This document shows positions 1-64,000 of a stretch of 64,000 nucleotides of DNA, in pieces. The position numbers were made by a program, and so were the translations under genes. The notes beneath the pieces were generated by a model. It worked only from the letters and a program-made list of their open reading frames with translations, was not told where the DNA came from and did not search any database. This DNA comes from Candidatus Micrarchaeia archaeon. GTDB taxonomy: Archaea > Micrarchaeota > Micrarchaeia > CAILAH01. Position 1 is the stretch's first letter; every line of letters begins with the position of its first letter. The stretch covers positions 152,715 to 216,714 of the forward strand of contig JAVZCB010000002.1 in NCBI GenBank assembly GCA_038874595.1, written 5' to 3'.

Positions 1-614
1 AGCACGCGTTCCTGCTGTTCCAGAGTTATGGATTTCCATTGGAGATGACTGAGGAGCTTGCAAGGGAGAGGGGCAAAACGGTTGATAGGAAAGGGTTTGA
101 GAATGAAATGGAAAGACATAAGGAGCTGTCGCGTGAGGGAATTTCACAAAGGTTTGCGTCTGGGCTCGCTGATTACAGTGAGAAGACTGTTGCGTTGCAT
201 ACCGCAACGCACCTGCTGCAGGCTGCCCTTAGGAAAGTGCTTGGGGAGCACGTGCAGCAGAAGGGCTCTAATATTACGCCTGAACGGCTCAGGTTTGACT
301 TTACGCATGGTGAGAAGCTAACACCAGAACAAATAAAGCAGGTTGAAGAGCTAGTTAACAAATGGATTAAGGAAAAAATCAATGTTGAAAGAAAAGAAGA
401 GACAATAGAAGAGGCGCGGGCTGAGGGCGCGCTTGCATTCTTCAGCGCAAAGTATGGTGAAAAAGTTTCCGTTTATGTAATACCTGGAGCGAGCAAGGAA
501 GTATGCACCGGGCCACACGTGAATAATACCGGTGAGCTTGGCACATTCAAAATAATTAAAGAAGAATCTGTAAGCGCAGGTGTAAGAAGGATTAAAGCAA
601 TCCTAGAAAAATAA
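1..614 (+). CDS. alaS: Alanine--tRNA ligase, C-terminal part (5' end outside window)
   Basis: Editing/SAD domain motifs HTATHLL, QKGSNITPERLRFDF, EVCTGPHV, GVRRIKA. The frame runs off the left edge. The protein ends right after the SAD domain (no C-Ala). Confidence 0.93.
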   Translation, partial: HAFLLFQSYGFPLEMTEELARERGKTVDRKGFENEMERHKELSREGISQRFASGLADYSEKTVALHTATHLLQAALRKVLGEHVQQKGSNITPERLRFDFTHGEKLTPEQIKQVEELVNKWIKEKINVERKEETIEEARAEGALAFFSAKYGEKVSVYVIPGASKEVCTGPHVNNTGELGTFKIIKEESVSAGVRRIKAILEK

Positions 615-615
615 A

Positions 616-1086
616 CTATTCTTTCTTTTTCATTATTTTACCATAAATATAGTATATATTTTTCCAATGTGTGCCTTCCCAGTATGCTTTATTGCAGGAT
701 GGACAAATCCAGAAGTTTCCCCCTTTCTCAATAATATCCTGGGGCACATGGCCATACGCTTCAGCCTGTGATATTTTTCTGAGCTCAACGTTGCAGATTG
801 AGCAACGGGTCTTTTCCGGGAAGGTGAGCTCAATCCCAGTTACTGAAATTATATGCCTTATTTGCTCTACCGGGTCCGTGCTTTCAACAAGCACTGAAGG
901 GATGTTTTTTGAGATGCACCGCACATAAACCTCCCTATCGCGCGTAACGAGTATGCGGCCTTCCTTTACTGCTGTTTCTATCAATTCAGTATCATTGCGT
1001 GGGTGAAAGTATGCTGTATCAACACCAAATATGCGGAGTAATATTGCTGTGTTCTTCAACATTTCATCAAGTATGAGTTTTTTCAT
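616..1086 (-). CDS. Mut7-C RNase (PIN-like) domain protein with Zn ribbon
   Basis: ILDEML..LR.FG.DT, EGRILVTRD, RCSICN, CPSCNKAYWEGTHW. Start moved to MKKL at 1086. Confidence 0.85.
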   Translation of the reverse strand: MKKLILDEMLKNTAILLRIFGVDTAYFHPRNDTELIETAVKEGRILVTRDREVYVRCISKNIPSVLVESTDPVEQIRHIISVTGIELTFPEKTRCSICNVELRKISQAEAYGHVPQDIIEKGGNFWICPSCNKAYWEGTHWKNIYYIYGKIMKKKE

Positions 1087-3061
1087 CGGCACCACCACGA
1101 GCAAAAAGAGGGCTGTCTATCACTAATGATTCGAATTCTCCACCTTCCCCGGCTATATTTATCCCATACCTTTTACTTAATTTTACAAGGATATCTATAT
1201 CTTTAAGCGTGATCTCACGATTCAGCCACGATTTATCGAGCCCTTCTGCTGCAACAGATGTGATTATAAACCTAAAACCGTCCTTTATTAGCCTACGCAT
1301 GTGCATTTCCTGGTCAACGTGCCAAAGAGGGGAAAATACGCGCAGGCCAAGCCTGTCACATACCGATTCTATACGAGTGCGCTGGTACTCTGAACTTATC
1401 GCACCTGTAACAACACCTTCAATATTGTATTTTTTTATTGCATCAAGAAGTGCCGTTTCAAGATCATAAAGCTCTCTCTCCTTTTCGCCGGCAGTCTCCT
1501 GCATTATGAGAGGGAGGCCCATGCGCGCAGCGTGCGTGCGAACGTTGTCTATCTCAGGTGTGTGGTATAAATATGAGTCCTTGTTCCGGCTCTTCAATGT
1601 GACAAGGCATTTTATATCATAATTGCGCTGGCTCATAAGATAAAGAGCGTATGCGCTATCCTTACCACCACTGTAAAGTGCTGCGAGTGGAATATTCTTT
1701 TTGTGGTGTTTGCTAAGAAACTGGCCAATACTCATTCCTTCCTTTGCGGCAAGCCTGCGCAGAAGAGCCATTGATTTTGTACCATATTGTGCTGCCTTTT
1801 TTGGGCGTGACCAGAATTTTTCACTGACATTATAATACTCTCTTAAGATACGGCGCAATATTGCTTTGTTTGTAAGTTGATGCACTGAAAGAGAAAGTGA
1901 GTTTGTTACGACCTGCTTATCAAGAAAAGGCACCCTGAGCTCTATGTTGTTATACATTGTAATACAGTTGTCCCTGTAAAGGTCTCTTTCGTAAATTGAT
2001 CTAAGAGAACTTACCTGTTCGTTGTGCATTGCCTCTGTTAAGCGGTCTTTTGCCAGGCTTTCATAATGGAGCGGCCGGAACCGCGCATAGCCAGCAAAAA
2101 TATCATCCGCACCAATACCTGAAAAAAGGACTTTGACCTTGTCTGCAGATGCTTGCCTTGCAGCAAAAAAGATGGGTATCGCTACGCCCACCTTTACAGA
2201 ATCGCTTGAATCTATTACTTTACATATCTGTGGGATTTCTTGTAAAATGGACTTTTCTGAAATTTCGGTTTCAACGTGGTCAAAGCCAAATGTGCGGGCA
2301 AATTCCTTTGAATATGTTGCATCTTCGGAATTCTTGTTGCAGTATGCCGTGTATAGTGTTATTTTTACGCCCTTCTCTGCAAGCCGGAGCGCTATCAGTG
2401 CCGAATCTACACCGCCTGAGAAAAGAACGCCTTGCTTGGCTTCAGCTATGCGCTTGTCAATCGCATCAAATAAGTAATCGCGCATTTCTTCGTAAGAGGT
2501 CTGCCTGCCGCTAAGAACAAATATATCTTTATAATGAGACCTCGCTGTGCCATTAGTCACATCATAAAATATTACCGTGCGTGGGTGAAGCTCACGCAGT
2601 ATCCCTGGGTTTGCCTTTCTCTCAGATGCTATGAAGAGAGGATTGAATGAAAAGAAGAGTGGGTTAACACCTAAAGGGTCACGAAAAAGAACGAGTTGGC
2701 CTTCCCTATAATATACACATGCAAAATCGCCATCAAGAGAATCAATTATTTTTAGGATTGACTTTTCAGAGTTGTCTGAATTTTCAAGAAGGCAAAATAG
2801 GAGCTCTGCATCGTTCCTTGCCTGGATGCCGTGCTCTTCCGCAAGCTGTTTCCAGTTATATATTTCACAGTTTGCAGCAAGGATACCTTTACCTGAAAAT
2901 GGCTGGACTATATTATGGCCAACAACCGAATGTAGAAAATGTGAAAATGTTATTCCATCTCTTTCTATTCGTGAATGGTTGTCTTTACCCCTATGAGATA
3001 TTGAAGATTCTGCTGTGAAGAGGTTTTTGTTACTCGTGTTACATACAATAATCCCGCACAT
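1067..3061 (-). CDS. Fusion of glutamine-hydrolysing asparagine synthetase-like domain and diphthine--ammonia ligase (Dph6)
   Basis: AsnB part: MCGII (Ntn Cys), HRG, EIYN, RDPLG, SGGVDS, SGIGADDIFAGY, RVPFLD. Dph6 part: second PP-loop SGGKDS, SYLYH, GAISSEYQ, PLWH, GEGGEFES. Confidence 0.88.
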   Translation of the reverse strand: MCGIIVCNTSNKNLFTAESSISHRGKDNHSRIERDGITFSHFLHSVVGHNIVQPFSGKGILAANCEIYNWKQLAEEHGIQARNDAELLFCLLENSDNSEKSILKIIDSLDGDFACVYYREGQLVLFRDPLGVNPLFFSFNPLFIASERKANPGILRELHPRTVIFYDVTNGTARSHYKDIFVLSGRQTSYEEMRDYLFDAIDKRIAEAKQGVLFSGGVDSALIALRLAEKGVKITLYTAYCNKNSEDATYSKEFARTFGFDHVETEISEKSILQEIPQICKVIDSSDSVKVGVAIPIFFAARQASADKVKVLFSGIGADDIFAGYARFRPLHYESLAKDRLTEAMHNEQVSSLRSIYERDLYRDNCITMYNNIELRVPFLDKQVVTNSLSLSVHQLTNKAILRRILREYYNVSEKFWSRPKKAAQYGTKSMALLRRLAAKEGMSIGQFLSKHHKKNIPLAALYSGGKDSAYALYLMSQRNYDIKCLVTLKSRNKDSYLYHTPEIDNVRTHAARMGLPLIMQETAGEKERELYDLETALLDAIKKYNIEGVVTGAISSEYQRTRIESVCDRLGLRVFSPLWHVDQEMHMRRLIKDGFRFIITSVAAEGLDKSWLNREITLKDIDILVKLSKRYGINIAGEGGEFESLVIDSPLFARGGADEKTHT

Positions 3062-3117
3062 CCTACCCGATATTGAACAAACCATATTTATTATATTTAG
3101 GTTTCCGAGAATATTCT

Positions 3118-4449
3118 ATGCCTCCAAACCCAATTCTCATAGCATACTCTGAGATAGGAACTAAAGGTGAAACAACCAGACCGCGTTTTGAAAAGATACT
3201 GCTGAATAATATAAAGAGGTTGGGTGCAAAAATTAAAATATCCAGACAAAGCAGGAGAATATTAGTTTATCCGATAACTGAAAAGGATAATGCATTCTTA
3301 TTAAGCAAATTAAGGTATGTGTTTGGGATAAAATATTATGCACCGGTTAAAAAAACCACGTTTAATAGTATTGAGGAGATTGCAGATTTTGTTGCTGAAA
3401 TATATTGTAAAAAGGTTGTTGGAAAAACATTCAGGGTGACTGTGCACAGGGTTGGAAGACATAACTTTAATTCAATTGATGCACAAAGGGTAATCGGTGC
3501 CAGGCTGGTTGAATGTGGCGGGAAGGTCAATCTCAACAATTTTGAAATGGAAATTGCTGTTAATATAAAGGATAACGTTGCGTTTGTGTTTGATGAAAAG
3601 ATATGTGGCCCAGACGGCCTGCCTCTTGGTTCTGAAGGTAAAGTGCTTGTATTATTCTCAGGGGGTATTGACTCGCCTGTTGCTGCGTGGCATATGATGC
3701 GCCGCGGGTGCTCGCCAACTTTCCTTTTTGTAAATTTAGGGGGAAGAGATAACTTAACAAAGGTGTATAAAGTATACAAAAAACTCGTTGATGTTTGGGG
3801 ATGTGAGAATGCTCCTTTTCTGGTTGCCGATGGTAATAAAATCATCTCTGAAATAACAAAAAAAATAAAACCATCTTATAGGCAAGTTGTGCTAAAAAGG
3901 GCATTCTATGAGATTGCTGAGAAGGTTTGTAGGGAGTATGGATTAGATGCAATTGTTACTGGAGAATGTGTTGGCCAAGTATCTTCCCAGACTATAAAAA
4001 ACCTGTGGGCAATAGGACACAATACAAACTTGCTCGTGCTCAGGCCCCTCATTGGAATGAACAAAGAAGATTGTGTATGTAAGGCACAAGAAATTGGTAC
4101 GTATGATCTCTCTATAGAAATTGGCGAGCTTTGCAACATATCAAAGGGAAGTGTAAAACTTTCTGCGAGGCCTTACGAGGTTGATAGGGAATATTCACAT
4201 ATAAGAGATGTAGTTAAAAACATAAATGTAACTCAAGTTACACACATCCGGGCTACGCACCATAAAAATAATATCACAAAAACCATAGATATAGATAAAG
4301 AAAAAATAAACTACTCTGAGCTTGACCCTAAAGTAGAATACGTCATTGTATGCAAGGATGGCGTGCGGGCATCTATTGAATGCGACATCCTGCGCGGTAT
4401 GGGATATATGTGTACTAGCAGGAAAAAACATTCTTCGGATAATAAATAA
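3118..4449 (+). CDS. thiI: tRNA 4-thiouridine(8) synthase ThiI with short rhodanese-like tail
   Basis: YSEIGTKG, THUMP region, GLPLGSEG, SGGIDSPVA, TGECVGQVSSQT, RPLIG; tail VIVCKDGVRA. Confidence 0.92.
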   Translation: MPPNPILIAYSEIGTKGETTRPRFEKILLNNIKRLGAKIKISRQSRRILVYPITEKDNAFLLSKLRYVFGIKYYAPVKKTTFNSIEEIADFVAEIYCKKVVGKTFRVTVHRVGRHNFNSIDAQRVIGARLVECGGKVNLNNFEMEIAVNIKDNVAFVFDEKICGPDGLPLGSEGKVLVLFSGGIDSPVAAWHMMRRGCSPTFLFVNLGGRDNLTKVYKVYKKLVDVWGCENAPFLVADGNKIISEITKKIKPSYRQVVLKRAFYEIAEKVCREYGLDAIVTGECVGQVSSQTIKNLWAIGHNTNLLVLRPLIGMNKEDCVCKAQEIGTYDLSIEIGELCNISKGSVKLSARPYEVDREYSHIRDVVKNINVTQVTHIRATHHKNNITKTIDIDKEKINYSELDPKVEYVIVCKDGVRASIECDILRGMGYMCTSRKKHSSDNK

Positions 4450-4450
4450 A

Positions 4451-5446
4451 TCACAAAAATATCTCTTTTCTTTCCTTATCAATATTAAGTTTGATACCTG
4501 CGATCTTGCTTATCGTATATATATTTGTGGAAGCGTGGCTGGAAAGTAAGTTGTATCTTAACCTGCCTTTCCCTGCAAGTACAACATAAACCATCAGCTG
4601 GTCTACCATGTTTTGGTCTAATGCATTATGTTGTGCATCTTCCCTGTACAAGCGCAACAATTCATCCACCACCACTTCTGCTGGTTTGCCTGCCTGGCCA
4701 ATCACATCAACACCTATATTATAATTATCATACTCACTGATGAGCGTTATGGAATTCCCTTTGCTTGCACAGTTCATATAATTTGTTTTTATTACCTCGG
4801 TGCTGCTGCCTAAAGCACTCTTTATTCTTGCTTCTTCCCTTTCTAAGATGTGTGTGGGAAGATCAGCTAGTAATATGTACGCTGTTGTCTTTTTGAGTGC
4901 ACCGCGCCCTGTAAGTTCTGCATTCTGTACGCCAGAGGGAAATATGGTAAGGCATACCTCACCACCACCCTGGGGGTAAAAGCCAGGCCGTTTCAGTTCA
5001 ATGTGTGCCTTCACACCCATCCGCTGTATATTCGGTAAAAAGCAATAAGCAAAGTATTCGTATGTTGGCGATTTTATAACGTGTGTTCCTCCTTTAATTG
5101 TAACCGTGCTTTTTGCATCTGCAAATGTAAGTATAGGTATAAGTGCTTGCAAAAGCAGCGTTACCGAGCCCGCCGTGCCTATATCAAATTCAAAATCGCC
5201 CGCCTTAATCTCTGTTGGATAAAAAGATAACTTTGTTGAATTTAAGGTATTTCCTTCCACTTTTGCATTACACACTTTTGCAACAGCATTAACCGCTGCG
5301 AGGTGCTGAGGCAGGAGGCCTGGTTTTGGTCTGTTAGCCCTTATTTTAGTTATTGTGAATGGCGCTTTATATATTGCGCTTAAAGAAAGGGCAGTCCTAA
5401 GGATTTGGCCTCCGCCTTCTAAATATGACCCGTCTATCTCTATCAC
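4451..5446 (-). CDS. rtcA: RNA 3'-terminal phosphate cyclase
   Basis: [51 protein letters not shown]. Confidence 0.93.
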
Positions 5447-5489
5447 ACTCTTTTTTCAGGAAAACATATTATTTAAAAGGGAGTGGGGA

Positions 5490-5857
5490 GGGGTCACTTC
5501 CACTATTATTTATATATAATAAATATAAAATTTTGTTACTCAAGTAACATATGGCAAAATTAAACCTTCTTTACGTTTATGACATAAAACCCCAAAACCC
5601 CTCAAAAAAAGGCAGCATAAAAAGAAATTTTTATTATCATATGGAAAAGTTACGCCCCTTCATAAGAAGGGCCACAGAGTCGGTTATTTTAACCTCAAAG
5701 GAACACGAGAGCACGATAGATGGCTTTTTTATGCGCTTCCTAAATGATGTAGAAGTATACAAATGTGATATAACTAAACTAACAATCCTTAAAAAAATGT
5801 GAAATCAATTAAACGTAGCCCACACCGGATATAAAAGAGAATAGTGGAAGAAACCCC
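5490..5857. repeat. Pair of 18-bp imperfect inverted repeats flanking the Cas2-like gene
   Basis: GGGGTCACTTCCACTATT at 5490-5507; the reverse complement of 5840-5857 is GGGGTTTCTTCCACTATT; 16/18 identical. Confidence 0.7.
5551..5802 (+). CDS. Stand-alone Cas2/VapD-like small protein
   Basis: 83 aa. The first strand ends in YVYDI (Cas2 'YDI' acidic motif), followed by a helix and 'ESVIL', which resembles Cas2 QxSVF. AT-rich promoter upstream. Confidence 0.55.
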   Translation: MAKLNLLYVYDIKPQNPSKKGSIKRNFYYHMEKLRPFIRRATESVILTSKEHESTIDGFFMRFLNDVEVYKCDITKLTILKKM

Positions 5858-5858
5858 C

Positions 5859-6110
5859 CTATCTCTCTTTATAGTTGTCTTCTACAATAACAACATCACC
5901 GACAGATTTTACTTTTTTATAAAGGATGCTTTTATCCTTAAGAACCTGCCTGGCCTCCTCACGTGAGCTAATGCTGGTGAGAGGTTCCATAGAGATGCGA
6001 ATTACCTCGCCTTTCTCTAGATCCACGATAACGTCCTGGACTTTACCAACAAACTTACCGCTTGCCGTGAAAATGTCCATGCCATAGAGGTCTGCGATGT
6101 TTAATGCCAT
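5859..6110 (-). CDS. PRC-barrel domain protein
   Basis: LYGMDIFTASGKFVGKVQDVIVD...VKSVGDVVIV; RBS GGTGG before MALN. Confidence 0.88.
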   Translation of the reverse strand: MALNIADLYGMDIFTASGKFVGKVQDVIVDLEKGEVIRISMEPLTSISSREEARQVLKDKSILYKKVKSVGDVVIVEDNYKER

Positions 6111-6175
6111 TTTACCACCTACACTATACATTATATAGTAAAGTATTTATTCTTTATAGAGTAGTCTCTTCCTAT

Positions 6176-6439
6176 ATGACAATCCCATTTATTCGTGAGC
6201 GACCCGCGGCAATAATGTTACTTTTAAGAAATACAACAAAAACGTGGTGCGTTTCCTCACTCTCTCGTGAAGCAGGGCTCACATATCTTCACACACTGCA
6301 TCTTTTATCCCAGATGTATAATTTAGGGTTGGTGGACTATAAAAAAGAGGGAAGGAGGAAAGTAGTTTTCTTAACAGAAAAAGGAAAAAGTATATCCTCA
6401 ACCTTAAACCAGCTGATTGATGATTTAAAAGAACAATAA
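6176..6439 (+). CDS. Winged helix-turn-helix protein
   Basis: SSLSREAGLTY..., GLV, EGRRKVVFLTEKG wing. Confidence 0.75.
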   Translation: MTIPFIRERPAAIMLLLRNTTKTWCVSSLSREAGLTYLHTLHLLSQMYNLGLVDYKKEGRRKVVFLTEKGKSISSTLNQLIDDLKEQ

Positions 6440-6443
6440 ATAA

Positions 6444-6809
6444 TTAGACAACCCTTAATGTGATTTCCTTAAGTGTACTCCCAATTATGTGTGAGAACCC
6501 TCTATAGTGTTTGTTTGCGGAAACCTTTACAGTATAACTCCCCGGCGTTGTTTTTGGGTGTGAGAATAAATCCACAAAAAACACCTTCTCCTCATTTGGG
6601 AGCATTTTTCCAATTCGGATTTCTTTTTTGAAAACAATACCTGTCTTATCAAACCCAACAGCCGTCGGTATATCCACAACAAGGCTTGCAAGAACATCCT
6701 CGGGCTCCTTGTTTTTGAGCCAAACCTTCATTTGTACAGGTCTCTCATCACCTTTTTTCAATCTGAGTGGTGATAACTCGATTTTCATATCAAACGGTGA
6801 ACCAGCCAT
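6444..6809 (-). CDS. Hypothetical Ig-like beta-sandwich protein
   Basis: Beta-rich 121-aa ORF (LKN, PGSYTVKV); RBS GGAG upstream. Confidence 0.55.
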   Translation of the reverse strand: MAGSPFDMKIELSPLRLKKGDERPVQMKVWLKNKEPEDVLASLVVDIPTAVGFDKTGIVFKKEIRIGKMLPNEEKVFFVDLFSHPKTTPGSYTVKVSANKHYRGFSHIIGSTLKEITLRVV

Positions 6810-6878
6810 GGTATCAACTCCACAATGTGTAATATAGTATACAATTATTTTTATAATTTCACAAATAACATAAATGGC

Positions 6879-9176
6879 ATGTGTGACATGTCTATAAAAG
6901 GAAATACGCTCGTTTTTGACTGCATTAATTCGCCATATGAATTTATGAGCCCGGAATTTATAGCAAACAACATTCGTGCAATGACGACGCTTGTCCGCAC
7001 AGATTTTGAGAAGATAAGGTATGAGGAGCAGCTGGTGTTTGAGTTATCGGGTGAAAAAGCAGAGATAATTCTTTCATACATCCGCTTTCTCAAACAGGTG
7101 GAAAAGCTCCTTATGAACAAGCAGATATATGGAAGAGAGGATGATGATTCATATGTGCTTAGGAAAACAACACTTTCAAAAGTTTATGAAGAGCTTATGA
7201 TGAACCCGCTTTTTGCAGAGCGTACGATAAACGAGTATAACGAGCCGCAACCTACAAAATCTGCATTTTATGAGGCTTACAAGGCATACAAGGCATGGCT
7301 TAAAGGGATACAGCAGAAGCTCCAATCAACAAAAATGTACCAGCTTGTAAAGGAAAAGGGAGACATGCGGCAGGCATTTATTTACCTTCTCAACATGAGG
7401 GTAATGAAGCTTGTAGATTCCCTCGAACTGCTTCTTCCGGAGGGTTCCAAACCGCTTGATAAACCAGGGGCAGCTTATGAGCTTGATTATGGATATAAAA
7501 TTACAATATATGATGTTCCAGGTTCTGAATCCTACTGGTATATTATAGATAATCCAATAATTAATTCGCTTCCAGAGGAGGTTATTGTTGAAGCAAGAAA
7601 GCTTATTGAAAGAGATATGGGGGCCGTCCGCGGTATCCAGGTAAAAGATTACAATCTTTTGTTGGATGAAAAGACGCGCGAGTATCGCAAGTATTTCTTT
7701 GAGTGGGCAGATGAGCATAAAGTTCAATTAACGCCCGAACAGAGCCTCGTCCTAGCACGCGCATGTGCATCGTGGGTTGCAGGCCTAGGCGAACCCATAG
7801 AGGCAATATGTCTCGATAAGCGCAACATAACAGACATTTACATTGATTCTGAGAATGCCCCAATATATATTGACCATGCCAATTTTGGGATATGTCATAC
7901 AGTATATAGGTATAATTCAAAGCTAGTAGACCAGCTGTTCTTTAACATTTTGGCAACAGACAAGTCAGCAGTTTACGGCCCGCAAAACCCCATAGTTGAT
8001 GTTGTTATGAAGCGCCTAAATATGCGATGCCACTTACAGGGCCCACCAGCAACGTTCGGGGAAAGGCAGGGTGCGCTACGTTTGATGAAACAGACCCCAT
8101 TCACATACGCGGAATATTTACGCTATCACGCCTTTTCGGCCTTTTTTGCAGGTTACGATGATACGATGGTTTTTCTTGGAACTTCAGAGGCCGTGCTTGG
8201 CTTGAAAGGTGTAGGTAAAACTTCATTTACAGCGGCAAAGATGATTGCGATTGGAACAAAAACAAGGATAATCCCCATACAAGACATAGAGGAGATACCA
8301 GTTGCTGCCTATAGGAAACGCGGGTTTCATATAGGTGTGATGCGCTCAATGGCTTCAGATAAAGAGGTTGAGCAGGCGACAGCCGGCTCAGCACTCTCAC
8401 TCGTTGCGCTTACAAGCGCAACACTTCGTATGGGCGATGCTGCACTCATAATAAACGAGGTCCGCTCACGCGCAGCAATACAAGGTATAATAAATCTTCT
8501 GAACACCCAGCCGGGCGTATTTGTCCTTTACAATTTGCATGCTGAGAGCCTTAAAGATATCCGGGATAGGTTAGAGCTCGTATTCGGTATTCCGGGAGCA
8601 AGCATGTTTGCAACTGACAGGTATACTTTCCTGAAGAAGGTGCGTTTTGGGAGAAAGAGTGCAACATACCGCCTCCTCGGCGCCGCATATGAGAGTAATA
8701 TAGAAGAGAAGCGGTTTGAGGAGGTTTTTGTATTTGAAAGGGGGAAAGATATAGAATCATCACAATGCAAAGCGCTGTTTGTTGAAAATCCAGAGCTTAA
8801 CAAGTGGCTCATTGATGATATAAATCTTGGTGATTTGCAGAAAAACCTCTCGCTAAAATTTATACCCCCTGCTTTGCAACGGCGCGCAGATGACCGCGGC
8901 ATTGCACCTGAACAGATGATAATGCAGGCAGCGTTTAAGGGTAAGGTGTATTCACAAATATATAGGGCGTATGAAAAGTATGGGTATTACGAACTGCTTG
9001 AAATGGATTTTGTGCTTAAGGCATCCTCTCTAGCAAATAAGCTGCTCAAATCGCTTGAAGACGAGGAAGGAAATGTTAATTATGAGGTTGTTGATAGAGA
9101 ATGGGAGGCAGAATTCCAGCAATTGCTATCTGAAGAGCTGGAATTTCTTCGCCTTAAGAAAGAGCAGGCGCGGTAA
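6879..9176 (+). CDS. Type II/IV secretion (VirB11/TadA/FlaI-like) ATPase, large divergent form
   Basis: ITDIYID, Walker A GLKGVGKT, Asp box QDIEEIP, LRMG-ALIINEVR (Walker B), LHA His box. Confidence 0.8.
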   Translation: MCDMSIKGNTLVFDCINSPYEFMSPEFIANNIRAMTTLVRTDFEKIRYEEQLVFELSGEKAEIILSYIRFLKQVEKLLMNKQIYGREDDDSYVLRKTTLSKVYEELMMNPLFAERTINEYNEPQPTKSAFYEAYKAYKAWLKGIQQKLQSTKMYQLVKEKGDMRQAFIYLLNMRVMKLVDSLELLLPEGSKPLDKPGAAYELDYGYKITIYDVPGSESYWYIIDNPIINSLPEEVIVEARKLIERDMGAVRGIQVKDYNLLLDEKTREYRKYFFEWADEHKVQLTPEQSLVLARACASWVAGLGEPIEAICLDKRNITDIYIDSENAPIYIDHANFGICHTVYRYNSKLVDQLFFNILATDKSAVYGPQNPIVDVVMKRLNMRCHLQGPPATFGERQGALRLMKQTPFTYAEYLRYHAFSAFFAGYDDTMVFLGTSEAVLGLKGVGKTSFTAAKMIAIGTKTRIIPIQDIEEIPVAAYRKRGFHIGVMRSMASDKEVEQATAGSALSLVALTSATLRMGDAALIINEVRSRAAIQGIINLLNTQPGVFVLYNLHAESLKDIRDRLELVFGIPGASMFATDRYTFLKKVRFGRKSATYRLLGAAYESNIEEKRFEEVFVFERGKDIESSQCKALFVENPELNKWLIDDINLGDLQKNLSLKFIPPALQRRADDRGIAPEQMIMQAAFKGKVYSQIYRAYEKYGYYELLEMDFVLKASSLANKLLKSLEDEEGNVNYEVVDREWEAEFQQLLSEELEFLRLKKEQAR

Positions 9177-9179
9177 CCA

Positions 9180-9944
9180 TTAACTTTCCTCAAGATATAC
9201 CCCATAAGGCACAAACACCAACAAGCCGTCTTTATCATATATTATCAGCTCATCTCCCCCTGTGTTGAATATGTGCTGGCACAAGCATATTTTTCCAGCA
9301 TTTTCTTTTTCGTCACAACAATTTTCTTCGATGCGCACAATCTCTTTAGGTGCGAGCCGTAAGTTTCTTTTGAACCTGTGCGATGCGCTTGTATCCCGTA
9401 TGGTTATTTCTGTATCAACATTAATATCACACAAATTTTCAATAGTGAACCCACCATTATCCCATTTTCCAAAGATGCATTCCTTGTAAAGGCTAGCCTT
9501 CCACATACACCCAGGTATATCTCTCCCCATGCTTTCAGCCTCGAAATACCTTTTCCAGTTAATACCCTCTTCTCTTCCATAATAAACATTTGCAAAGCCA
9601 TTTGCCAGCATTGCATGGTTTACGTTTTTACCATTATAATATACCTCTGCCAAGGCCCTTCCGTATTTTTCCTTTCCGTAAATTATAACCGACACCTCCT
9701 TCCCCCAAATTAAAGAGGTAAGGAAATTCTTCGCCTCCTCATAACAAAGCTCACCTTTTTCAGGCGTGTTTATACCAACCAAACGATACTTATTACCAGC
9801 ATTATCTTCAAACGTATCGCCATCAATTACGTTGTACACGAGCACTTTCTGTGATGTGACTCCAAACAAATAATCAACAACCAGGATGGCTGCAATAATA
9901 AAAATAGCAATCGCAACACCGTGCTGCCAGCGTATCTTTATCAT
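9180..9944 (-). CDS. Membrane-anchored thermonuclease (SNase-like)
   Basis: N-terminal TM; VIDGDT, RLVGINTPE, KYGRALA, VN..ML.NGFA. The longer ORF start overlaps tRNA-Trp, so the start was moved to 9944. Confidence 0.88.
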   Translation of the reverse strand: MIKIRWQHGVAIAIFIIAAILVVDYLFGVTSQKVLVYNVIDGDTFEDNAGNKYRLVGINTPEKGELCYEEAKNFLTSLIWGKEVSVIIYGKEKYGRALAEVYYNGKNVNHAMLANGFANVYYGREEGINWKRYFEAESMGRDIPGCMWKASLYKECIFGKWDNGGFTIENLCDINVDTEITIRDTSASHRFKRNLRLAPKEIVRIEENCCDEKENAGKICLCQHIFNTGGDELIIYDKDGLLVFVPYGVYLEES

Positions 9945-9999
9945 CACTCTTCTCTTTTTATGAAATGTTTTAAACATTAATAACCCAAAATTTCCAGAT

Positions 10000-10368
10000 G
10001 GGGCCATGGTGCAACCTGGCAACACGGCTGGCTCCAGACGAAGGGCAGACACCTACGGTTTCCGCCCTTCGCAACCCTACTTTCCCCTACGGGAAAAGGG
10101 ACTGGTTTAATGAGAACTTTTTGGATGGCTAAAGGCCTCACCAAAAGAAGTTCGATGATTGCATAAACTGGAGCTTGTCAACACGCCCATTTGCATATGC
10201 AAATGGCGCATCATCCGCTTTGGCGGATGCTTGTGACATGACCTGTCGTGTTGTATTGAGAAACCAGCAAATCGGGGTTCAAAAGAGGAGAGGAAGGGGG
10301 CTTTGCCCCCTCTCTCCCTCTACTCTCATACCTCTGAGGGGCGTGAAATGGAAATCCTCGTGGCCCCA
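10000..10368 (+). tRNA. tRNA-Trp(CCA) with 225-nt intron at 37/38 (10038-10262) and ~71-nt intron at 59/60 (10284-10354)
   Basis: Acceptor GGGGCCA/TGGCCCC+A; anticodon stem GCTGG/CCAGC with CT-CCA-G; T stem CGGGG/CCTCG; BHB-like junctions. Confidence 0.88.
10038..10262 (+). ncRNA. Intron-encoded box C/D guide RNA (tRNA-Trp intron sRNA)
   Basis: Guide CTGGTTT plus D' ATGA (10102-10113) is antisense to the 3' splice junction. C' box CGATGA lies at 10153-10158. Guide CTGGAGCT (10168-10175) is antisense to the anticodon loop, with a D-like ATGA at 10238. Confidence 0.7.
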
Positions 10369-10420
10369 TCCTTATTAAAGCTTAAAATACTTACGACAGA
10401 CATTTAAAAGGGGTGTATAT

Positions 10421-10831
10421 ATGGATTTAAAGAAAACATGGGAACTTGCAAAAATGCCAGTAGTTGCTTTGGTAGTCTTAAGCATACTTTCTTTGATTAT
10501 AGGTGTGCTTGCCCCAACAATGGGTATGATTGTTGGGTCGCTGGTTGGCCTGATAGGTCTAATTATATACATATATGCAGGTTACGTGGCAGCCAAAAAC
10601 AAGATGGGGCTCGTTGAAGCCGGCCTGGTTGGTGCTGTTGTGGCGTTGGTTTCCGGCATTATCAACGGCATACTCGGCTTGCTGGCTGGCATGTTTATGA
10701 TGGGCCCGAACGCACCAGCGTTTATTATAACACTCGGCTTGCTGGCAGTAGGCATCGTTGTCGGCGTGGTAATCGGTTTTGTACTGGCATTAATAGGGGC
10801 TGTGCTAGCCGGCTTTATAGGAAAGAAGTAA
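10421..10831 (+). CDS. Small polytopic membrane protein (4 TM)
   Basis: Four Gly-rich hydrophobic segments; RBS GGGGTG. Confidence 0.75.
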   Translation: MDLKKTWELAKMPVVALVVLSILSLIIGVLAPTMGMIVGSLVGLIGLIIYIYAGYVAAKNKMGLVEAGLVGAVVALVSGIINGILGLLAGMFMMGPNAPAFIITLGLLAVGIVVGVVIGFVLALIGAVLAGFIGKK

Positions 10832-10832
10832 T

Positions 10833-11891
10833 TCAGAGCTTATTTTTACATTTTTTCATTATCCAGTTGGCATCAATACACTCGTAATTGATAATAGGTA
10901 TCTCCTCCAACCCTTCCAAAATATCGGCAAGCCCAGTGATGCTGTGGTTTAAAAATATCTTTCTTTTATCAAGAGGATTATCAAGGAGCTTTTCTGCCAG
11001 TGCGGTAACCTCAGAATCAGTAAGAAGGCTTGTGAGCAGCACGGGGTCAAACTCCTTGAATGTCTTTTCAATTATTTCATAAATTGCCTCTAAAGTTATG
11101 GTTTTAAGCCGTCCATCTATCTTTCCATACACTTTGTCATACATAAAATCCTTCAGCCTTGCGAACAGTTTCGCTTCCTTTGAATCAGAAAAGGCCACGT
11201 ATCCCTTTTCTAAGCTTTCATTAACAAGCGCATTTATGCAGTTATCAACCCGCTCACGCTGGCAACACCCAAGCGCAACCGCCTCATATGGGAGTTTCTT
11301 AAGATAACCCAGTCTTTCAGAATCATTGATATCTGAGAATACATACGCAAGCTTATCTGCAAGCATCACAACGTTCCATTCCTGCGGGACCTTCTCGCTC
11401 ACATCCAGCCGCCCACTCCCGCGGGAGTGGTAAAGGATCCCACCAGCTGTTTCAACACATATATTAGTTCCCTTTCCTGCCCTTTCAACAAGCTCGAGAA
11501 CAACAATACTATTTTTCTCGTGCCTGAAACCAGGCCTTATTTTAGCGAGCAGTGCCTCACCAGGATGGCCGTAAGGAGTATGGCCGATATCATGCCCAAG
11601 CGCAACAGCTTCACATAAATATTCATTTAACCCCAGCCGCATTGCGATAAGTTTTGAAATCCACACAACCTCATTTGTATGGGTTAGCCTAGTTCTTATA
11701 TGAGGATTATCTGGGACAGTGTAAACCTGTGTTTTGCTTTCAAGCCTTCTTAGAGACTTTGATTGTGCTATTTTATATGAATCAATGAAAAAGGGCGAAA
11801 ACCTCCCATAAAGCCCCTTTTCATCATCATTCTCGCAAAACCTCCTTCCATTATCAGGATGCCTTTTAAGCTTCTTCATGCGAAAATTCAA
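10833..11891 (-). CDS. dgt: Deoxyguanosinetriphosphate triphosphohydrolase-like HD protein
   Basis: RRLESKTQV, RTRLTH, GHDIGHTPYGH.GE, F.HE, ADKLAY..SD. Confidence 0.88.
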   Translation of the reverse strand: MNFRMKKLKRHPDNGRRFCENDDEKGLYGRFSPFFIDSYKIAQSKSLRRLESKTQVYTVPDNPHIRTRLTHTNEVVWISKLIAMRLGLNEYLCEAVALGHDIGHTPYGHPGEALLAKIRPGFRHEKNSIVVLELVERAGKGTNICVETAGGILYHSRGSGRLDVSEKVPQEWNVVMLADKLAYVFSDINDSERLGYLKKLPYEAVALGCCQRERVDNCINALVNESLEKGYVAFSDSKEAKLFARLKDFMYDKVYGKIDGRLKTITLEAIYEIIEKTFKEFDPVLLTSLLTDSEVTALAEKLLDNPLDKRKIFLNHSITGLADILEGLEEIPIINYECIDANWIMKKCKNKL

Positions 11892-11922
11892 ACATTTCTG
11901 TTTTAATAATATTGCGTTCTCC

Positions 11923-12954
11923 TCACTCAGGGTATGCCTCCTTGATTAATTTTTGCATTTCAGGTGATGCAAAGTGCTCTCTCACCGGCCTGAGTACCTC
12001 GGCAAGTTCCCTTGCCATAGCAGCTTTCAGGTCCATCGGATGTAGTTTTTCTTCCTTGTACATTTTTTCCAACTCATTGTAGCTGCTAATTTCAACATTT
12101 CCTCCAAACTTCTCAGGCCGCTCAACAAGAAATCTTTTCCCTTTCCTTTCAAGAAGCGGGAACATAACCACCTTTGCAAATGCAAGCACACCGTTTCCTT
12201 CAACCTGCCCTACTGGACAGTATGCCTTTGCAAATTTTTTCTTTATATCCTCTTCACTATCAAGCAGGTCAATCTTTGACTCCGGCTCAGACGAGCTCAT
12301 CTTACCCCCAGACAGCCCAGGCATCATAGGGTTCATAAGATGTATCCTTTTCCTGTAGCCTATTTTAGGCAATATTTCTGCGGCAAGCACAAATATTTTC
12401 CTCTGGTCAAGCCCTCCAAACTGTGCATCAACACCAAGATACTCCTCATCAAGCGCCTGCAATAAAGGATAAAGCAATCCACCCAGCTTTGGGTTATCAA
12501 CCTGCTTTACCACTTCCGCCCCCGCTTTCTTTGCATCGTGCACACTCACGATAGACGAAAGCCTATATACATCTAGCGTGTATTCCCTGCTCAATTGCAT
12601 ATCTGTGCCTTTCACAAACCTTAGCTTTTTGATATCCACACCTACACTTTTCAACAGCTCTTTCATTATATGCTCATAATACACAGTCCTTTTTGCAAGC
12701 AGCTCCCACGGCGCCTTCATATTATCAAGATAGGCGTGCAGGTCGGCCAGCAAAATAGTTACCTCACACTCAGCATCTAAAAAATCCGCAATTTTCATAG
12801 CCGGCACGAAGTACCCTATATGAGGCCTCCCAGTAGTAGCAGTTCCAAGATATATTTTAAGATCCCTCTTTTCAAGTATACTTCTAAGCTCCTCTTCGCC
12901 TATAACCTCTTCAAGGTTTCTGGTTATTAATTCATATTTTCTGCCGGCGTCCAT
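11923..12954 (-). CDS. tyrS: Tyrosine--tRNA ligase (archaeal/eukaryal type)
   Basis: [50 protein letters not shown]. Confidence 0.96.
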
Positions 12955-12957
12955 GCA

Positions 12958-14043
12958 CTATTTTTTATCCTGATTGCTTTTTAATCTTATAATCCTGGAG
13001 CGACCTTTTCCGACATTCTCTTTTACTTCAATTATCCCAGATTTCTCCATTTTTGTAAGGTAATTTCTCACAGTTCTCTCATTCATGCCATCAAGCTTGG
13101 CATACAACTCACCGCTACTTATCTCACCATTCTTGAGTATTTCAATGATCTTTTTTTCTACCTCTCCAAGCTCAACCTCAACCTTCTCGATTTTTGCCTG
13201 CCGCGACTTTTGTGCAGCCGCCGCTTCCTCAACACTTTGCACATCGAGTTTGGGCAGCCCTTTTTTTTCGGCAATCCTCCCCGCTGAAAGAAGTAGGCCG
13301 ATACCAACCCTCGCATCACCGTTAAATTTGTACGCATGCGCAGCACACACACCAATCGCCTCAGGCGAATATGAGCTGAACGCAAGCCGCGCCCTCTCCT
13401 CCAGTATCTGTTTAAGCTGTGGGACAGTATATGGTTTAAACTCAACATCTCTGTTTATTACGGAGCTCCTTATGCGCGGGTCCAGGGCGGCGAGCAGCCC
13501 AACATCATTAACAATCCCAATAACACTTATTTTTACACCATAAACCTCATTCATCCTGCTGATATCATATAACACATCGCCGTGCCCACTTGCTACCAAC
13601 CGGTCCATCTCATCAAGCACGACAACAACAAAAATCCCCTTCTTTTTTATTATCTCAGCCATTCTTTTAAGCACATCCTCAACCGCAGCCCCTTTCATAG
13701 GCGATATATATCCCACACATCTTGCAATCTCACTTAAAATCCCAAACCTCGTGCCCATATGCCAGCAGTTTACATAAGTGATGCGGACCTTTCCAGAATA
13801 TTCGGCGAGCTGCCTAATTACGTACTTGAGCACAGCTGTTTTTCCCGTCCCAGGCGGGCCATAGATAAGCAAGCTTTCAGGCTTCCTACCATTAAGTGCA
13901 ACCTTAAAATTATGTGCAATCTCATTAATTTCCCTTTCCCTCCCAGGCAACCTTTCTGGAAGGTACTCTGGAAGCAGTACATCCTCATTGAGAAGAAGCT
14001 CGCCATAATCCATATACGACACCTTTACAGCAGCCGACACCAC
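12958..14043 (-). CDS. cdc6: Orc1/Cdc6 family replication initiator
   Basis: L.PEY.PERL.GRE, GPPGTGKT, YVNC, VLDEMD, F.PY...QL, GDAR, C-terminal wHTH. Confidence 0.9.
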   Translation of the reverse strand: MVSAAVKVSYMDYGELLLNEDVLLPEYLPERLPGREREINEIAHNFKVALNGRKPESLLIYGPPGTGKTAVLKYVIRQLAEYSGKVRITYVNCWHMGTRFGILSEIARCVGYISPMKGAAVEDVLKRMAEIIKKKGIFVVVVLDEMDRLVASGHGDVLYDISRMNEVYGVKISVIGIVNDVGLLAALDPRIRSSVINRDVEFKPYTVPQLKQILEERARLAFSSYSPEAIGVCAAHAYKFNGDARVGIGLLLSAGRIAEKKGLPKLDVQSVEEAAAAQKSRQAKIEKVEVELGEVEKKIIEILKNGEISSGELYAKLDGMNERTVRNYLTKMEKSGIIEVKENVGKGRSRIIRLKSNQDKK

Positions 14044-14057
14044 ACCATAAATAATAC

Positions 14058-14783
14058 CTAAAACCCAGCGGCACTTTCAAACACCGGCTGGCTAGGATAA
14101 AGCACAACACCTTTCCCTTCAACCATCTTAAGCGGGACCATCTTTTTGAAATGATTCGTCCCGCGCATCTTTACAACTTCAAGTGCAAAATCCCTGACCT
14201 CTTTTTTCCTGATAGAATGTATTGCAATGAACCCATCAGCAATAAACTCAACGCCAAACTTAGCCTTCATATCTCCAAGCGTGTTTAATTCGCCTTCTGA
14301 CGTGATAAGTGAAGTAACACCCCATTTCTTTAGGTTTGCGAACAGCTGCAGCACAGCCTGCCTCATCTTATAATCATTCTCAAAAAGCAATGCAAAAGAG
14401 GTTATCGAATCAATAACAACCCTCTTAATTCCCATATCCTTGATTGTATCTTCGATCACGGTTCCATCCTTGAAAAACTTTTCAGCCTCATGCGGAGCAT
14501 ACTGCATAAACCTGAACTTACCTTTTTTTTCAAGCATCTCAAAATCCCAACCGAACCTCTTCATATGCCGGTAAACCTGCAATTTTGGTTCTTCAAATGT
14601 TATATAAAGACCGGATTCACCATATACAGCCGCCCCATTATGCAGAAACTGCAACGCAAGCGTGCTTTTTCCAGCACCCGCATCGGCAGCAACCATAATT
14701 ATAGATTCTCTTTCAAAACCGCCTTCTATCATTTCATCAAGGCCCTCAATACCAGTTGGTGCCCTGCCATTCTCGTTTGCCAT
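14058..14783 (-). CDS. KaiC-like RecA-superfamily ATPase (single domain)
   Basis: TGIEGLDEMIEGG, AGAGKST, YITFEE, RVVIDSIT, EFIADG, VVKMRG. Confidence 0.88.
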   Translation of the reverse strand: MANENGRAPTGIEGLDEMIEGGFERESIIMVAADAGAGKSTLALQFLHNGAAVYGESGLYITFEEPKLQVYRHMKRFGWDFEMLEKKGKFRFMQYAPHEAEKFFKDGTVIEDTIKDMGIKRVVIDSITSFALLFENDYKMRQAVLQLFANLKKWGVTSLITSEGELNTLGDMKAKFGVEFIADGFIAIHSIRKKEVRDFALEVVKMRGTNHFKKMVPLKMVEGKGVVLYPSQPVFESAAGF

Positions 14784-14800
14784 AATACCACCATGTCTTT

Positions 14801-14998
14801 TTACTTGTTATTATTGATAATATTCTCAACGAGCTCTCTTCTCCCAGTAATACGCACCAGTTCTTCAATATACTCTTTTCTAAATGAAATTTCATCCCTG
14901 CTCCTTTTAAGCGCCTCCGCTGCCAGGGTTTCAGCAACAGGCCCAAAAACCTTCTTTGCTTTTTCAACCATCTTTTTAGTTAAAGGTGTTGCATCCAT
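14801..14998 (-). CDS. Small helical hypothetical protein
   Basis: 65-aa ORF with RBS GGAAGG, tightly packed between the roadblock and KaiC genes. Confidence 0.6.
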   Translation of the reverse strand: MDATPLTKKMVEKAKKVFGPVAETLAAEALKRSRDEISFRKEYIEELVRITGRRELVENIINNNK

Positions 14999-15013
14999 AT
15001 TAATAACCTTCCT

Positions 15014-15382
15014 TCACCCACCAAGTATATCAGATACCTTTTTGCTGGCGTTCTCCATGCTGAGCAGCACAAGGCCTAGGTTTGCGTTTTTACTTACCAA
15101 GCATGCAAGTATTGCCATACTCCCCGCCCCGGTTGCAACAAGCTTTCCATCACCACTTTCCACAATTACCTGGTTAAATCCACCTATTTTTAGCTCGTCA
15201 GCAGATGTTTCAGCGGTCCCTACAAGCGCAGCAGTCATAGCCGCTATCGTTCTGCCATCCACATAGTTAGGCATATCGCTTGCAACCATCAGCCCGTCCC
15301 GGCGCACGATTGCACTAGCACTAATATCACCAACTTTTCTCAGTTCAGCAAGTATTGTCTCCAACTCCTGCCTTTTTTCCAT
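15014..15382 (-). CDS. Roadblock/LC7 (MglB-like) protein
   Basis: SAIVRRDGLMVAS, IAAMTAAL, QVIVE..G, NLGL. Confidence 0.9.
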   Translation of the reverse strand: MEKRQELETILAELRKVGDISASAIVRRDGLMVASDMPNYVDGRTIAAMTAALVGTAETSADELKIGGFNQVIVESGDGKLVATGAGSMAILACLVSKNANLGLVLLSMENASKKVSDILGG

Positions 15383-15443
15383 GATATTAGATGCGGTTTA
15401 AACATTTATAAATAAGCAGCCCGATGTAATATTAGGTGTTCAT

Positions 15444-15842
15444 ATGGTGGCCAAAAAGCTCAAATCTAAGGTTAAGAAATCTGGACGGGCAAGCAAAATT
15501 AGGAAGAAGGCGACCGCCCGGAAAACGGCCAGAAAGCCGGCTCCGATAGAGAAAAAAATCGAGCACGATCTTGAACCAGTCCTGCGTGAAGAGATAAGGC
15601 AAGACATAGAGAGCGAGATTAAGGAGGAAGTTGCAAACGAGGTTAAGAACGCGATTGAGGTTGAAGAGGAAGACAATATGCTCAAAATTGCAATCAGTGT
15701 CATAATAAGTACAATACTTACAGCATTGATTGCTGGTGCTGTTTGGTGGTTTAACCCGCTCCCAGCATCCCAGATAACCTTAATAGCAATCGTTGTTTGG
15801 ATTATAATAACAATAGTGGCATACTTCTTCCAGAGTAAGTAG
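15444..15842 (+). CDS. Membrane protein with Lys/Ala-rich basic N-terminus
   Basis: KKLKSKVKKSGRASKIRKKATARK, an acidic coil and two C-terminal TM helices; RBS AGGTG. Confidence 0.7.
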   Translation: MVAKKLKSKVKKSGRASKIRKKATARKTARKPAPIEKKIEHDLEPVLREEIRQDIESEIKEEVANEVKNAIEVEEEDNMLKIAISVIISTILTALIAGAVWWFNPLPASQITLIAIVVWIIITIVAYFFQSK

Positions 15843-15915
15843 ACATTTGGAAAAATCCTAAATAAGCTTTTTGGAAATTTTTTCATATTATAAACATTTT
15901 CTGTCCTTTAATTTT

Positions 15916-18900
15916 ATGCGCGTGCCATTTTTTATCTTAGCATTGCTTTTTGCACTTTCTCCATGCTTCGCTTTCAATGCAACTTACCTGGACCCAACAA
16001 TTGAAAAGCCGTGGGAATTTAACAGCGTCTCGCTACCAGATTTTATAACAAACGTGCTTCTCAATAGCCCTGGCAGGACAGACATTGACAATAGCTATAT
16101 GTTTGCGCTTTCACCGGAAGTATCTTCACAGCTGAGCGAAGAGATACGCCACGCTAAGAATGCAGACCAGAATCTGAAAACGCTCGGTGAAAGTAGATAC
16201 CTCCTCAAAGATGCAATCCAGAGTCATCTTAACGAGACAGTTGGAAAATCTGCCGCAGCAATCGCTTACATGCTTGTTCCTATGCTTGGGATGTTTTTGG
16301 CCATTGATGCGGGAACAGGGGCGATATATGAGGTTTCAGATCTTGGGGCGGAGATGCTATCAATATGTAAAAACCATTATACGGCAGCGGTAGCGGCAGT
16401 CGAGGAAAGCGAGCTGGCATACAACGGCCTGCTATCAAAGGTTTCTATGGGTTACAGGGAGCTTTGGCTTATGGGTGCTCTCAATCCTTCCTATAAAGGC
16501 AGGTATGCCAACGACATCGCACAGCTAGAGTCGCGCCTTGCATCAATAGATGGCAAGCTGCTGCGTGAGCGGGAAGCCAGCATTAAGAAATATGCACATA
16601 TGACTGCAAATGACCCGTCAGCTTATCATCCTCTTGTTTCAGAGTCAGTGTTCCAGGCCAGGTACCTGCTTGATGGGCAGGAATCAGCATTCTCAAAGCT
16701 TATTTTTGCATACACAGCCCAGAATTCAATAAAAGAGGGCCTTATCAAAGAGCGCGAATCAGCAAAGTCTTCCGCAGAAACACGTGCCGGGCAAATATCT
16801 GCAGAATACTCTGAGGTAAGTAAGAAATATGGGCAGATAACAGATGCAGATGTTGTATACTTTGGTATTGCTACGCTGGACACGCTTGATTCACCTTCAA
16901 CCCATATTTCAAAAGCTTCTGAAAACATTGCAGAATACACTTCCATCATCTCAGAAGGTGACAGGGTTTATGCTGCAAAATCATACGGATATGTTATAGA
17001 CTCAATAAATGCATATTACTTAGCGCTTTCAAAGATGGATAGTGCATCATATAACCTGAAAGAGGCGGCGCGGCGCGGAATCCTGATAGTCAGCTCTGCC
17101 GAAAATATAACACAAAAAGAGTATATTGCAGCAACAGCTGCAGCATCTGCATTTATTCCTAAGACTGCGGCAGAGCAACAGCAGCTCTCTCTTGCTCGTA
17201 GCATGATCGAAAAGGCAGAAAAAGAAATGGCTCTTGCCAGCAATACTCCTGCTGAGAGGATATCACATCTTAAAATTGCGCTGAACAGCCTGCGCCTTGC
17301 CCGTGCATATCTTTCTCCAGACGAAGTGTTCCGTGCAAATGCCAAGGACTCAGCGGTGAGCTCACTTGATTATTTGAAATCGGTGATTGACCGTGCAAAA
17401 ACAGATTCAATCGATGTTTCTTATGAAGAATCATATTATAAAAGCAAAATGCTTGCATTGCAGAGCGGCAATTTAGCCGCTGCAGAAATGGTAAACATCT
17501 CACTCACATGCAACAACCTGACGGAACAAATATTTATGCGTGGCGCTGCACAGTATTCACATCTTTCATCACGTTATGCCACATTGCTACCGCTGGCAAC
17601 GTATTTTGAATCGCTTGATGGCAAGCCATTGAAAGAGTACACATTGCTCAACCCATACATAGACGCCACTGGCACTTTTGATAAATATCTATCGCTCGGG
17701 CATTACAAGGAGATAACTGGGCTCATAGCAGGGCTCGAAGCGCAAATACGTGTAAAAACGAAAGAGCTCATCCGCGAATCGCTTGAAAGAAACGCTGTTG
17801 TGAGCGTCAATTATGACAACGCAACGATTGTTTTAGATGTGCCTATCACGCGCAAGGTTGATGTATCTACATACAGTATTCTGGATTTAGAGTACAAAGG
17901 GCCTATTTCAACGAGCATTCGAATTCCCTATGACGTTTCAAGATCAAAGGCCAAGTATGATACGGCAGGGCTTTCTTATAGTTATACAAACAACCAGCTC
18001 AATATTCTTATCAACCAATACACCCCAAATAAGATGTATACAATTTCTTTTGAGGACACGCAGGTTCTTGCAAGAACACAATCCGTTAAAAGGGAATCTA
18101 CCCTTATTACGCCAACGCTGCTCAGGGTAAAAGTTGAGAGAAAAATAACCTCGCTCGGAACCCCCTATCTTAAAATCCCGGCAAACTATGATTATTCATA
18201 TGTGTTGTATTATGATGGAGAGTACGTTGGGAGTTTTAATTATGATGCGGAAATAGCACGACCGATACCTGCAGGGGAGCATATATTAACAATGGTATAT
18301 TCAATTGAAAACCCTTTTGTTGCTACATTGAACAGCGTATCTAGCACAAAAACCAGCACAACAATGTCTGTTATCATTAAAAACACAGTCCCATTTGATA
18401 TTAGCGACGCTATGATAAGCTATGACATTCCGGCAGTATCCCCATCTTCTGTATTAGTATCATCTTCGGATTGTGAAATAAAATCAACTGCCAGCACACA
18501 TTTTCCAACATACACGCGTCTTACCATAAACGTGAAGGCATTTTCAGCCAGCTCAAAATGTACTTTTGACATCCATGCAAGCACACCTATAAGCAAGGAG
18601 TATATTGAGGAGGAAATTGTACGCTTATCTAAAGACAATACTGCATTGCAGAGTAAAGAGGTGGAAAACCACCTTAACAAGGCACGGAACGCATTCGAGA
18701 CTGGAAAGTATGAAGATGCTCTTAAAGCAATCTCCGATGCGGACAAGACGCTGGTTGAGGCAAAGCGAGCAACCGAGCAAGCCAATCGCCAGGGAGAAGA
18801 GATAGAAAGGTTATCAAAACAAACCGCCTCGGTGTTAGCCAACTTATCAAATATGAATGATGTGGAAGTCCAAAAAGCGCTTGCCAAAATCAAGTCCTAC

Positions 18901-19785
18901 TACGATTCCGCAAATGCTGAGGCCGAGCCTGCAAAGAAGCTTACATTCCTGCGAAAAGCAAACGATGAGGTTCTGGCTTTGAACACGCTTGTATACAGTA
19001 AGATATCCTCCATTTCAGAACGCCTTAATTCAGTAAAGCAGAAATGGCTTTTACTTATAGATAAGGGATACTCAAAAAGCATGCCGCCAGAGGTTGCGGA
19101 AGTAGAGTCCGTGCTTGCGATGGCATCTTCTTCCCCAAATCCAGATTCAAGCACGTTTTTGCAGCTTGGTAAGGCCTCCTCAATTCTAGATTTGCTTGAA
19201 ATATCAGTAAAGAACGCAGACAAAAATGCATCTGAATGGGAATCTTCACTTAAAGAGAGGTTTAAGTCATCAGTTACCATGTTAAAGGCCGCAATAGCCC
19301 AGCTCACAAAAGCGTGCGGTACAAAGTGCCCCCAAGATATGGTTTCTTATTCCCAGTCACTATTATCCTTGAATCCACAAACACCGTCTGAATATTCTAT
19401 TTCGATAGATACAATAAACAAAACGCTTTCCAGCATTAACACCTATATATCTACAGAGCGCTCAGCCGCAAACACGGCAATATCAGAGCTTAAATCAATA
19501 TCCTTAACAATATCGGACCCGCGCGTGAAACAGGTGCTAACACCAAAAATCCAGGAGATTGAGTCTATGTATGTTGCGGGAGAATATTCTCGAGCAAAAG
19601 AGGCAGCAATTGCAGTCAAAGAAAGCCTCACAGGCACACCACAGAAACCAGCAGGTGATTATACCCTTATCCTTGCTGGACTTGCAGTAATTGCAATCTC
19701 CTTTATAATATTAAAGATGCGTGAGCGCGGCGCAAAATCAAATGAAGCAATTCAAGAGGCAAAACAGCTAAAACGCGAAAAATAA
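15916..19785 (+). CDS. Large secreted, C-terminally membrane-anchored surface protein (helical and Ig-like)
   Basis: Signal peptide MRVPFFILALLFALSPCFA, long helical segments, a beta-rich middle, and a C-terminal TM followed by a basic tail. Confidence 0.75.
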   Translation: MRVPFFILALLFALSPCFAFNATYLDPTIEKPWEFNSVSLPDFITNVLLNSPGRTDIDNSYMFALSPEVSSQLSEEIRHAKNADQNLKTLGESRYLLKDAIQSHLNETVGKSAAAIAYMLVPMLGMFLAIDAGTGAIYEVSDLGAEMLSICKNHYTAAVAAVEESELAYNGLLSKVSMGYRELWLMGALNPSYKGRYANDIAQLESRLASIDGKLLREREASIKKYAHMTANDPSAYHPLVSESVFQARYLLDGQESAFSKLIFAYTAQNSIKEGLIKERESAKSSAETRAGQISAEYSEVSKKYGQITDADVVYFGIATLDTLDSPSTHISKASENIAEYTSIISEGDRVYAAKSYGYVIDSINAYYLALSKMDSASYNLKEAARRGILIVSSAENITQKEYIAATAAASAFIPKTAAEQQQLSLARSMIEKAEKEMALASNTPAERISHLKIALNSLRLARAYLSPDEVFRANAKDSAVSSLDYLKSVIDRAKTDSIDVSYEESYYKSKMLALQSGNLAAAEMVNISLTCNNLTEQIFMRGAAQYSHLSSRYATLLPLATYFESLDGKPLKEYTLLNPYIDATGTFDKYLSLGHYKEITGLIAGLEAQIRVKTKELIRESLERNAVVSVNYDNATIVLDVPITRKVDVSTYSILDLEYKGPISTSIRIPYDVSRSKAKYDTAGLSYSYTNNQLNILINQYTPNKMYTISFEDTQVLARTQSVKRESTLITPTLLRVKVERKITSLGTPYLKIPANYDYSYVLYYDGEYVGSFNYDAEIARPIPAGEHILTMVYSIENPFVATLNSVSSTKTSTTMSVIIKNTVPFDISDAMISYDIPAVSPSSVLVSSSDCEIKSTASTHFPTYTRLTINVKAFSASSKCTFDIHASTPISKEYIEEEIVRLSKDNTALQSKEVENHLNKARNAFETGKYEDALKAISDADKTLVEAKRATEQANRQGEEIERLSKQTASVLANLSNMNDVEVQKALAKIKSYYDSANAEAEPAKKLTFLRKANDEVLALNTLVYSKISSISERLNSVKQKWLLLIDKGYSKSMPPEVAEVESVLAMASSSPNPDSSTFLQLGKASSILDLLEISVKNADKNASEWESSLKERFKSSVTMLKAAIAQLTKACGTKCPQDMVSYSQSLLSLNPQTPSEYSISIDTINKTLSSINTYISTERSAANTAISELKSISLTISDPRVKQVLTPKIQEIESMYVAGEYSRAKEAAIAVKESLTGTPQKPAGDYTLILAGLAVIAISFIILKMRERGAKSNEAIQEAKQLKREK

Positions 19786-19813
19786 TATTATAAAATGAAA
19801 TGAAAGCAAGGAT

Positions 19814-19948
19814 TTATTCTTCTTCCTCCTCTTCTTCCTCCTCTTCTTCGTCTTCCCAGTCTTCTTCCTCTTCATCCCATTCCTCATCTTCTTCCTCTTC
19901 ATCGATATCTTCATCTTCCTCATCAAAGTCGTCGTCACCGAACATCAT
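19814..19948 (-). CDS. Ultra-acidic 44-aa microprotein
   Basis: MMFGDDDFDEEDEDIDEEEEDEEWDEEEEDWEDEEEEEEEEEEE; RBS GAGGTG 5 nt upstream of the ATG; fits the gap between two genes. Confidence 0.7.
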   Translation of the reverse strand: MMFGDDDFDEEDEDIDEEEEDEEWDEEEEDWEDEEEEEEEEEEE

Positions 19949-19997
19949 CTTTACACCTCTGTTAGCTTTTGTTTTCTTGTCAAAGTTTTTAATACTT

Positions 19998-21119
19998 ATG
20001 TGGGGCAATTTTCTTATGCAGCCGACGTTTGATGCCATAACAAGATATATTTTTTCACTTAAAGATCCAATGCTCACATTTATTGCAACAATAATTGACG
20101 AATACCTCCCTTTGATATATCTTGTTGCCCTTATGTTTCATACAAGACTTTTATCACAGCAGGACCGTCTGCTAAAAGTTACGGTGGCCGTGCTGCTTGC
20201 GCTCCTCCTAACATATATACTTAAATACGCATTTCAGGTACCTCGGCCCTGCATTTTAGACGAGGCATACATAAAGACAGAGTGCCCAGCAGTACCAGAT
20301 TTCACGTTCCCAAGCGGCCACGCAACGCTTGCAGCGGTGGTGCTTGCGCTGTTTGTTGGCACACAGGCATTTCCGACATTTCTTATTCTCTCATTACTGG
20401 TTGGTTTTTTCAGGATTAACCTGGGTGTGCATTTTCTTAACGATGTTCTTGCAGGTTTTGTAATAGGTTTTCTCTCGTACGATGTCGTGGACCGCTTTTT
20501 TTCAAAAGGTACGCTAACACTGCACACCAACAGCCAAAACCGAAAATTTGAGTTCAGGCGCCAGCTTCTTCATGTATTTATAGGGGTATTACTTCTATTT
20601 GCGCTTTTCTTATTTACAACATATTACAGGATGAACGGCCCGGTGTATCTCGAGTTTCTCATTTTTATAGGCCTTGTATTTCTCCTCGTATTGATAAATT
20701 ATAGGATGTGTGGCGGGAAAAATCCTCAAATATCCTTCATTTTTGACATATTTGAGCGTGCCGGCAGCACGCAAGGGTACGGTGCGTTCTGGTATGGCAT
20801 GGGCATTTTATTCGCTTTTGTGTTCATATCAAATATTAGTTTCCTTGCCGCAACGATAGTTGCACTTGGTATAGGTGACGGGATAGCAACACTTGTTGGT
20901 ACGCATGGCAGGATACGTAATCCAATAAACCCAAATAAGACAATTGAAGGTACACTTGCATTTTTTGCATCAACAGCTATTTTCTCATATTTCTTATTAG
21001 GACCGTTCGCGCTCTTATTTGCAGCAGTAACTGCTTTTGTCGAGTCGCTCCCTCCAAAGCTTGATGATAATTTTACTATCCCCTTGGCTTCAGTACTACT
21101 ATACGCGCTTGTTTTCTGA
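19998..21119 (+). CDS. PAP2 lipid phosphatase fused to dolichol/phytol kinase-like domain
   Basis: PAP2 motifs K......RP, FPSGH, R..LGVH...D; kinase motifs RRQLLH, GDGIATLVG, NKTIEG, DDNFTIP. Confidence 0.85.
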   Translation: MWGNFLMQPTFDAITRYIFSLKDPMLTFIATIIDEYLPLIYLVALMFHTRLLSQQDRLLKVTVAVLLALLLTYILKYAFQVPRPCILDEAYIKTECPAVPDFTFPSGHATLAAVVLALFVGTQAFPTFLILSLLVGFFRINLGVHFLNDVLAGFVIGFLSYDVVDRFFSKGTLTLHTNSQNRKFEFRRQLLHVFIGVLLLFALFLFTTYYRMNGPVYLEFLIFIGLVFLLVLINYRMCGGKNPQISFIFDIFERAGSTQGYGAFWYGMGILFAFVFISNISFLAATIVALGIGDGIATLVGTHGRIRNPINPNKTIEGTLAFFASTAIFSYFLLGPFALLFAAVTAFVESLPPKLDDNFTIPLASVLLYALVF

Positions 21120-21779
21120 TTATTTTTTTCTACACACAATAAACAAATGGTGCTTTTCGTATGGGTCAAGCTCAAAGCTCTCCAGGATTTCAAAAGTCCC
21201 CCCTAAGTTTGAGAGCACCCTCCTATACACTTCCTGCGGTTTCAGTGTCACATCAATTGATTGGGATTTTACAGCAATCATTGCAATCCCGTTTTTTTTC
21301 AGGTATCTGGAATTCTCAATAAGTATTCTATCTTGGTCTGGTTGTGCAACATCTTCAAATAACACATCTACCACGCCAACATAACTATATTTTTGGGGAA
21401 GCCGTGCATCTGCGAGCACCGGCCAGATATTTTTTCTGTTTTCACACCGTAAGAGCAGGTCTTTCATGCATTCAGGTGAAAACTCAACAGCATATATCCT
21501 GCCATCTTCACCAATAATATCTGATATAAAACTTACCGTAACGCCTGCAGCCGCACCCAAGTAAAGCACTTTCACGCCTTCTCTAAAAGGCCACGTCTTA
21601 AGTCCTTTCATCATTGCCGCTCCAAGCTTACTCCTCTTTGGGTCCCATACCCTATACTCCTTTCCATCCTCTTTAACGATTTGCTCGCCATGCACCCGCA
21701 CACCAGGGTCTAAACTCAAGGTGGCAATTTTCCCGTCAATTTCATAAACCCCATAATATGAAGATTTTTTAATAACCAT
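21120..21779 (-). CDS. flpA: Fibrillarin (box C/D 2'-O-methyltransferase)
   Basis: YRVWDPKRSKL, VLYLGAAAG, AVEFS, DAR.P, DVAQPDQ, LDPYEK.H. Confidence 0.95.
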   Translation of the reverse strand: MVIKKSSYYGVYEIDGKIATLSLDPGVRVHGEQIVKEDGKEYRVWDPKRSKLGAAMMKGLKTWPFREGVKVLYLGAAAGVTVSFISDIIGEDGRIYAVEFSPECMKDLLLRCENRKNIWPVLADARLPQKYSYVGVVDVLFEDVAQPDQDRILIENSRYLKKNGIAMIAVKSQSIDVTLKPQEVYRRVLSNLGGTFEILESFELDPYEKHHLFIVCRKK

Positions 21780-21812
21780 GGCTAAATTAGGAAAGTGAAA
21801 GCACATAAACAA

Positions 21813-22727
21813 ATGCTTTATTTGGCAGTTTCATTGCTTTCCCTAATACTATTCATTTTGATTGCACAGTGGCTTGGTTTTGATGTTTCCGCCTCTTTTA
21901 GTGAGATTCTCTCAATAGGGATACTACCATTCATAATACTTTTTTTAATTACAACGATAGAGTTTATTGCAAAGACATTCAGGTTTAAATATGCACTGAA
22001 TAATGAGTATTCCTTTAGGCAGCTAGCAGCACCTTATCTTGCCAGCATTTTCATATCCTTCCTTGTCCCATCAAGATTTGCGGGGGAAGGAATACGGCCA
22101 TTGGCATTCAGGTCAAACCCAAAAATACCTGCCAGCGAGTGCCTCTCAGCAATCTCGATTGAGCGCGTATTTGATGTGTTGTTCTTGCCTTTCCTTCTTT
22201 TTGGGGCCATCTCATCCCTGTTGGACCCAATAATATCAATTGCACTTATAATCTCGCTTATCTTGTTTCTTGTAATATCAACGACGACTTTATTTATAGA
22301 GGCCTCCTCGCTGGTGCCACATAAGGCGCTATCATCTTTTTTTAGCATATATTTCAAGTCATTGCGCGACACGATTTCTAACACGAACAAGTTCATAACC
22401 ATAACGGCGCTTACAGTAATAATATGGCTGTGCGCATTCCTGCGCTTGTGGCTTATCATAATGTTTTTGGATGCAAGCCTGCCCTTCTTTGAGGCTTCCT
22501 CTGCAAGCGCCGCCGCATACTTGTTTTCTGTGTTATCAATCCTCCCAGGCGGCGGAGTTTTGTTTGAAGGGGGAGGCACGGCAGCACTTATGTTTTTTGG
22601 TGTTGCATCAGATAAAGCGCTGTCTGCGATGCTTGTTGAGCGCTTTTTCGCGTATTGGGTATTTATAATAGCGGGCCTGGCGGTGCTTCCCTACCTTAAA
22701 TTAATGGGCGCGGGGAAGAAAGAATAA
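21813..22727 (+). CDS. Lysylphosphatidylglycerol synthase TM / flippase-like protein (UPF0104)
   Basis: P.R.AGE..R, IERVFD, LPGGG..EG, LVERFF.YW; multiple TMs. Confidence 0.8.
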   Translation: MLYLAVSLLSLILFILIAQWLGFDVSASFSEILSIGILPFIILFLITTIEFIAKTFRFKYALNNEYSFRQLAAPYLASIFISFLVPSRFAGEGIRPLAFRSNPKIPASECLSAISIERVFDVLFLPFLLFGAISSLLDPIISIALIISLILFLVISTTTLFIEASSLVPHKALSSFFSIYFKSLRDTISNTNKFITITALTVIIWLCAFLRLWLIIMFLDASLPFFEASSASAAAYLFSVLSILPGGGVLFEGGGTAALMFFGVASDKALSAMLVERFFAYWVFIIAGLAVLPYLKLMGAGKKE

Positions 22728-22772
22728 CAAGAGTATAAAATATATAACAAGCCCCCAAAGAATAAGCATAAA

Positions 22773-22928
22773 TGCGGCTGCCGGGATTTTCACATGCACC
22801 CAGCACGTTATTGTATGGAGTGCCCTGCTTTGAACCCGGGTCTTAGCCTTTTTGAGAAGCACCGCATTTTTGGCGCTCAAAAAAGCGGCATGGCAAGGCC
22901 ATGTCCTACCAGGCTAGACTACAGCCGC
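22773..22928 (-). tRNA. tRNA-Gly(GCC) with introns at 37/38 (22850-22890) and 59/60 (22787-22828)
   Basis: Reverse complement reads GCGGCTG-TA-GTCTAGCCTGGTAGGAC-A-TGGCC-TT-GCC-A|intron|A-GGCTA-AGAC-CCGGG-TTCAAA|intron|T-CCCGG-CAGCCGC-A. Confidence 0.9.
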
Positions 22929-22987
22929 CTGTTATTGTATCATTCAAATTGGAAAACTATTTATTAGTTTCCAGGCCAATTTTTTTT

Positions 22988-23512
22988 ATGCGAAGGGGCG
23001 GGCAAATGGAGAATAATACAAGTGTACTGATGAATAAGCTGGTACAGGAGGGCGCATCGAAGAAGCTGGCCAGTTTTATATGTCGCCTTAACGAGGACCT
23101 TTCACTAATAAACCCATCCAAAAAGATAGATTTGGTTGATCACAAATTATTCATTTTTGAGGAAAATTCCCCGCTTGCAGTTATAGGTTTTTTAGGAAAG
23201 ATAAATAATACCATCTCTTTTATTTATGACTCGCGCCATTTTGATGAATATGGCAGCACGGCACGCACAGTATTTTCACAGCTCTTTGCAGAGGATTACG
23301 AGAGGCTTCTGCAAAGCGGGGATGACCGGGAAATCCCAGCCTCATTAATTCACGAGTTTCACTATTTTGTAGCTAAACTTAACAGGTTTGGCAATGTGCT
23401 TGAAGTTGAGTTATACTCAAAGGATAGTGAGCTTTTGGCAATGCTAAGCGATATCCCAAAAGAAGCAGTTCTAGCAGACCGCAATAACACGGCAGATTCA
23501 GGTTTGAATTAG
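22988..23512 (+). CDS. Hypothetical protein
   Basis: ORF in the gap between tRNA-Gly and topA; start moved past the tRNA. Confidence 0.55.
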   Translation: MRRGGQMENNTSVLMNKLVQEGASKKLASFICRLNEDLSLINPSKKIDLVDHKLFIFEENSPLAVIGFLGKINNTISFIYDSRHFDEYGSTARTVFSQLFAEDYERLLQSGDDREIPASLIHEFHYFVAKLNRFGNVLEVELYSKDSELLAMLSDIPKEAVLADRNNTADSGLN

Positions 23513-23528
23513 CAGCCAGAACAAAACA

Positions 23529-25568
23529 TTATTTTTTATGCGTGTCCCTCCCTTCTTGCTGTGATAATAATGGGCATTTTGGGTTTGCACACCTTACAAC
23601 CACACGCTTGTTGATTATATACTTAATTACAGGGGCGCCACACTCTTCGCATTTCTTGACAAAGCTTACCTTGTGCACACCAAAAGGTATGGGATAAGCA
23701 ACCTTACAGTTAGGCCACCCCGTGCATCCTATAAATATTCTCTTATCCTTGGTTGTTTTAATGGTAATCTCTTTTCCGCATTGTTCGCATTTCATAAGGA
23801 ATCCCTTACTCCTCTCGCTTTGCCTGAGCGCCGAAAGAAGCTCTTTTCCTATACTGTACTCGTTTTTCTTGAATTCATCAATTATTTTACTGAGGACATC
23901 TCTCGCCTCGGCAAGCACCTTTTCCTCTTTTTCCTTTCCTTCTTGGATTTTTTCAACCTTATCTTCAAACTGCTCTGTGAGATGCTCATCCAGGATTTCA
24001 GGGGAGTATTTCATCAGCGCATCATGCACAGCCATCCCCAAGCTTGTCACCCGCATGCTTTTTTCTCTGACATAATCCCTTTTGAATAACGTATCAATTA
24101 TAGTCGCCCGTGTTGCTTTCGTGCCTAGGTTTTTCTTTTCAAGCACTTTAACAAGAGAAGTCGCAGTATATCTTGCAGGCGGCTTTGTCTCCTTTCTATC
24201 CTTTGTTATTTTGTCCGCTACGAATTTCTGGCCTTTGTTAAGCTCTGGCAACCTCTCTTCATCAGCTGTATAATACTTGCCGTAAAGCCCAATCCAGCCG
24301 GGCTTCTTAATAACAATCCCCTGCCCCTTGTACCTCTCGTTGCCCATTTTAAGCCGCACAGTGGTGCTTTCCTTTACAGCCCATTCACCAAAACACGCAA
24401 TGAACCTTCTTGCAATGAGGTCATAAAGCTTTTTCTCCTGCTCGCTCATCTTTCCATATATCCCAGTTGGGTGTATTGCAGGGTGTGCCGCATCGCTCTT
24501 TTCACCTTCATGTGGTTTTAACATGCCTTCCTCCAAAAGGAATTGCGCATCCTTGCGATACTCATCTATTTTTGACATCTTTTCAAGGATTCCCTTCAGA
24601 TTGAGTGAGAGAGGAAGCTTTTGCGAGCTCGTTCGCGGGTAACTAATGTAGGAGTTTTCATAAAGGTTTTGTGAATATTGTAAAACCTCCTTTGGAGACA
24701 TTTTATATGCACGGTATGCCTCAACCTGCAGTGACGTCAAGTCAAACGGTGCAGGAGGTGCAACCTTAAACATCTTTTTAGTTACTTCTTCAACAATCCC
24801 TTCCTTGCTTGTGGCACTAAGCACAGCATCTGCTTCCTTCTCATCCCAGAATTTTTCTTTTTCATGCAAATACTTTATCTTATCTTTCTCAACAGCAACT
24901 TCCCAATACGGAACAGGTTTAAATCCGGCTATTTCTCTTTCCCTTTTCACAAGGATATCAAGAGTAGGCCCCTGTACGCGCCCGATACTTAGCACTTTAT
25001 ATGCGCCAGCTTTTCTGATGGCATCCATAAGTAGCCTGCTTAGATTAATTCCCCAATACCAATCAAGGAAATGCCTGGCCTCGCCCGCATATGCGTTATT
25101 ATAATCAAGTTCACCCATGTTTTCGTATGCACTCACTATATCCTCTTTTGTAAGTGCAGAAAATTTCATTCTCTTCCCAGATGTGCGCTTTGCAGAAAAC
25201 CTGATCGCATTGAATCCGATAAGCGACCCCTCGACATCATAATCGCACGCGGATACAATGACATCTGCTTTTTTGGCAACTTTCTCTATGGTAGTTATAT
25301 AATCCTTGGTGTGTGCAGATGCCTTTGACGCCTCATATGCTGGTACCCACCCAATATCAAATTCCGGAACACGCCTATTGCCCCCTTTTTCTTTAAGTGA
25401 AAACAAGTGCCCCACAGCGCTAACAACGTAAATCTTCTTTCCGTCCCTTTCAAGCTCATAATAAGGAATTTTATGCTCGCTCTTCTTTCTCGCCTTATCA
25501 TCAAGAAAACGCGCAATCTTCTCCGCTACCTTAGGCTTTTCTGCAATTATTACGAGTGTTTCCGCCAT
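23529..25568 (-). CDS. topA: DNA topoisomerase I (type IA) with C-terminal Zn ribbons
   Basis: IAEKP, GHL, D.DVEG, GRVQ.P, ISYPRT, AHPAIHPT, LGTKATR, GCTGWPNC. Confidence 0.95.
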   Translation of the reverse strand: MAETLVIIAEKPKVAEKIARFLDDKARKKSEHKIPYYELERDGKKIYVVSAVGHLFSLKEKGGNRRVPEFDIGWVPAYEASKASAHTKDYITTIEKVAKKADVIVSACDYDVEGSLIGFNAIRFSAKRTSGKRMKFSALTKEDIVSAYENMGELDYNNAYAGEARHFLDWYWGINLSRLLMDAIRKAGAYKVLSIGRVQGPTLDILVKREREIAGFKPVPYWEVAVEKDKIKYLHEKEKFWDEKEADAVLSATSKEGIVEEVTKKMFKVAPPAPFDLTSLQVEAYRAYKMSPKEVLQYSQNLYENSYISYPRTSSQKLPLSLNLKGILEKMSKIDEYRKDAQFLLEEGMLKPHEGEKSDAAHPAIHPTGIYGKMSEQEKKLYDLIARRFIACFGEWAVKESTTVRLKMGNERYKGQGIVIKKPGWIGLYGKYYTADEERLPELNKGQKFVADKITKDRKETKPPARYTATSLVKVLEKKNLGTKATRATIIDTLFKRDYVREKSMRVTSLGMAVHDALMKYSPEILDEHLTEQFEDKVEKIQEGKEKEEKVLAEARDVLSKIIDEFKKNEYSIGKELLSALRQSERSKGFLMKCEQCGKEITIKTTKDKRIFIGCTGWPNCKVAYPIPFGVHKVSFVKKCEECGAPVIKYIINKRVVVRCANPKCPLLSQQEGRDTHKK

Positions 25569-25628
25569 CTGCTTTTATTCCATGCGCAAACTATATAATT
25601 ATATTATTTAACCCCTCTCAATTTTCCC

Positions 25629-25952
25629 ATGTTTCCAACAGACCCAAGACAAATGCAGCAGATGCTCAGGCAAATGGGCATAAAAAGCAGGATGATTGAA
25701 GCAAAGAGAGTAATAATAGAATGTGATGGCTCGAACATTATAATTGATAACCCACAGGTAATGGAGATGGATATCAAAGGAGAGAAGAATTACAGTATAA
25801 GCGGGCGCGTGCACAGCGACCTGCAATTAAGTGAGGAGGATATAAAGCTTGTGATGGACGGTGCCAACGTATCCCGTGAGGAAGCTATAAAGGCATTAGA
25901 AAAAGAGGGAGATGTTGCGTCTGCCATAATTTCATTGAAGGGCGATAAATAA
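25629..25952 (+). CDS. nac: Nascent polypeptide-associated complex protein
   Basis: DPRQMQQMLRQMGI, NPQV, UBA tail EDIKLV...VSREEA.KAL. Confidence 0.92.
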   Translation: MFPTDPRQMQQMLRQMGIKSRMIEAKRVIIECDGSNIIIDNPQVMEMDIKGEKNYSISGRVHSDLQLSEEDIKLVMDGANVSREEAIKALEKEGDVASAIISLKGDK

Positions 25953-25961
25953 AGGAAATGG

Positions 25962-26741
25962 ATGGTGTTATGGATGTCATCTATCAATGAGATAGGCAAA
26001 GTTAGGGTTTCACCGATGAACAGCCTGCTGCTGCGCGGGAAATCTCCTTTTCAGGAAGCATTTGAAAAGGGGAACATTAAGTGTATCGTTGAAGAGCTTA
26101 AGCAGCTGCCAGGCACGCCTGCCAACAAGTTTAACATGCTATTGGTGTTAAGCACTTCAACAGGCAAATACGAGCTTGCAAAAAAGGTAGGTGTAGCGGC
26201 GTATGATATTCTTTCTAAAAAAGACATAGCAAGGCTATTATCATACCAGAACGGGCCATCTGAGAAGATAGCGTTGTTTGTTGAAATAATGCGCACACGA
26301 TACGGTACCCTAGGACCTTCACAGCAAACATATCTTTTCAATGCGCTCAAACAGTATTACAACCAATATAAGATATCAGGGAACAGCCTTCCAAAGGAGT
26401 GGCTTTCCTTATGTATAGAAGATATATACAAGTATAGCAAGTTTAGCGCAATCCATATGTATCTTAAGATGTATTCAACAAAGGCCCCATCTATATATGA
26501 GCGCAACGTGGCATCTTTTATTGCAGAGCTCATCAGGAAAAACACAAAGTTGCTCAGTACACTTGCCCACGGCTCATATTGCAGGGTAAATGTTCAGTAT
26601 GAAGCGCTGCATGCCCTTAATTTGGTATCACCTGAGCAGGCGCGTATGTTTGCGCACGTGCTTCTCGAAAGGCAGTTCAGGAATAATGTGTTTTATGATA
26701 TGCGCGTAATCGAGCTTGCAAAAGCCGTTTTAGGGGAATAA
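25962..26741 (+). CDS. Hypothetical helical protein
   Basis: 259-aa ORF directly after nac; no recognised motif. Confidence 0.55.
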   Translation: MVLWMSSINEIGKVRVSPMNSLLLRGKSPFQEAFEKGNIKCIVEELKQLPGTPANKFNMLLVLSTSTGKYELAKKVGVAAYDILSKKDIARLLSYQNGPSEKIALFVEIMRTRYGTLGPSQQTYLFNALKQYYNQYKISGNSLPKEWLSLCIEDIYKYSKFSAIHMYLKMYSTKAPSIYERNVASFIAELIRKNTKLLSTLAHGSYCRVNVQYEALHALNLVSPEQARMFAHVLLERQFRNNVFYDMRVIELAKAVLGE

Positions 26742-26751
26742 GCACATCAAA

Positions 26752-28074
26752 CTAAAAATTTGTCACTGCACTGCGCCCTCTCAATTCACCAGCATAATCA
26801 GTATACATCATTTCTATAACTTTCTTTCTTTCTTTTGTTTGCCCAAGCACCCAGCTAAGCTTGACAAAAGCAGTCTCTGGAAGCCAATCGCAGTTGTGCC
26901 CAATCACACCAGTTTCCTTAAGCATCCTTCCAGCAGTATATACATTAAGGTTCAGCCTTCCATATATTGTCTGTGGTGCAATTACAACATATATTCCTGA
27001 CTTTGTGAGTTCACCAATCTCTTTTATTATGGGCGTTGCAAGCGCGTCACCGAACGGGTTTGATGGGACGTGCCCAAGCCCAGTAGCTGCTAGGACCACC
27101 CCTTCATAATCAGACAATTTTGAAATGAAGCTTGGCTTTATTCCAGGATGTATATAAACCAGTGCGACGTTCTCGCTGAATTTATTGATAAGTTCCATAT
27201 CACCGCCAGCTGGCACGTTAGTGCACTCACCTATGTATTCTATTTTCTTTTTTGAATAGTCAACTTCTGCTACAGGTGTTGCGTTAATGCTCCTGAATGC
27301 ATCGCGCCTTGAAGTGTGCATCTTTCTAACACGGGTACCAAGGTGTATATGTGCTGCACCATCTGATGTTGTTGCGTGCATTGCAACATAAACACCAGGC
27401 CTGCCTGTGCTGGCATAAAAGGCTGCATTGAGAACATTTTCCTTTGCATCAGAGGACCCCCTGTCAGAGCTTCTTTGCGCCCCTGTTAGCACAACCGGCC
27501 TTTGTGGGTTGCGAATCATAAACGATACTGCGGCAGCACTATACCCAAGCGTGTCAGTGCCGTGAGTTACAACCACGGCTTTGCCTTTTTTTAGTTCCTT
27601 AAACACCTCTTCACCAATTATTTTCCAGTGCCGGGTGTTCATGTCTTCTGAAAGTATTGACATCACATTCTTAAAGCGCGCCCCGCCAAACGTGTTCATT
27701 TCAGGGAAGGATTCTCTAAATTCCTCTGGCGTTGCAGCAGGAAACACTGCACCGGTAGAGTATTCAACCCGTGATGATACCGTGCCCCCAAACATCAGCA
27801 CCGCAATATCATATTCTTTGTTATCTTCAGTTTTACCAGCACCATGCCGTTTTTCTTTTAAGGCACCTTTCTTTTTTATGAGCTTTAATGTATCATTGAA
27901 CACCACACCTAGGTTATACCCATTGTCAAGCTTAAGCTCAATAATATCTGTATTCTCAGAATAATTCTCTAAAAGAATTCCCTCCCTTTCGGCCCCGCCA
28001 AATTCTATGGAGACTCTATCTCCAATATCTATATTCCTTTTCCATAACTGTTCACGAACTTTCCTGCTGTACAT
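26752..28074 (-). CDS. gatD: Glu-tRNA(Gln) amidotransferase subunit D
   Basis: LKLDNGYNLG, GGTVSSRVEY.TGAV, HGTDTL, GAQRSSDRGSSD, KMHTSRRDAF, TGLGH. Confidence 0.95.
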   Translation of the reverse strand: MYSRKVREQLWKRNIDIGDRVSIEFGGAEREGILLENYSENTDIIELKLDNGYNLGVVFNDTLKLIKKKGALKEKRHGAGKTEDNKEYDIAVLMFGGTVSSRVEYSTGAVFPAATPEEFRESFPEMNTFGGARFKNVMSILSEDMNTRHWKIIGEEVFKELKKGKAVVVTHGTDTLGYSAAAVSFMIRNPQRPVVLTGAQRSSDRGSSDAKENVLNAAFYASTGRPGVYVAMHATTSDGAAHIHLGTRVRKMHTSRRDAFRSINATPVAEVDYSKKKIEYIGECTNVPAGGDMELINKFSENVALVYIHPGIKPSFISKLSDYEGVVLAATGLGHVPSNPFGDALATPIIKEIGELTKSGIYVVIAPQTIYGRLNLNVYTAGRMLKETGVIGHNCDWLPETAFVKLSWVLGQTKERKKVIEMMYTDYAGELRGRSAVTNF

Positions 28075-28078
28075 CGAT

Positions 28079-29035
28079 TCACCTGTATCCCTCAACAGAA
28101 ACGTCAGGAAGTTTCTCATTTCTCTTACAGAACCCCTTCAAAAAATTATATGCGAGCTCGCCAAGGTCCTCAACCCAGTACCCTCCTTCAAGAACACCAA
28201 AGATAGGCACATCTAGCTCTTTTGCGCATGCATCAAGAAGCCTTCCTATCTTCATATATGTCCTTGGCTCTTTTATTTTTGTTACTGTACCAAAGAACAG
28301 GTCTTTGTAATAAGTATTAAATCCAATGCCAACAGCAATAATATCCGGTTTTACTTCATCAACAACCTTAGGTATAACTTTGTATAGCTTATCCAAGTAT
28401 TCCTTATCTGTAATCCAGAGCCGGTTTTCGTAACAGCGCACCCGCGAAGTGCTTTCTTTCTCTTTTCCGGTATAAGGATATACTGAATCAGCGTGCTGAT
28501 GAACTGACAGAAGCCATACCCTCTCATCATCTACAAATATATTGTTGGTACCATTACAAAAATGCGCATCGAGATTGATTATAAGAGGATTCCTTGATTT
28601 TCCAGCAGCAAGAAGTTTTGCAATTGCAACCGCCACATTGTTTATATAAGAGTACCCGCCAAAGAAATCCCTCCCTGCATGGCCTCCTTTTGGCCGTGTA
28701 ACCGCAAATGCAAAACGTTTTTTGCTAATTGCATACTCTGCCGCGCAGCACGCCGCACCAGCGGCAAGAGAGGCAATCCTATAAGTATTCTTATCAACCG
28801 GCTCGTCAGGAAAGTACGTGTTGATTCTCTTGTAATTTTTAATTTCATCAAGATACTTTGCAGAGTGCACTCTCTCAAGATCTTTTCTTGATGCGGGCTT
28901 TGGCTTGGCAACAGTATATTCCAAATCAGATGTCCTAATGTAATCCATTATTGCAGCGAGCCTTTCTGGCGTATCTGGAAATTTACCACTAAACTTCATA
29001 AATTCCTTTGAATAGTATATGCTGATTTTAGTCAT
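28079..29035 (-). CDS. Histone deacetylase / AcuC family protein with altered active-site motifs
   Basis: PERL, RVHS..Y, RP.GGHA, NNVA, DAH..NGT, SVHQ, LEGGY. Confidence 0.8.
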   Translation of the reverse strand: MTKISIYYSKEFMKFSGKFPDTPERLAAIMDYIRTSDLEYTVAKPKPASRKDLERVHSAKYLDEIKNYKRINTYFPDEPVDKNTYRIASLAAGAACCAAEYAISKKRFAFAVTRPKGGHAGRDFFGGYSYINNVAVAIAKLLAAGKSRNPLIINLDAHFCNGTNNIFVDDERVWLLSVHQHADSVYPYTGKEKESTSRVRCYENRLWITDKEYLDKLYKVIPKVVDEVKPDIIAVGIGFNTYYKDLFFGTVTKIKEPRTYMKIGRLLDACAKELDVPIFGVLEGGYWVEDLGELAYNFLKGFCKRNEKLPDVSVEGYR

Positions 29036-30483
29036 TTACATAACCTCAAAAAGTCTATTGAAAACCCAAGCAGCGAGTTGAGGTATCTTATTATGCCACA
29101 CAGCACCCCGTCACTACCACCAACCTTTTCCCCCATTGTTGTATTTATTGGGATGTCTGGAAGCACATTCTTGCCTTTATCTTCCTCAACGATTTCATTG
29201 TTTAGCACGGCCTCTGCAACCATCATTTTCACAGATGCATCAATCTCATCCATGCGTTTTGTTAGCTCAGTTATCTCTGACTTGTTAACTTTTCTGCCCA
29301 AGACCTCTTTTATCTCGTTTGAATAATTTGTAAGATTCTTGTCATACTTTGTGCCATTAAGTTTCTTTCTTGCATTTACAATAGCATCCAAATCAGCCTT
29401 TGCCTTGGATTTCATAAGCTCATACTGTGCATTTGTCATCTGCACTTCGGCTTTTAGGTTTGTTAGTATACTTTTGTATTGGCCAGCCAGCTTTATAGCC
29501 AATTTATACTTACCATCATTTTTCAGTTGACTTATCTCCGTAGTATAATTTTCAGCAGATTTAATTGAGGCCTCAGTTGCATTATCCTTCCAATCGGCCT
29601 TTGAATACATAGATTTTATGCTGTTGTAAAGGTCATATACCGCCCCATACTCTTCTAAGTATGTTTTTTCTCGTGTTTCCAGGTATTTAATCCTGGTATC
29701 CGTCTGCACCTTTATTTTTGCAGCCCTTTCCCTGGCTTGAGGTACCGTGGCAAGCGTTGTAACAATATCTTCACAGAGGCCCTTCGCCTCATTTGCATTA
29801 TCATAGGTCGGATGCATCTCTTCACAGTACGGGTAATCATAGAGCTTGTTATCATCCATTATTTTCATTGTATCGCTCATATTTTGTATGAGCCTGCAAA
29901 GCTCCCTGTAATCTTCCTCAGTCTTGGGGTTTTTTGCCTTTTCTGAAGCAGCAAGTATTGAATTATCAACCGCCTTTCTTTGGATGTTCCAGCTCATTAT
30001 TGAGTATATCAAATCATCCCTTATCTGCATTGCACACAGAGGTACACGGTAGCACGCCTTAATGCACGATTCCTTATCATAGCATGGCATCGCATCCACA
30101 CCAGTGATCCTTTCACACACCACCCTCTCCGGATATTCACTTTCGTTAAAAGCCCGTATGAGCTCCCGTATCCTTGCTGTTTTCTCATCAACACCAGATG
30201 TTTCCCAGATGTTCTGGACAAGCACGGCGGCAATGCTGTCCGTGTCCATCATTACCTTTGAATCGTCACCAATCATCATCATCTCAACGCCATCCACAGT
30301 TATTATCCAGTAATCTTTTCCCCACGCAGAGAGCTTGTTTAATTCGTACTTCTCCTGCGGCTCGATATATTCCCCAGCGACTTGTGCCGGGGAGGCCGCA
30401 AAACCAACTGCAAAAACCATAACTGCAATTATCGCGGTTATAAGGGAGATGCGCAAGGCCCCTGCGTTTAAGAATGTATACAT
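29032..30483 (-). CDS. Secreted hypothetical protein (Cys cluster and coiled coils)
   Basis: N-terminal signal/TM, C..ESC..AC..VPLC motif, long helical region. Confidence 0.65.
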   Translation of the reverse strand: MYTFLNAGALRISLITAIIAVMVFAVGFAASPAQVAGEYIEPQEKYELNKLSAWGKDYWIITVDGVEMMMIGDDSKVMMDTDSIAAVLVQNIWETSGVDEKTARIRELIRAFNESEYPERVVCERITGVDAMPCYDKESCIKACYRVPLCAMQIRDDLIYSIMSWNIQRKAVDNSILAASEKAKNPKTEEDYRELCRLIQNMSDTMKIMDDNKLYDYPYCEEMHPTYDNANEAKGLCEDIVTTLATVPQARERAAKIKVQTDTRIKYLETREKTYLEEYGAVYDLYNSIKSMYSKADWKDNATEASIKSAENYTTEISQLKNDGKYKLAIKLAGQYKSILTNLKAEVQMTNAQYELMKSKAKADLDAIVNARKKLNGTKYDKNLTNYSNEIKEVLGRKVNKSEITELTKRMDEIDASVKMMVAEAVLNNEIVEEDKGKNVLPDIPINTTMGEKVGGSDGVLCGIIRYLNSLLGFSIDFLRLCK

Positions 30484-30507
30484 GTTACTATTTTGCAACA
30501 GAGGTTT

Positions 30508-31113
30508 TTAACACTTAATAATAGGTCCCCCAACTATCCTACCAAGGGCTTTCATAATTGACTCGTGTACTTTCTCTTTCTCTTCCGCTCCGTTTATGAG
30601 GTGTACCTTTTTTGAAAAAAACCCCTCTTTATACATTTGTAGGTAGTTACTGCGCACCTTACTCAAAAAATATGTGCGCTCAAACACTTCTCTTCCACCG
30701 CGTAGCCGCCCTATGCACAGCGCCGGGTCAGCATCCAAAACAAGCACAATGTCCGGTTTGACAAGCCCAAAGCCCTCAATGATTTTTTTGCCGTTATCAT
30801 AATTGAATCCCTGGGCGCACTGATACGCAAGCGTTGAGTGAGCATACCTGTCAACAACTAGGTGTCTTTCACTGTCTCCCTTGAACTTCTCAAACAGTTG
30901 CACATCTTTCAGCATATCCATCAAGAACATAGGGAATAGTGATTCGCCGCTCAGCTCAAACCCCGCCTTCCCTTTGAGTATATTGTTAAATAACTCCCCA
31001 TAAATCCCTTCCCTGTCCGGATATTTTTTCTTTTCGCATCTTATTTTTCTGGAGAGCATCTCGATTTGAGTTCCTTTTCCAACCCCATCTATCCCCTCAA
31101 AGCAGATTATCAT
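30508..31113 (-). CDS. tmk: Thymidylate kinase
   Basis: FEGIDGVGKGTQ, YP, DRY..STLAYQ, KPD. Confidence 0.93.
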   Translation of the reverse strand: MIICFEGIDGVGKGTQIEMLSRKIRCEKKKYPDREGIYGELFNNILKGKAGFELSGESLFPMFLMDMLKDVQLFEKFKGDSERHLVVDRYAHSTLAYQCAQGFNYDNGKKIIEGFGLVKPDIVLVLDADPALCIGRLRGGREVFERTYFLSKVRSNYLQMYKEGFFSKKVHLINGAEEKEKVHESIMKALGRIVGGPIIKC

Positions 31114-31190
31114 ATTTCCAATCTCGCAGCGTAATCTTAAAAACAGGCATGCACAGAAAAACTTTTATTATCAATAAATAAAATTAATGT

Positions 31191-31763
31191 ATGGTTGATG
31201 CAAAGCAGTGCCCTCGTCATATGCTTGGCAAAAGCGCTTGCAGGACAGGTTTCGGCAAAGAGAGCTTTGGGCAGCCGCTTTCTGAAGAATCATATGCCTG
31301 GCTAAAACAGGCAGCTGCAGGGGAGAACATATGCAGGCGCCACGCGTTTTCTGAACTTAGCGACAAAAACTGCCCGGATGAGCGAGCACGGCAGTTTGCA
31401 CTTGATGCTCTCATCACAGAGAAAGAGAAGGATTTAAGGATGCTCTTAATAATGTATCTCGCTTCCCAGCGTGATGTAAGGGTTATCCAGCACGTAATAA
31501 AAGACATTGAAGATGCGGCAAAGGAAATCTACTTAAACAAAAACGCCTTGAAGACGGGCGGTTATTATATAAACCACCTTCTTTTTGTGGTTAGGAAATT
31601 TATAGAGAAAGATTGTTCTGCGGTGCACGCCCTCGGGGTGTTGTATAAATCAGTTGCTGATGAAGAAGAGGTGGCCTTGAATGAGCAGATAAGGAAATTA
31701 TTCCTTGATTTGTATGAGAAATACCATAAAACGCTCCCGCCAAGGATTAATGTCTATAAATAA
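31191..31763 (+). CDS. Hypothetical protein, possibly HEAT-like repeats
   Basis: Helical pattern ARQFALDAL..EKE..LR; TATA-like element upstream. Confidence 0.5.
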   Translation: MVDAKQCPRHMLGKSACRTGFGKESFGQPLSEESYAWLKQAAAGENICRRHAFSELSDKNCPDERARQFALDALITEKEKDLRMLLIMYLASQRDVRVIQHVIKDIEDAAKEIYLNKNALKTGGYYINHLLFVVRKFIEKDCSAVHALGVLYKSVADEEEVALNEQIRKLFLDLYEKYHKTLPPRINVYK

Positions 31764-31866
31764 TGTGCATAACTCTTAATCCTTTTGAGCATCATAAGGG
31801 CGTTGACACAATGGGCTATCCCACTAGAAAGCCCATAATATAGCTTGGGCATCATGGAAACAAAGA

Positions 31867-32020
31867 TGGACCCGCCCAGATTTTCAAGAAGGAACAACCG
31901 CAACTCGCGCGTGTTCGCGAAGCGAACTACCTGGGAGCGCGAGGGGCGGATGCGCCATCGCATTGAACTGGGGATCTTTCCCGTGTCAGGGGAACGTCTT
32001 AACCACTCGACTACGGGTCC
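31867..32020 (-). tRNA. tRNA-Val(GAC) with ~81-nt intron at 59/60 (31881-31961)
   Basis: Reverse complement reads GGACCCG-TA-GTCGAGTGGTTAAGAC-G-TTCCC-CT-GAC-AC-GGGAA-AGATC-CCCAG-TTCAAT|intron|T-CTGGG-CGGGTCC-A. Confidence 0.9.
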
Positions 32021-32114
32021 ACGCATAAAATTTAGTGTGCCACCTTTAATAAAACTTGTGTGTTCCATTCTAAAAATAGCAAAGTTTTTAAGGTATATTT
32101 TTTTCTAAAACAGT

Positions 32115-33161
32115 ATGCAAAAGAAAGTTATTGTTGCAAGCTTTGACAACGTGCTTCTCAACCCAGGACCAGTGCATATGTATGCTGCACTGAGAGCATA
32201 CAGGAAGGTTCTTGAAGAGGGGCTTGTTAAAGACCATACAAAGTTTAAGTATAATGGGTTTTTGAAACAGGACATAAACGCCAGTGAGTTTCTAAACAGT
32301 TCATTGTACTTCAAAGGGTTTTTTTGCATCGCTTTTGACAAGCTTAGGCACCTTGCAAAAAACGAAGATGACTACCTCAAAATGCTAATGCTCATAGAAA
32401 AAAATAAAGATCTCGCGATTAAGCTGCAGTCATCTGCAAATTCAGAAGTATATAAGATGTTCGCGGACGCAATTCTTGATAACCCAATCGAGCTTGGCAA
32501 GGAATCCATTGGGCGCATCTCAGTTGATAAAGTTACCAGGTGGCGTTTCAGTACAGTGTTCAGGGAAGCTATCAGGGATCTGAACCGGTATGACAAGTTT
32601 GCCTTGTTAAGGATGTATAGCTCTGATTCCTCTATTGTACCACAACTCAGGCAAATTGTTGCAAAATACCCAGTTTATTTTGTTACAATGCAGCAGCAGG
32701 AGATTGTTGGTAAGCTATTGGAAGGGCTGCTTAAACTCAATTATTTGGCAGATTCAGATTTCAAGCAACGTGACATAAAATGGGTTTACAGTGAGTCCTT
32801 GCTCAATGATTGGAGATGGGAATATAAAAGAAGATATTTAGTGGATGACAATAACATATTAACGCTGGAAACGAGTTCATTTTTGCCAATACAACTTAAG
32901 CAAATTGCGGCCAAAGAGGAAGTGAAAGAAAAAGATGTGTGGTTTTTGACCAGGAAGTTTGATCATAAAACGGCAAAGGCACTGTTTGAGGCTGGGTTCA
33001 GAAGGCAAAATGATGGCGCTCCACAGGTGAATATTTTTGTAATTGCCGCCAGCCAGCCTTTTATTGGGCAGTATCGGGAGGAGATGGCGGCGGGCGTGCT
33101 TGTGCTCGAGCACGACAAGTTTGCAGAAAAGCTGCTTAAAATTGCCTCTATTTACAAATAA
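32115..33161 (+). CDS. Hypothetical protein, degenerate HAD-like fold
   Basis: VIVASFDNVL resembles HAD motif I (DFDG) with the first Asp lost; YFVT matches motif II; VWFLT sits where motif IV is expected. Confidence 0.45.
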   Translation: MQKKVIVASFDNVLLNPGPVHMYAALRAYRKVLEEGLVKDHTKFKYNGFLKQDINASEFLNSSLYFKGFFCIAFDKLRHLAKNEDDYLKMLMLIEKNKDLAIKLQSSANSEVYKMFADAILDNPIELGKESIGRISVDKVTRWRFSTVFREAIRDLNRYDKFALLRMYSSDSSIVPQLRQIVAKYPVYFVTMQQQEIVGKLLEGLLKLNYLADSDFKQRDIKWVYSESLLNDWRWEYKRRYLVDDNNILTLETSSFLPIQLKQIAAKEEVKEKDVWFLTRKFDHKTAKALFEAGFRRQNDGAPQVNIFVIAASQPFIGQYREEMAAGVLVLEHDKFAEKLLKIASIYK

Positions 33162-33228
33162 GATGTGCCTCTTTTTAACGGTCCTTTTTACCTAAAAGCA
33201 AATAAATAAGCACCTTTATAATTAGCAT

Positions 33229-34002
33229 ATGCTTTGGTTAATCATAATTGCAACAGTGCTCATAAGCTTGCTTTCCTTGTCAGGAGTGCTTCTTCTAGGC
33301 ATGAAAAAAGACCTGATGAGAAAGGCACTTATTTTCCTTATTGCATTTGCTGTTGGTGCAATGATGGGCGGAGCATTGCTTCACCTTATGCCTGAGGCAA
33401 TAGAAGAAATAGATGTGATGGCAGCATTTATTTTGTTGTTTATAGGCTTTATGCTATTTTTTGTGATTGAGAAGTTCCTGCACTGGAGGCACTGCCATGA
33501 AGGCGATTGCAAAATCCACGGTGGCAGCATTACAGGAAAGAAAGGAAAAATAAAGCCGGCCGCATACTTAAATCTCATTGGGGACAGTGTGCATAATTTT
33601 ATTGATGGAGTAATAATTGCAGTATCATTTGTGACAAGTATTGAAGTTGGGATTGCAAGTGCAATAGCAATAGCGCTGCATGAGATACCCCAGGAGTTTG
33701 GTGATTTTGCAGTGCTTGTGCACAGCGGCATAAAACCAAAAAAGGCATTAATTTATAACCTATTCACAGCATTTACGGCTGTGGTGGGCGGCATTGCAGG
33801 ATATTTCTTTCTCACAGCAGTCACAAGCGCAACGCCATATCTCCTGACAATTGCAGCTGGCGGGTTTCTTTATATTGCAGCAGCCGACTTGGTTCCAGAG
33901 CTTCATAACGAAATAAGGCCGCACACATCAGCAATCCAGTTTATTGCAATCCTTCTGGGCTTTGTGCTGATGTACCTTATGAAATCCATATTAGGTGGCT
34001 AA
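33229..34002 (+). CDS. ZIP family metal transporter
   Basis: LHLMPEA, HWRHCH, GDSVHNFIDG, LHEIPQEFGDF, GGFLYIA. Confidence 0.93.
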   Translation: MLWLIIIATVLISLLSLSGVLLLGMKKDLMRKALIFLIAFAVGAMMGGALLHLMPEAIEEIDVMAAFILLFIGFMLFFVIEKFLHWRHCHEGDCKIHGGSITGKKGKIKPAAYLNLIGDSVHNFIDGVIIAVSFVTSIEVGIASAIAIALHEIPQEFGDFAVLVHSGIKPKKALIYNLFTAFTAVVGGIAGYFFLTAVTSATPYLLTIAAGGFLYIAAADLVPELHNEIRPHTSAIQFIAILLGFVLMYLMKSILGG

Positions 34003-34028
34003 TGTTGTGGCTGTGCATATTGGAACTG

Positions 34029-34042
34029 TAGGTTTTTACCTA
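34029..34042. promoter_or_regulatory. Palindromic putative operator TAGG-N6-CCTA upstream of the SIMPL gene
   Basis: TAGGTTTTTACCTA just upstream of a TATATAA box. Confidence 0.3.
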
Positions 34043-34101
34043 ACAATATAATCCCTATTAAAAAGGTTATTCCTGATATGTTAATCAATAAAGGTGGTTA
34101 G

Positions 34102-34932
34102 ATGGGAAACAAGGAATGTTCGGGAAACGTTTATTGTAATAATGCCCTGATTTCTTTTGGGATTATTACAGCCGTGGCTCTCCTTGGGTTTGTTATTGGG
34201 ATGTATCTTGCTATACCCCAACAAGGTGTTACAGGTAACATAACACTTACAAGCCCTTCGGAGCACACAATCTCTGTAAATGGGGAGGCGCAGCAGAAGG
34301 TCACACCTGACCTGCTGGTTATCTCTTTAAGTGTCGAAACGCAGGAAGATTCAGCAGCGCTTTCACAGGAAAAGAACGCAGAGATTATGGATAACGTGAA
34401 GAAAGCACTGCTTTCAAGAGGGATTCTTGAGAAGGACATATCAACGAGCTCATACTCTGTATATCCTGTTGAGCAGTCGCACTGGATATGCCCCAAATAT
34501 AGACCGGGCTGCACGGATGATGAGAAGATATATGAGACAAAAGTAATTGGTTACAGGACAGTCCATATAATCTCTGCCAAGACGGGTGACCTTACAGGCG
34601 GTGGCGCACTTGTTGATGCTGCTGTACAGGCAGGTGCAACAAATGTTAATTCAGTGGTGTTCACCCTTAAGGATGAGACGAGGAAATCCATAGAGGAGAG
34701 CCTGTTGAAGTATGCTTCAGCAAACGCAAAGGGCAAGGCACAGAAGATTGCGGACGGTCTCGGTGTCAGGCTTGGCGCACCAGCATCTGCTGGAAGCAGC
34801 TATGTCTACTTCCCGGGGCCTGTGTATAAGAACTACGCCAGCTATGCGATGGATTCAGCGGTACCCACAAGTTTCTCGCCAGGCGAGATGGTCGTGACTG
34901 CCTCTGTAAGTGTCTCATACCTTATAGAGTGA
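34102..34932 (+). CDS. SIMPL (DUF541) domain protein, membrane-anchored
   Basis: TISVNGEA..KVTPD, DISTSSY, DAAVQAGATNV, A..KA..IA, V.ASVSVSY. Confidence 0.9.
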   Translation: MGNKECSGNVYCNNALISFGIITAVALLGFVIGMYLAIPQQGVTGNITLTSPSEHTISVNGEAQQKVTPDLLVISLSVETQEDSAALSQEKNAEIMDNVKKALLSRGILEKDISTSSYSVYPVEQSHWICPKYRPGCTDDEKIYETKVIGYRTVHIISAKTGDLTGGGALVDAAVQAGATNVNSVVFTLKDETRKSIEESLLKYASANAKGKAQKIADGLGVRLGAPASAGSSYVYFPGPVYKNYASYAMDSAVPTSFSPGEMVVTASVSVSYLIE

Positions 34933-35048
34933 GGCAGTTGTGTAGTAATGCCATCTATACTGAAATAAGGTGTTTGCAAGCATTGCATATTACAGATGTG
35001 CGCCCGCTTCAGCGCAGGCCACATCTGGTTCTTTTCTTTGGTGTTTAT

Positions 35049-35639
35049 ATGGTTGGTATTGCGATTGACCGCCCTGTGAGAAAGGCGCTCAGCTCCGAGA
35101 ATCGCGTTCGTATCCTGAAATTAATTGCTTCAAGGAGACGGACACAGAGCGAGCTTGCCAGGGCGTTATCTCTGTCATCCCCGACAGTGTTAGAGCACCT
35201 CTTAATCCTTCTTAACGCAGGTCTCATAGAGAAAATTGATGAGGGCCGGAAATGGAAATATTACCAGCTTACTGAGAAGGGCCGTGCGCTTATGGGTGTT
35301 GAGCATAATCCGGTTCCAATCCGCTCAATAGTGCTGTTCGCAATATCCATTATGCTGCTCGTACCGTCTATATATATGCTGGGCTTTTATGTACCCCATG
35401 AGGCTCTTGATGTGTACGGGTTGGAGAGCAAGCCGCAGGCCCACAATCCAGATGTACAGCCACAAATGAAACTGTTTGCAATGCCTACATCAAACACCAC
35501 ACAAGATATCTCTCCGCCAGAAGCCAACGACCCCGGCTATGAGCTGCATGAAAAGGGCATATATTACATAATGCTTGTGCTGGGCATCATTACTCTTGCA
35601 ATGGCAGTATACACATACATAAGTGGCAGCCGGCGCTGA
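35049..35639 (+). CDS. ArsR-family HTH regulator with two transmembrane segments
   Basis: KALSSENRVRIL, SELA..L.LS.PTV.EHL, GLI, KWKYYQLT, followed by two TM helices; RBS GGTG before MVG. Confidence 0.82.
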   Translation: MVGIAIDRPVRKALSSENRVRILKLIASRRRTQSELARALSLSSPTVLEHLLILLNAGLIEKIDEGRKWKYYQLTEKGRALMGVEHNPVPIRSIVLFAISIMLLVPSIYMLGFYVPHEALDVYGLESKPQAHNPDVQPQMKLFAMPTSNTTQDISPPEANDPGYELHEKGIYYIMLVLGIITLAMAVYTYISGSRR

Positions 35640-35762
35640 AGCAGATATGTGCCCAGTATTTTTACTGCCAATTTAGAGGGATAGGTAGCGCCACAGTGAT
35701 AGTGGTCACTGTGCCTATTTGCCAGCTTCCACATTTTTATTATTGTATGCGTATTTACTTTT

Positions 35763-37547
35763 ATGGACTTTTTAACGCTCGCCTCTGCAATGCAAGAGCT
35801 TGAGAGCACGCGCTCGCGCAACCAGATGGTGGATATAATCGCTGATTTATTCAAGAAATTATCGCCGGACGAAATTCAATACGCTGCATATTTAATACAA
35901 GGTGTAGTAGCACCACCACATAAAGGTGTGGAGGTAGGCCTCGGTGAAAAGCTTGTTGAAGAGGCTATTTCAAAAGCAACAGGATATTCTGAAAAGGAGG
36001 TGCAGAGGCTTTACTTAAAGGCAGGTGACCTAGGCACGGTAGCAGAGCAGTTATGCGGCAGCAAGAAGCAGACATCCCTGTTTTCCAATAAACTTTCCAT
36101 AACAAAAGTGTACTCATCATTTTATAAGATTGCAACGTTATCTGGCCACGGCTCACAGGATATTAAGGTTTCGATGCTTGCCGAGCTCATAAACAACGCA
36201 TCACCGCTTGAGGCGAGGTATATCGTACGGTTCCCGATAGGCCGACTCCGGCTCGGTGTCGGCGACCCGACCGTGCTTGATGCGCTATCTGTTATGCACA
36301 AGGGCGACAAGAGTGACCGCGAGCTTCTTGAATCAAAGTATAATATCTGTTCTGATTTGGGGTTAATTGCAAAGTCGTATGCCCAGGACCCGCGTTCAAT
36401 TTCAAAGCTTACTATGATGCCATTTACACCGGTCAGGCCGGCGCTTGCGGAGCGCCTCTCCTCTGCTGAAGACATAATAAAGAAGATTGGGCAATGCATT
36501 GTGGAAGCCAAATATGACGGTTTTCGCCTGCAAGTGCACCGCAGGGGCAATGAGGTGGAGATATTCTCAAGGAGGATGGAGCGCATGACGGATATGCTTC
36601 CAGACATAGTTTCAGCAGTGCGTAGCGAGATTAGCTGTAAAGAGGCAATATTTGAGGGTGAAGCGCTTGCCTATAATGAGGAGACCGGCGAGTTCTATCC
36701 ATTCCAGCAGACTATCCAGCGCAAGCGGAAGCACGGTGTGGAGGAGAAGACTGCTGAGATGCCGCTCCGCCTTTTTGTGTTTGACTTGCTCTACCTCAAC
36801 GGAAAAGAGGTTGCATCCAGGCCTTTAAAGGAAAGGAGGAAGCTGCTTGAGTCCATAATAAGCAGGGACAGCAAGGTGATATCCCTTTCCGAGAGCTATA
36901 CTGCAAAAAGTGCTGCTGATATTGAGGCGCATTTCAATGATTTTGTATCGCGCGGTCTTGAAGGGCTGATGGCAAAAGACCTTAACGCTCCGTACACTGC
37001 GGGTGCGCGCAAGTTTGCGTGGGTGAAGCTGAAAAGGTCATACCGCAGTGAGCTCTCAGACACGATAGACCTTGTGGTGATAGGGTATTTTGCTGGCCGC
37101 GGTTCACGCGCGCGGTTTAAGTTTGGAGGTGTCCTTGGCGCAGTTTATGACCCGCACACTGACATGTTCTACTCGCTTGCAAAGGTTGGCTCAGGGTTTT
37201 CTGAGGAGCAGATGTCAGAGTTTGAATCTCTATTATCAAAAATTAAGGTGAAAACCAAACCGGCACGTGTCAGCTCAGATATGGCACCAACATATTGGGT
37301 TGAGCCAAAATATGTGATAACAGTAAAGGCGGATGAGATTACGCGGTCCCCAGTACACACTGCTGGGAAAACCGCTAGCGGGCAGGGATATGCATTAAGG
37401 TTTCCGCGCATAGTTGATGGTATCCGCAGGGACAAACGGCCAGAGGACGCGACAACTGTTGATGAGATAATTGATATGTACAATATGCAAAAGAGGATAG
37501 AAGTTGGGACTGGTGAAGGGACTGATGAAGGGAGGCATCCTGAATAA
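35763..37547 (+). CDS. lig: ATP-dependent DNA ligase
   Basis: KYDGFR, FEGEA, FDLLYLNG, EGLMAK, WVKLK, DLVVIG, LRFPR. Confidence 0.96.
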   Translation: MDFLTLASAMQELESTRSRNQMVDIIADLFKKLSPDEIQYAAYLIQGVVAPPHKGVEVGLGEKLVEEAISKATGYSEKEVQRLYLKAGDLGTVAEQLCGSKKQTSLFSNKLSITKVYSSFYKIATLSGHGSQDIKVSMLAELINNASPLEARYIVRFPIGRLRLGVGDPTVLDALSVMHKGDKSDRELLESKYNICSDLGLIAKSYAQDPRSISKLTMMPFTPVRPALAERLSSAEDIIKKIGQCIVEAKYDGFRLQVHRRGNEVEIFSRRMERMTDMLPDIVSAVRSEISCKEAIFEGEALAYNEETGEFYPFQQTIQRKRKHGVEEKTAEMPLRLFVFDLLYLNGKEVASRPLKERRKLLESIISRDSKVISLSESYTAKSAADIEAHFNDFVSRGLEGLMAKDLNAPYTAGARKFAWVKLKRSYRSELSDTIDLVVIGYFAGRGSRARFKFGGVLGAVYDPHTDMFYSLAKVGSGFSEEQMSEFESLLSKIKVKTKPARVSSDMAPTYWVEPKYVITVKADEITRSPVHTAGKTASGQGYALRFPRIVDGIRRDKRPEDATTVDEIIDMYNMQKRIEVGTGEGTDEGRHPE

Positions 37548-37619
37548 GCAACAATTCACATTTATGCTTTTTGAGCCCCTATAATAATATTTATTAATAT
37601 AGGAGCGTATATTCTCAAT

Positions 37620-38189
37620 ATGCGGCGCGGCTTTGTTTTTATGCTTGATGCTTTTATTGCGTTAATAGTGGTGATAGCATTCGTAAGCTCACTTAACCAA
37701 TTCTCGCGCGATTACTCATACATCCAAGATGAGACTTTGTACTCGTATGGCAGGGGCATGATGGATATACTCTTGAGCAAGCAGGTCAAGGTTGAGATAT
37801 CTAAGACCGAGCCAAAGGAATATCAATACATCCAGCTTATTCATGCGCTCTCAACAGAGGCAGGAAAAAAGGAGATGGATGCGATAGACAAGCTTGTCCC
37901 GAAACAGTATTCATATAAGGTAGAATATTACAGCAGCAAGGAGAACAGGTGGGTTCCGCTTTACACACCCGCCTCAAGGGATAAGAAAGACATAAAGAAG
38001 GCAGTTGCCATTGTATCCACAATCCCGGTTATAGTGAAGAATGAGAATTATACCGCTCCGTACACATACGGGGACTTTTGCGGGGAGCCGGGTGGCATTA
38101 ACAGGTGCCTTACACCTGAAGAGCTCTACAGCCCTGATGAGTTCGGCTCGTTTGACAGGGCATTTGTCCGTGTGGTGATAGGCATATGA
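37620..38189 (+). CDS. Class III signal peptide (pilin-like) protein
   Basis: MRRG|FVFMLDA followed by a hydrophobic helix. Confidence 0.75.
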   Translation: MRRGFVFMLDAFIALIVVIAFVSSLNQFSRDYSYIQDETLYSYGRGMMDILLSKQVKVEISKTEPKEYQYIQLIHALSTEAGKKEMDAIDKLVPKQYSYKVEYYSSKENRWVPLYTPASRDKKDIKKAVAIVSTIPVIVKNENYTAPYTYGDFCGEPGGINRCLTPEELYSPDEFGSFDRAFVRVVIGI

Positions 38190-39796
38190 TGCGCAGGGGA
38201 TTTGCACTCACACTTTCAATAATAATACTGGTATTTTTCCTCACGCTTATACTTTCAGTTGAGTCGCAGCGTATCATCATTGAGGAGCAGACACGTGCCA
38301 GCCACGCGAGGATGCGTGCTGTAACATCGCTCGTTTCAGATATGGATTCGCCCGCACTGGATTATGCAGTCTCCAAGATGGCGAAGCGCGCACTTTATGA
38401 TGTCACGATGGATGTAATTGCTAATAACAAGCCCGCGCGCAATGCAAGGCAGGAGGTCTGCAACAGGTTCACTGAAATGTATTTAGGGTATCTCAAATCC
38501 ATGCAGCAGCGCGCGAACGATTCCGGCCTTGCCCTTTTATATGAGGATAAGCCGCCTGCCCTTATATGTGATATTAAGCTCGTGGACGGGTTCAAGGCGC
38601 AGGTTTCAATAGGCACAAAGGTGACTATAAAAGGGAAGGATATATACGTAACAAAAGTGCTTTCGCACACAGAAAACTTTACGATAAATGGGATTTATGA
38701 CCCGTATATTGCACTGAAGAGTTATGACCCGAACATGGGCACAAAATACAATATGGTCCTTATTCCAATAATCCCGTCAAAAATAAGCACTGATGAATTT
38801 AAGGCAGAGCCAGCACAGCTTTCCTCTGTAGGATACGGGAAGGGCTGGGGGTATGGCACAGTGATATCTTCAGATGAGGCACTTTCAGCTGCGGACTCGG
38901 CGCTTGGCACCAGGATACTTCTAATTACAAATGAGGCGGAATTTTCAAGATGGAAAGACCCGCGCAACCTTTCAAAGTTTGCAGGCGTAATCCTGGTGAA
39001 GACGAACCTCGCAACAACCCCAACCACATCTGAGAATGTGAGGATAGCAGGGACCGATGATATGAAACAGCCCTGCTTTGTTAATGCAACAAAATACGTG
39101 TGGGTGGAAAATACTGCACCGTGCATCTCTTGTGGTGAATACTCAAAGCTCGTAATATTGCAAAGGTCTGTTGACTCTTGTGAGCCGCAGCTCTCAGGGG
39201 TGTATTACAGGGAAGGCAACACGTACTATACATACGTGCCATCCTCCTCTGTAACTGACCCGAACAATATCCAGGACAAAAAGAATATCGTGCTTAATGA
39301 TGTTCCTTTCATAGCGGTGAGCGGGGTAAGTGTTAGTGCTGGCCAGAGAGTGCTCATAAGCAGCACGATTGAGCAGGACCTTGATGATACCATTGCGGGC
39401 AAATACCCACCAGTGCACGAGGATGTTCACATATACGATATCGAGAAACAGCGTGCGGCAGTACTGTGTGGCAATTACTTCTTCTGGAAAGGCGCAAACA
39501 GCGGGAACAGCTGGGGACCGGACATCTTCAGCAGGCTTGAAGGCACAAACTCAAATGACAAGTATGGCATAGAAACATTTGTGATAGGGCCGTGGGCCAA
39601 CGCAGATTACTCTAAGGTTGACCACAATTACTACGCGCGCGTTGGAGGGCATTATGCTAAGGGTATGCCTGGATGCATTAACCCGAATATGTGTAACAGG
39701 CCGCTGAAAGAGCTCCAGATAGGGCACTTTATAGTAAGCACACAACGTGATTCGGATTACGGTATGGATGATAAAGGCATTTATATAAGCAAGTGA
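38186..39796 (+). CDS. Large class III signal peptide protein (adhesin/minor pilin-like)
   Basis: MMRRG|FALTL followed by a hydrophobic helix; DPY motif; GPD.FSRLEG, YGIETF. Confidence 0.7.
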   Translation: MMRRGFALTLSIIILVFFLTLILSVESQRIIIEEQTRASHARMRAVTSLVSDMDSPALDYAVSKMAKRALYDVTMDVIANNKPARNARQEVCNRFTEMYLGYLKSMQQRANDSGLALLYEDKPPALICDIKLVDGFKAQVSIGTKVTIKGKDIYVTKVLSHTENFTINGIYDPYIALKSYDPNMGTKYNMVLIPIIPSKISTDEFKAEPAQLSSVGYGKGWGYGTVISSDEALSAADSALGTRILLITNEAEFSRWKDPRNLSKFAGVILVKTNLATTPTTSENVRIAGTDDMKQPCFVNATKYVWVENTAPCISCGEYSKLVILQRSVDSCEPQLSGVYYREGNTYYTYVPSSSVTDPNNIQDKKNIVLNDVPFIAVSGVSVSAGQRVLISSTIEQDLDDTIAGKYPPVHEDVHIYDIEKQRAAVLCGNYFFWKGANSGNSWGPDIFSRLEGTNSNDKYGIETFVIGPWANADYSKVDHNYYARVGGHYAKGMPGCINPNMCNRPLKELQIGHFIVSTQRDSDYGMDDKGIYISK

Positions 39797-39800
39797 TACT

Positions 39801-40262
39801 ATGAGGCATTCTGATAACCTGCAAAAATACCTGATGCATTACAGTTCAAGCAGGCGTGGGCAGGTGGCAGTTGAGTTCCTTGCAGTGGTAGCGTTTTTCA
39901 TTCTCATAAGCGTGCCTTTGTTTATGTACTTCTACACGGCTGCTCCGCAGAAGGAGTACTATGCAAGCCTGTCCCAGGCCGAGGCGGCGGCAGACGAGCT
40001 AGTAAAGTATGGCGAGCTTGTCGGCACACAGGGCAACGGCACCACGATTTCGCGCGTTATTGTTTTTCCCAAGTATGCTACGCAGGTGTCTTTCAACGCA
40101 TCGCACGTTGCGATACATGTTGAGTATTCTGACCTTAAGACGGATGTCGTGCGGACCGGGCCGGTGAGGTTTTCACAAAGTACTTATATGCTGCCCGCCG
40201 GTGGCAGTTACGTTTTCATATTTAAGAACATAAACGGTAATGTGTATGTCACTCAAGGGTAA
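39801..40262 (+). CDS. Archaeal type IV pilin-like protein
   Basis: RRG|QVAVEF followed by a hydrophobic helix. Confidence 0.82.
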   Translation: MRHSDNLQKYLMHYSSSRRGQVAVEFLAVVAFFILISVPLFMYFYTAAPQKEYYASLSQAEAAADELVKYGELVGTQGNGTTISRVIVFPKYATQVSFNASHVAIHVEYSDLKTDVVRTGPVRFSQSTYMLPAGGSYVFIFKNINGNVYVTQG

Positions 40263-40707
40263 AAGCATAACAAGTTGGATACGCCCATTACGGGCAAACA
40301 AAAAGCCGACAGGCACGCGTGGACAGACGGCTGTAGAGTATCTCACTTACTTTGCGTTTTTCCTGCTTGTTGCAGCAGTTTTCTCGGTGTATGTGTTCTC
40401 GCAGTCAGGTGAAGAGCTTAACAAGCGTTCCCAGGAGAGGTTCAAGTCGGCACTGTTTTATGTCTCGCAGGGTGTCCGTGATGCAAACAACCTTGCAAAA
40501 TATGCTGACACAATGAGCGTCAATATTACACTGCCAGTTATAACAAAAGGCAGTGGTATTAGTATCTCAGGTGATAGTGCTACTGGGGTGATTGCAGGCA
40601 ACACAACAACCGAAAGAGGGCCGGTATACTACTACGTGCAAATAGGCAGGTTTGAGTATGAGCCGGAGCAGAAGCCAGGTGATAATTATGTTACTATCTC
40701 TAAGTAA
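40240..40707 (+). CDS. Archaeal type IV pilin-like protein
   Basis: RG|QTAVEY followed by a hydrophobic helix. Confidence 0.82.
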   Translation: MCMSLKGKSITSWIRPLRANKKPTGTRGQTAVEYLTYFAFFLLVAAVFSVYVFSQSGEELNKRSQERFKSALFYVSQGVRDANNLAKYADTMSVNITLPVITKGSGISISGDSATGVIAGNTTTERGPVYYYVQIGRFEYEPEQKPGDNYVTISK

Positions 40708-41143
40708 AAGAGGGCAGGTGCTCTCCTACGACGCGATTGGAGGTATTGTAATCTTTCTTGTTGCGGTAGGGATACTTGTTACCTATTGGTCTTCACTGAG
40801 TGCATCATTCTCTGATGCGGATGCAATTATGGTGCTTGAATCTAACACGGCCCTTGATAATCTAATGACCACGGATATGCTTATGGAGAACAGCTATATA
40901 TTGAACACTACAAAGTTTGAAAGTTGCAGTTTTAGCCCGCAGGAGGCAGGCATATTCCACGAGTATTACTTACAGGTGATTGACTCAAGTGGCAGGCCCC
41001 TGAAAACAAAAGATAATAAGGATGGCTGTGGTATTGCGCCGGGACATGACAAGAAGGTTGCGGTATCAGAACGGCTTGCTTATATATCACAGGGCGGTAA
41101 GGAATACCCTATAAAGGTCGTGCTTAAGGTTTATACAAAATAA
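40688..41143 (+). CDS. Class III signal peptide (pilin-like) protein
   Basis: KRG|QVLSYD followed by a hydrophobic helix. Confidence 0.78.
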   Translation: MLLSLSKRGQVLSYDAIGGIVIFLVAVGILVTYWSSLSASFSDADAIMVLESNTALDNLMTTDMLMENSYILNTTKFESCSFSPQEAGIFHEYYLQVIDSSGRPLKTKDNKDGCGIAPGHDKKVAVSERLAYISQGGKEYPIKVVLKVYTK

Positions 41144-41196
41144 GGACTGCGGCAAACTCTTAAAATAAGATGCTCTCATTTTTGCAAAATAGTTTT

Positions 41197-41523
41197 TTAC
41201 CTTGCGACTTTTGCTTTTGTGGCCTTAGTCTCTGTTGTTTTGCGCGAGGCCTTGCTCTCTATCTTATTCCTATTCCTTCCCTTCTGCTGTATTTCACCAA
41301 CATATTCTATAAGCTCGTTTGTGCTGGCAGCAGCTTCCGGGTCATCACCCGCACCCGTAGCTTTTGCATACGAGTCAAACTTTTCCTTATCCTGCTGCTT
41401 GAGCCGTGCAAAAGATACCAGGAAGGATGATGGCACATCATCAACCTTCTCCCTTACCTTCCCGCTTCTTCCTGTAAGCCTGGACATAACCCTCTTGAAT
41501 ATCCTGAAAAGGTCGGCTGCCAT
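41197..41523 (-). CDS. Hypothetical protein
   Basis: 108-aa ORF in line with the upstream minus-strand genes; basic tail. Confidence 0.5.
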   Translation of the reverse strand: MAADLFRIFKRVMSRLTGRSGKVREKVDDVPSSFLVSFARLKQQDKEKFDSYAKATGAGDDPEAAASTNELIEYVGEIQQKGRNRNKIESKASRKTTETKATKAKVAR

Positions 41524-41540
41524 AGTATGGTTTCCCCGTG

Positions 41541-42452
41541 TTATTTTTTAAGCCTTAACAGGATCAAAACAAGGTTTGCAAGCACCAGACCGGTAATGAG
41601 CGGGAATGCAAAAGCAACAGATAAAACCGGAAGCACATTTGTAATGTTTGATATCATCAGGTATTTTGAGCCGAAGATGCCGAGTGCAAGCACGAGCGCA
41701 GCCACAAAATACCTATTTATTTTGCTCCCCTCAATAATAAAGTATAGGGAAAGCAGTGCAATGATATACATCACAACAAACGCGAGTAGCGTGTTTAGCG
41801 CAATCAAGTACCCATAATCGCTTAGATAAAACCCGCCAGTGTAGCTTGCATAAAGCACGAACAGCGCAACAGCACACATCACAAGTACGATGAGTGGGCT
41901 CTCCCTAACAAAGCTAATTACGCTTCTCATATCACCGCTGCTTGACGCAGCGCCGGGCGCAATTATAAGTGAGGCAAGCACCAGCAGCACATCCCGCGCG
42001 TTATCAAGTGCACAAACATCCCTGAGCACGGCAACGTACTTTCCTATAATATCAGGTTCTGAGATGAATTCTATGATATCCTGCCCGCTAGCAAGCGCAT
42101 ACAATACAATAAACAGCAATGGCAGTATAAATGTAGGCCCAAAGCCAGCAACGAATACAGATACACCCCCAAAGATATTCTTCTCATATTTCACAGAAAC
42201 ATTGCCCTTTTCCTCGCGCAAATCAACTCCTATAACGTTGCTACCGCTTAATAAAGCAGGGATTATATGGCCAACAACCTCGTGCAGAAATACTGTAGGC
42301 ACGCTCAGCACACTGCCAATGTACTTTATGTCTTTTAGCCTTACAAATAAGCCCCTATAAAGAAAAACCATTAGTACGTGCTGGACAAAAGTGGCAAAAA
42401 CAAAAACAAGCGCAAAAGCACAAATGCTTTGTAAGGCAGCATCAGCAATCAT
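41541..42452 (-). CDS. Membrane zinc metallopeptidase, M50-like
   Basis: LHEVVGH, G.V..., AGFGP, S.GD; multiple TMs. Confidence 0.7.
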   Translation of the reverse strand: MIADAALQSICAFALVFVFATFVQHVLMVFLYRGLFVRLKDIKYIGSVLSVPTVFLHEVVGHIIPALLSGSNVIGVDLREEKGNVSVKYEKNIFGGVSVFVAGFGPTFILPLLFIVLYALASGQDIIEFISEPDIIGKYVAVLRDVCALDNARDVLLVLASLIIAPGAASSSGDMRSVISFVRESPLIVLVMCAVALFVLYASYTGGFYLSDYGYLIALNTLLAFVVMYIIALLSLYFIIEGSKINRYFVAALVLALGIFGSKYLMISNITNVLPVLSVAFAFPLITGLVLANLVLILLRLKK

Positions 42453-42459
42453 TGTATAT

Positions 42460-42711
42460 TTACTGGTTGTATTTGCTCATAAGCCTTTTCTTCTTTTTCT
42501 CAAAGATTTTTCTGTGCTTGCCGCAGCTTATGCAGTAGTAAACCTTTCTCATATCCGTATAAGTAACATCATCACCAGTCCTGAGCTCAGTAGAGTATCT
42601 CACAAACCTGTTATCCTGCACTGCTTTGCCTCTTGGAACGCTCCTTCCACACGAACTGCACGTAACAAGTGCTTCCTTTCCCCTGCTTTTCTTGCCTTTT
42701 GACATTAACAT
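42460..42711 (-). CDS. rps26e: 30S ribosomal protein eS26
   Basis: RG....V.CSSCGR.VPR.KA, YYCISC..H; RBS GGAGG. Confidence 0.88.
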   Translation of the reverse strand: MLMSKGKKSRGKEALVTCSSCGRSVPRGKAVQDNRFVRYSTELRTGDDVTYTDMRKVYYCISCGKHRKIFEKKKKRLMSKYNQ

Positions 42712-42717
42712 AACCTC

Positions 42718-43443
42718 CTATTTAACCCTAATACCGTTCAGCAGGTATATTTCCGCTGACGATTTTATAAATATATTTTCATTAAGCAGCGGGCTGCGCA
42801 GCCTTTCACTGCCGTCCTGGCTGCGCCACCCCTTCCAGGGCCCGAACGCAGGCACGCATATAATCCTTATTTTCTTCCTGATTCCGGCCTCTTTCCCGTA
42901 ACACTCTTCAAGTGCGCTCGTGTTGAGCTGCCCTATAACCCATACCTTTTCAGAATGTTTGATTTCACTTCCAAACAGCAATTGGGGGTGGGAGTGCCCC
43001 ATCATGATTGTACCGCATCTTAGCAGCTCGGCATCAGGCCACGCGTGGCCGTGCATAACACCTATTTTTGGTTTTGCATCTCTCCCAAGCCCAATTTTCC
43101 CATCATCATAAATTATAGCACCCCCTGCACCGTGAACAGTGCAATATTCACTGTATTTCTCAATCCCGCCATCATGGTTGCCTTTTGTTATGTGCAAAGA
43201 GTACTCCTTCCCAATCTCGCGAATAAACTTCCCGGCATCCCCTTCTGTTTCTGTGACACTTGCCTTTACATCACCTAATATGAGCAGATTTTTCCGCTTT
43301 TCTTGCTCCATAATGTTCCTTACAATTTCTGCGGTCGCTTTCCAGCCCACACCATCTTTTTTCCCAATGTGCAGGTCGCTTATGATTACCCATTTTCCGT
43401 GCACGGCGGCTGCAGTATTATGCAAGAATTTAACCATCGTCAT
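42718..43443 (-). CDS. ICC-like metallophosphoesterase
   Basis: SDLHIG, LGD, GNHD, HGH, GHSHP, PAF. Confidence 0.88.
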   Translation of the reverse strand: MTMVKFLHNTAAAVHGKWVIISDLHIGKKDGVGWKATAEIVRNIMEQEKRKNLLILGDVKASVTETEGDAGKFIREIGKEYSLHITKGNHDGGIEKYSEYCTVHGAGGAIIYDDGKIGLGRDAKPKIGVMHGHAWPDAELLRCGTIMMGHSHPQLLFGSEIKHSEKVWVIGQLNTSALEECYGKEAGIRKKIRIICVPAFGPWKGWRSQDGSERLRSPLLNENIFIKSSAEIYLLNGIRVK

Positions 43444-43487
43444 CTATTGAGGAAAACATTTTTATATATCTATTTCCCTATTTATCC

Positions 43488-44996
43488 ATGTCTTATTCCC
43501 ATAAGAAAGACACAGATGCGATAAAGAGAAAGTTAAGGCAAATGCGGGACAAGGCACAGAAAGACCTTGAAAGGCTAAAGGTTCCGCCCGATGTCATCTA
43601 CCATAATCAGCAGCTGTTTTATACGATTGCTGCAAGCCTGAACGGTATCACAAAAGCAGCACGTGCAGATATCAATCCCACGGACCTGCTCTGGCTCTCA
43701 TTATACCACGAAAACCTGAGCTATTCTGCATTGCCTTCCGAAATTAAGGAAACAATAGGCGGCTTGTTCAGGAGATTCATTGAGCTGAAGCACATTGATA
43801 TGTCAAAGAAAGAAGTTTGGACACCTTATAATAACCTTGTTGATGAATGCCCGGCATTGGCAGTTTTCCGTACAATAGACCTGGCGCACTTCCCGATGGA
43901 TTATAACACGCTTGTCAGGTCATTCTTATTTAAAAAAGATACTGTAGAGTATGCAGTACGCAATATTGCAGAGTCAATGCTTTATGTTTATGTGCCGTTT
44001 GCTGATATCTTGGGCATTCTTGATGTATACTCCTCCTTGCTTGATAAATCTACGAGCATACTTTATCCAGATCTTTATCGTGGGGTATATGCAAAACTAA
44101 AAGAGCTGCAGGATGAGAATGAGCACATTCTTAAAAACTTTGGCAACCGGCTCGAGTATGATATTTTGGAAGCTGAAATGGAAGACATCCATTTTGCGAA
44201 TTTTAGTGATAATTCATTAATAAAGGGCCGCATTAAAACAACCGGCTCTACAGTGCTTAAGCTAATCCGTAAGAACTACCCGATAGAAAAGATGATGGAG
44301 TTTGAAGACCTGGTGGCATTCACAGTACTGACAGAAACAGAACAGGATGCATACAAGTTTGTGGAATTCCTCAAAAACAAGTATAAGATACCGGAGGGCC
44401 ATTTTGATGATTATATAAGGTCACCGCGCGGCCAGACGCAATATCAATCCCTCCACCAAGGTGTCCCTTTTGAGGTTGAGCGGTTTGGTGAGAAGAAGAT
44501 AAGATTTATTGAGGTCCAGATACGCACTCCTGAAATGCAGGAAAAATGTGAGCGTGGTGACCAAGCACATGCACTTTTTAAGCAGAGAAAGATTGACAAG
44601 GAGAAGCTCCTGCTGATGTTACAGTATTCCACAACACTCAGGAATGCTTCTACGGAAGAGGTGCAGATGCTGGCTCTCAATTTGAGGTCTGAAAGGATAA
44701 CCGTGCTTGCAACGGTGACTCCAGATAGTGAGGTAATGATTGTTGACCTCCCGGAGAATTCTTGTGTGTATGACCTGATATGCAAGGTTTCAGACCCGTT
44801 CTATGAGCATAAGGTGGTTTCAGCTACAACCAACAGGATGTTTTCGCCATACGAATCTCTTATACCAGGGGCAGGGTACTTTATAATGAAGACCGGGGAA
44901 AGGATGCGGTCCTCAGAAATCAGAAGAATTATTCCGATATGCTCTCTTGAGACAAGAATGCAATTACAATGGATGCTTGAAAACAAAAAGAAGTAG
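43488..44996 (+). CDS. RelA/SpoT homologue: degenerate HD domain, alarmone synthetase domain, TGS-like domain
   Basis: IAE...VYVPFADILG, GRIK...S..KL, EDLVAF, FDDYI..P, YQSLH, EVQIRT.EM...ERG..AH; TGS-like TP....LP......D. Confidence 0.85.
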   Translation: MSYSHKKDTDAIKRKLRQMRDKAQKDLERLKVPPDVIYHNQQLFYTIAASLNGITKAARADINPTDLLWLSLYHENLSYSALPSEIKETIGGLFRRFIELKHIDMSKKEVWTPYNNLVDECPALAVFRTIDLAHFPMDYNTLVRSFLFKKDTVEYAVRNIAESMLYVYVPFADILGILDVYSSLLDKSTSILYPDLYRGVYAKLKELQDENEHILKNFGNRLEYDILEAEMEDIHFANFSDNSLIKGRIKTTGSTVLKLIRKNYPIEKMMEFEDLVAFTVLTETEQDAYKFVEFLKNKYKIPEGHFDDYIRSPRGQTQYQSLHQGVPFEVERFGEKKIRFIEVQIRTPEMQEKCERGDQAHALFKQRKIDKEKLLLMLQYSTTLRNASTEEVQMLALNLRSERITVLATVTPDSEVMIVDLPENSCVYDLICKVSDPFYEHKVVSATTNRMFSPYESLIPGAGYFIMKTGERMRSSEIRRIIPICSLETRMQLQWMLENKKK

Positions 44997-45031
44997 TAAA
45001 TAATAGAATACACGTATCATAAAATACCCTA

Positions 45032-47725
45032 TTACACCCTCTCCCCATACTCATCCAAGAAGTGCTTGTATTCTTGAAGCATCTCAATAGTTAGTGATGG
45101 CTTTCTCCTGCTTATTACTTTTAATATATCTTCCGTCTTGAGCTTTACATCCCCTTTGCCAGATATTCCCTCTCGCACAAGGCTAAATTTAGATTCCTGG
45201 CAGATGCTTGCTATGTCTGCACCTGTAAACCCTTCCGTGGCAGCTGCAAGCGCAGCATAATTTATATCTTCTTTTGGTACCTTTGCCAGGAATCTCTTAA
45301 ACATCGCCTCCCGCTGCTCTTTGAGTGGGGGCGGTATGAAGACAATCTTATCGAGCCTTCCTGGCCTGAGCATTGCCTTATCAACCATCTCGGGCTTATT
45401 TGTTGCTCCAATCAGGACGACATTTTTTAGCTCTTTCATCCCATCCATCTCCTGGAGCAATTGTGTGACAACATCCTCAACATACTTTGAGCTGTATAAC
45501 TCACGTGACGGCGCAACACTCTCAATCTCATCTATGAACACAATCGCGGGCGGGTTCTCGCGTGCCCTGTTGAATGTCTCCCTTATCATTGCAACTGCAC
45601 CTTCATATCCCCTTTTAAGGAGGTCTGCACCGCTAAGTGCAAACACGTTTACATTCATCTCATTTGCCGCCGCTTTCACAATAAGGGTCTTCCCGCACCC
45701 AGGCGGCCCGAACATAAGCACACCTTTGCTTGGCTTCACATCATATTTTTCCAGGAGTTCCTCGTGCAGTAACGGGATCTCAACCGCCTCTTTGAGCATT
45801 TGCCTGACATCATCAAGCCCGATTACATCATCCCACGTGACCTTCTTCTCCTTCTCCTTTTTCTCTTCGTCAACCCTTCTTTCATAATCAAGCCTGAATC
45901 TCTCGTAATCATCTAGCATAGAGAGTGTTGTGCTCGGCTTGATTGATTTAAGCACTTTAAGGAAGTCATCCATCATTACAGGCTCAAGCTTCTCCTTCTC
46001 AGCAGCTCTCTTTGCCGCAAGGCGGACAGCCTCTTTGCACAGGTTTGCAAGGTCAGCCCCCGAGAACCTCTCAGTTTTCTTTGCTAGTTCTTTCAGGTTA
46101 ACATCCTTGCTTAGAGGTATCCCGCGCAGCTGCACCTCAAGCACCTTCAGCCTCCCTTCCATATCAGGTAGCGGCATATAAATTATCTTGTCAAGCCGCC
46201 CAGGCCTTATGAGTGCCTTGTCAAGCATATGTGGGACGTTTGTAGCTCCAACAACAAGCACATTGTTATCGCTTGTGAGGCCATCCATCTCCTCAAGCAT
46301 CGTGCTTAGTACCCTCGCAGCTGCCTCATCACCTCGCGCATACTCCCTGCTTTTCCCTATTGCATCTATCTCATCAAAGAACAGGACTGCGGGCGCATTT
46401 TTCCGCGCAATGCTAAATATCTCTGAAACGTTCTTCTCCGACTCGCCGAAATACTGTGATAAGAGCTGTGATGCCTTTACATAGTAGAACCCAACTTCAA
46501 GCTCCTTGGCGAGGGCGCGCATAAGCATCGTCTTCCCTGTCCCCGGCGGCCCAAACAGCAATATCCCTTTTGGCGGTTTAATATTATATGCAACACTGAT
46601 ATCTTTTCTTTGAAGGGGCATTAGTATTGCATCTCTAAGCTCTTTCTTGACACTTTCATAATTGCCTATATCACTTAGTTTTGTTGTTGATGCAAGCCCA
46701 AGGTCCTGCACACCAAACTTGCTAAACTTCTGCTCTTTCTCCTTGAGCACCGCGCCGGTCTGCCCGGCAATACTGAATTTCTTAATGTCAAGGTAGTATA
46801 CGAGCGCAGTGGTAAGTGCAACGTATATTATAATCTCAGGATGAAAAATGCTTCCTGTGGCAACGGCAAGGAAATAGTGCAGTGGTATGAAAAGCCAGAA
46901 CACCACAGTCGCAGCAGTCTGCCTGTATCTTCCGCGCAGGATACCTGGCAGCATTGATGCAAAGTACATTATTGCACCAATAGCAGCTATTTCTATAAGA
47001 CCAACATCACCGAAAAACAACACTAAGGTGGTGCCTGTTGTGAGACCGAGCAGCGGATTGATATATGTAAAGGCGTCAGGCCCAAACATCCCACTGAACG
47101 CCTCCCCGACAGCACCAGCCATTCTGGTTATATCCACAGGGCTTTTCATCGGCATCAGTATCTCTTGAGGTATGCTATTTCTCAACCCTTCATATGCCGC
47201 ATGGTTAACAACCATGAATGCCCCGTTATCAATGTTCCACATTGCGGTGAGCAGGAGGACAATGTATACTGCGGGCAAGGTGATGAGCAGGCTTCGTTTG
47301 GCGCCAAGCCTGAGCGCTGATAAGAACATTACAGGGATGATTATACCGCCAAGCATAAGCCCCTTTGCAAACGGTGCGAATATTAAGATTTGAAGTGTTG
47401 CAAGTATAAACCAGTAATTAAACGCAGTTACAAGGCTGATTGAAAATGCAATGGTAAATATCCACCCAAGCACAGGCGTCTGGTATGCAACGGCGATTAG
47501 CCCGAGCAGTACCCCAGTTACTGTCCCAAGCGGCGGGTTGTAATATGCTACCGCAGCTGGCAGGAGTGCAATAACAGGCACTGCCAGGAGAGGGAATATA
47601 GGAAACGCAAGCAGGACAGACAGCGCAGCTAGGTATACAAGCAAAGCTGAGAGAAACTTATCATTTTTCTCTAGGGTGGCCACGATGGCCATTACCTTTT
47701 CCCTGTAAAGGCTCCTGCCTTCCAT
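45032..47725 (-). CDS. CDC48-like double AAA+ ATPase with N-terminal polytopic membrane domain
   Basis: About 310-aa hydrophobic N-terminus; GPPGTGKT/FFDEID/RPGR and GPPGCGKT/FIDEIE/RPGR. Confidence 0.88.
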   Translation of the reverse strand: MEGRSLYREKVMAIVATLEKNDKFLSALLVYLAALSVLLAFPIFPLLAVPVIALLPAAVAYYNPPLGTVTGVLLGLIAVAYQTPVLGWIFTIAFSISLVTAFNYWFILATLQILIFAPFAKGLMLGGIIIPVMFLSALRLGAKRSLLITLPAVYIVLLLTAMWNIDNGAFMVVNHAAYEGLRNSIPQEILMPMKSPVDITRMAGAVGEAFSGMFGPDAFTYINPLLGLTTGTTLVLFFGDVGLIEIAAIGAIMYFASMLPGILRGRYRQTAATVVFWLFIPLHYFLAVATGSIFHPEIIIYVALTTALVYYLDIKKFSIAGQTGAVLKEKEQKFSKFGVQDLGLASTTKLSDIGNYESVKKELRDAILMPLQRKDISVAYNIKPPKGILLFGPPGTGKTMLMRALAKELEVGFYYVKASQLLSQYFGESEKNVSEIFSIARKNAPAVLFFDEIDAIGKSREYARGDEAAARVLSTMLEEMDGLTSDNNVLVVGATNVPHMLDKALIRPGRLDKIIYMPLPDMEGRLKVLEVQLRGIPLSKDVNLKELAKKTERFSGADLANLCKEAVRLAAKRAAEKEKLEPVMMDDFLKVLKSIKPSTTLSMLDDYERFRLDYERRVDEEKKEKEKKVTWDDVIGLDDVRQMLKEAVEIPLLHEELLEKYDVKPSKGVLMFGPPGCGKTLIVKAAANEMNVNVFALSGADLLKRGYEGAVAMIRETFNRARENPPAIVFIDEIESVAPSRELYSSKYVEDVVTQLLQEMDGMKELKNVVLIGATNKPEMVDKAMLRPGRLDKIVFIPPPLKEQREAMFKRFLAKVPKEDINYAALAAATEGFTGADIASICQESKFSLVREGISGKGDVKLKTEDILKVISRRKPSLTIEMLQEYKHFLDEYGERV

Positions 47726-47891
47726 ATGGTATAGAATTACACCTGAAATTTATAAATCAGAAAAAAGCATAGTGGCACAAATGCCCAGCAACTCGTGGCC
47801 CGCAAAAATAAGATAAGTACAGGTTGGTGATGTGTGCATATCCCTGCAGCCACACCACACAACCAAGTATATCTCTGGGAGATTCTGCCCG

Positions 47892-48128
47892 CTATATTGC
47901 GGTTGCAGCAATATCAATATCTGTCTTGGTAAGGCGAACCTTCTTTGTTGCGCGCCGTCTCTTATCCCTCGTGGTCATAGCTATAAAAATTGCTTTCTCC
48001 ACGATTTTCCCCGCTTTATCCTCTATAATTGAGACGAGCTCCTCGGTGGCGTCCTCATCTACACGTATTTTAGATGGCGTGTTACGCCGTATGAGCTTTT
48101 CTATGTCATACCTGCTTATGTAAGCCAT
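47892..48128 (-). CDS. Archaeal histone-fold protein (variant)
   Basis: IEKLIR...RVDEDA.EEL...E.....VEKA...A...DI.IA matches the HMf pattern. Confidence 0.75.
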   Translation of the reverse strand: MAYISRYDIEKLIRRNTPSKIRVDEDATEELVSIIEDKAGKIVEKAIFIAMTTRDKRRRATKKVRLTKTDIDIAATAI

Positions 48129-48411
48129 ACTCAACTACCCCCAAACACACAAGTTATCGTTGTGTGTTGTCCTCTTTTAAATTTTATTGGTTGCACGACG
48201 GATAAAATAAGAAATAAGAACAAGATACCTACTTTTTCTAATAATTTTGCTTAACCCTTTGAGCTGGCAGTAATCAGCATTTTAACCTCTTATTTTGCCT
48301 TTTTGCGCATTTTAGTCAATTATAATGCACTGGACTCAAGGGTATATAAATAAAAGAGGCCAGATAAACCAAAACCCCAAAAGCGCAGCAAATAACATAA
48401 TGTTTTTTGGA

Positions 48412-49905
48412 TTATGCTATATTTTCAAGCTCTTTTTTAAGTAATTCAACAAGCTCCCTTGCCTTACCCTCACTTTTAGCCTCACCAAAAATCCGTATAT
48501 AATTTTCTGTCCCGCTTGCCCGTGCTATGCACCACCCATCATCAAAATCAAGCCTTACACCATCAATTACAGTTGCATTTTTCATATTTTTTAGCTTCTC
48601 TTGCAGTTTCTTGATTTTCAAAAACCTTTCCTCACCCATCTCAATCTTGGTTTTTACATTTACAAACTTTGGCAGTGCATCCACAACTTCACTCAGCTTC
48701 TTTTTGCTTTTAACGAGCATCCCAGCAATTTTAAGGCTGCTCAGGATTGCATCCTTTCCAGGATGTACTCTTGGCCAGATGATACCACCAACCTCTTCAC
48801 CACCAGTTGCATAGCGGCAAGCCCCTGTTTCTGCTTTTAGTATGCCCTTCTCTGTCTTTATATATCCTTCCATCTCCTCTGCGATATATGGTGCGCCCAC
48901 TTTAACATATTTTACATGTGCACCGTGCCGTGCAGCAACCTCTTTTATGATATTGCTTGTTGCAACAGTTGTTACGACATCTTTTATTTGGTTGTTGGAT
49001 TGCTCGCCACATACCTCTCTTTCCTCTTTCAATTCATTATATATTATATCAACCGCAATTGCAAACACTTTATCCCCAAGCACATAATTTCCCTTCTCAT
49101 CAACAAGTGCAAGCCTGTCACCATCTCCGTCGTAAGCAATCCCTAAATCCGCCCCGACCGCCTTAACGGTCTTGATTAGCTCCTGCACATTCTGCTCTGT
49201 CGGTTCAGAATTTCTTCCCGGGAAGAACCCATCCTCCTGTGCATTGAGTGTAATAACCTTTGCACCGAGCTCCTTGAATAGCGCAGGCGCAACCCTGCCC
49301 GTAGTCCCGTTACCGCAATCAATAACAACTTTCAGGCCGTTAAGTTGATTTTGCCTTTCATGCCCCTGCTTGCCGTCACCCGCCATCCTTGCACTGTTCA
49401 CCGTCTCCAGGCACCCTCTTCTCAACACATCCATATATTCGCCCAGTGCACCACAGTCTTTTAGAACGGGGGGTATCCTATCCCATCTTGTCCTGTACCA
49501 CTTCTCATCAATCAGTATCTTCTCAACCTCTTCCCCCCGCTCTTTTGAAAGTGCCACGCCATTTTCATCATTGAACTTGAGCGCTACCCATTCGGGAGGA
49601 TTGTGCGATGAAGTGATAATTATTGAGGGGGTACCCCTCTTTTTGCTTAAGAACTCAACAGCAGGGGATGGCATTACACCAAGCAAAACCGGCTGTGCGC
49701 CTGCCCACAAAAGCCCACTTACAACAGCGCCTTCAACCAACTCGCCGGTTGTTCTTGTGTCTTTTGCAACCAGCACCTGCAAATACCCTTCCTTTCTATT
49801 TTTATTGGCCCAAGTTGCAAAAGATGCACATAACTTTGCGATAAAATCAGGTGTAATATTATCAAGTGTCCCGCGAACACCATTCGTCCCAAAATAGCTT
49901 ACCAT
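48412..49905 (-). CDS. Phosphohexomutase (PGM/PMM/GlmM family)
   Basis: FGTNGVRG, DTR, TSSHNP, DCGNG, DGDGDR, GGEEVG, DGVR, RASGTE. Confidence 0.92.
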   Translation of the reverse strand: MVSYFGTNGVRGTLDNITPDFIAKLCASFATWANKNRKEGYLQVLVAKDTRTTGELVEGAVVSGLLWAGAQPVLLGVMPSPAVEFLSKKRGTPSIIITSSHNPPEWVALKFNDENGVALSKERGEEVEKILIDEKWYRTRWDRIPPVLKDCGALGEYMDVLRRGCLETVNSARMAGDGKQGHERQNQLNGLKVVIDCGNGTTGRVAPALFKELGAKVITLNAQEDGFFPGRNSEPTEQNVQELIKTVKAVGADLGIAYDGDGDRLALVDEKGNYVLGDKVFAIAVDIIYNELKEEREVCGEQSNNQIKDVVTTVATSNIIKEVAARHGAHVKYVKVGAPYIAEEMEGYIKTEKGILKAETGACRYATGGEEVGGIIWPRVHPGKDAILSSLKIAGMLVKSKKKLSEVVDALPKFVNVKTKIEMGEERFLKIKKLQEKLKNMKNATVIDGVRLDFDDGWCIARASGTENYIRIFGEAKSEGKARELVELLKKELENIA

Positions 49906-49962
49906 ACAATACACGCCGCATTATGTGGCTGGCCATAATATATAATTGGCATTAGGATTTTA

Positions 49963-50115
49963 TTATGGCCCTTCAAAACCGCACTTTTTGCACACATATC
50001 TTACCATATTGCTCTTGCACTGGTTGCATCTGATTATTTTCTCTCCGCATTTTGGGCACTTAATCTCTGTGTAATCCGTGGTGCGTGTGCCGCACGAATC
50101 GCATGTCCGTATCAT
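49963..50115 (-). CDS. Small Zn-ribbon protein (DUF1610/HVO_2753-like), absent from the ORF track
   Basis: Manual translation MIRTCDSCGTRTTDYTEIKCPKCGEKIIRCNQCKSNMVRYVCKKCGFEGP: four CxxC motifs and the conserved CGFEGP end. Confidence 0.9.
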   Translation of the reverse strand: MIRTCDSCGTRTTDYTEIKCPKCGEKIIRCNQCKSNMVRYVCKKCGFEGP

Positions 50116-50169
50116 GGTAGTGTTTAGGCCGAATAACAATTAAAAACCTATTGAATATAAAGGACCTCT

Positions 50170-51453
50170 ATGGAATACTCTTTCAGGGGCAAGTATGGCC
50201 CCGAGCTGGTGCGGCGTGTTGCAGATACAATACACAAAATTGGCTTTCAGGGTGTTGTGGTAATTGCAAGGGATTCAAGGCCTTCAAGCCACGCCCTGGC
50301 ATCCTTAATAGTGTCGGGACTGCTCCAGAATGGTAATATAGTCCACGACATTGGGGTTGTACCTACACCTGTACTTTCATACTACTCAAAACAGCACAGT
50401 TGCCTTGGTGTTATGGTAACAGCCTCACATAATCCGGAAGATGATAATGGCATAAAGATGTTTTTCAATGGCAGTGAAGCATCAAACATCCAGCCTAATC
50501 ATTCAATTAATCCATCATCAAAGATAATCGTGGCAGATGCGGCAGCCGGTTATATTCCAGCTGTTCTCAAATATATTGATACATCAGCGATACAGCGTGT
50601 ACGGCCTAAGGTAGTGGTTGACTGTGGCAACGGCACAGCTGGCGCATTTACACCTCTTATTCTCCGCGCAGCAGGTGCAAGGGTCATAACAGTTGATGCA
50701 GAGATATCCCACCCGTTCTCCCGCAGCCCTGAGCCGGAGTATGATACACTGGCATACCTGCCTGCAATCGTAAGGGAAATGGGTGCGGCGTTTGCGGTTG
50801 CGCACGATGCAGATGCTGATAGGTGTCGCATAGTTACCGCTGATGGAGTTATGCCGCAGGACATCCAGCTGCTCAACATCGCATCAGCCATATGCAAAAA
50901 AGGGGATTTGTTTGTTACCACAGTTGAGGCATCGCAGGCAGTTCTCGATCAGCTTGCAAAAATAGGTATCCGCACAGAGATAACGCCAGTAGGCAGCAAC
51001 CACGTGGCGCGTGCAGCTGCGCGGTATGGTGCAAAATTTGGGGGAGAGCCGTGCGGCGAGTATGTATTCCCGGATTTCCTGCTCTCAGCGGATGGCGTTC
51101 TTTCAGCGCTCGTTTTAACAAAGATATACTGTGAGCTAAAAGGGTTTACAGCGTATAATCAATATCCAATAATACGTGGCAAAATTGCTGTAAGCCCCAA
51201 CATACCAAAATATAAAATAATTGAGAAGGTGAAGGGCGCATTAAGGCAGGTGCCTTCCATAAATATTGTTAGCGAGCAGGATGGCATTCTCTTTAATTAT
51301 GGGGGTGCGCGTGTGCTTGTGAGATGCAGCAACACGCAGGACATAATACGCATCACGTGCGAGCATGCAGATGAAAATAGGGCAAGACAAGCATACGATT
51401 GGATAAAAAAGGTTATTGTTGAAACAACACATAATGGATATGCAATAGAATAA
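50170..51453 (+). CDS. Phosphohexomutase, probable phosphoglucosamine mutase (adjacent to glmU)
   Basis: DSR, TASHNP, DCGNG, DADADR, GGEPCG, RCSNT. Confidence 0.88.
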   Translation: MEYSFRGKYGPELVRRVADTIHKIGFQGVVVIARDSRPSSHALASLIVSGLLQNGNIVHDIGVVPTPVLSYYSKQHSCLGVMVTASHNPEDDNGIKMFFNGSEASNIQPNHSINPSSKIIVADAAAGYIPAVLKYIDTSAIQRVRPKVVVDCGNGTAGAFTPLILRAAGARVITVDAEISHPFSRSPEPEYDTLAYLPAIVREMGAAFAVAHDADADRCRIVTADGVMPQDIQLLNIASAICKKGDLFVTTVEASQAVLDQLAKIGIRTEITPVGSNHVARAAARYGAKFGGEPCGEYVFPDFLLSADGVLSALVLTKIYCELKGFTAYNQYPIIRGKIAVSPNIPKYKIIEKVKGALRQVPSINIVSEQDGILFNYGGARVLVRCSNTQDIIRITCEHADENRARQAYDWIKKVIVETTHNGYAIE

Positions 51454-51479
51454 GCACAATCAACGTACAGGTGTGTTAT

Positions 51480-52748
51480 ATGAAAGGAGTAATACTTGCA
51501 GCGGGAAATAGCACACGATTGCATCCCGTAACTGAGGACATATCTAAATGCATGCTCCCTGTTGGTGGCAGGGCGATAATTGAATATTCACTCGCACATA
51601 TGGAAGCGCTTGGCATCACCGAGATAGGGATAGTTGTTGGGAGCACGCACGCAAATAAAATAAGGGAGTGTTTCGGCAGCTCTTTTGGCAAAGCAAAGCT
51701 GACTTATATTGAGCAGGACAGCAAAACGCGCGGCTCGGCAGCGGCAGTGCTCTCCGCAGTGCCTTTTATAGGCAATGATGATGCGCTTGTTATAGCAGGG
51801 GATATTCTTGCAGAGTTCCAGGATATCAAGGAGGTTGTTGATTTTTATAAGAGGCATAAAGTAGATGCGGTAATGCTCCTTGCAACGGTTGCAGACCCGA
51901 AGAGGTATGGGGTTGTTGAACTGCGCGAGAAGAAAGTTGTTGATATCATAGAGAAGCCAGCACAGCCTAAGAGCAACCTTGCAAATGCGAGTGTGTATGT
52001 TGTTGGCAGGAGATTTATTGAGGAGATAAAGCATGTCCAGCCAAGCCCTCGCGGCGAGCTGGAAATAACAAGCGCGCTTTATGAGCTATGCAACGATGGC
52101 CTTCTTTACGGCATTACTGCAAAGGGGTACTGGAATGATGTTGGCACACCGTGGGACCTGCTTTCTGCAAACGAGCACTTTATGGGGATGGTTAAGAGGA
52201 GCATAAAAGGCACGGTTAAAGACAGCACAATAATAGGTGATGTTGTTATTGAGGAAGGTGCAGAGGTGCTCAATTCATACATTGAGGGCCCATGCTATAT
52301 CTCAAAAGGCGCGGTTATAGGGCCGTTTGCGCATATACGCAAATACACATATATAGGTCCCGGTGTTGAGGTAGGCGGCTTTTCAATAGTAAAGAACTCA
52401 ATAATCCTTGATGGCACCAAAGCGAAGCATCTTTCGTATATAGGTGACAGCATAATCGGCCATAACTGCAACTTTGGTGCATCAACACAGGTTGCAAACT
52501 TGCGTTTTGATAGGAAAACCATACGTATGGCAGTTAATGGCAATGAATATGATACCGGCAGGGTCAAGATGGGGTGTGTTGTAGGGCCGGATGTGAACTT
52601 TGGCGTGAACTGCGTTATTCTCCCGGGCAAGAAGGTTGGTGGCGGCTCAATCATCGGTCCGGGCGCTATTGTTGCAGAAGATGTGCCGCCAAACACGCGC
52701 GTGGTTGTAAGGCAAAATTTAGAGCATACCCAAATAACTAAGGAATAA
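51480..52748 (+). CDS. glmU: Bifunctional sugar-1-phosphate nucleotidylyltransferase/acetyltransferase (archaeal GlmU)
   Basis: LAAG.STRL.P.T, EKP, RGELE.T, W.DVG.PWDLL, hexapeptide repeats, HLSYIGDS, ANLRFD. Confidence 0.9.
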   Translation: MKGVILAAGNSTRLHPVTEDISKCMLPVGGRAIIEYSLAHMEALGITEIGIVVGSTHANKIRECFGSSFGKAKLTYIEQDSKTRGSAAAVLSAVPFIGNDDALVIAGDILAEFQDIKEVVDFYKRHKVDAVMLLATVADPKRYGVVELREKKVVDIIEKPAQPKSNLANASVYVVGRRFIEEIKHVQPSPRGELEITSALYELCNDGLLYGITAKGYWNDVGTPWDLLSANEHFMGMVKRSIKGTVKDSTIIGDVVIEEGAEVLNSYIEGPCYISKGAVIGPFAHIRKYTYIGPGVEVGGFSIVKNSIILDGTKAKHLSYIGDSIIGHNCNFGASTQVANLRFDRKTIRMAVNGNEYDTGRVKMGCVVGPDVNFGVNCVILPGKKVGGGSIIGPGAIVAEDVPPNTRVVVRQNLEHTQITKE

Positions 52749-52838
52749 GCAGGGTTTTAGGGCACGTGTGCATATGCACAAAAGGTTAAATATTTCATTA
52801 TCCTATGTTAAAAGACCAGTGAACCAGAGGTGTAAAAA

Positions 52839-53114
52839 ATGGCAAACGAGAACGTAATCTTTGTTGGGAAGAAGAACATAATGAGCTATGTGCTGGCAGC
52901 GGTTACGCAGTTTAACAGCGGCACAAAAGAGGTTGTAATAAAAGCCAGGGGTAAAGTGATAAGCAGGGCGGTAGACGTCGCTGAAATCGTCAGGAACAGG
53001 TTTGTCAACGATGCAAAGGTAAAAGATGTACGCATAATGACCGAGGAGTTGACAAGCGAGGATGGCTCAACAAGCAAGGTCTCAGCTATTGAGATTACGC
53101 TTGCCAGGCAATAA
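52839..53114 (+). CDS. albA: DNA/RNA-binding protein Alba
   Basis: [30 protein letters not shown]; RBS GAGGTG. Confidence 0.96.
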
Positions 53115-53157
53115 CACATCCCGGGAATATTTGCATTAATACTCAGACGGTGGTTGT

Positions 53158-53625
53158 GTGGTTTTAGATGAGAACGTAAAAAGGATAATAATCAGCAAGC
53201 TGAAAGAATGGGAAGGCGAGACAATAACAGTTGCACGCCTCGGAGAGCTTCGTGAGCTCATAACCAAGAAAACAGGCAAGCATAAGTTTGTCCCGTATAC
53301 AAACATCAGGAAATGGATACGTGATGTAAAGAAGGAAGTTAAGACCGCCGAAAAATTAGAGAAAAATGCTGAAAAGGGCGGTAAACCCCAGCCACCGCAA
53401 GCACAAGTTTCACAGGTCCCAAAGCATACCGGCCCGGTGGTTGTTGCGATGCAGCCCTCTGCAGTTGAAGCAGCTTCAAAATCAGTCATTTCACCATTTG
53501 CTGACCGCGTCTACTTCCAAAACCTGTCTTATGAGCTTACAGCAATGCGCAGGAACCTCGAGAGGATAAGCAAGCAGCTTGATGAGCTTGAGGCGCAACT
53601 CAAAGAAATGAGTGGAAAACAATAA
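53158..53625 (+). CDS. Hypothetical protein (basic N-domain and C-terminal coiled coil)
   Basis: ORF with RBS GGTGG downstream of alba. Confidence 0.6.
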   Translation: MVLDENVKRIIISKLKEWEGETITVARLGELRELITKKTGKHKFVPYTNIRKWIRDVKKEVKTAEKLEKNAEKGGKPQPPQAQVSQVPKHTGPVVVAMQPSAVEAASKSVISPFADRVYFQNLSYELTAMRRNLERISKQLDELEAQLKEMSGKQ

Positions 53626-53722
53626 TCACTTATATTTTGTTTTTATTTAACCGCTTTACTTTATTCAGCTGGAGGCACAACTTTTTATATCTCACGCTGT
53701 GCATCCTTATGATTGCTGTTTT

Positions 53723-56700
53723 TTACCATATCAAGATGATATTCAAGCCGGTATTAAATACGACAGACTCATACCCAGTTTTTGGGTCTTTGTAGAACAG
53801 CAAACTGTTTTTATCTAGATTAATATATGCATTTAAAGTTAATCCAGGTGCGGTCCATCTTGTAAGGTTTACATCTAGGTTAAGGCGATGTTTTTCTTCG
53901 TATGGTGTTAGCCAATAAACATACCCGCCGTGTACAGACCATTCATCAAAATAGCCCCTGCTAAGCGTTTCGCCACCGCCGATTATAAGTGCGAGCTCGT
54001 GCGCCTTCTCACCTTTACCGATTGTGCCGCCCCATCGTGTTTTTGCCTCTTCTTCTGCAATTTGAGTCAGCCACCCTGCACCCGCGTCAAGGAACCCCCC
54101 TAATAAGTAATACCTGCCAATAGCACTTGATTCATATGTTTTTGATTTCGTGCTTCCTTTCTTATCTACCTGCTGGTAGTATGAAATAGGAACAAGCTGC
54201 AGCCGCAGGCCACCATATTCAATAAGAGAGGTTGCACCTATAGCTTGTAGATCACCCATAGAAGTAATCTGTATGGCCGGGCTTATTTTGAGCTCATTGT
54301 CAGTAAGTTTCCAAAGCCATACTTTTGCAGAGCCACCGCCTCCAACAAGTACCCCAGTACCTGGTCCTGTAGTTGCACCAGCAATTTCAAGCTGCAATTT
54401 TCCAAACTTAGCCCCTCCACCAAATAAATTAAGTGAAAGGTCCTTCTGTGCTTTCTCCCATTCTTTACCATTAATATAGTAAAGCCGCACCTGTGTTATC
54501 CTCCCTAATTTGTCCCTCTTTATTTCTGCACCGCCGAATACGCCATTCTTCTCATCTGCACCTTTTTGATAAACCTCAACAACCTTGACATTATTGATAC
54601 CGCCCCATTGCTCAAAGAAATATCTCATCCCTGCTGCCTGTGTCACTCCTGTATATTTTTCATATGCTTGTGCCGCAACTGATGCGGTAATCATAAACGC
54701 CTTATCACTTGCTGCATAATATGTCCTACCAACCCCGCCCGGCCTGATATCCTCCCTCTCACCATACGCTGCAACTATACCCGTACCACCAATTCCAAAA
54801 TACCCCCACGGCCTTACCGCCCTGCTCATTGCACCAAGCCTGAGCGTCTCTGAAGTTGCAGATACGAATGCGTCAGAGTAATACTCATTGCTCTCAGCAA
54901 ACATTAACTCCACAGCAGCGCCCTTTTCAGCCTTTTCACCTATAAGTTTCTCTTTTGTGAGCTGCGGCCTTGCCCCAATGGATTCTTTTCGTGTTATGGG
55001 CTCGCCAGTGGTTGTTTGTGTCGCCGGTGCCGGCTCCTTAAATAAAATCTCACCATTGTAATTATTTGCAAACTCCGGGTTTATGTATAGAATGCCAGCC
55101 CAAATCTTGTTTTTGTTTGGCTGGTATGACATAACACCAGCACCCTTATCAGGGCCGGCTTGCTTATGCTCATATCTTACACCGGCACCTGCTTTTCCGT
55201 ACTCCATCGCAACGCCTACACCCTGGAACATCTTTTCCTTTTCACCGAACAAGTCCTTATCAAAGAACAAAACAGCCGCACCCTCCTGCCGTGTGCTGAA
55301 GTTCTTTGCCTTGTCCCACTGCTGGTGCCATACCCCATACATCTGCTGTGCCTCACGAGGTGTTATCTCAAATGTTCCTGCGTAAACCCACACGCCATCC
55401 TGCTTCCTGAATACCTCTGCGTTCATACCCCTGTGCTCTATATCCCCTCCTTTTTCAATTGACTCGTAATCAAAAACAACAGCAGTCACTGCACCACCGG
55501 GAGCAAGATGCTCAAACGAGAGTTCAGCAAACTTATCAGCACTAACACGTTGTGTCTGAGTTTCCTTTACACCCTTACTCATTATTTGTTGTTGGGTTGT
55601 TTCCTGGCGGGTTACATTATAATATAACCTTCCATCCTTGAACACACCTCCCCCAGGTATGTTTCCCACATTTAAATCTGCAGTAAACCTGTCACTTATA
55701 TTTTCTGTGATTTCAGGCCCTTCCTTCCCTAAGCCTACCTTGTTGCTCACAGTACCCTTCTCATAAGTTATCTCTGTAGCTTCCGCTTTCATGCCAGGAC
55801 CGTATGCACCGCCCCTCCCACTAATTTTGTATTGCTCCAGTGCGCTCTTGTCAGGCCCAGCAAATGTACTGTATGAGTTCCCGCTCCCTTCAAGGCCAAG
55901 CATCCCAACATCCAACTCGCCAAGCTTTGGCACATTAGTTGGTGCAAGCGCGTACAAGTCAAGATCAAAGTTAATTACAGAAATATCCATCTCAGGCTCA
56001 GTTATATTAAGTTGCACTATTGGCCCCATCGTTTTCATATATGCCTGCTCAAAATTTTGCATAAGTGCAAGCGGCCCGGCAAATAAGTTAGGATACTGCC
56101 GTATCACAAGCGAAGCCCTTTCATCAAATGTTGAGCCTTCCGCAGCATTCAGCTTTTCAATTGCAGCAGTCAAATCCTGGTTTTCAAAAAGCGTGAGGTA
56201 CCTGTTAATTGCTATCTGTGCCGCAGGATTAAACAAGTCGAAATATTCCTTACCGCCCGGCTGGCCTATCTTTGCAGTCTTTGGAGTTTCACGCGTCCTC
56301 TCCCACACCCTATAAATGTTCCACATCAGGATGGCACTCAGCTTTGTATCAAGCTCGCTCACGTACCTGTTCAACCCATCCAGGTCCCGCGCATTATTGA
56401 ACAGGTTCATGTAAGACCCAGTGTATATCATTATCTTTGGAATATCCACTGCGTCGAAGTTTCTTAGTATCCGCTCAGCATATTGTGATATGAACAACGG
56501 CGCATAATTATCCGGCATGCTCCTTGCTCCAAGGATGAGTGCAGCCAGCTTTTCATTGCCGGGTTTAACCTTCTCATTAATCTCAAGAATTTCCTTCTGT
56601 GTCCTTAAGTCCAGCGCATTAAAAGTTGACCATACGATAGAGCCATCTAAATCCTTATACTGGCTTTTTAGGTTTTTATCCGTCGAATACCACGAGCTAA

Positions 56701-57928
56701 AACTATCATAAAGCCGCTGTTTTCTTGCAAGGAATTCTTTATCTTTTGCAATCTCTGTGATATTTGTTAGGTAATTACCTTTCTCCCCCTCAAAAGAATA
56801 CCCCTTCATAAGCCGCTCCTTGATAGATTTTCCGTAAGACCCATACTTTTCAAGCCCATCTAGCTTTTCCCTTATCGCAGTTTCCCGCAGTGCCAGGCTT
56901 TGGGTATACGCTGAAACTTCACTTATACCCTTTAAGGATTCACTGTATCCTATTATCTCTGCCCTGATTGCTTTTACACTGGTGGCAAGCCCCTTTATTT
57001 TACCAATCTCCTGATTGAAGTTCAGCTCGTTATACTCTCCCTTAAAACCAAGTTCTTTCAGGAACCCTTGAATATACGCATCGCGCTCTTTACCGCTAAG
57101 TTTTGATATAACAATCATCACCTGGTCGCATTTTCCATCCAGGTATTGCACCCAGTACTCTCCGATGTAATACGTGTACGGCTTGTTCTCCCTCTCGCCT
57201 TTCAACAGTTCAAGGATCTTTTCAGCATCCTTTTTGCCCTGCTCCCTCCTCTTGGCCAGCGTCTTTTCCAGCTCCTCTGCCGGTATCTGGCGTGGTGAAG
57301 GCGGTGACGGGATATGGCCATATTCAAATTCAGGAAGTTCACCAACAGCCTTTTTAGGAGTAACACGTTGAGGAACTGCCTCTTTCATCTGCTTAGGTAT
57401 CCTTTCTGATGCATTTTTAACAAGCGATTTTGCATCTTTCAGGAAGTTGTCTGGAGTTGCAACACCTTCTCTAATATCTTTCTGTAAGACAGCATAAACG
57501 TAAAGCAATCGCTTACCAAGGTAATTATCTTCATTGTTTTTTAGGTATTCCTTTTGCTCTTCTGTTAAATATTTAACACCCTCAATTTTAAGCCATTCTT
57601 CACGCGTTATTTTCTTATCACCATACACTCTCTTCTTATCCATGTATTTCCTGTCTTCTTCCAATCCCTTATAGCCTGTTGTGTAAGCCTTATCTATAAT
57701 TTTACTAAGCTCCTCTGAAACATTTTTCCTTGCATCTTCTCTGCTAACTTCTGTTTTTTGCGCCACCATAATATCTCCACCTTTATCATTATCTTTCATT
57801 CTTTTTATTTCTTTCCATATAGGTGAAGTGTCATTACGTATGCTGTTCGAGTATACAGGCGGCGCAATAAGCAATTGCCCTGCAACCAGCACAGCAGAAA
57901 TTGTTCTCTTTAGATTGTAGCTTTTCAT
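53723..57928 (-). CDS. 1401-aa secreted protein: helical N-half and predicted beta-barrel C-half
   Basis: Signal peptide MKSYNLKRTISAVLVAGQLLIA; the C-terminal ~700 aa consist of Gly/aromatic amphipathic strands; ends FNTGLNIILIW. Confidence 0.75.
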   Translation of the reverse strand: MKSYNLKRTISAVLVAGQLLIAPPVYSNSIRNDTSPIWKEIKRMKDNDKGGDIMVAQKTEVSREDARKNVSEELSKIIDKAYTTGYKGLEEDRKYMDKKRVYGDKKITREEWLKIEGVKYLTEEQKEYLKNNEDNYLGKRLLYVYAVLQKDIREGVATPDNFLKDAKSLVKNASERIPKQMKEAVPQRVTPKKAVGELPEFEYGHIPSPPSPRQIPAEELEKTLAKRREQGKKDAEKILELLKGERENKPYTYYIGEYWVQYLDGKCDQVMIVISKLSGKERDAYIQGFLKELGFKGEYNELNFNQEIGKIKGLATSVKAIRAEIIGYSESLKGISEVSAYTQSLALRETAIREKLDGLEKYGSYGKSIKERLMKGYSFEGEKGNYLTNITEIAKDKEFLARKQRLYDSFSSWYSTDKNLKSQYKDLDGSIVWSTFNALDLRTQKEILEINEKVKPGNEKLAALILGARSMPDNYAPLFISQYAERILRNFDAVDIPKIMIYTGSYMNLFNNARDLDGLNRYVSELDTKLSAILMWNIYRVWERTRETPKTAKIGQPGGKEYFDLFNPAAQIAINRYLTLFENQDLTAAIEKLNAAEGSTFDERASLVIRQYPNLFAGPLALMQNFEQAYMKTMGPIVQLNITEPEMDISVINFDLDLYALAPTNVPKLGELDVGMLGLEGSGNSYSTFAGPDKSALEQYKISGRGGAYGPGMKAEATEITYEKGTVSNKVGLGKEGPEITENISDRFTADLNVGNIPGGGVFKDGRLYYNVTRQETTQQQIMSKGVKETQTQRVSADKFAELSFEHLAPGGAVTAVVFDYESIEKGGDIEHRGMNAEVFRKQDGVWVYAGTFEITPREAQQMYGVWHQQWDKAKNFSTRQEGAAVLFFDKDLFGEKEKMFQGVGVAMEYGKAGAGVRYEHKQAGPDKGAGVMSYQPNKNKIWAGILYINPEFANNYNGEILFKEPAPATQTTTGEPITRKESIGARPQLTKEKLIGEKAEKGAAVELMFAESNEYYSDAFVSATSETLRLGAMSRAVRPWGYFGIGGTGIVAAYGEREDIRPGGVGRTYYAASDKAFMITASVAAQAYEKYTGVTQAAGMRYFFEQWGGINNVKVVEVYQKGADEKNGVFGGAEIKRDKLGRITQVRLYYINGKEWEKAQKDLSLNLFGGGAKFGKLQLEIAGATTGPGTGVLVGGGGSAKVWLWKLTDNELKISPAIQITSMGDLQAIGATSLIEYGGLRLQLVPISYYQQVDKKGSTKSKTYESSAIGRYYLLGGFLDAGAGWLTQIAEEEAKTRWGGTIGKGEKAHELALIIGGGETLSRGYFDEWSVHGGYVYWLTPYEEKHRLNLDVNLTRWTAPGLTLNAYINLDKNSLLFYKDPKTGYESVVFNTGLNIILIW

Positions 57929-57991
57929 AGGGCTTTAAATTGGCATATAAATAGGAATAAAAATATTATGGAAAATACAAAAAAGATTTTA

Positions 57992-64000: not shown

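Follow-up and report, generated by a model that had tools for sequence, protein, structure and literature searches.

A small symbiont of the Micrarchaeia (DPANN), with a genome of 0.92 Mb, carries a complete gene, P0001, for a truncated and divergent long RelA/SpoT homologue (RSH). The protein is probably a chromosomal, vertically inherited member of a small Micrarchaeia-specific clade of shortened long RSHs, and its sequence suggests that it would act as a Mg2+-dependent pyrophosphokinase. The gene lies in the window, which is the whole stretch of 64,000 nucleotides that was analyzed (contig JAVZCB010000002.1, positions 152,715 to 216,714). It encodes a pseudo-hydrolase (pseudo-HD) domain, a synthetase (SYNTH) domain, a TGS-like domain, and two helices, without AH/RIS or ACT/RRM (Table 1).

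Table 1. Position of the P0001 gene, its encoded domains, and a putative promoter element in the window.
Feature	Residues	Position	Strand	Basis
Truncated divergent long RelA/SpoT homologue gene P0001, complete	502 aa	43488..44996	+	Profile, PDB, and structure matches
Pseudo-hydrolase (HD-fold) domain	1-200	43488..44087	+	Superposition on the Rel HD domain; residue comparison
SYNTH domain	201-370	44088..44597	+	Pfam PF04607; alignments; SaRelP residue roles (PMC5794853)
TGS-like beta-grasp domain	401-472	44688..44903	+	Structure matches to 3hvz and 6htq; column comparison
Two C-terminal helices	473-502	44904..44993	+	Alignment, AF2 model, superposition
TATA-like box, TTTTATATA		43460..43468	+	Read from the sequence; lies in the 44 bp between the divergent genes, with the ATG about 20 nt downstream

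Identity of the P0001 protein

The open reading frame of P0001 began with the first start codon that follows a stop. The protein matched the Pfam profile RelA_SpoT (PF04607) over residues 247-367 with an E-value of 3.8e-20 and 72.7 bits (cut-off, 27), and it thereby possessed the feature that defines the RSH superfamily, a SYNTH domain above the PF04607 gathering score. A match to TIGR00691 (spoT_relA) covered profile positions 131-402 (E-value, 4.9e-33), but its 114.4 bits were below the curated cut-off of 499.2, and every NCBIfam score was far under the curated cut-offs. Sequence searches also matched P0001 to PDB chains of Rel and RelA at E-values of 1e-12 to 1e-20. The resemblance of the P0001 sequence to RelA/SpoT is far above the chance level.

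All of the motifs that had been named in a preliminary description of this DNA were found in the translation, including L-Y-H-E (residues 72-75), where long RSHs read L-H-D, VYVPFADILG (167-176), G-R-I-K..S (247-254), E-D-L (273-275), H-F-D-D (305-308), YQSLH (319-323), and EVQIRT (342-347). The same description had regarded the protein as a multi-domain derivative of long RSHs in an archaeon, and the Pfam and TIGR00691 matches, together with the structural superposition on Rel, agreed with this assignment.

Domain organization and structure

The AF2 model of P0001 (pLDDT, 91.7; pTM, 0.89) had B. subtilis Rel (6yxa) as its best Foldseek match (E-value, 4.7e-15; alignment of about 520 columns). 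Using VIA-align, residues 5-418 of the model superposed on residues 18-388 of 6yxa (Z, 25.7; rmsd, 3.4 Å; 337 residues), and residues 402-502 superposed on residues 392-486 of ribosome-bound Rel (6htq; Z, 11.4; rmsd, 2.2 Å). The proposed colinearity with the HD-SYNTH-TGS order of bacterial long RSHs was thus confirmed by structure. Lower scores were obtained with RelQ (Z, 17.0), CapRel (10.8), Tas1 (9.2), and FaRel2 (8.4).

The TGS-like domain superposed on the TGS domain of 3hvz (Z, 7.7; rmsd, 1.6 Å), and it can be called TGS at the fold level only, as the Pfam TGS profile had no match in P0001. In an alignment of 79 sequences, the conserved TGS histidine (52 of 63 long RSHs) was replaced by Ser435, and the canonical TGS glycine was missing too; the histidine that contacts the tRNA CCA end is thus absent, as had been suspected. 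The two C-terminal helices matched the first post-TGS helices of long RSHs, in the region of the T-x-x-A-R motif. P0001 stops at residue 502, two helices past the TGS-like domain, and this bears out the reported absence of ZFD and RRM. Split C-terminal domains encoded elsewhere were considered and rejected. The RelA_AH_RIS profile (PF19296) had no match anywhere in the host genome, and the ACT_4 matches were generic and confined to short ORFs (lengths, 131 and 160 aa), the only one above the cut-off being located about 137 kb from P0001 on the same contig.

The synthetase site

The catalytic residues of P0001 were mapped by spacing onto Arg78, Lys80, Lys88, Asp107, Tyr151, Glu174, and His190 of SaRelP, for which phosphate, Mg2+, acceptor, and ribose contacts have been assigned (PMC5794853). 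The catalytic set was present, including the phosphate-binding Arg/Lys/Ser/Lys, the Asp and Glu ligands of Mg2+, the G-loop tyrosine, and the ribose-contacting histidine. Arg248, Lys250, Lys258, Asp274, Tyr319, His323, Glu342, Gln344, and His361 were invariant in 14 orthologues, and Ser254 was a serine in 12 of them and an alanine in two. In solved (p)ppGpp synthetases, the counterparts of the invariant residues contact the ATP phosphates and Mg2+, stack on the acceptor base, and take part in catalysis. These orthologues were only 28-50% identical, with a mean identity of 39% in the SYNTH domain. The synthetase site is therefore intact, as initially described. Because two other Micrarchaeia lineages (L031 and L034) have lost the same motifs, their retention in the P0001 clade points to selection.

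Several positions around this core departed from the canonical pattern. The second adenine-stacking arginine (Arg112 of SaRelP, in D-x-x-A-x-R), which is present in 57 of 63 long RSHs, was replaced by threonine in 12 of the 14 orthologues (Thr279 in P0001, as noted in the preliminary description) and by methionine in two; since all members lack this ATP-adenine-stacking residue, donor binding may be changed or less tight. The G-loop had arginine for lysine in most of the 14 members and threonine for asparagine in 10, with a one-residue insertion, and the acceptor may therefore not be guanine. The RxKD/ExDD position reads HFDD in P0001. Its last residue was Asp in all 14 members, its third was acidic (Asp or Glu) in 13, the remaining member having Ser, and its first was variable (H, N, K, F, and others) and never the conserved Glu.

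The N-terminal domain

P0001 has an N-terminal HD fold before SYNTH, as do long RSHs (6yxa), but the motifs of an active hydrolase were missing. The HD_4 profile of Pfam had no match in P0001, even at an E-value of 1, or in the host genome. The ED diad was absent from all orthologues, and the arginine and asparagine of the DRLHN motif were missing. On the other hand, His39, His74, and Asp131, i.e., three of the four Mn-ligand positions, were invariant, and most members carried a glutamate (Glu75) in place of the aspartate of the HD motif at the fourth position, with some orthologues keeping the histidine alone. The domain was as conserved as SYNTH (identity, 0.38 vs. 0.39). The earlier reading of a degenerate hydrolase was upheld for the catalytic site, but the domain is not simply dead. 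Because of the three invariant metal-ligand positions and the SYNTH-like conservation, "synthetase-only" is graded as probable. By its residues, P0001 is probably unable to break down its product nucleotide.

Phylogeny, distribution, and residence

In our trees (79 and 34 rows), the P0001 clade was set apart by a long stem and did not fall within the canonical long RSHs. The proteins of another Micrarchaeia family (f15) and an Asgard "hypothetical protein" grouped with the P0001 family as long-branch archaeal forms. A recent divergence of the P0001 family (f1) from the canonical long RSH of the sister family f4 was rejected, with an AU p-value of 7e-07 for the exclusive f1+f4 clade on 34 rows, a test that shares the long-branch caveat with its model and in which the group to be tested was chosen once the tree was known.

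A P0001 homologue occurred in all eight sampled genomes of the host's family, as one copy each, and the order metallophosphoesterase-RSH-AAA ATPase recurred in four independent assemblies at 33-49% identity. The earlier suggestion of long residence among native genes was thus substantiated. The GC content of P0001 was 0.425, compared with 0.436 for the window. The contig spans 216 kb and also carries genes for a DNA ligase of archaeal type and for a tRNA with an intron, and the contamination of the genome was 0.05%. The TATA-like box upstream of P0001 is compatible with a putative archaeal promoter from which transcripts would have a short leader or none.

Archaea had been reported to lack long RSHs in a survey of the superfamily (PMC3153485). 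RelA/SpoT genes are already known from DPANN archaea, where they occurred in 19-69% of the genomes of four phyla and were regarded as imports from Bacteria; Micrarchaeota was not in that list (PMC8407392). In the present study, an RSH-like gene was found in 25 of 201 Micrarchaeia genomes. In view of these frequencies, the description of archaeal RSH genes as sporadic is out of date where DPANN are concerned. The P0001 group itself is rare, with only about 10 representatives among 1.84 billion proteins. Its divergence is such that those annotated relatives that were looked up were all labeled "hypothetical protein", and no name at all was attached to the close members of the family.

Neighboring genes and possible partners

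The upstream neighbor of P0001 is a divergent metallophosphoesterase gene (P0002), with weak matches to TIGR00024 and PdeM-like nuclease families, and the downstream neighbor is a convergent gene for a membrane AAA ATPase. The preliminary description had proposed the metallophosphoesterase as a speculative off-switch, and this role was rejected. The metallophosphoesterase occurred in 154 of 201 class genomes (RSH, 25 of 201) and formed a fixed pair with the gene of ribosomal protein eS26 that was kept in four RSH-less genomes too, and in a sister-family genome (G009) it was located about 146 kb from the RSH gene. It is a housekeeping neighbor of P0001. The membrane AAA ATPase was likewise dismissed as a partner, because its membrane domain was present in 141 of 201 class genomes with or without RSH. 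A search of the host genome for a dedicated hydrolase partner gave no HD_4 or Ppx-GppA match; the genome encoded five Nudix proteins and six HD proteins of a generic kind, none of which adjoined P0001.

Comparison with known systems

P0001 shares with B. subtilis Rel (6yxa/6htq) and RelSeq (1vj7) the order of HD fold, SYNTH, and TGS, as well as the GRxK..S motif, the Mg-site aspartate, YQSLH, and EVQIRT. It is only about 20% identical to Rel and differs in its degenerate HD/ED, in the threonine at the adenine-stacking position, in xxDD instead of RxKD, and in the lack of the TGS histidine, AH/RIS (ZFD), and ACT/RRM. A pseudo-hydrolase domain combined with an active-looking SYNTH is also found in E. 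coli RelA, which is monofunctional (hS; 5iqr and 5kpv), and an acidic DD stands at the RxKD/ExDD position of both (HFDD in P0001 and EFDD in RelA), although within the P0001 family the motif starts with varying residues rather than Glu. RelA, in contrast to P0001, possesses a complete ribosome-binding C-terminal region as well as the TGS histidine, and its relatives lose the HD-domain histidines that are invariant in the P0001 family.

Some short RelA/SpoT proteins of the HD-SYNTH-TGS type, with about 485 aa (P0030 of Patescibacteria and metagenomic others), are similar to P0001 in length and truncated three-domain layout, but they keep the HD_4 and TGS Pfam matches and LLHD..ED, and nest in the canonical long-RSH clade, unlike the P0001 family. 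The proteins of sister family f4 (e.g., L014:787-2736:-) come from the same host class and carry an xLDD motif. They are canonical long RSHs of about 650 aa with HD_4, RelA_SpoT, TGS, and ACT domains and an intact HD motif, and, unlike P0001, branch among canonical long RSHs. The toxSAS proteins CapRel, FaRel2, and Tas1 have the SYNTH fold and also depart from the canonical substrate-binding residues. In the toxin-antitoxin module as described (Jimmy et al., bioRxiv 10.1101/575399), a small SAS with a single domain and its antitoxin form a conserved bicistron. The toxSAS proteins are patchily distributed and either consist of one domain or come with an antitoxin domain or antitoxin gene of their own, whereas P0001 is a three-domain protein that is fixed in its family, and its divergent and convergent neighbors are core genes.

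Alternative explanations

P0001 could be active with a different chemistry, such as (p)ppApp synthesis, pyrophosphorylation of tRNA 3' ends like CapRel and FaRel2, or the use of another donor or acceptor, and could serve archaeal-specific signaling or growth control. This is unlikely, although the family-wide loss of the adenine-stacking arginine, the G-loop changes, the long stem outside the canonical long-RSH clade, and a genome without an RSH-type hydrolase or Ppx/GppA match all point in its direction. The G-loop tyrosine, YQSLH, and EVQIRT are canonical, the canonical G-loop asparagine is kept in 4 of 14 members, and the fold is nearer to Rel and RelQ than to CapRel, Tas1, and FaRel2. Moreover, the gene is fixed in the host's family rather than patchy, and it forms no toxin-antitoxin-like bicistron with its neighbors, both of which are class-wide core genes. 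The toxSAS-like reading in the preliminary description found no support in the context of the gene, which lacks an antitoxin-like partner and is not on a mobile element, and the fold is Rel/RelQ-like; P0001 may nonetheless use an unusual substrate. It is rather unlikely that the P0001 family belongs, with the Micrarchaeia f15 proteins and the Asgard form, to an ancient RSH lineage of archaea in which changes in the donor and acceptor pockets (Arg to Thr and Asn to Thr) would lead to a product that is not (p)ppGpp; such a nucleotide-pyrophosphate signaling system would operate without sensing ribosomes or tRNA and would differ from the bacterial stringent response.

A pseudoenzyme that keeps the RSH fold as a nucleotide-binding regulator or scaffold, without catalysis, is quite improbable. 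The Mg2+, phosphate, acceptor, and catalytic positions have stayed invariant in 14 orthologues despite a mean identity of only 39% in the domain, and a scaffold would need neither the metal ligands Asp274 and Glu342 nor the G-loop tyrosine; it is the loss of one ATP-contacting arginine, the degenerate hydrolase site, and the decay of SYNTH motifs in L031 and L034, which shows that such decay occurs in the class, that speak for it. If P0001 were still bifunctional, its N-terminal domain would use metal and a modified set of catalytic residues to hydrolyze (p)ppGpp or some related compound, and the conservation of the domain, the glutamate at the fourth ligand position in most members, and the three invariant ligands, which relatives of E. 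coli-type RelA (row long_P0013) lose in the case of the histidines, could be understood. Such activity is very improbable, given that no member has the ED diad, the DRLHN arginine and asparagine are missing, several members have no acidic residue after His74, and the HD_4 profile is unmatched. The nearest characterized relatives of P0001 are bacterial, but bacterial contamination or misassembly in an archaeal bin has a negligible probability and was ruled out by the native GC content and by the same archaeal neighbors (eS26, metallophosphoesterase, and membrane AAA ATPase) that flank the gene in four independent assemblies and in the eight sampled family genomes; the length of the contig, its archaeal genes, and the clean genome also stand against it.

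Proposed function and significance

As a shortened long RSH of the Micrarchaeia-specific clade, P0001 would use ATP as the donor of a beta,gamma-pyrophosphate group and attach it to the 3'-OH of an acceptor nucleotide; with GDP or GTP, the most likely acceptors, (p)ppGpp would be formed. The protein probably still makes a pyrophosphorylated nucleotide, the product probably being (p)ppGpp. The N-terminal domain would support SYNTH structurally or allosterically, as its counterpart does in RelA, and probably does not hydrolyze (p)ppGpp, because the ED diad and most substrate-binding residues are lost. Ribosome- and tRNA-dependent activation of the bacterial type is unlikely, since AH/RIS, ACT/RRM, and the CCA-reading TGS histidine are missing, and the TGS-like tail is more likely an autoinhibitory or sensing module. 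The product may be removed by non-homologous enzymes, e.g., a Nudix or generic HD protein, or by dilution. We know of no archaeal target of (p)ppGpp. The nucleotide itself had been detected in no archaeon as of PMC8646023.

Across a deep divergence, this whole Micrarchaeia family has kept a pared-down RSH in which the synthetase site is intact, but which has no recognizable hydrolase and lacks the ribosome-binding domains. If P0001 is active, it would provide a compact test case for the control of alarmone synthesis without ribosome-sensing domains, and for the use of pyrophosphorylated nucleotides by genome-reduced symbiotic archaea.

Native Status and Distribution

The host genome (0.92 Mb, 7 contigs, 93.5% complete, contamination 0.05%) contained a single RelA_SpoT match, the 502-aa RelA/SpoT homologue (RSH)-like protein P0001, encoded on a contig of 216 kb. 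Close to its gene are an archaeal ATP-dependent DNA ligase, ribosomal protein eS26, and a tRNA gene that is presumably interrupted by an intron, because its Rfam match spans 156 nt (Table). A P0001 orthologue was found in all eight other genomes of the host's family (identity 30–66%), and the order eS26, metallophosphoesterase (divergent), RSH, AAA ATPase (convergent) was the same in four independent assemblies, down to 33% identity. The gene has a GC content of 0.425 vs. 0.436 for the window, and a TTTTATATA box lies ~20 nt upstream of its ATG. Contamination, misassembly, and recent import were excluded by the retained synteny, family-wide presence, and native GC, in agreement with the long residence among native genes proposed in the preliminary description. 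Two phosphoglucomutase/phosphomannomutase paralogues adjoin a GlmU-like gene in the window, an arrangement that recurs on relatives' contigs.

Features of the window and motifs of P0001 (motifs read from the translation)
Feature	Position	Strand	Remark
RSH-like gene (P0001)	43488-44996	+	502 codons, begins at first start codon past a stop
LYHE	residues 72-75		
VYVPFADILG	residues 167-176		
GRIK..S	residues 247-254		
EDL	residues 273-275		followed by Thr279
HFDD	residues 305-308		
YQSLH	residues 319-323		
EVQIRT	residues 342-347		
Metallophosphoesterase (P0002)	42718-43443	-	weak matches to TIGR00024 and PdeM families
Ribosomal protein eS26	42460-42711	-	83 aa, downstream of P0002; Pfam 32 bits vs. 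cut-off 27
Membrane AAA ATPase	45032-47725	-	897 aa; polytopic membrane N-terminal domain (~340 aa), two AAA modules
tRNA match (Rfam)	22773-22928	-	
Phosphoglucomutase/phosphomannomutase paralogues, GlmU-like sugar-nucleotidyltransferase	48412-52748		hexapeptide repeats in the nucleotidyltransferase

An RSH-like match was present in 25 of the 201 sampled genomes of the class. Family f4 carried a canonical long RSH of ~650 aa (HD_4, RelA_SpoT, TGS, and ACT domains) in 8 of 9 genomes, and four further Micrarchaeia families had scattered members with other divergent forms (455–610 aa). One f4 genome (G045) encoded a 905-aa canonical-type long RSH (L028:1353-4070:+) with a ~260-aa N-terminal extension ahead of the HD domain. 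Two RSH-like proteins with matches to the HD-to-TGS profile, L031:1728-3359:- (f15) and L034:2078-3829:- (f2), have very long branches and have lost the synthetase catalytic motifs (neither YxxxH nor ExQ); they are apparent pseudoenzymes.

Domain Structure

All motifs quoted in the preliminary description are present in the P0001 translation. Pfam matched RelA_SpoT (E 3.8e-20) and neither HD_4 nor TGS. NCBIfam TIGR00691 aligned over profile positions 131-402 (E 4.9e-33), with a score of 114 bits, well under the curated cut-off of 499. Rel and RelA chains in the PDB were matched by P0001 at E 1e-12 and by a four-member family profile down to E 3.5e-20. A confident AlphaFold2 model (pLDDT 91.7, pTM 0.89) was obtained from an alignment of 79 rows, comprising family members and long RSHs. 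Its best Foldseek matches were long RSHs throughout, namely 6yxa (E 4.7e-15), then ribosome-bound RelA and SpoT, with alignments covering the whole chain. In VIA-align, residues 5-418 superposed on B. subtilis Rel 18-388 (Z 25.7, rmsd 3.4 Å, 337 residues), residues 402-502 on 6htq 392-486, the TGS domain and subsequent helices of ribosome-bound Rel (Z 11.4, rmsd 2.2 Å), and the same C-terminal segment on the isolated TGS domain 3hvz (Z 7.7, rmsd 1.6 Å). Small alarmone synthetases reached Z 13–17, and the toxSAS enzymes CapRel, Tas1, and FaRel2 Z 10.8, 9.2, and 8.4, respectively. By these superpositions, P0001 consists of an HD fold, a synthetase (SYNTH), a TGS-like domain, and two helices, after which the chain ends; the convergent gene starts 35 bp 3' of the P0001 gene, and RelA_AH_RIS was not matched anywhere in the host genome. 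Both the colinearity with bacterial long RSHs and the absence of the C-terminal domains noted earlier were thus confirmed.

Synthetase, Pseudo-Hydrolase, and TGS-Like Domains

Fourteen orthologues were compared with 63 long RSHs. Arg248, Lys250, Lys258, Asp274, Tyr319, His323, Glu342, Gln344, His361, and Lys365 were invariant in the orthologues, despite a mean SYNTH identity of only 39%. Matched by spacing, the invariant residues include the counterparts of Arg78, Lys80, Lys88, Asp107, Tyr151, Glu174, and His190 of the synthetase SaRelP, which serve in adenine stacking, phosphate binding, Mg2+ binding, acceptor stacking, and ribose binding (PMC5794853). The sole clear loss is the counterpart of SaRelP Arg112, the second Arg stacking on the ATP adenine. 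Thr occupies this position in P0001 (Thr279), as first read, and in 12 of the 14 orthologues overall; the other 2 have Met, vs. Arg in 57 of the 63 long RSHs. The preceding Phe278 is invariant and might stand in for the lost Arg. In the G-loop, most members have Arg for Lys, and 10 of the 14 have Thr for Asn together with an insertion of one residue. At the RxKD/ExDD position the family reads xxDD.

Rel has four Mn2+ ligands in its HD domain; three of the corresponding columns are filled in the family by the invariant His39, His74, and Asp131. In the degenerate motif first noticed (YHE for LHD), Glu75 takes the place of the Asp in the HD doublet, and several orthologues lack this Glu. No member has the ED diad or the DRLHN-motif Arg and Asn. 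Because these residues are gone, (p)ppGpp hydrolysis was probably lost in the family, yet a metal site or some other role is kept, since His/His/Asp is invariant and conservation of the domain is on a par with that of SYNTH (mean identity 0.38 vs. 0.39). The TGS His conserved in 52 of 63 long RSHs, which contacts the tRNA CCA end, is Ser435 in P0001, as had been suspected.

Neighboring Genes and Product Removal

The metallophosphoesterase, previously proposed as an off-switch, was present in 154 of 201 class genomes. It adjoined eS26 in each of the five additional Micrarchaeia genomes inspected, including four that lack an RSH, and in an f4 genome it lay ~146 kb from the RSH; the proposal was not supported. 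The membrane AAA ATPase is a core Micrarchaeia protein, because relatives of its membrane domain occur in 141 of 201 class genomes, mostly in ORFs of ~900 aa. Since both neighbors are core genes of the class, their position next to the RSH in a single family reflects synteny rather than a functional link. The genome search for a dedicated hydrolase partner found none: HD_4 and Ppx/GppA had no match in the host genome, and its five Nudix and six generic HD proteins are unlinked to the P0001 gene. Any of these Nudix or HD proteins could remove a product.

Predicted Function

P0001 is probably active, as a Mg2+-dependent pyrophosphokinase of the kind that makes (p)ppGpp, and carries a pseudo-hydrolase domain; its control would not involve the ribosome/tRNA mechanism of bacteria. 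The Arg-to-Thr replacement and the G-loop changes suggest a product or donor other than that of (p)ppGpp synthesis; this alternative is unlikely, and neither gene context nor structural closeness to the toxSAS enzymes supports it or the toxSAS-like reading offered earlier. That P0001 is a pseudoenzyme is quite improbable, given that the metal and acceptor residues are invariant. Residual hydrolase activity, to which the invariant His/His/Asp might point, is highly improbable.

Phylogeny and Significance

When 1.84 billion representatives were searched exhaustively with a profile, only 10 proteins had E < 1e-30, each ~490–510 aa or a fragment. The next rank was taken by the Asgard protein P0131, followed by ordinary long RSHs. 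P0131, a truncated and divergent RSH annotated as hypothetical (471 aa; NCBI MHA1859554.1, Candidatus Asgardarchaeia archaeon), shares traits with the P0001 family (Thr at the Arg position, GEWAH). In trees under a site-heterogeneous model, the P0001 family joined other archaeal forms with long branches (Asgard P0131, P0157, and family f15, to which P0196 belongs) outside a well-supported canonical long-RSH clade, which takes in the f4 proteins and short HD-SYNTH-TGS forms of ~485 aa, one named Patescibacteria. P0196 (NCBI "Candidatus Micrarchaeota archaeon") is identical to the L029 protein of a same-class genome, which agrees with the placement of the host in Micrarchaeia. An exclusive clade of the host's family and f4 was rejected (p-AU 7e-07), the tested group having been named only after the tree was seen. 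Because of this and the real risk of long-branch attraction, we limit our claim to this: the P0001 family did not branch off recently from the f4 gene.

Archaea were described as having no long RSHs (Atkinson et al., 2011; PMC3153485), and (p)ppGpp had been detected in no archaeon as of PMC8646023. RelA/SpoT occurs in 19–69% of genomes of Diapherotrites, Woesearchaeota, Pacearchaeota, and Nanoarchaeota, where it is viewed as a bacterial import; Micrarchaeota are missing from that list (PMC8407392). The truncated RSH gene in Micrarchaeia is a real finding, and its family represents a variant within the RSH superfamily rather than a wholly new type of system, RelA/SpoT being already known in DPANN archaea.

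Follow-up and report, generated by a model that had tools for sequence, protein, structure and literature searches.

A Micrarchaeia-specific family of giant exported proteins with a predicted outer-membrane-type beta-barrel half

Background

Transmembrane beta-barrels are regarded as typical of the outer membranes of bacteria and organelles; to our knowledge none has been established in an archaeon. Barrels of the porin and usher type consist of 14-24 strands, and in bacteria these proteins end with an aromatic residue after a strand of alternating pattern. Larger barrels are known from MtrB (26 strands) and SprA (36 strands). A different layout is found in the OmpM/SlpA tethers: SlpA of Deinococcus radiodurans is exported, combines a long helical region with a huge barrel at the C-terminus, and is linked to the cell wall through its own SLH wall-binding domain, with a coiled-coil trimer stalk.

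For Micrarchaeota, our literature search found no paper describing such barrels; the nearest mention in the literature searched is a passing remark that Altiarchaeales may have a distant relative of PopA (PMC12228718). Early cryo-EM images of ARMAN cells were interpreted as showing two membranes (bioRxiv 10.1101/2021.04.28.441871). For both cultivated Micrarchaeota lineages an S-layer later took the place of this reading; they have one membrane plus an S-layer and no second membrane (bioRxiv 10.1101/2021.04.28.441871; PMC11329633). Micrarchaeum needs host lipids (PMC8975820). The connection between DPANN archaea and their hosts is known so far from tomograms only, including those of a cultivated Micrarchaeote with an unidentified barrel-shaped complex beneath the S-layer at the host contact tubes (PMC11329633).

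Gene and protein

The minus-strand interval 53723-57928 of the window (the whole stretch of 64,000 nucleotides analysed here) is a single open reading frame for 1401 amino acids plus stop. The source organism is archaeal, as are the SSU and LSU rRNAs of the same assembly, and close homologues occur in MAGs whose titles read Candidatus Micrarchaeum or Micrarchaeia. The features of the protein and of its neighbourhood are collected in Table 1.

A preliminary description, made from the DNA letters, had proposed a signal peptide without a transmembrane-helix anchor, a charged N-terminal region and a Gly/aromatic-rich, strand-like C-terminal half, all of which we could confirm. The sole hydrophobic 19-mer covers residues 9-27 (Kyte-Doolittle 1.46); the second best scores 0.99, so that no helical anchor is expected beyond the signal-like start. 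Residues 1-27 comprise a basic n-region and a hydrophobic core of 17 residues, followed by VYS/NS, and the start pattern MKSY/MRTY...A-x-S is common to the same-family homologues. Judged by these features, an N-terminal Sec signal without a helical membrane anchor appears to be present.

The following region, residues 28-640, is rich in Lys (10.8%) and Glu (9.6%), with a GRAVY of -0.66. Searches of PDB, Pfam and Atlas provided no lead for it. Residues ~420-640 nevertheless belong to the best-conserved modules in the family alignment, and the first cross-family matches span residues 424-754.

Residues 901-1401 contain 13.8% Gly, 11.6% F+W+Y and no Cys. Every motif quoted earlier was located in this part of the protein: GVGVAMEYGKAGAGVRYEH at residues 903-921, WGYFGIGGTG at 1041-1050, GFLDAGAGW at 1278-1286, WSVHGGYVYW at 1330-1339, HRLNLDVNLTRW at 1347-1358 and GLTLNAYINL at 1362-1371, with FNTGLNIILIW as the protein end. 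The boundary of the strand-like half had been put at about position 55900, which corresponds to residue 676, and the first modelled strand indeed begins at residue 674. The stretch 674-780 is variable and Gly/Ser/Thr-rich; in residues 903-1073 an alternating hydrophobic pattern is conserved across the family alignment. Between them lies the small alpha/beta insert (797-873) with an invariant Tyr864, which may act as a plug or docking domain.

Table 1. Predicted features of the giant protein and its upstream neighbours (window positions)
Feature	Position	Strand	Residues	Basis
Signal peptide, Sec-type, or uncleaved signal anchor (predicted)	57848..57928	-	1-27	
Charged N-terminal half, presumed helical	56009..57847	-	28-640	composition
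Five long strands (predicted), each of 15-17 residues	55589..55909	-	674-780	AlphaFold2 DSSP, pLDDT 55-83
Small conserved alpha/beta insert: helix, three strands, helix	55310..55540	-	797-873	alignment and AlphaFold2 model
Nine predicted strands, disordered loop 954-998	54710..55222	-	903-1073	AlphaFold2 model
Two long helices interrupting the strands (predicted)	54593..54709	-	1074-1112	AlphaFold2 model
Sixteen predicted hairpin-connected strands	53726..54586	-	1115-1401	AlphaFold2 model, its most confident part
Last strand, beta-signal-like end	53726..53779	-	1384-1401	tally of C-termini
Upstream co-directional gene, 525 aa, PG_binding_1 domain, no signal peptide	57992..59569	-		Pfam (E 1.7e-8); hydropathy
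Next upstream gene, 311 aa, no known domain, no signal peptide	59622..60557	-		hydropathy, domain search

The last strand (1384-1401) has hydrophobic residues at positions -3, -5 and -7 and a terminal Trp. The terminal aromatic residue pointed out in the preliminary description recurs in the family: among 25 C-termini that could be read to the end (24 genomic and one from a metagenomic piece), 20 terminate in an aromatic residue (F 12, Y 5, W 3), 19 have a hydrophobic residue or Gly at position -3, and 19 a hydrophobic residue at position -7. In this genome, 65 of 779 ORFs (8%) end in an aromatic residue; since the relatives are not independent samples, the comparison of 20/25 with 8% expresses conservation and is not to be read as a p-value. 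An alternating hydrophobic last strand together with an aromatic end gives the protein what looks like a beta-signal-like C-terminus.

Distribution of the family and envelope genes

The protein is an orphan without a sequence match in Pfam, NCBIfam (including the S-layer domain profiles TIGR01564 and TIGR01567), PHROG or PDB. When 30 family members were compared with outer-membrane-protein families, no match was obtained at E<=1, and an exhaustive phmmer search returned just four relatives among 1.84 billion representatives. In genome searches, the family was present in 25 of 401 sampled Micrarchaeia genomes. Within its own family the gene occurs in six of eight genomes, i.e. in all six well-covered ones (the two without it are only 61-64% complete), and in a second family in 21 of 99. 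In many genomes the homologous frames are open across 1250-2200 aa; the homologues differ in variable loops. The same sugar-nucleotide genes adjoin the gene within its family. It is a chromosomal core gene, stable in its family and not part of an island, and it represents a genuine, conserved and Micrarchaeia-specific family, which we take to be vertically inherited.

The preliminary description had noted that archaea have no known BAM system, in line with our profile search for Omp85 (PF01103) and POTRA (PF07244), which gave no match at E<=0.1 in this genome (93.5% complete), while both profiles matched in all seven diderm bacteria used as controls. On the other hand, an S-layer gene is present, TIGR01564 matching a separate gene of 915 aa on contig C4. 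The archaeon thus probably has no outer membrane, and the outer-membrane-like layer of ARMAN cells, to which the earlier text had referred, is superseded for the two cultivated lineages, whose outer layer proved to be an S-layer (bioRxiv 10.1101/2021.04.28.441871; PMC11329633).

Predicted fold and structural comparison

AlphaFold2 was run with an alignment of 30 mutually related sequences. The best model reached a pLDDT of 67.2 (61-67 for the five models) and a pTM of 0.46; the last 200 residues attained 80-97, and one fifth of the model stayed below 50. A single-sequence model was uninformative. The predicted C-terminal half consists of ~30 antiparallel up-and-down strands of 8-17 residues, joined by simple hairpins. 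Foldseek gave 125 PDB matches at E<=1e-3, headed by FimD/PapC ushers, FadL, OccK and MOMP, and the 50 best of 48,161 chains in VIA-align were all outer-membrane or organelle barrels (Z 10-15.9). Neither these 50 chains nor the leading Foldseek matches include a sandwich, propeller or solenoid. The model itself is none of these either, so that the refuting outcome named in the preliminary description did not occur. Because TM-scores are low (0.1-0.36) and rmsd values high (mostly 8-11 Å), this is a match to a fold class and not to any specific barrel. A language-model search pointed to Slam and OmpG clusters at 0.88, a lead only. With moderate model confidence, the C-terminal half is predicted to be an antiparallel up-and-down meander of outer-membrane-barrel architecture; the barrel may be closed and embedded in lipid, with an outward hydrophobic belt and aromatic girdles.

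The lowest whole-model rmsd values among the 50 best chains were obtained with SprA (6h3i_A; Z 13.8, 5.2 Å over 270 residues) and MtrB (6r2q_B; Z 12.6, 5.3 Å over 268 residues). Both resemble the model in their long hairpin-connected strands and wide low-curvature sheet, but they are not similar to it in sequence (8-9% identity, no Pfam match), and both reside in BAM-built bacterial outer membranes, whereas our archaeon lacks a detectable Omp85. The highest Z values (14-15.9) belong to porins and channels (CymA 4d5b, OccK/OpdQ 3t24, chitoporin 7vtz, MOMP 5ldt) and the FimD/PapC ushers, which also have the best Foldseek E-values (3e-8); these superpose at 8-11 Å with TM-scores of 0.1-0.36, show no sequence relationship and have about half the strands modelled here. 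The Omp85 superfamily matches the C-terminal part of the array. Model residues 517-762 (protein 1156-1401) fit chain 7vcf_F of the Chlamydomonas TOC-TIC supercomplex, presumably Toc75, with the lowest rmsd of all 50 best chains (Z 11.4, 3.9 Å over 208 of the last ~245 residues). TamA 8us4 (Z 10.2, 6.3 Å over 202) and BamA 9n2d (Z 10.8, 6.7 Å over 199) match the same part; the fit of the TamA barrel, like that of PopA, covers model residues 526-762 (protein 1165-1401). POTRA and Omp85 profiles have no match anywhere in this genome, and the structural match spans only part of the strand array of the giant protein.

The protein may instead be a beta-rich protein of the cell surface, either soluble or associated with the S-layer, e.g. 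an adhesin or scaffold, whose strands form sandwiches, solenoids or a sheet buried in an oligomer. AlphaFold would then have produced the barrel as an artefact, misled by amphipathic Gly/aromatic strands and an alignment of little depth, and the aromatic residue at the end would simply be packed in a hydrophobic core. The hydrophobic/polar alternation kept in the family alignment (one face ~60% hydrophobic, the other ~33%) would fit a sandwich core too. Such a protein would suit a cell with one membrane and an S-layer, as in cultivated Micrarchaeota (bioRxiv 10.1101/2021.04.28.441871; PMC11329633), an S-layer gene of its own and no insertase, and it agrees with the modest pTM, the low TM-scores, the uninformative single-sequence model and the failure of any member to match an outer-membrane-protein family by sequence. 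We regard it as possible but rather unlikely: the 50 best chains and the leading Foldseek matches hold no sandwich, propeller or solenoid, the strands of 12-17 residues are connected by simple hairpins, their polar faces favour N, G, S, T and Q over K and E, and model confidence is high for the last 200 residues.

Neighbouring genes

The gene with the PG_binding_1 domain accompanies the giant gene as a conserved neighbour in three genera of the same family, matched by BLAST and Pfam to the upstream genes in genomes G023 and G017. In G023, a counterpart of the 311-aa gene with 39% identity occupies the equivalent position. In a sister family, the neighbour of the giant gene carries a GDSL lipase domain. 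As the neighbour proteins have no export signals, their link to the giant protein may be merely positional.

The PG_binding_1 domain, an endolysin-type module, and the GDSL lipase domain, together with the export signal of the giant protein and the loops that vary between homologues, would also suit a secreted attack protein whose barrel permeabilises or lyses a bacterial or archaeal target with the aid of wall-binding or lipase neighbours, as a weapon rather than a stable conduit. We consider this improbable. Known beta pore-forming toxins are oligomeric barrels of short hairpins and not monomers of ~30 strands; the aerolysin profile PF01117 matched only 2 of 30 members, insignificantly (E 0.09), and no such fold was among the listed structural matches. 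The gene is moreover a stable chromosomal core gene and not an island gene, and the supposed accomplices lack export signals.

Compared with SlpA, the overall plan of the giant protein is alike (export signal, presumably helical region, predicted huge C-terminal barrel), and SlpA complexes are among the structural matches (7zgx_A, Z 11.6 in VIA-align; 8agd_A in Foldseek). The PG_binding_1 module, however, is carried by a separate neighbour protein, and SlpA superposes poorly on the model (rmsd 16.7 Å). A porin-like or tether protein of the archaeon's own lipid outer membrane, its barrel outside, its helical stalk pointing inward and its conserved aromatic signal read by a non-Omp85 machinery, would account for the SlpA-like plan, the beta-signal-like end and the early two-membrane view of ARMAN cells (bioRxiv 10.1101/2021.04.28.441871), yet we think it very improbable in the light of the revision to an S-layer in both cultivated lineages (bioRxiv 10.1101/2021.04.28.441871; PMC11329633), the S-layer gene, the absence of Omp85/POTRA matches, the rmsd to SlpA and a distribution (25/401 genomes) that is odd for an essential component.

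Proposed role

The reading we prefer, with a probability of roughly 0.5 as a whole, is that of an exported Micrarchaeia envelope protein with a barrel-type C-terminal half of ~30 strands, serving as a channel or anchor at cell-cell contacts. The N-terminal signal would direct export through Sec, and the charged, probably helical region of ~640 residues would remain on the cell side. The C-terminal ~730 residues would form an up-and-down beta-barrel of the outer-membrane type, very large if single, or else divided into two smaller barrels; the last strand with its conserved aromatic end would close it, and the alpha/beta insert and the helical hairpin could plug or gate it. Since an S-layer is encoded and Omp85 was not found, we think it improbable that the barrel is a porin in an outer membrane built by BAM. 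Its likeliest role would be that of a wide channel or anchor where the symbiont touches the cell on which it depends: the barrel may sit in the partner-cell membrane or the contact zone, the helical half would link it back to the archaeon, and the envelope-directed neighbours (the peptidoglycan binder here, the GDSL lipase-domain protein in the sister family) would act at the same interface. The host-lipid dependence of Micrarchaeum (PMC8975820) and the barrel-shaped complex at the contact tubes of a cultivated Micrarchaeote (PMC11329633) would fit such a role. Against this reading speak the modest pTM and TM-scores, the small alignment of mutually related sequences and the tetraether monolayer membranes of the likely hosts, for which we know of no precedent of beta-barrel insertion. 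The earlier barrel interpretation is supported as to the predicted fold class, the terminal aromatic residue and the missing Omp85, but not as to the outer-membrane-like layer; its choice between the archaeon's own outer layer and a host or prey membrane is a matter of inference, in which we would lean to the partner side.

A more far-reaching version appears doubtful to us, namely that these proteins are the first transmembrane beta-barrel family to originate from archaea, secreted and set in a partner membrane as the conduit by which Micrarchaeia obtain lipids and metabolites. Insertion would then be spontaneous, or be performed by the BAM of a diderm bacterial partner that reads the conserved C-terminal signal, and the neighbours with peptidoglycan-binding or lipase domains would take part at that interface.

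What we describe is a conserved archaeal family that is predicted to form barrels and carries a beta-signal-like end, although no Omp85 was detected and its cells apparently have no outer membrane. Should the fold prediction fail, it would still be a well-defined orphan envelope protein, core to Micrarchaeaceae-like genomes. If the prediction is right, barrels would be made and used without BAM, or be placed by a symbiont in the membrane of another cell, and either way the DPANN-host connection would gain a concrete candidate molecule in this family.

A gene family of the Micrarchaeia

The giant protein is encoded by a single ORF of 1401 codons, in which all motifs quoted in the preliminary description were found where that description had placed them. 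With protein or profile queries it gave no match in Pfam, NCBIfam, PHROGs or PDB sequences, an Atlas feature search with its N-terminal half returned no usable match, and a literature search found no paper describing such a family. An exhaustive phmmer search with residues 650–1401 against 1.84 billion representatives yielded only four relatives: two fragments and two full-length proteins of 1425 and 1491 aa. In six-frame searches of sampled genomes, the C-terminal profile matched 25 of 401 Micrarchaeia genomes. Within the family of the source archaeon these were six of eight, both misses being only 61–64% complete; in other families the profile matched 13/81, 2/3, 2/18 and 1/1 genomes, and the remaining families searched gave no match. 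The full search of the second (sister) family detected a homologue in 21 of 99 genomes. Homologous reading frames are open across about 1250–2200 residues. In the archaeon's own family the gene keeps its position: it faces a conserved 150-aa gene in convergent orientation and is adjoined by nucleotidyl-transferase and phosphoglucomutase genes. Based on this distribution, the long open frames and the kept position, the giant is a genuine gene that is under selection, confined to the Micrarchaeia and patchy beyond one family. In one genome (G047) the corresponding slot holds two overlapping ORFs of 775 and 805 aa, the first with a family-like signal start; the pair lacks a barrel-profile match and may represent a frameshifted or replaced copy. 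Some members of the second family are nearly lysine-free (e.g. 0.0% K in 1590 aa).

The assembly (918 kb, 7 contigs, 93.5% complete) contains archaeal SSU and LSU rRNA, and the closest homologous loci, three in number with a 4-sequence alignment as query and none with the single protein, lie in MAGs of Candidatus Micrarchaeum sp., a Micrarchaeia archaeon and a Micrarchaeota archaeon; the assignment of the giant to an archaeon was thus correct. Recent bacterial transfer or contamination could be rejected, since the contig carries archaeal genes, the rRNA is archaeal and no bacterial homologue was found among the representatives searched. In a viral fold library, the only high-probability matches were phage-borne porin or autotransporter look-alikes, so that nothing points to a viral origin. 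At one sampled locus (L001) the archaeal 16S rRNA match covers 2089 bases compared to 1478 positions of the model, and the gene therefore probably harbors an insertion or intron of ~600 bases.

Coordinates of the giant, its predicted elements and related features (L numbers, sampled loci; C3, a contig of the same assembly, G000, outside the window)
Feature	Location	Strand	Source
Giant ORF	window 53723-57928	-	
Five strands	residues 674-780		AlphaFold2 DSSP
Conserved alpha/beta insert	residues 797-873		AlphaFold2 DSSP
Nine strands, disordered loop 954-998	residues 903-1073		AlphaFold2 DSSP
Two helices	residues 1074-1112		AlphaFold2 DSSP
Sixteen strands	residues 1115-1400		AlphaFold2 DSSP
Ankyrin-repeat protein, 236 aa	window 60558-61268	-	Ank_2, E 4e-22
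Kazal-domain protein, 468 aa	window 61734-63140	+	Kazal-type protease inhibitor, E 4.5e-5
Second ORF with outer-membrane-protein-like tail, 638 aa	C3:95783-97699	+	
Protein with signal-like start, 1608 aa	C3:97706-102532		
16S rRNA match	L001:1501-3589		
G280 homologue	L018:183-5090		
G047 overlapping ORFs	L020:10100-14702		
Sister-family cluster	L017:1037-19901		
Sister-family cluster	L019:7226-19901		
Sister-family cluster	L094, L095, L096, L102, L103		

Predicted fold of the C-terminal region

Residues 9–27 are the sole hydrophobic 19-residue window of the giant (Kyte-Doolittle 1.46; runner-up 0.99), preceded by a basic MKSYNLKR start and followed by VYS/NS. Since no other segment is comparably hydrophobic, the hydropathy scan bears out a signal-peptide-like start and the lack of a helical anchor. 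In the G280 homologue a lipobox-like ILSAGC closes the signal region, and some family members may accordingly be lipid-anchored. The N-terminal half had been described as charged and helical: residues 28–640 are indeed Lys/Glu-rich (GRAVY -0.66), and this composition would suggest helicity. Residues 901–1401 contain 13.8% Gly and 11.6% aromatic residues, but no Cys.

AlphaFold2 prediction from the single sequence was uninformative (pLDDT 32.6). The informative run, based on a 30-sequence alignment of residues 640–1401 (A4), gave a model with a mean pLDDT of 67.2 and a pTM of 0.46; the pLDDT of the five models was 61–67, and 80–97 in the last 200 residues. DSSP assigned ~30 long antiparallel strands joined by hairpins, arranged as listed in the table, which may form either one closed barrel or two smaller ones.

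Foldseek returned 125 matches of this model to the PDB at E<=1e-3, headed by FimD/PapC ushers, FadL, OccK channels and MOMP, with low TM-scores of 0.1–0.36. VIA-align, with no Foldseek pre-filter applied to the 48,161 representative chains compared, retrieved 93 chains at Z>=8, the best 50 of which were all outer-membrane or organelle barrels (Z 10.2–15.9). Porins and substrate channels attained the top Z values, with an rmsd of 8–11 Å. At similar aligned length, SprA (5.2 Å over 270 residues) and MtrB (5.3 Å over 268) gave the lowest rmsd for the whole model; with 36 and 26 strands, respectively, the two rank with the largest barrels known. Over its C-terminal ~245 residues (protein 1156–1401), the model aligned to chain F of the TOC-TIC supercomplex with 3.9 Å over 208 residues. 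From these matches we propose, with a probability of roughly 0.7, that the C-terminal region belongs to the outer-membrane-barrel fold class; the predicted model has the curvature of a large barrel. The preliminary description had named soluble sandwich, propeller or solenoid domains without a lipid-facing surface as the outcome speaking against its barrel, and the predicted fold class survived this test. A TamB/AsmA-type lipid-transfer groove was not seen among the matches listed.

In the family sequences, a periodicity of two residues is conserved in most strands, one face being on average ~60% and the other ~33% hydrophobic, and N, G, S, T and Q abound on the polar faces of the giant. Such a pattern would fit a water-filled barrel, although a sandwich is also compatible with it. 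A language-model feature search pointed to Slam and OmpG clusters at 0.88, which is under its reliability line, and they are thus regarded as a lead only.

Beta-signal-like C-terminus

An alternating C-terminal pattern with an aromatic end residue marks the last strand of bacterial outer-membrane proteins. As claimed earlier, the giant ends in ...NTGLNIILIW, i.e. with a terminal Trp. Of 25 C-termini that could be read through to the end, 24 of them genomic and the other on a metagenomic piece, 20 finish with an aromatic residue (F 12, Y 5, W 3), compared to 65 of 779 ORFs in the genome background; as the relatives are not independent, this tally is a measure of conservation and not a probability. 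Position -2 is polar in most of them, and positions -3 (hydrophobic or Gly) and -7 (hydrophobic) conform in 19 of 25 each.

Elsewhere in the genome, contig C3 encodes a second ORF with an outer-membrane-protein-like tail (...NGLFTLNLRW), directly followed by the gene for the 1608-aa protein. The two may constitute another barrel-plus-giant pair.

Gene neighborhood

The gene immediately upstream of the giant, co-directional with it, encodes a protein of 525 aa that contains a PG_binding_1 domain (E 1.7e-8). This module also precedes the giant in two other genera of the family, and the gene one step further upstream, for a protein of 311 aa, is conserved as well. Neither neighbor has a signal peptide according to hydropathy. 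The same-strand run that ends with the giant starts with the ankyrin-repeat gene. The Kazal-domain protein has a strongly hydrophobic start closing in a lipobox-like LFGC.

In the second family the order is a giant of 1800–2700 aa, a protein of ~730–830 aa and the barrel giant. Relatives of the middle protein are encoded upstream of the barrel giant in seven genomes (330–344 aa in two), and the two copies scanned against Pfam contain a GDSL lipase/acylhydrolase domain. No signal peptide was found in the second-family upstream proteins. The co-directional cluster is conserved at seven sampled loci (see table), and several of its proteins have almost no lysine (0.0–0.5% K, 10–14% R). Sometimes the barrel giant is followed by a further giant of 1700–2900 aa with N-terminal similarity to the family, and two of the three seen have an aromatic last residue. 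Two adjacent sister-family giants (1922 and 2904 aa) shared N-terminal similarity only, without a C-terminal profile match at E<=1e-3.

Envelope and possible location

As the preliminary description had expected, the genome encodes no recognizable insertase: searches for Omp85 and POTRA gave no match, while the same searches were positive in 7/7 diderm control bacteria. Its proposal that the barrel resides in an outer layer of the archaeon itself has lost ground. A 915-aa gene in the genome exceeds the cut-off of TIGR01564, a profile for archaeal S-layers, the outer cover of Ca. Micrarchaeum harzensis is an S-layer and not a second membrane (bioRxiv 10.1101/2021.04.28.441871), and cryo-tomography of the cultivated Micrarchaeote ARM-1 identified the supposed "outer membrane" as S-layer (PMC11329633). 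Together with the missing insertase, this makes it unlikely that the archaeon has an outer membrane itself. A hydrophobic barrel exterior would therefore have to be accommodated by the membrane of the partner, the contact zone or an oligomeric assembly.

In ARM-1, a large unidentified barrel-shaped complex was seen below the S-layer at the docking site of host nanotubes (PMC11329633), and M. harzensis requires host lipids (PMC8975820). That the giant is embedded in the lipids of some membrane appears conceivable at somewhat less than even odds, and the more specific role of a conduit in the host membrane, the other option raised initially, is rather improbable. The position of wall-binding and lipase domains beside the putative barrel suggests an action on the envelope of another cell.
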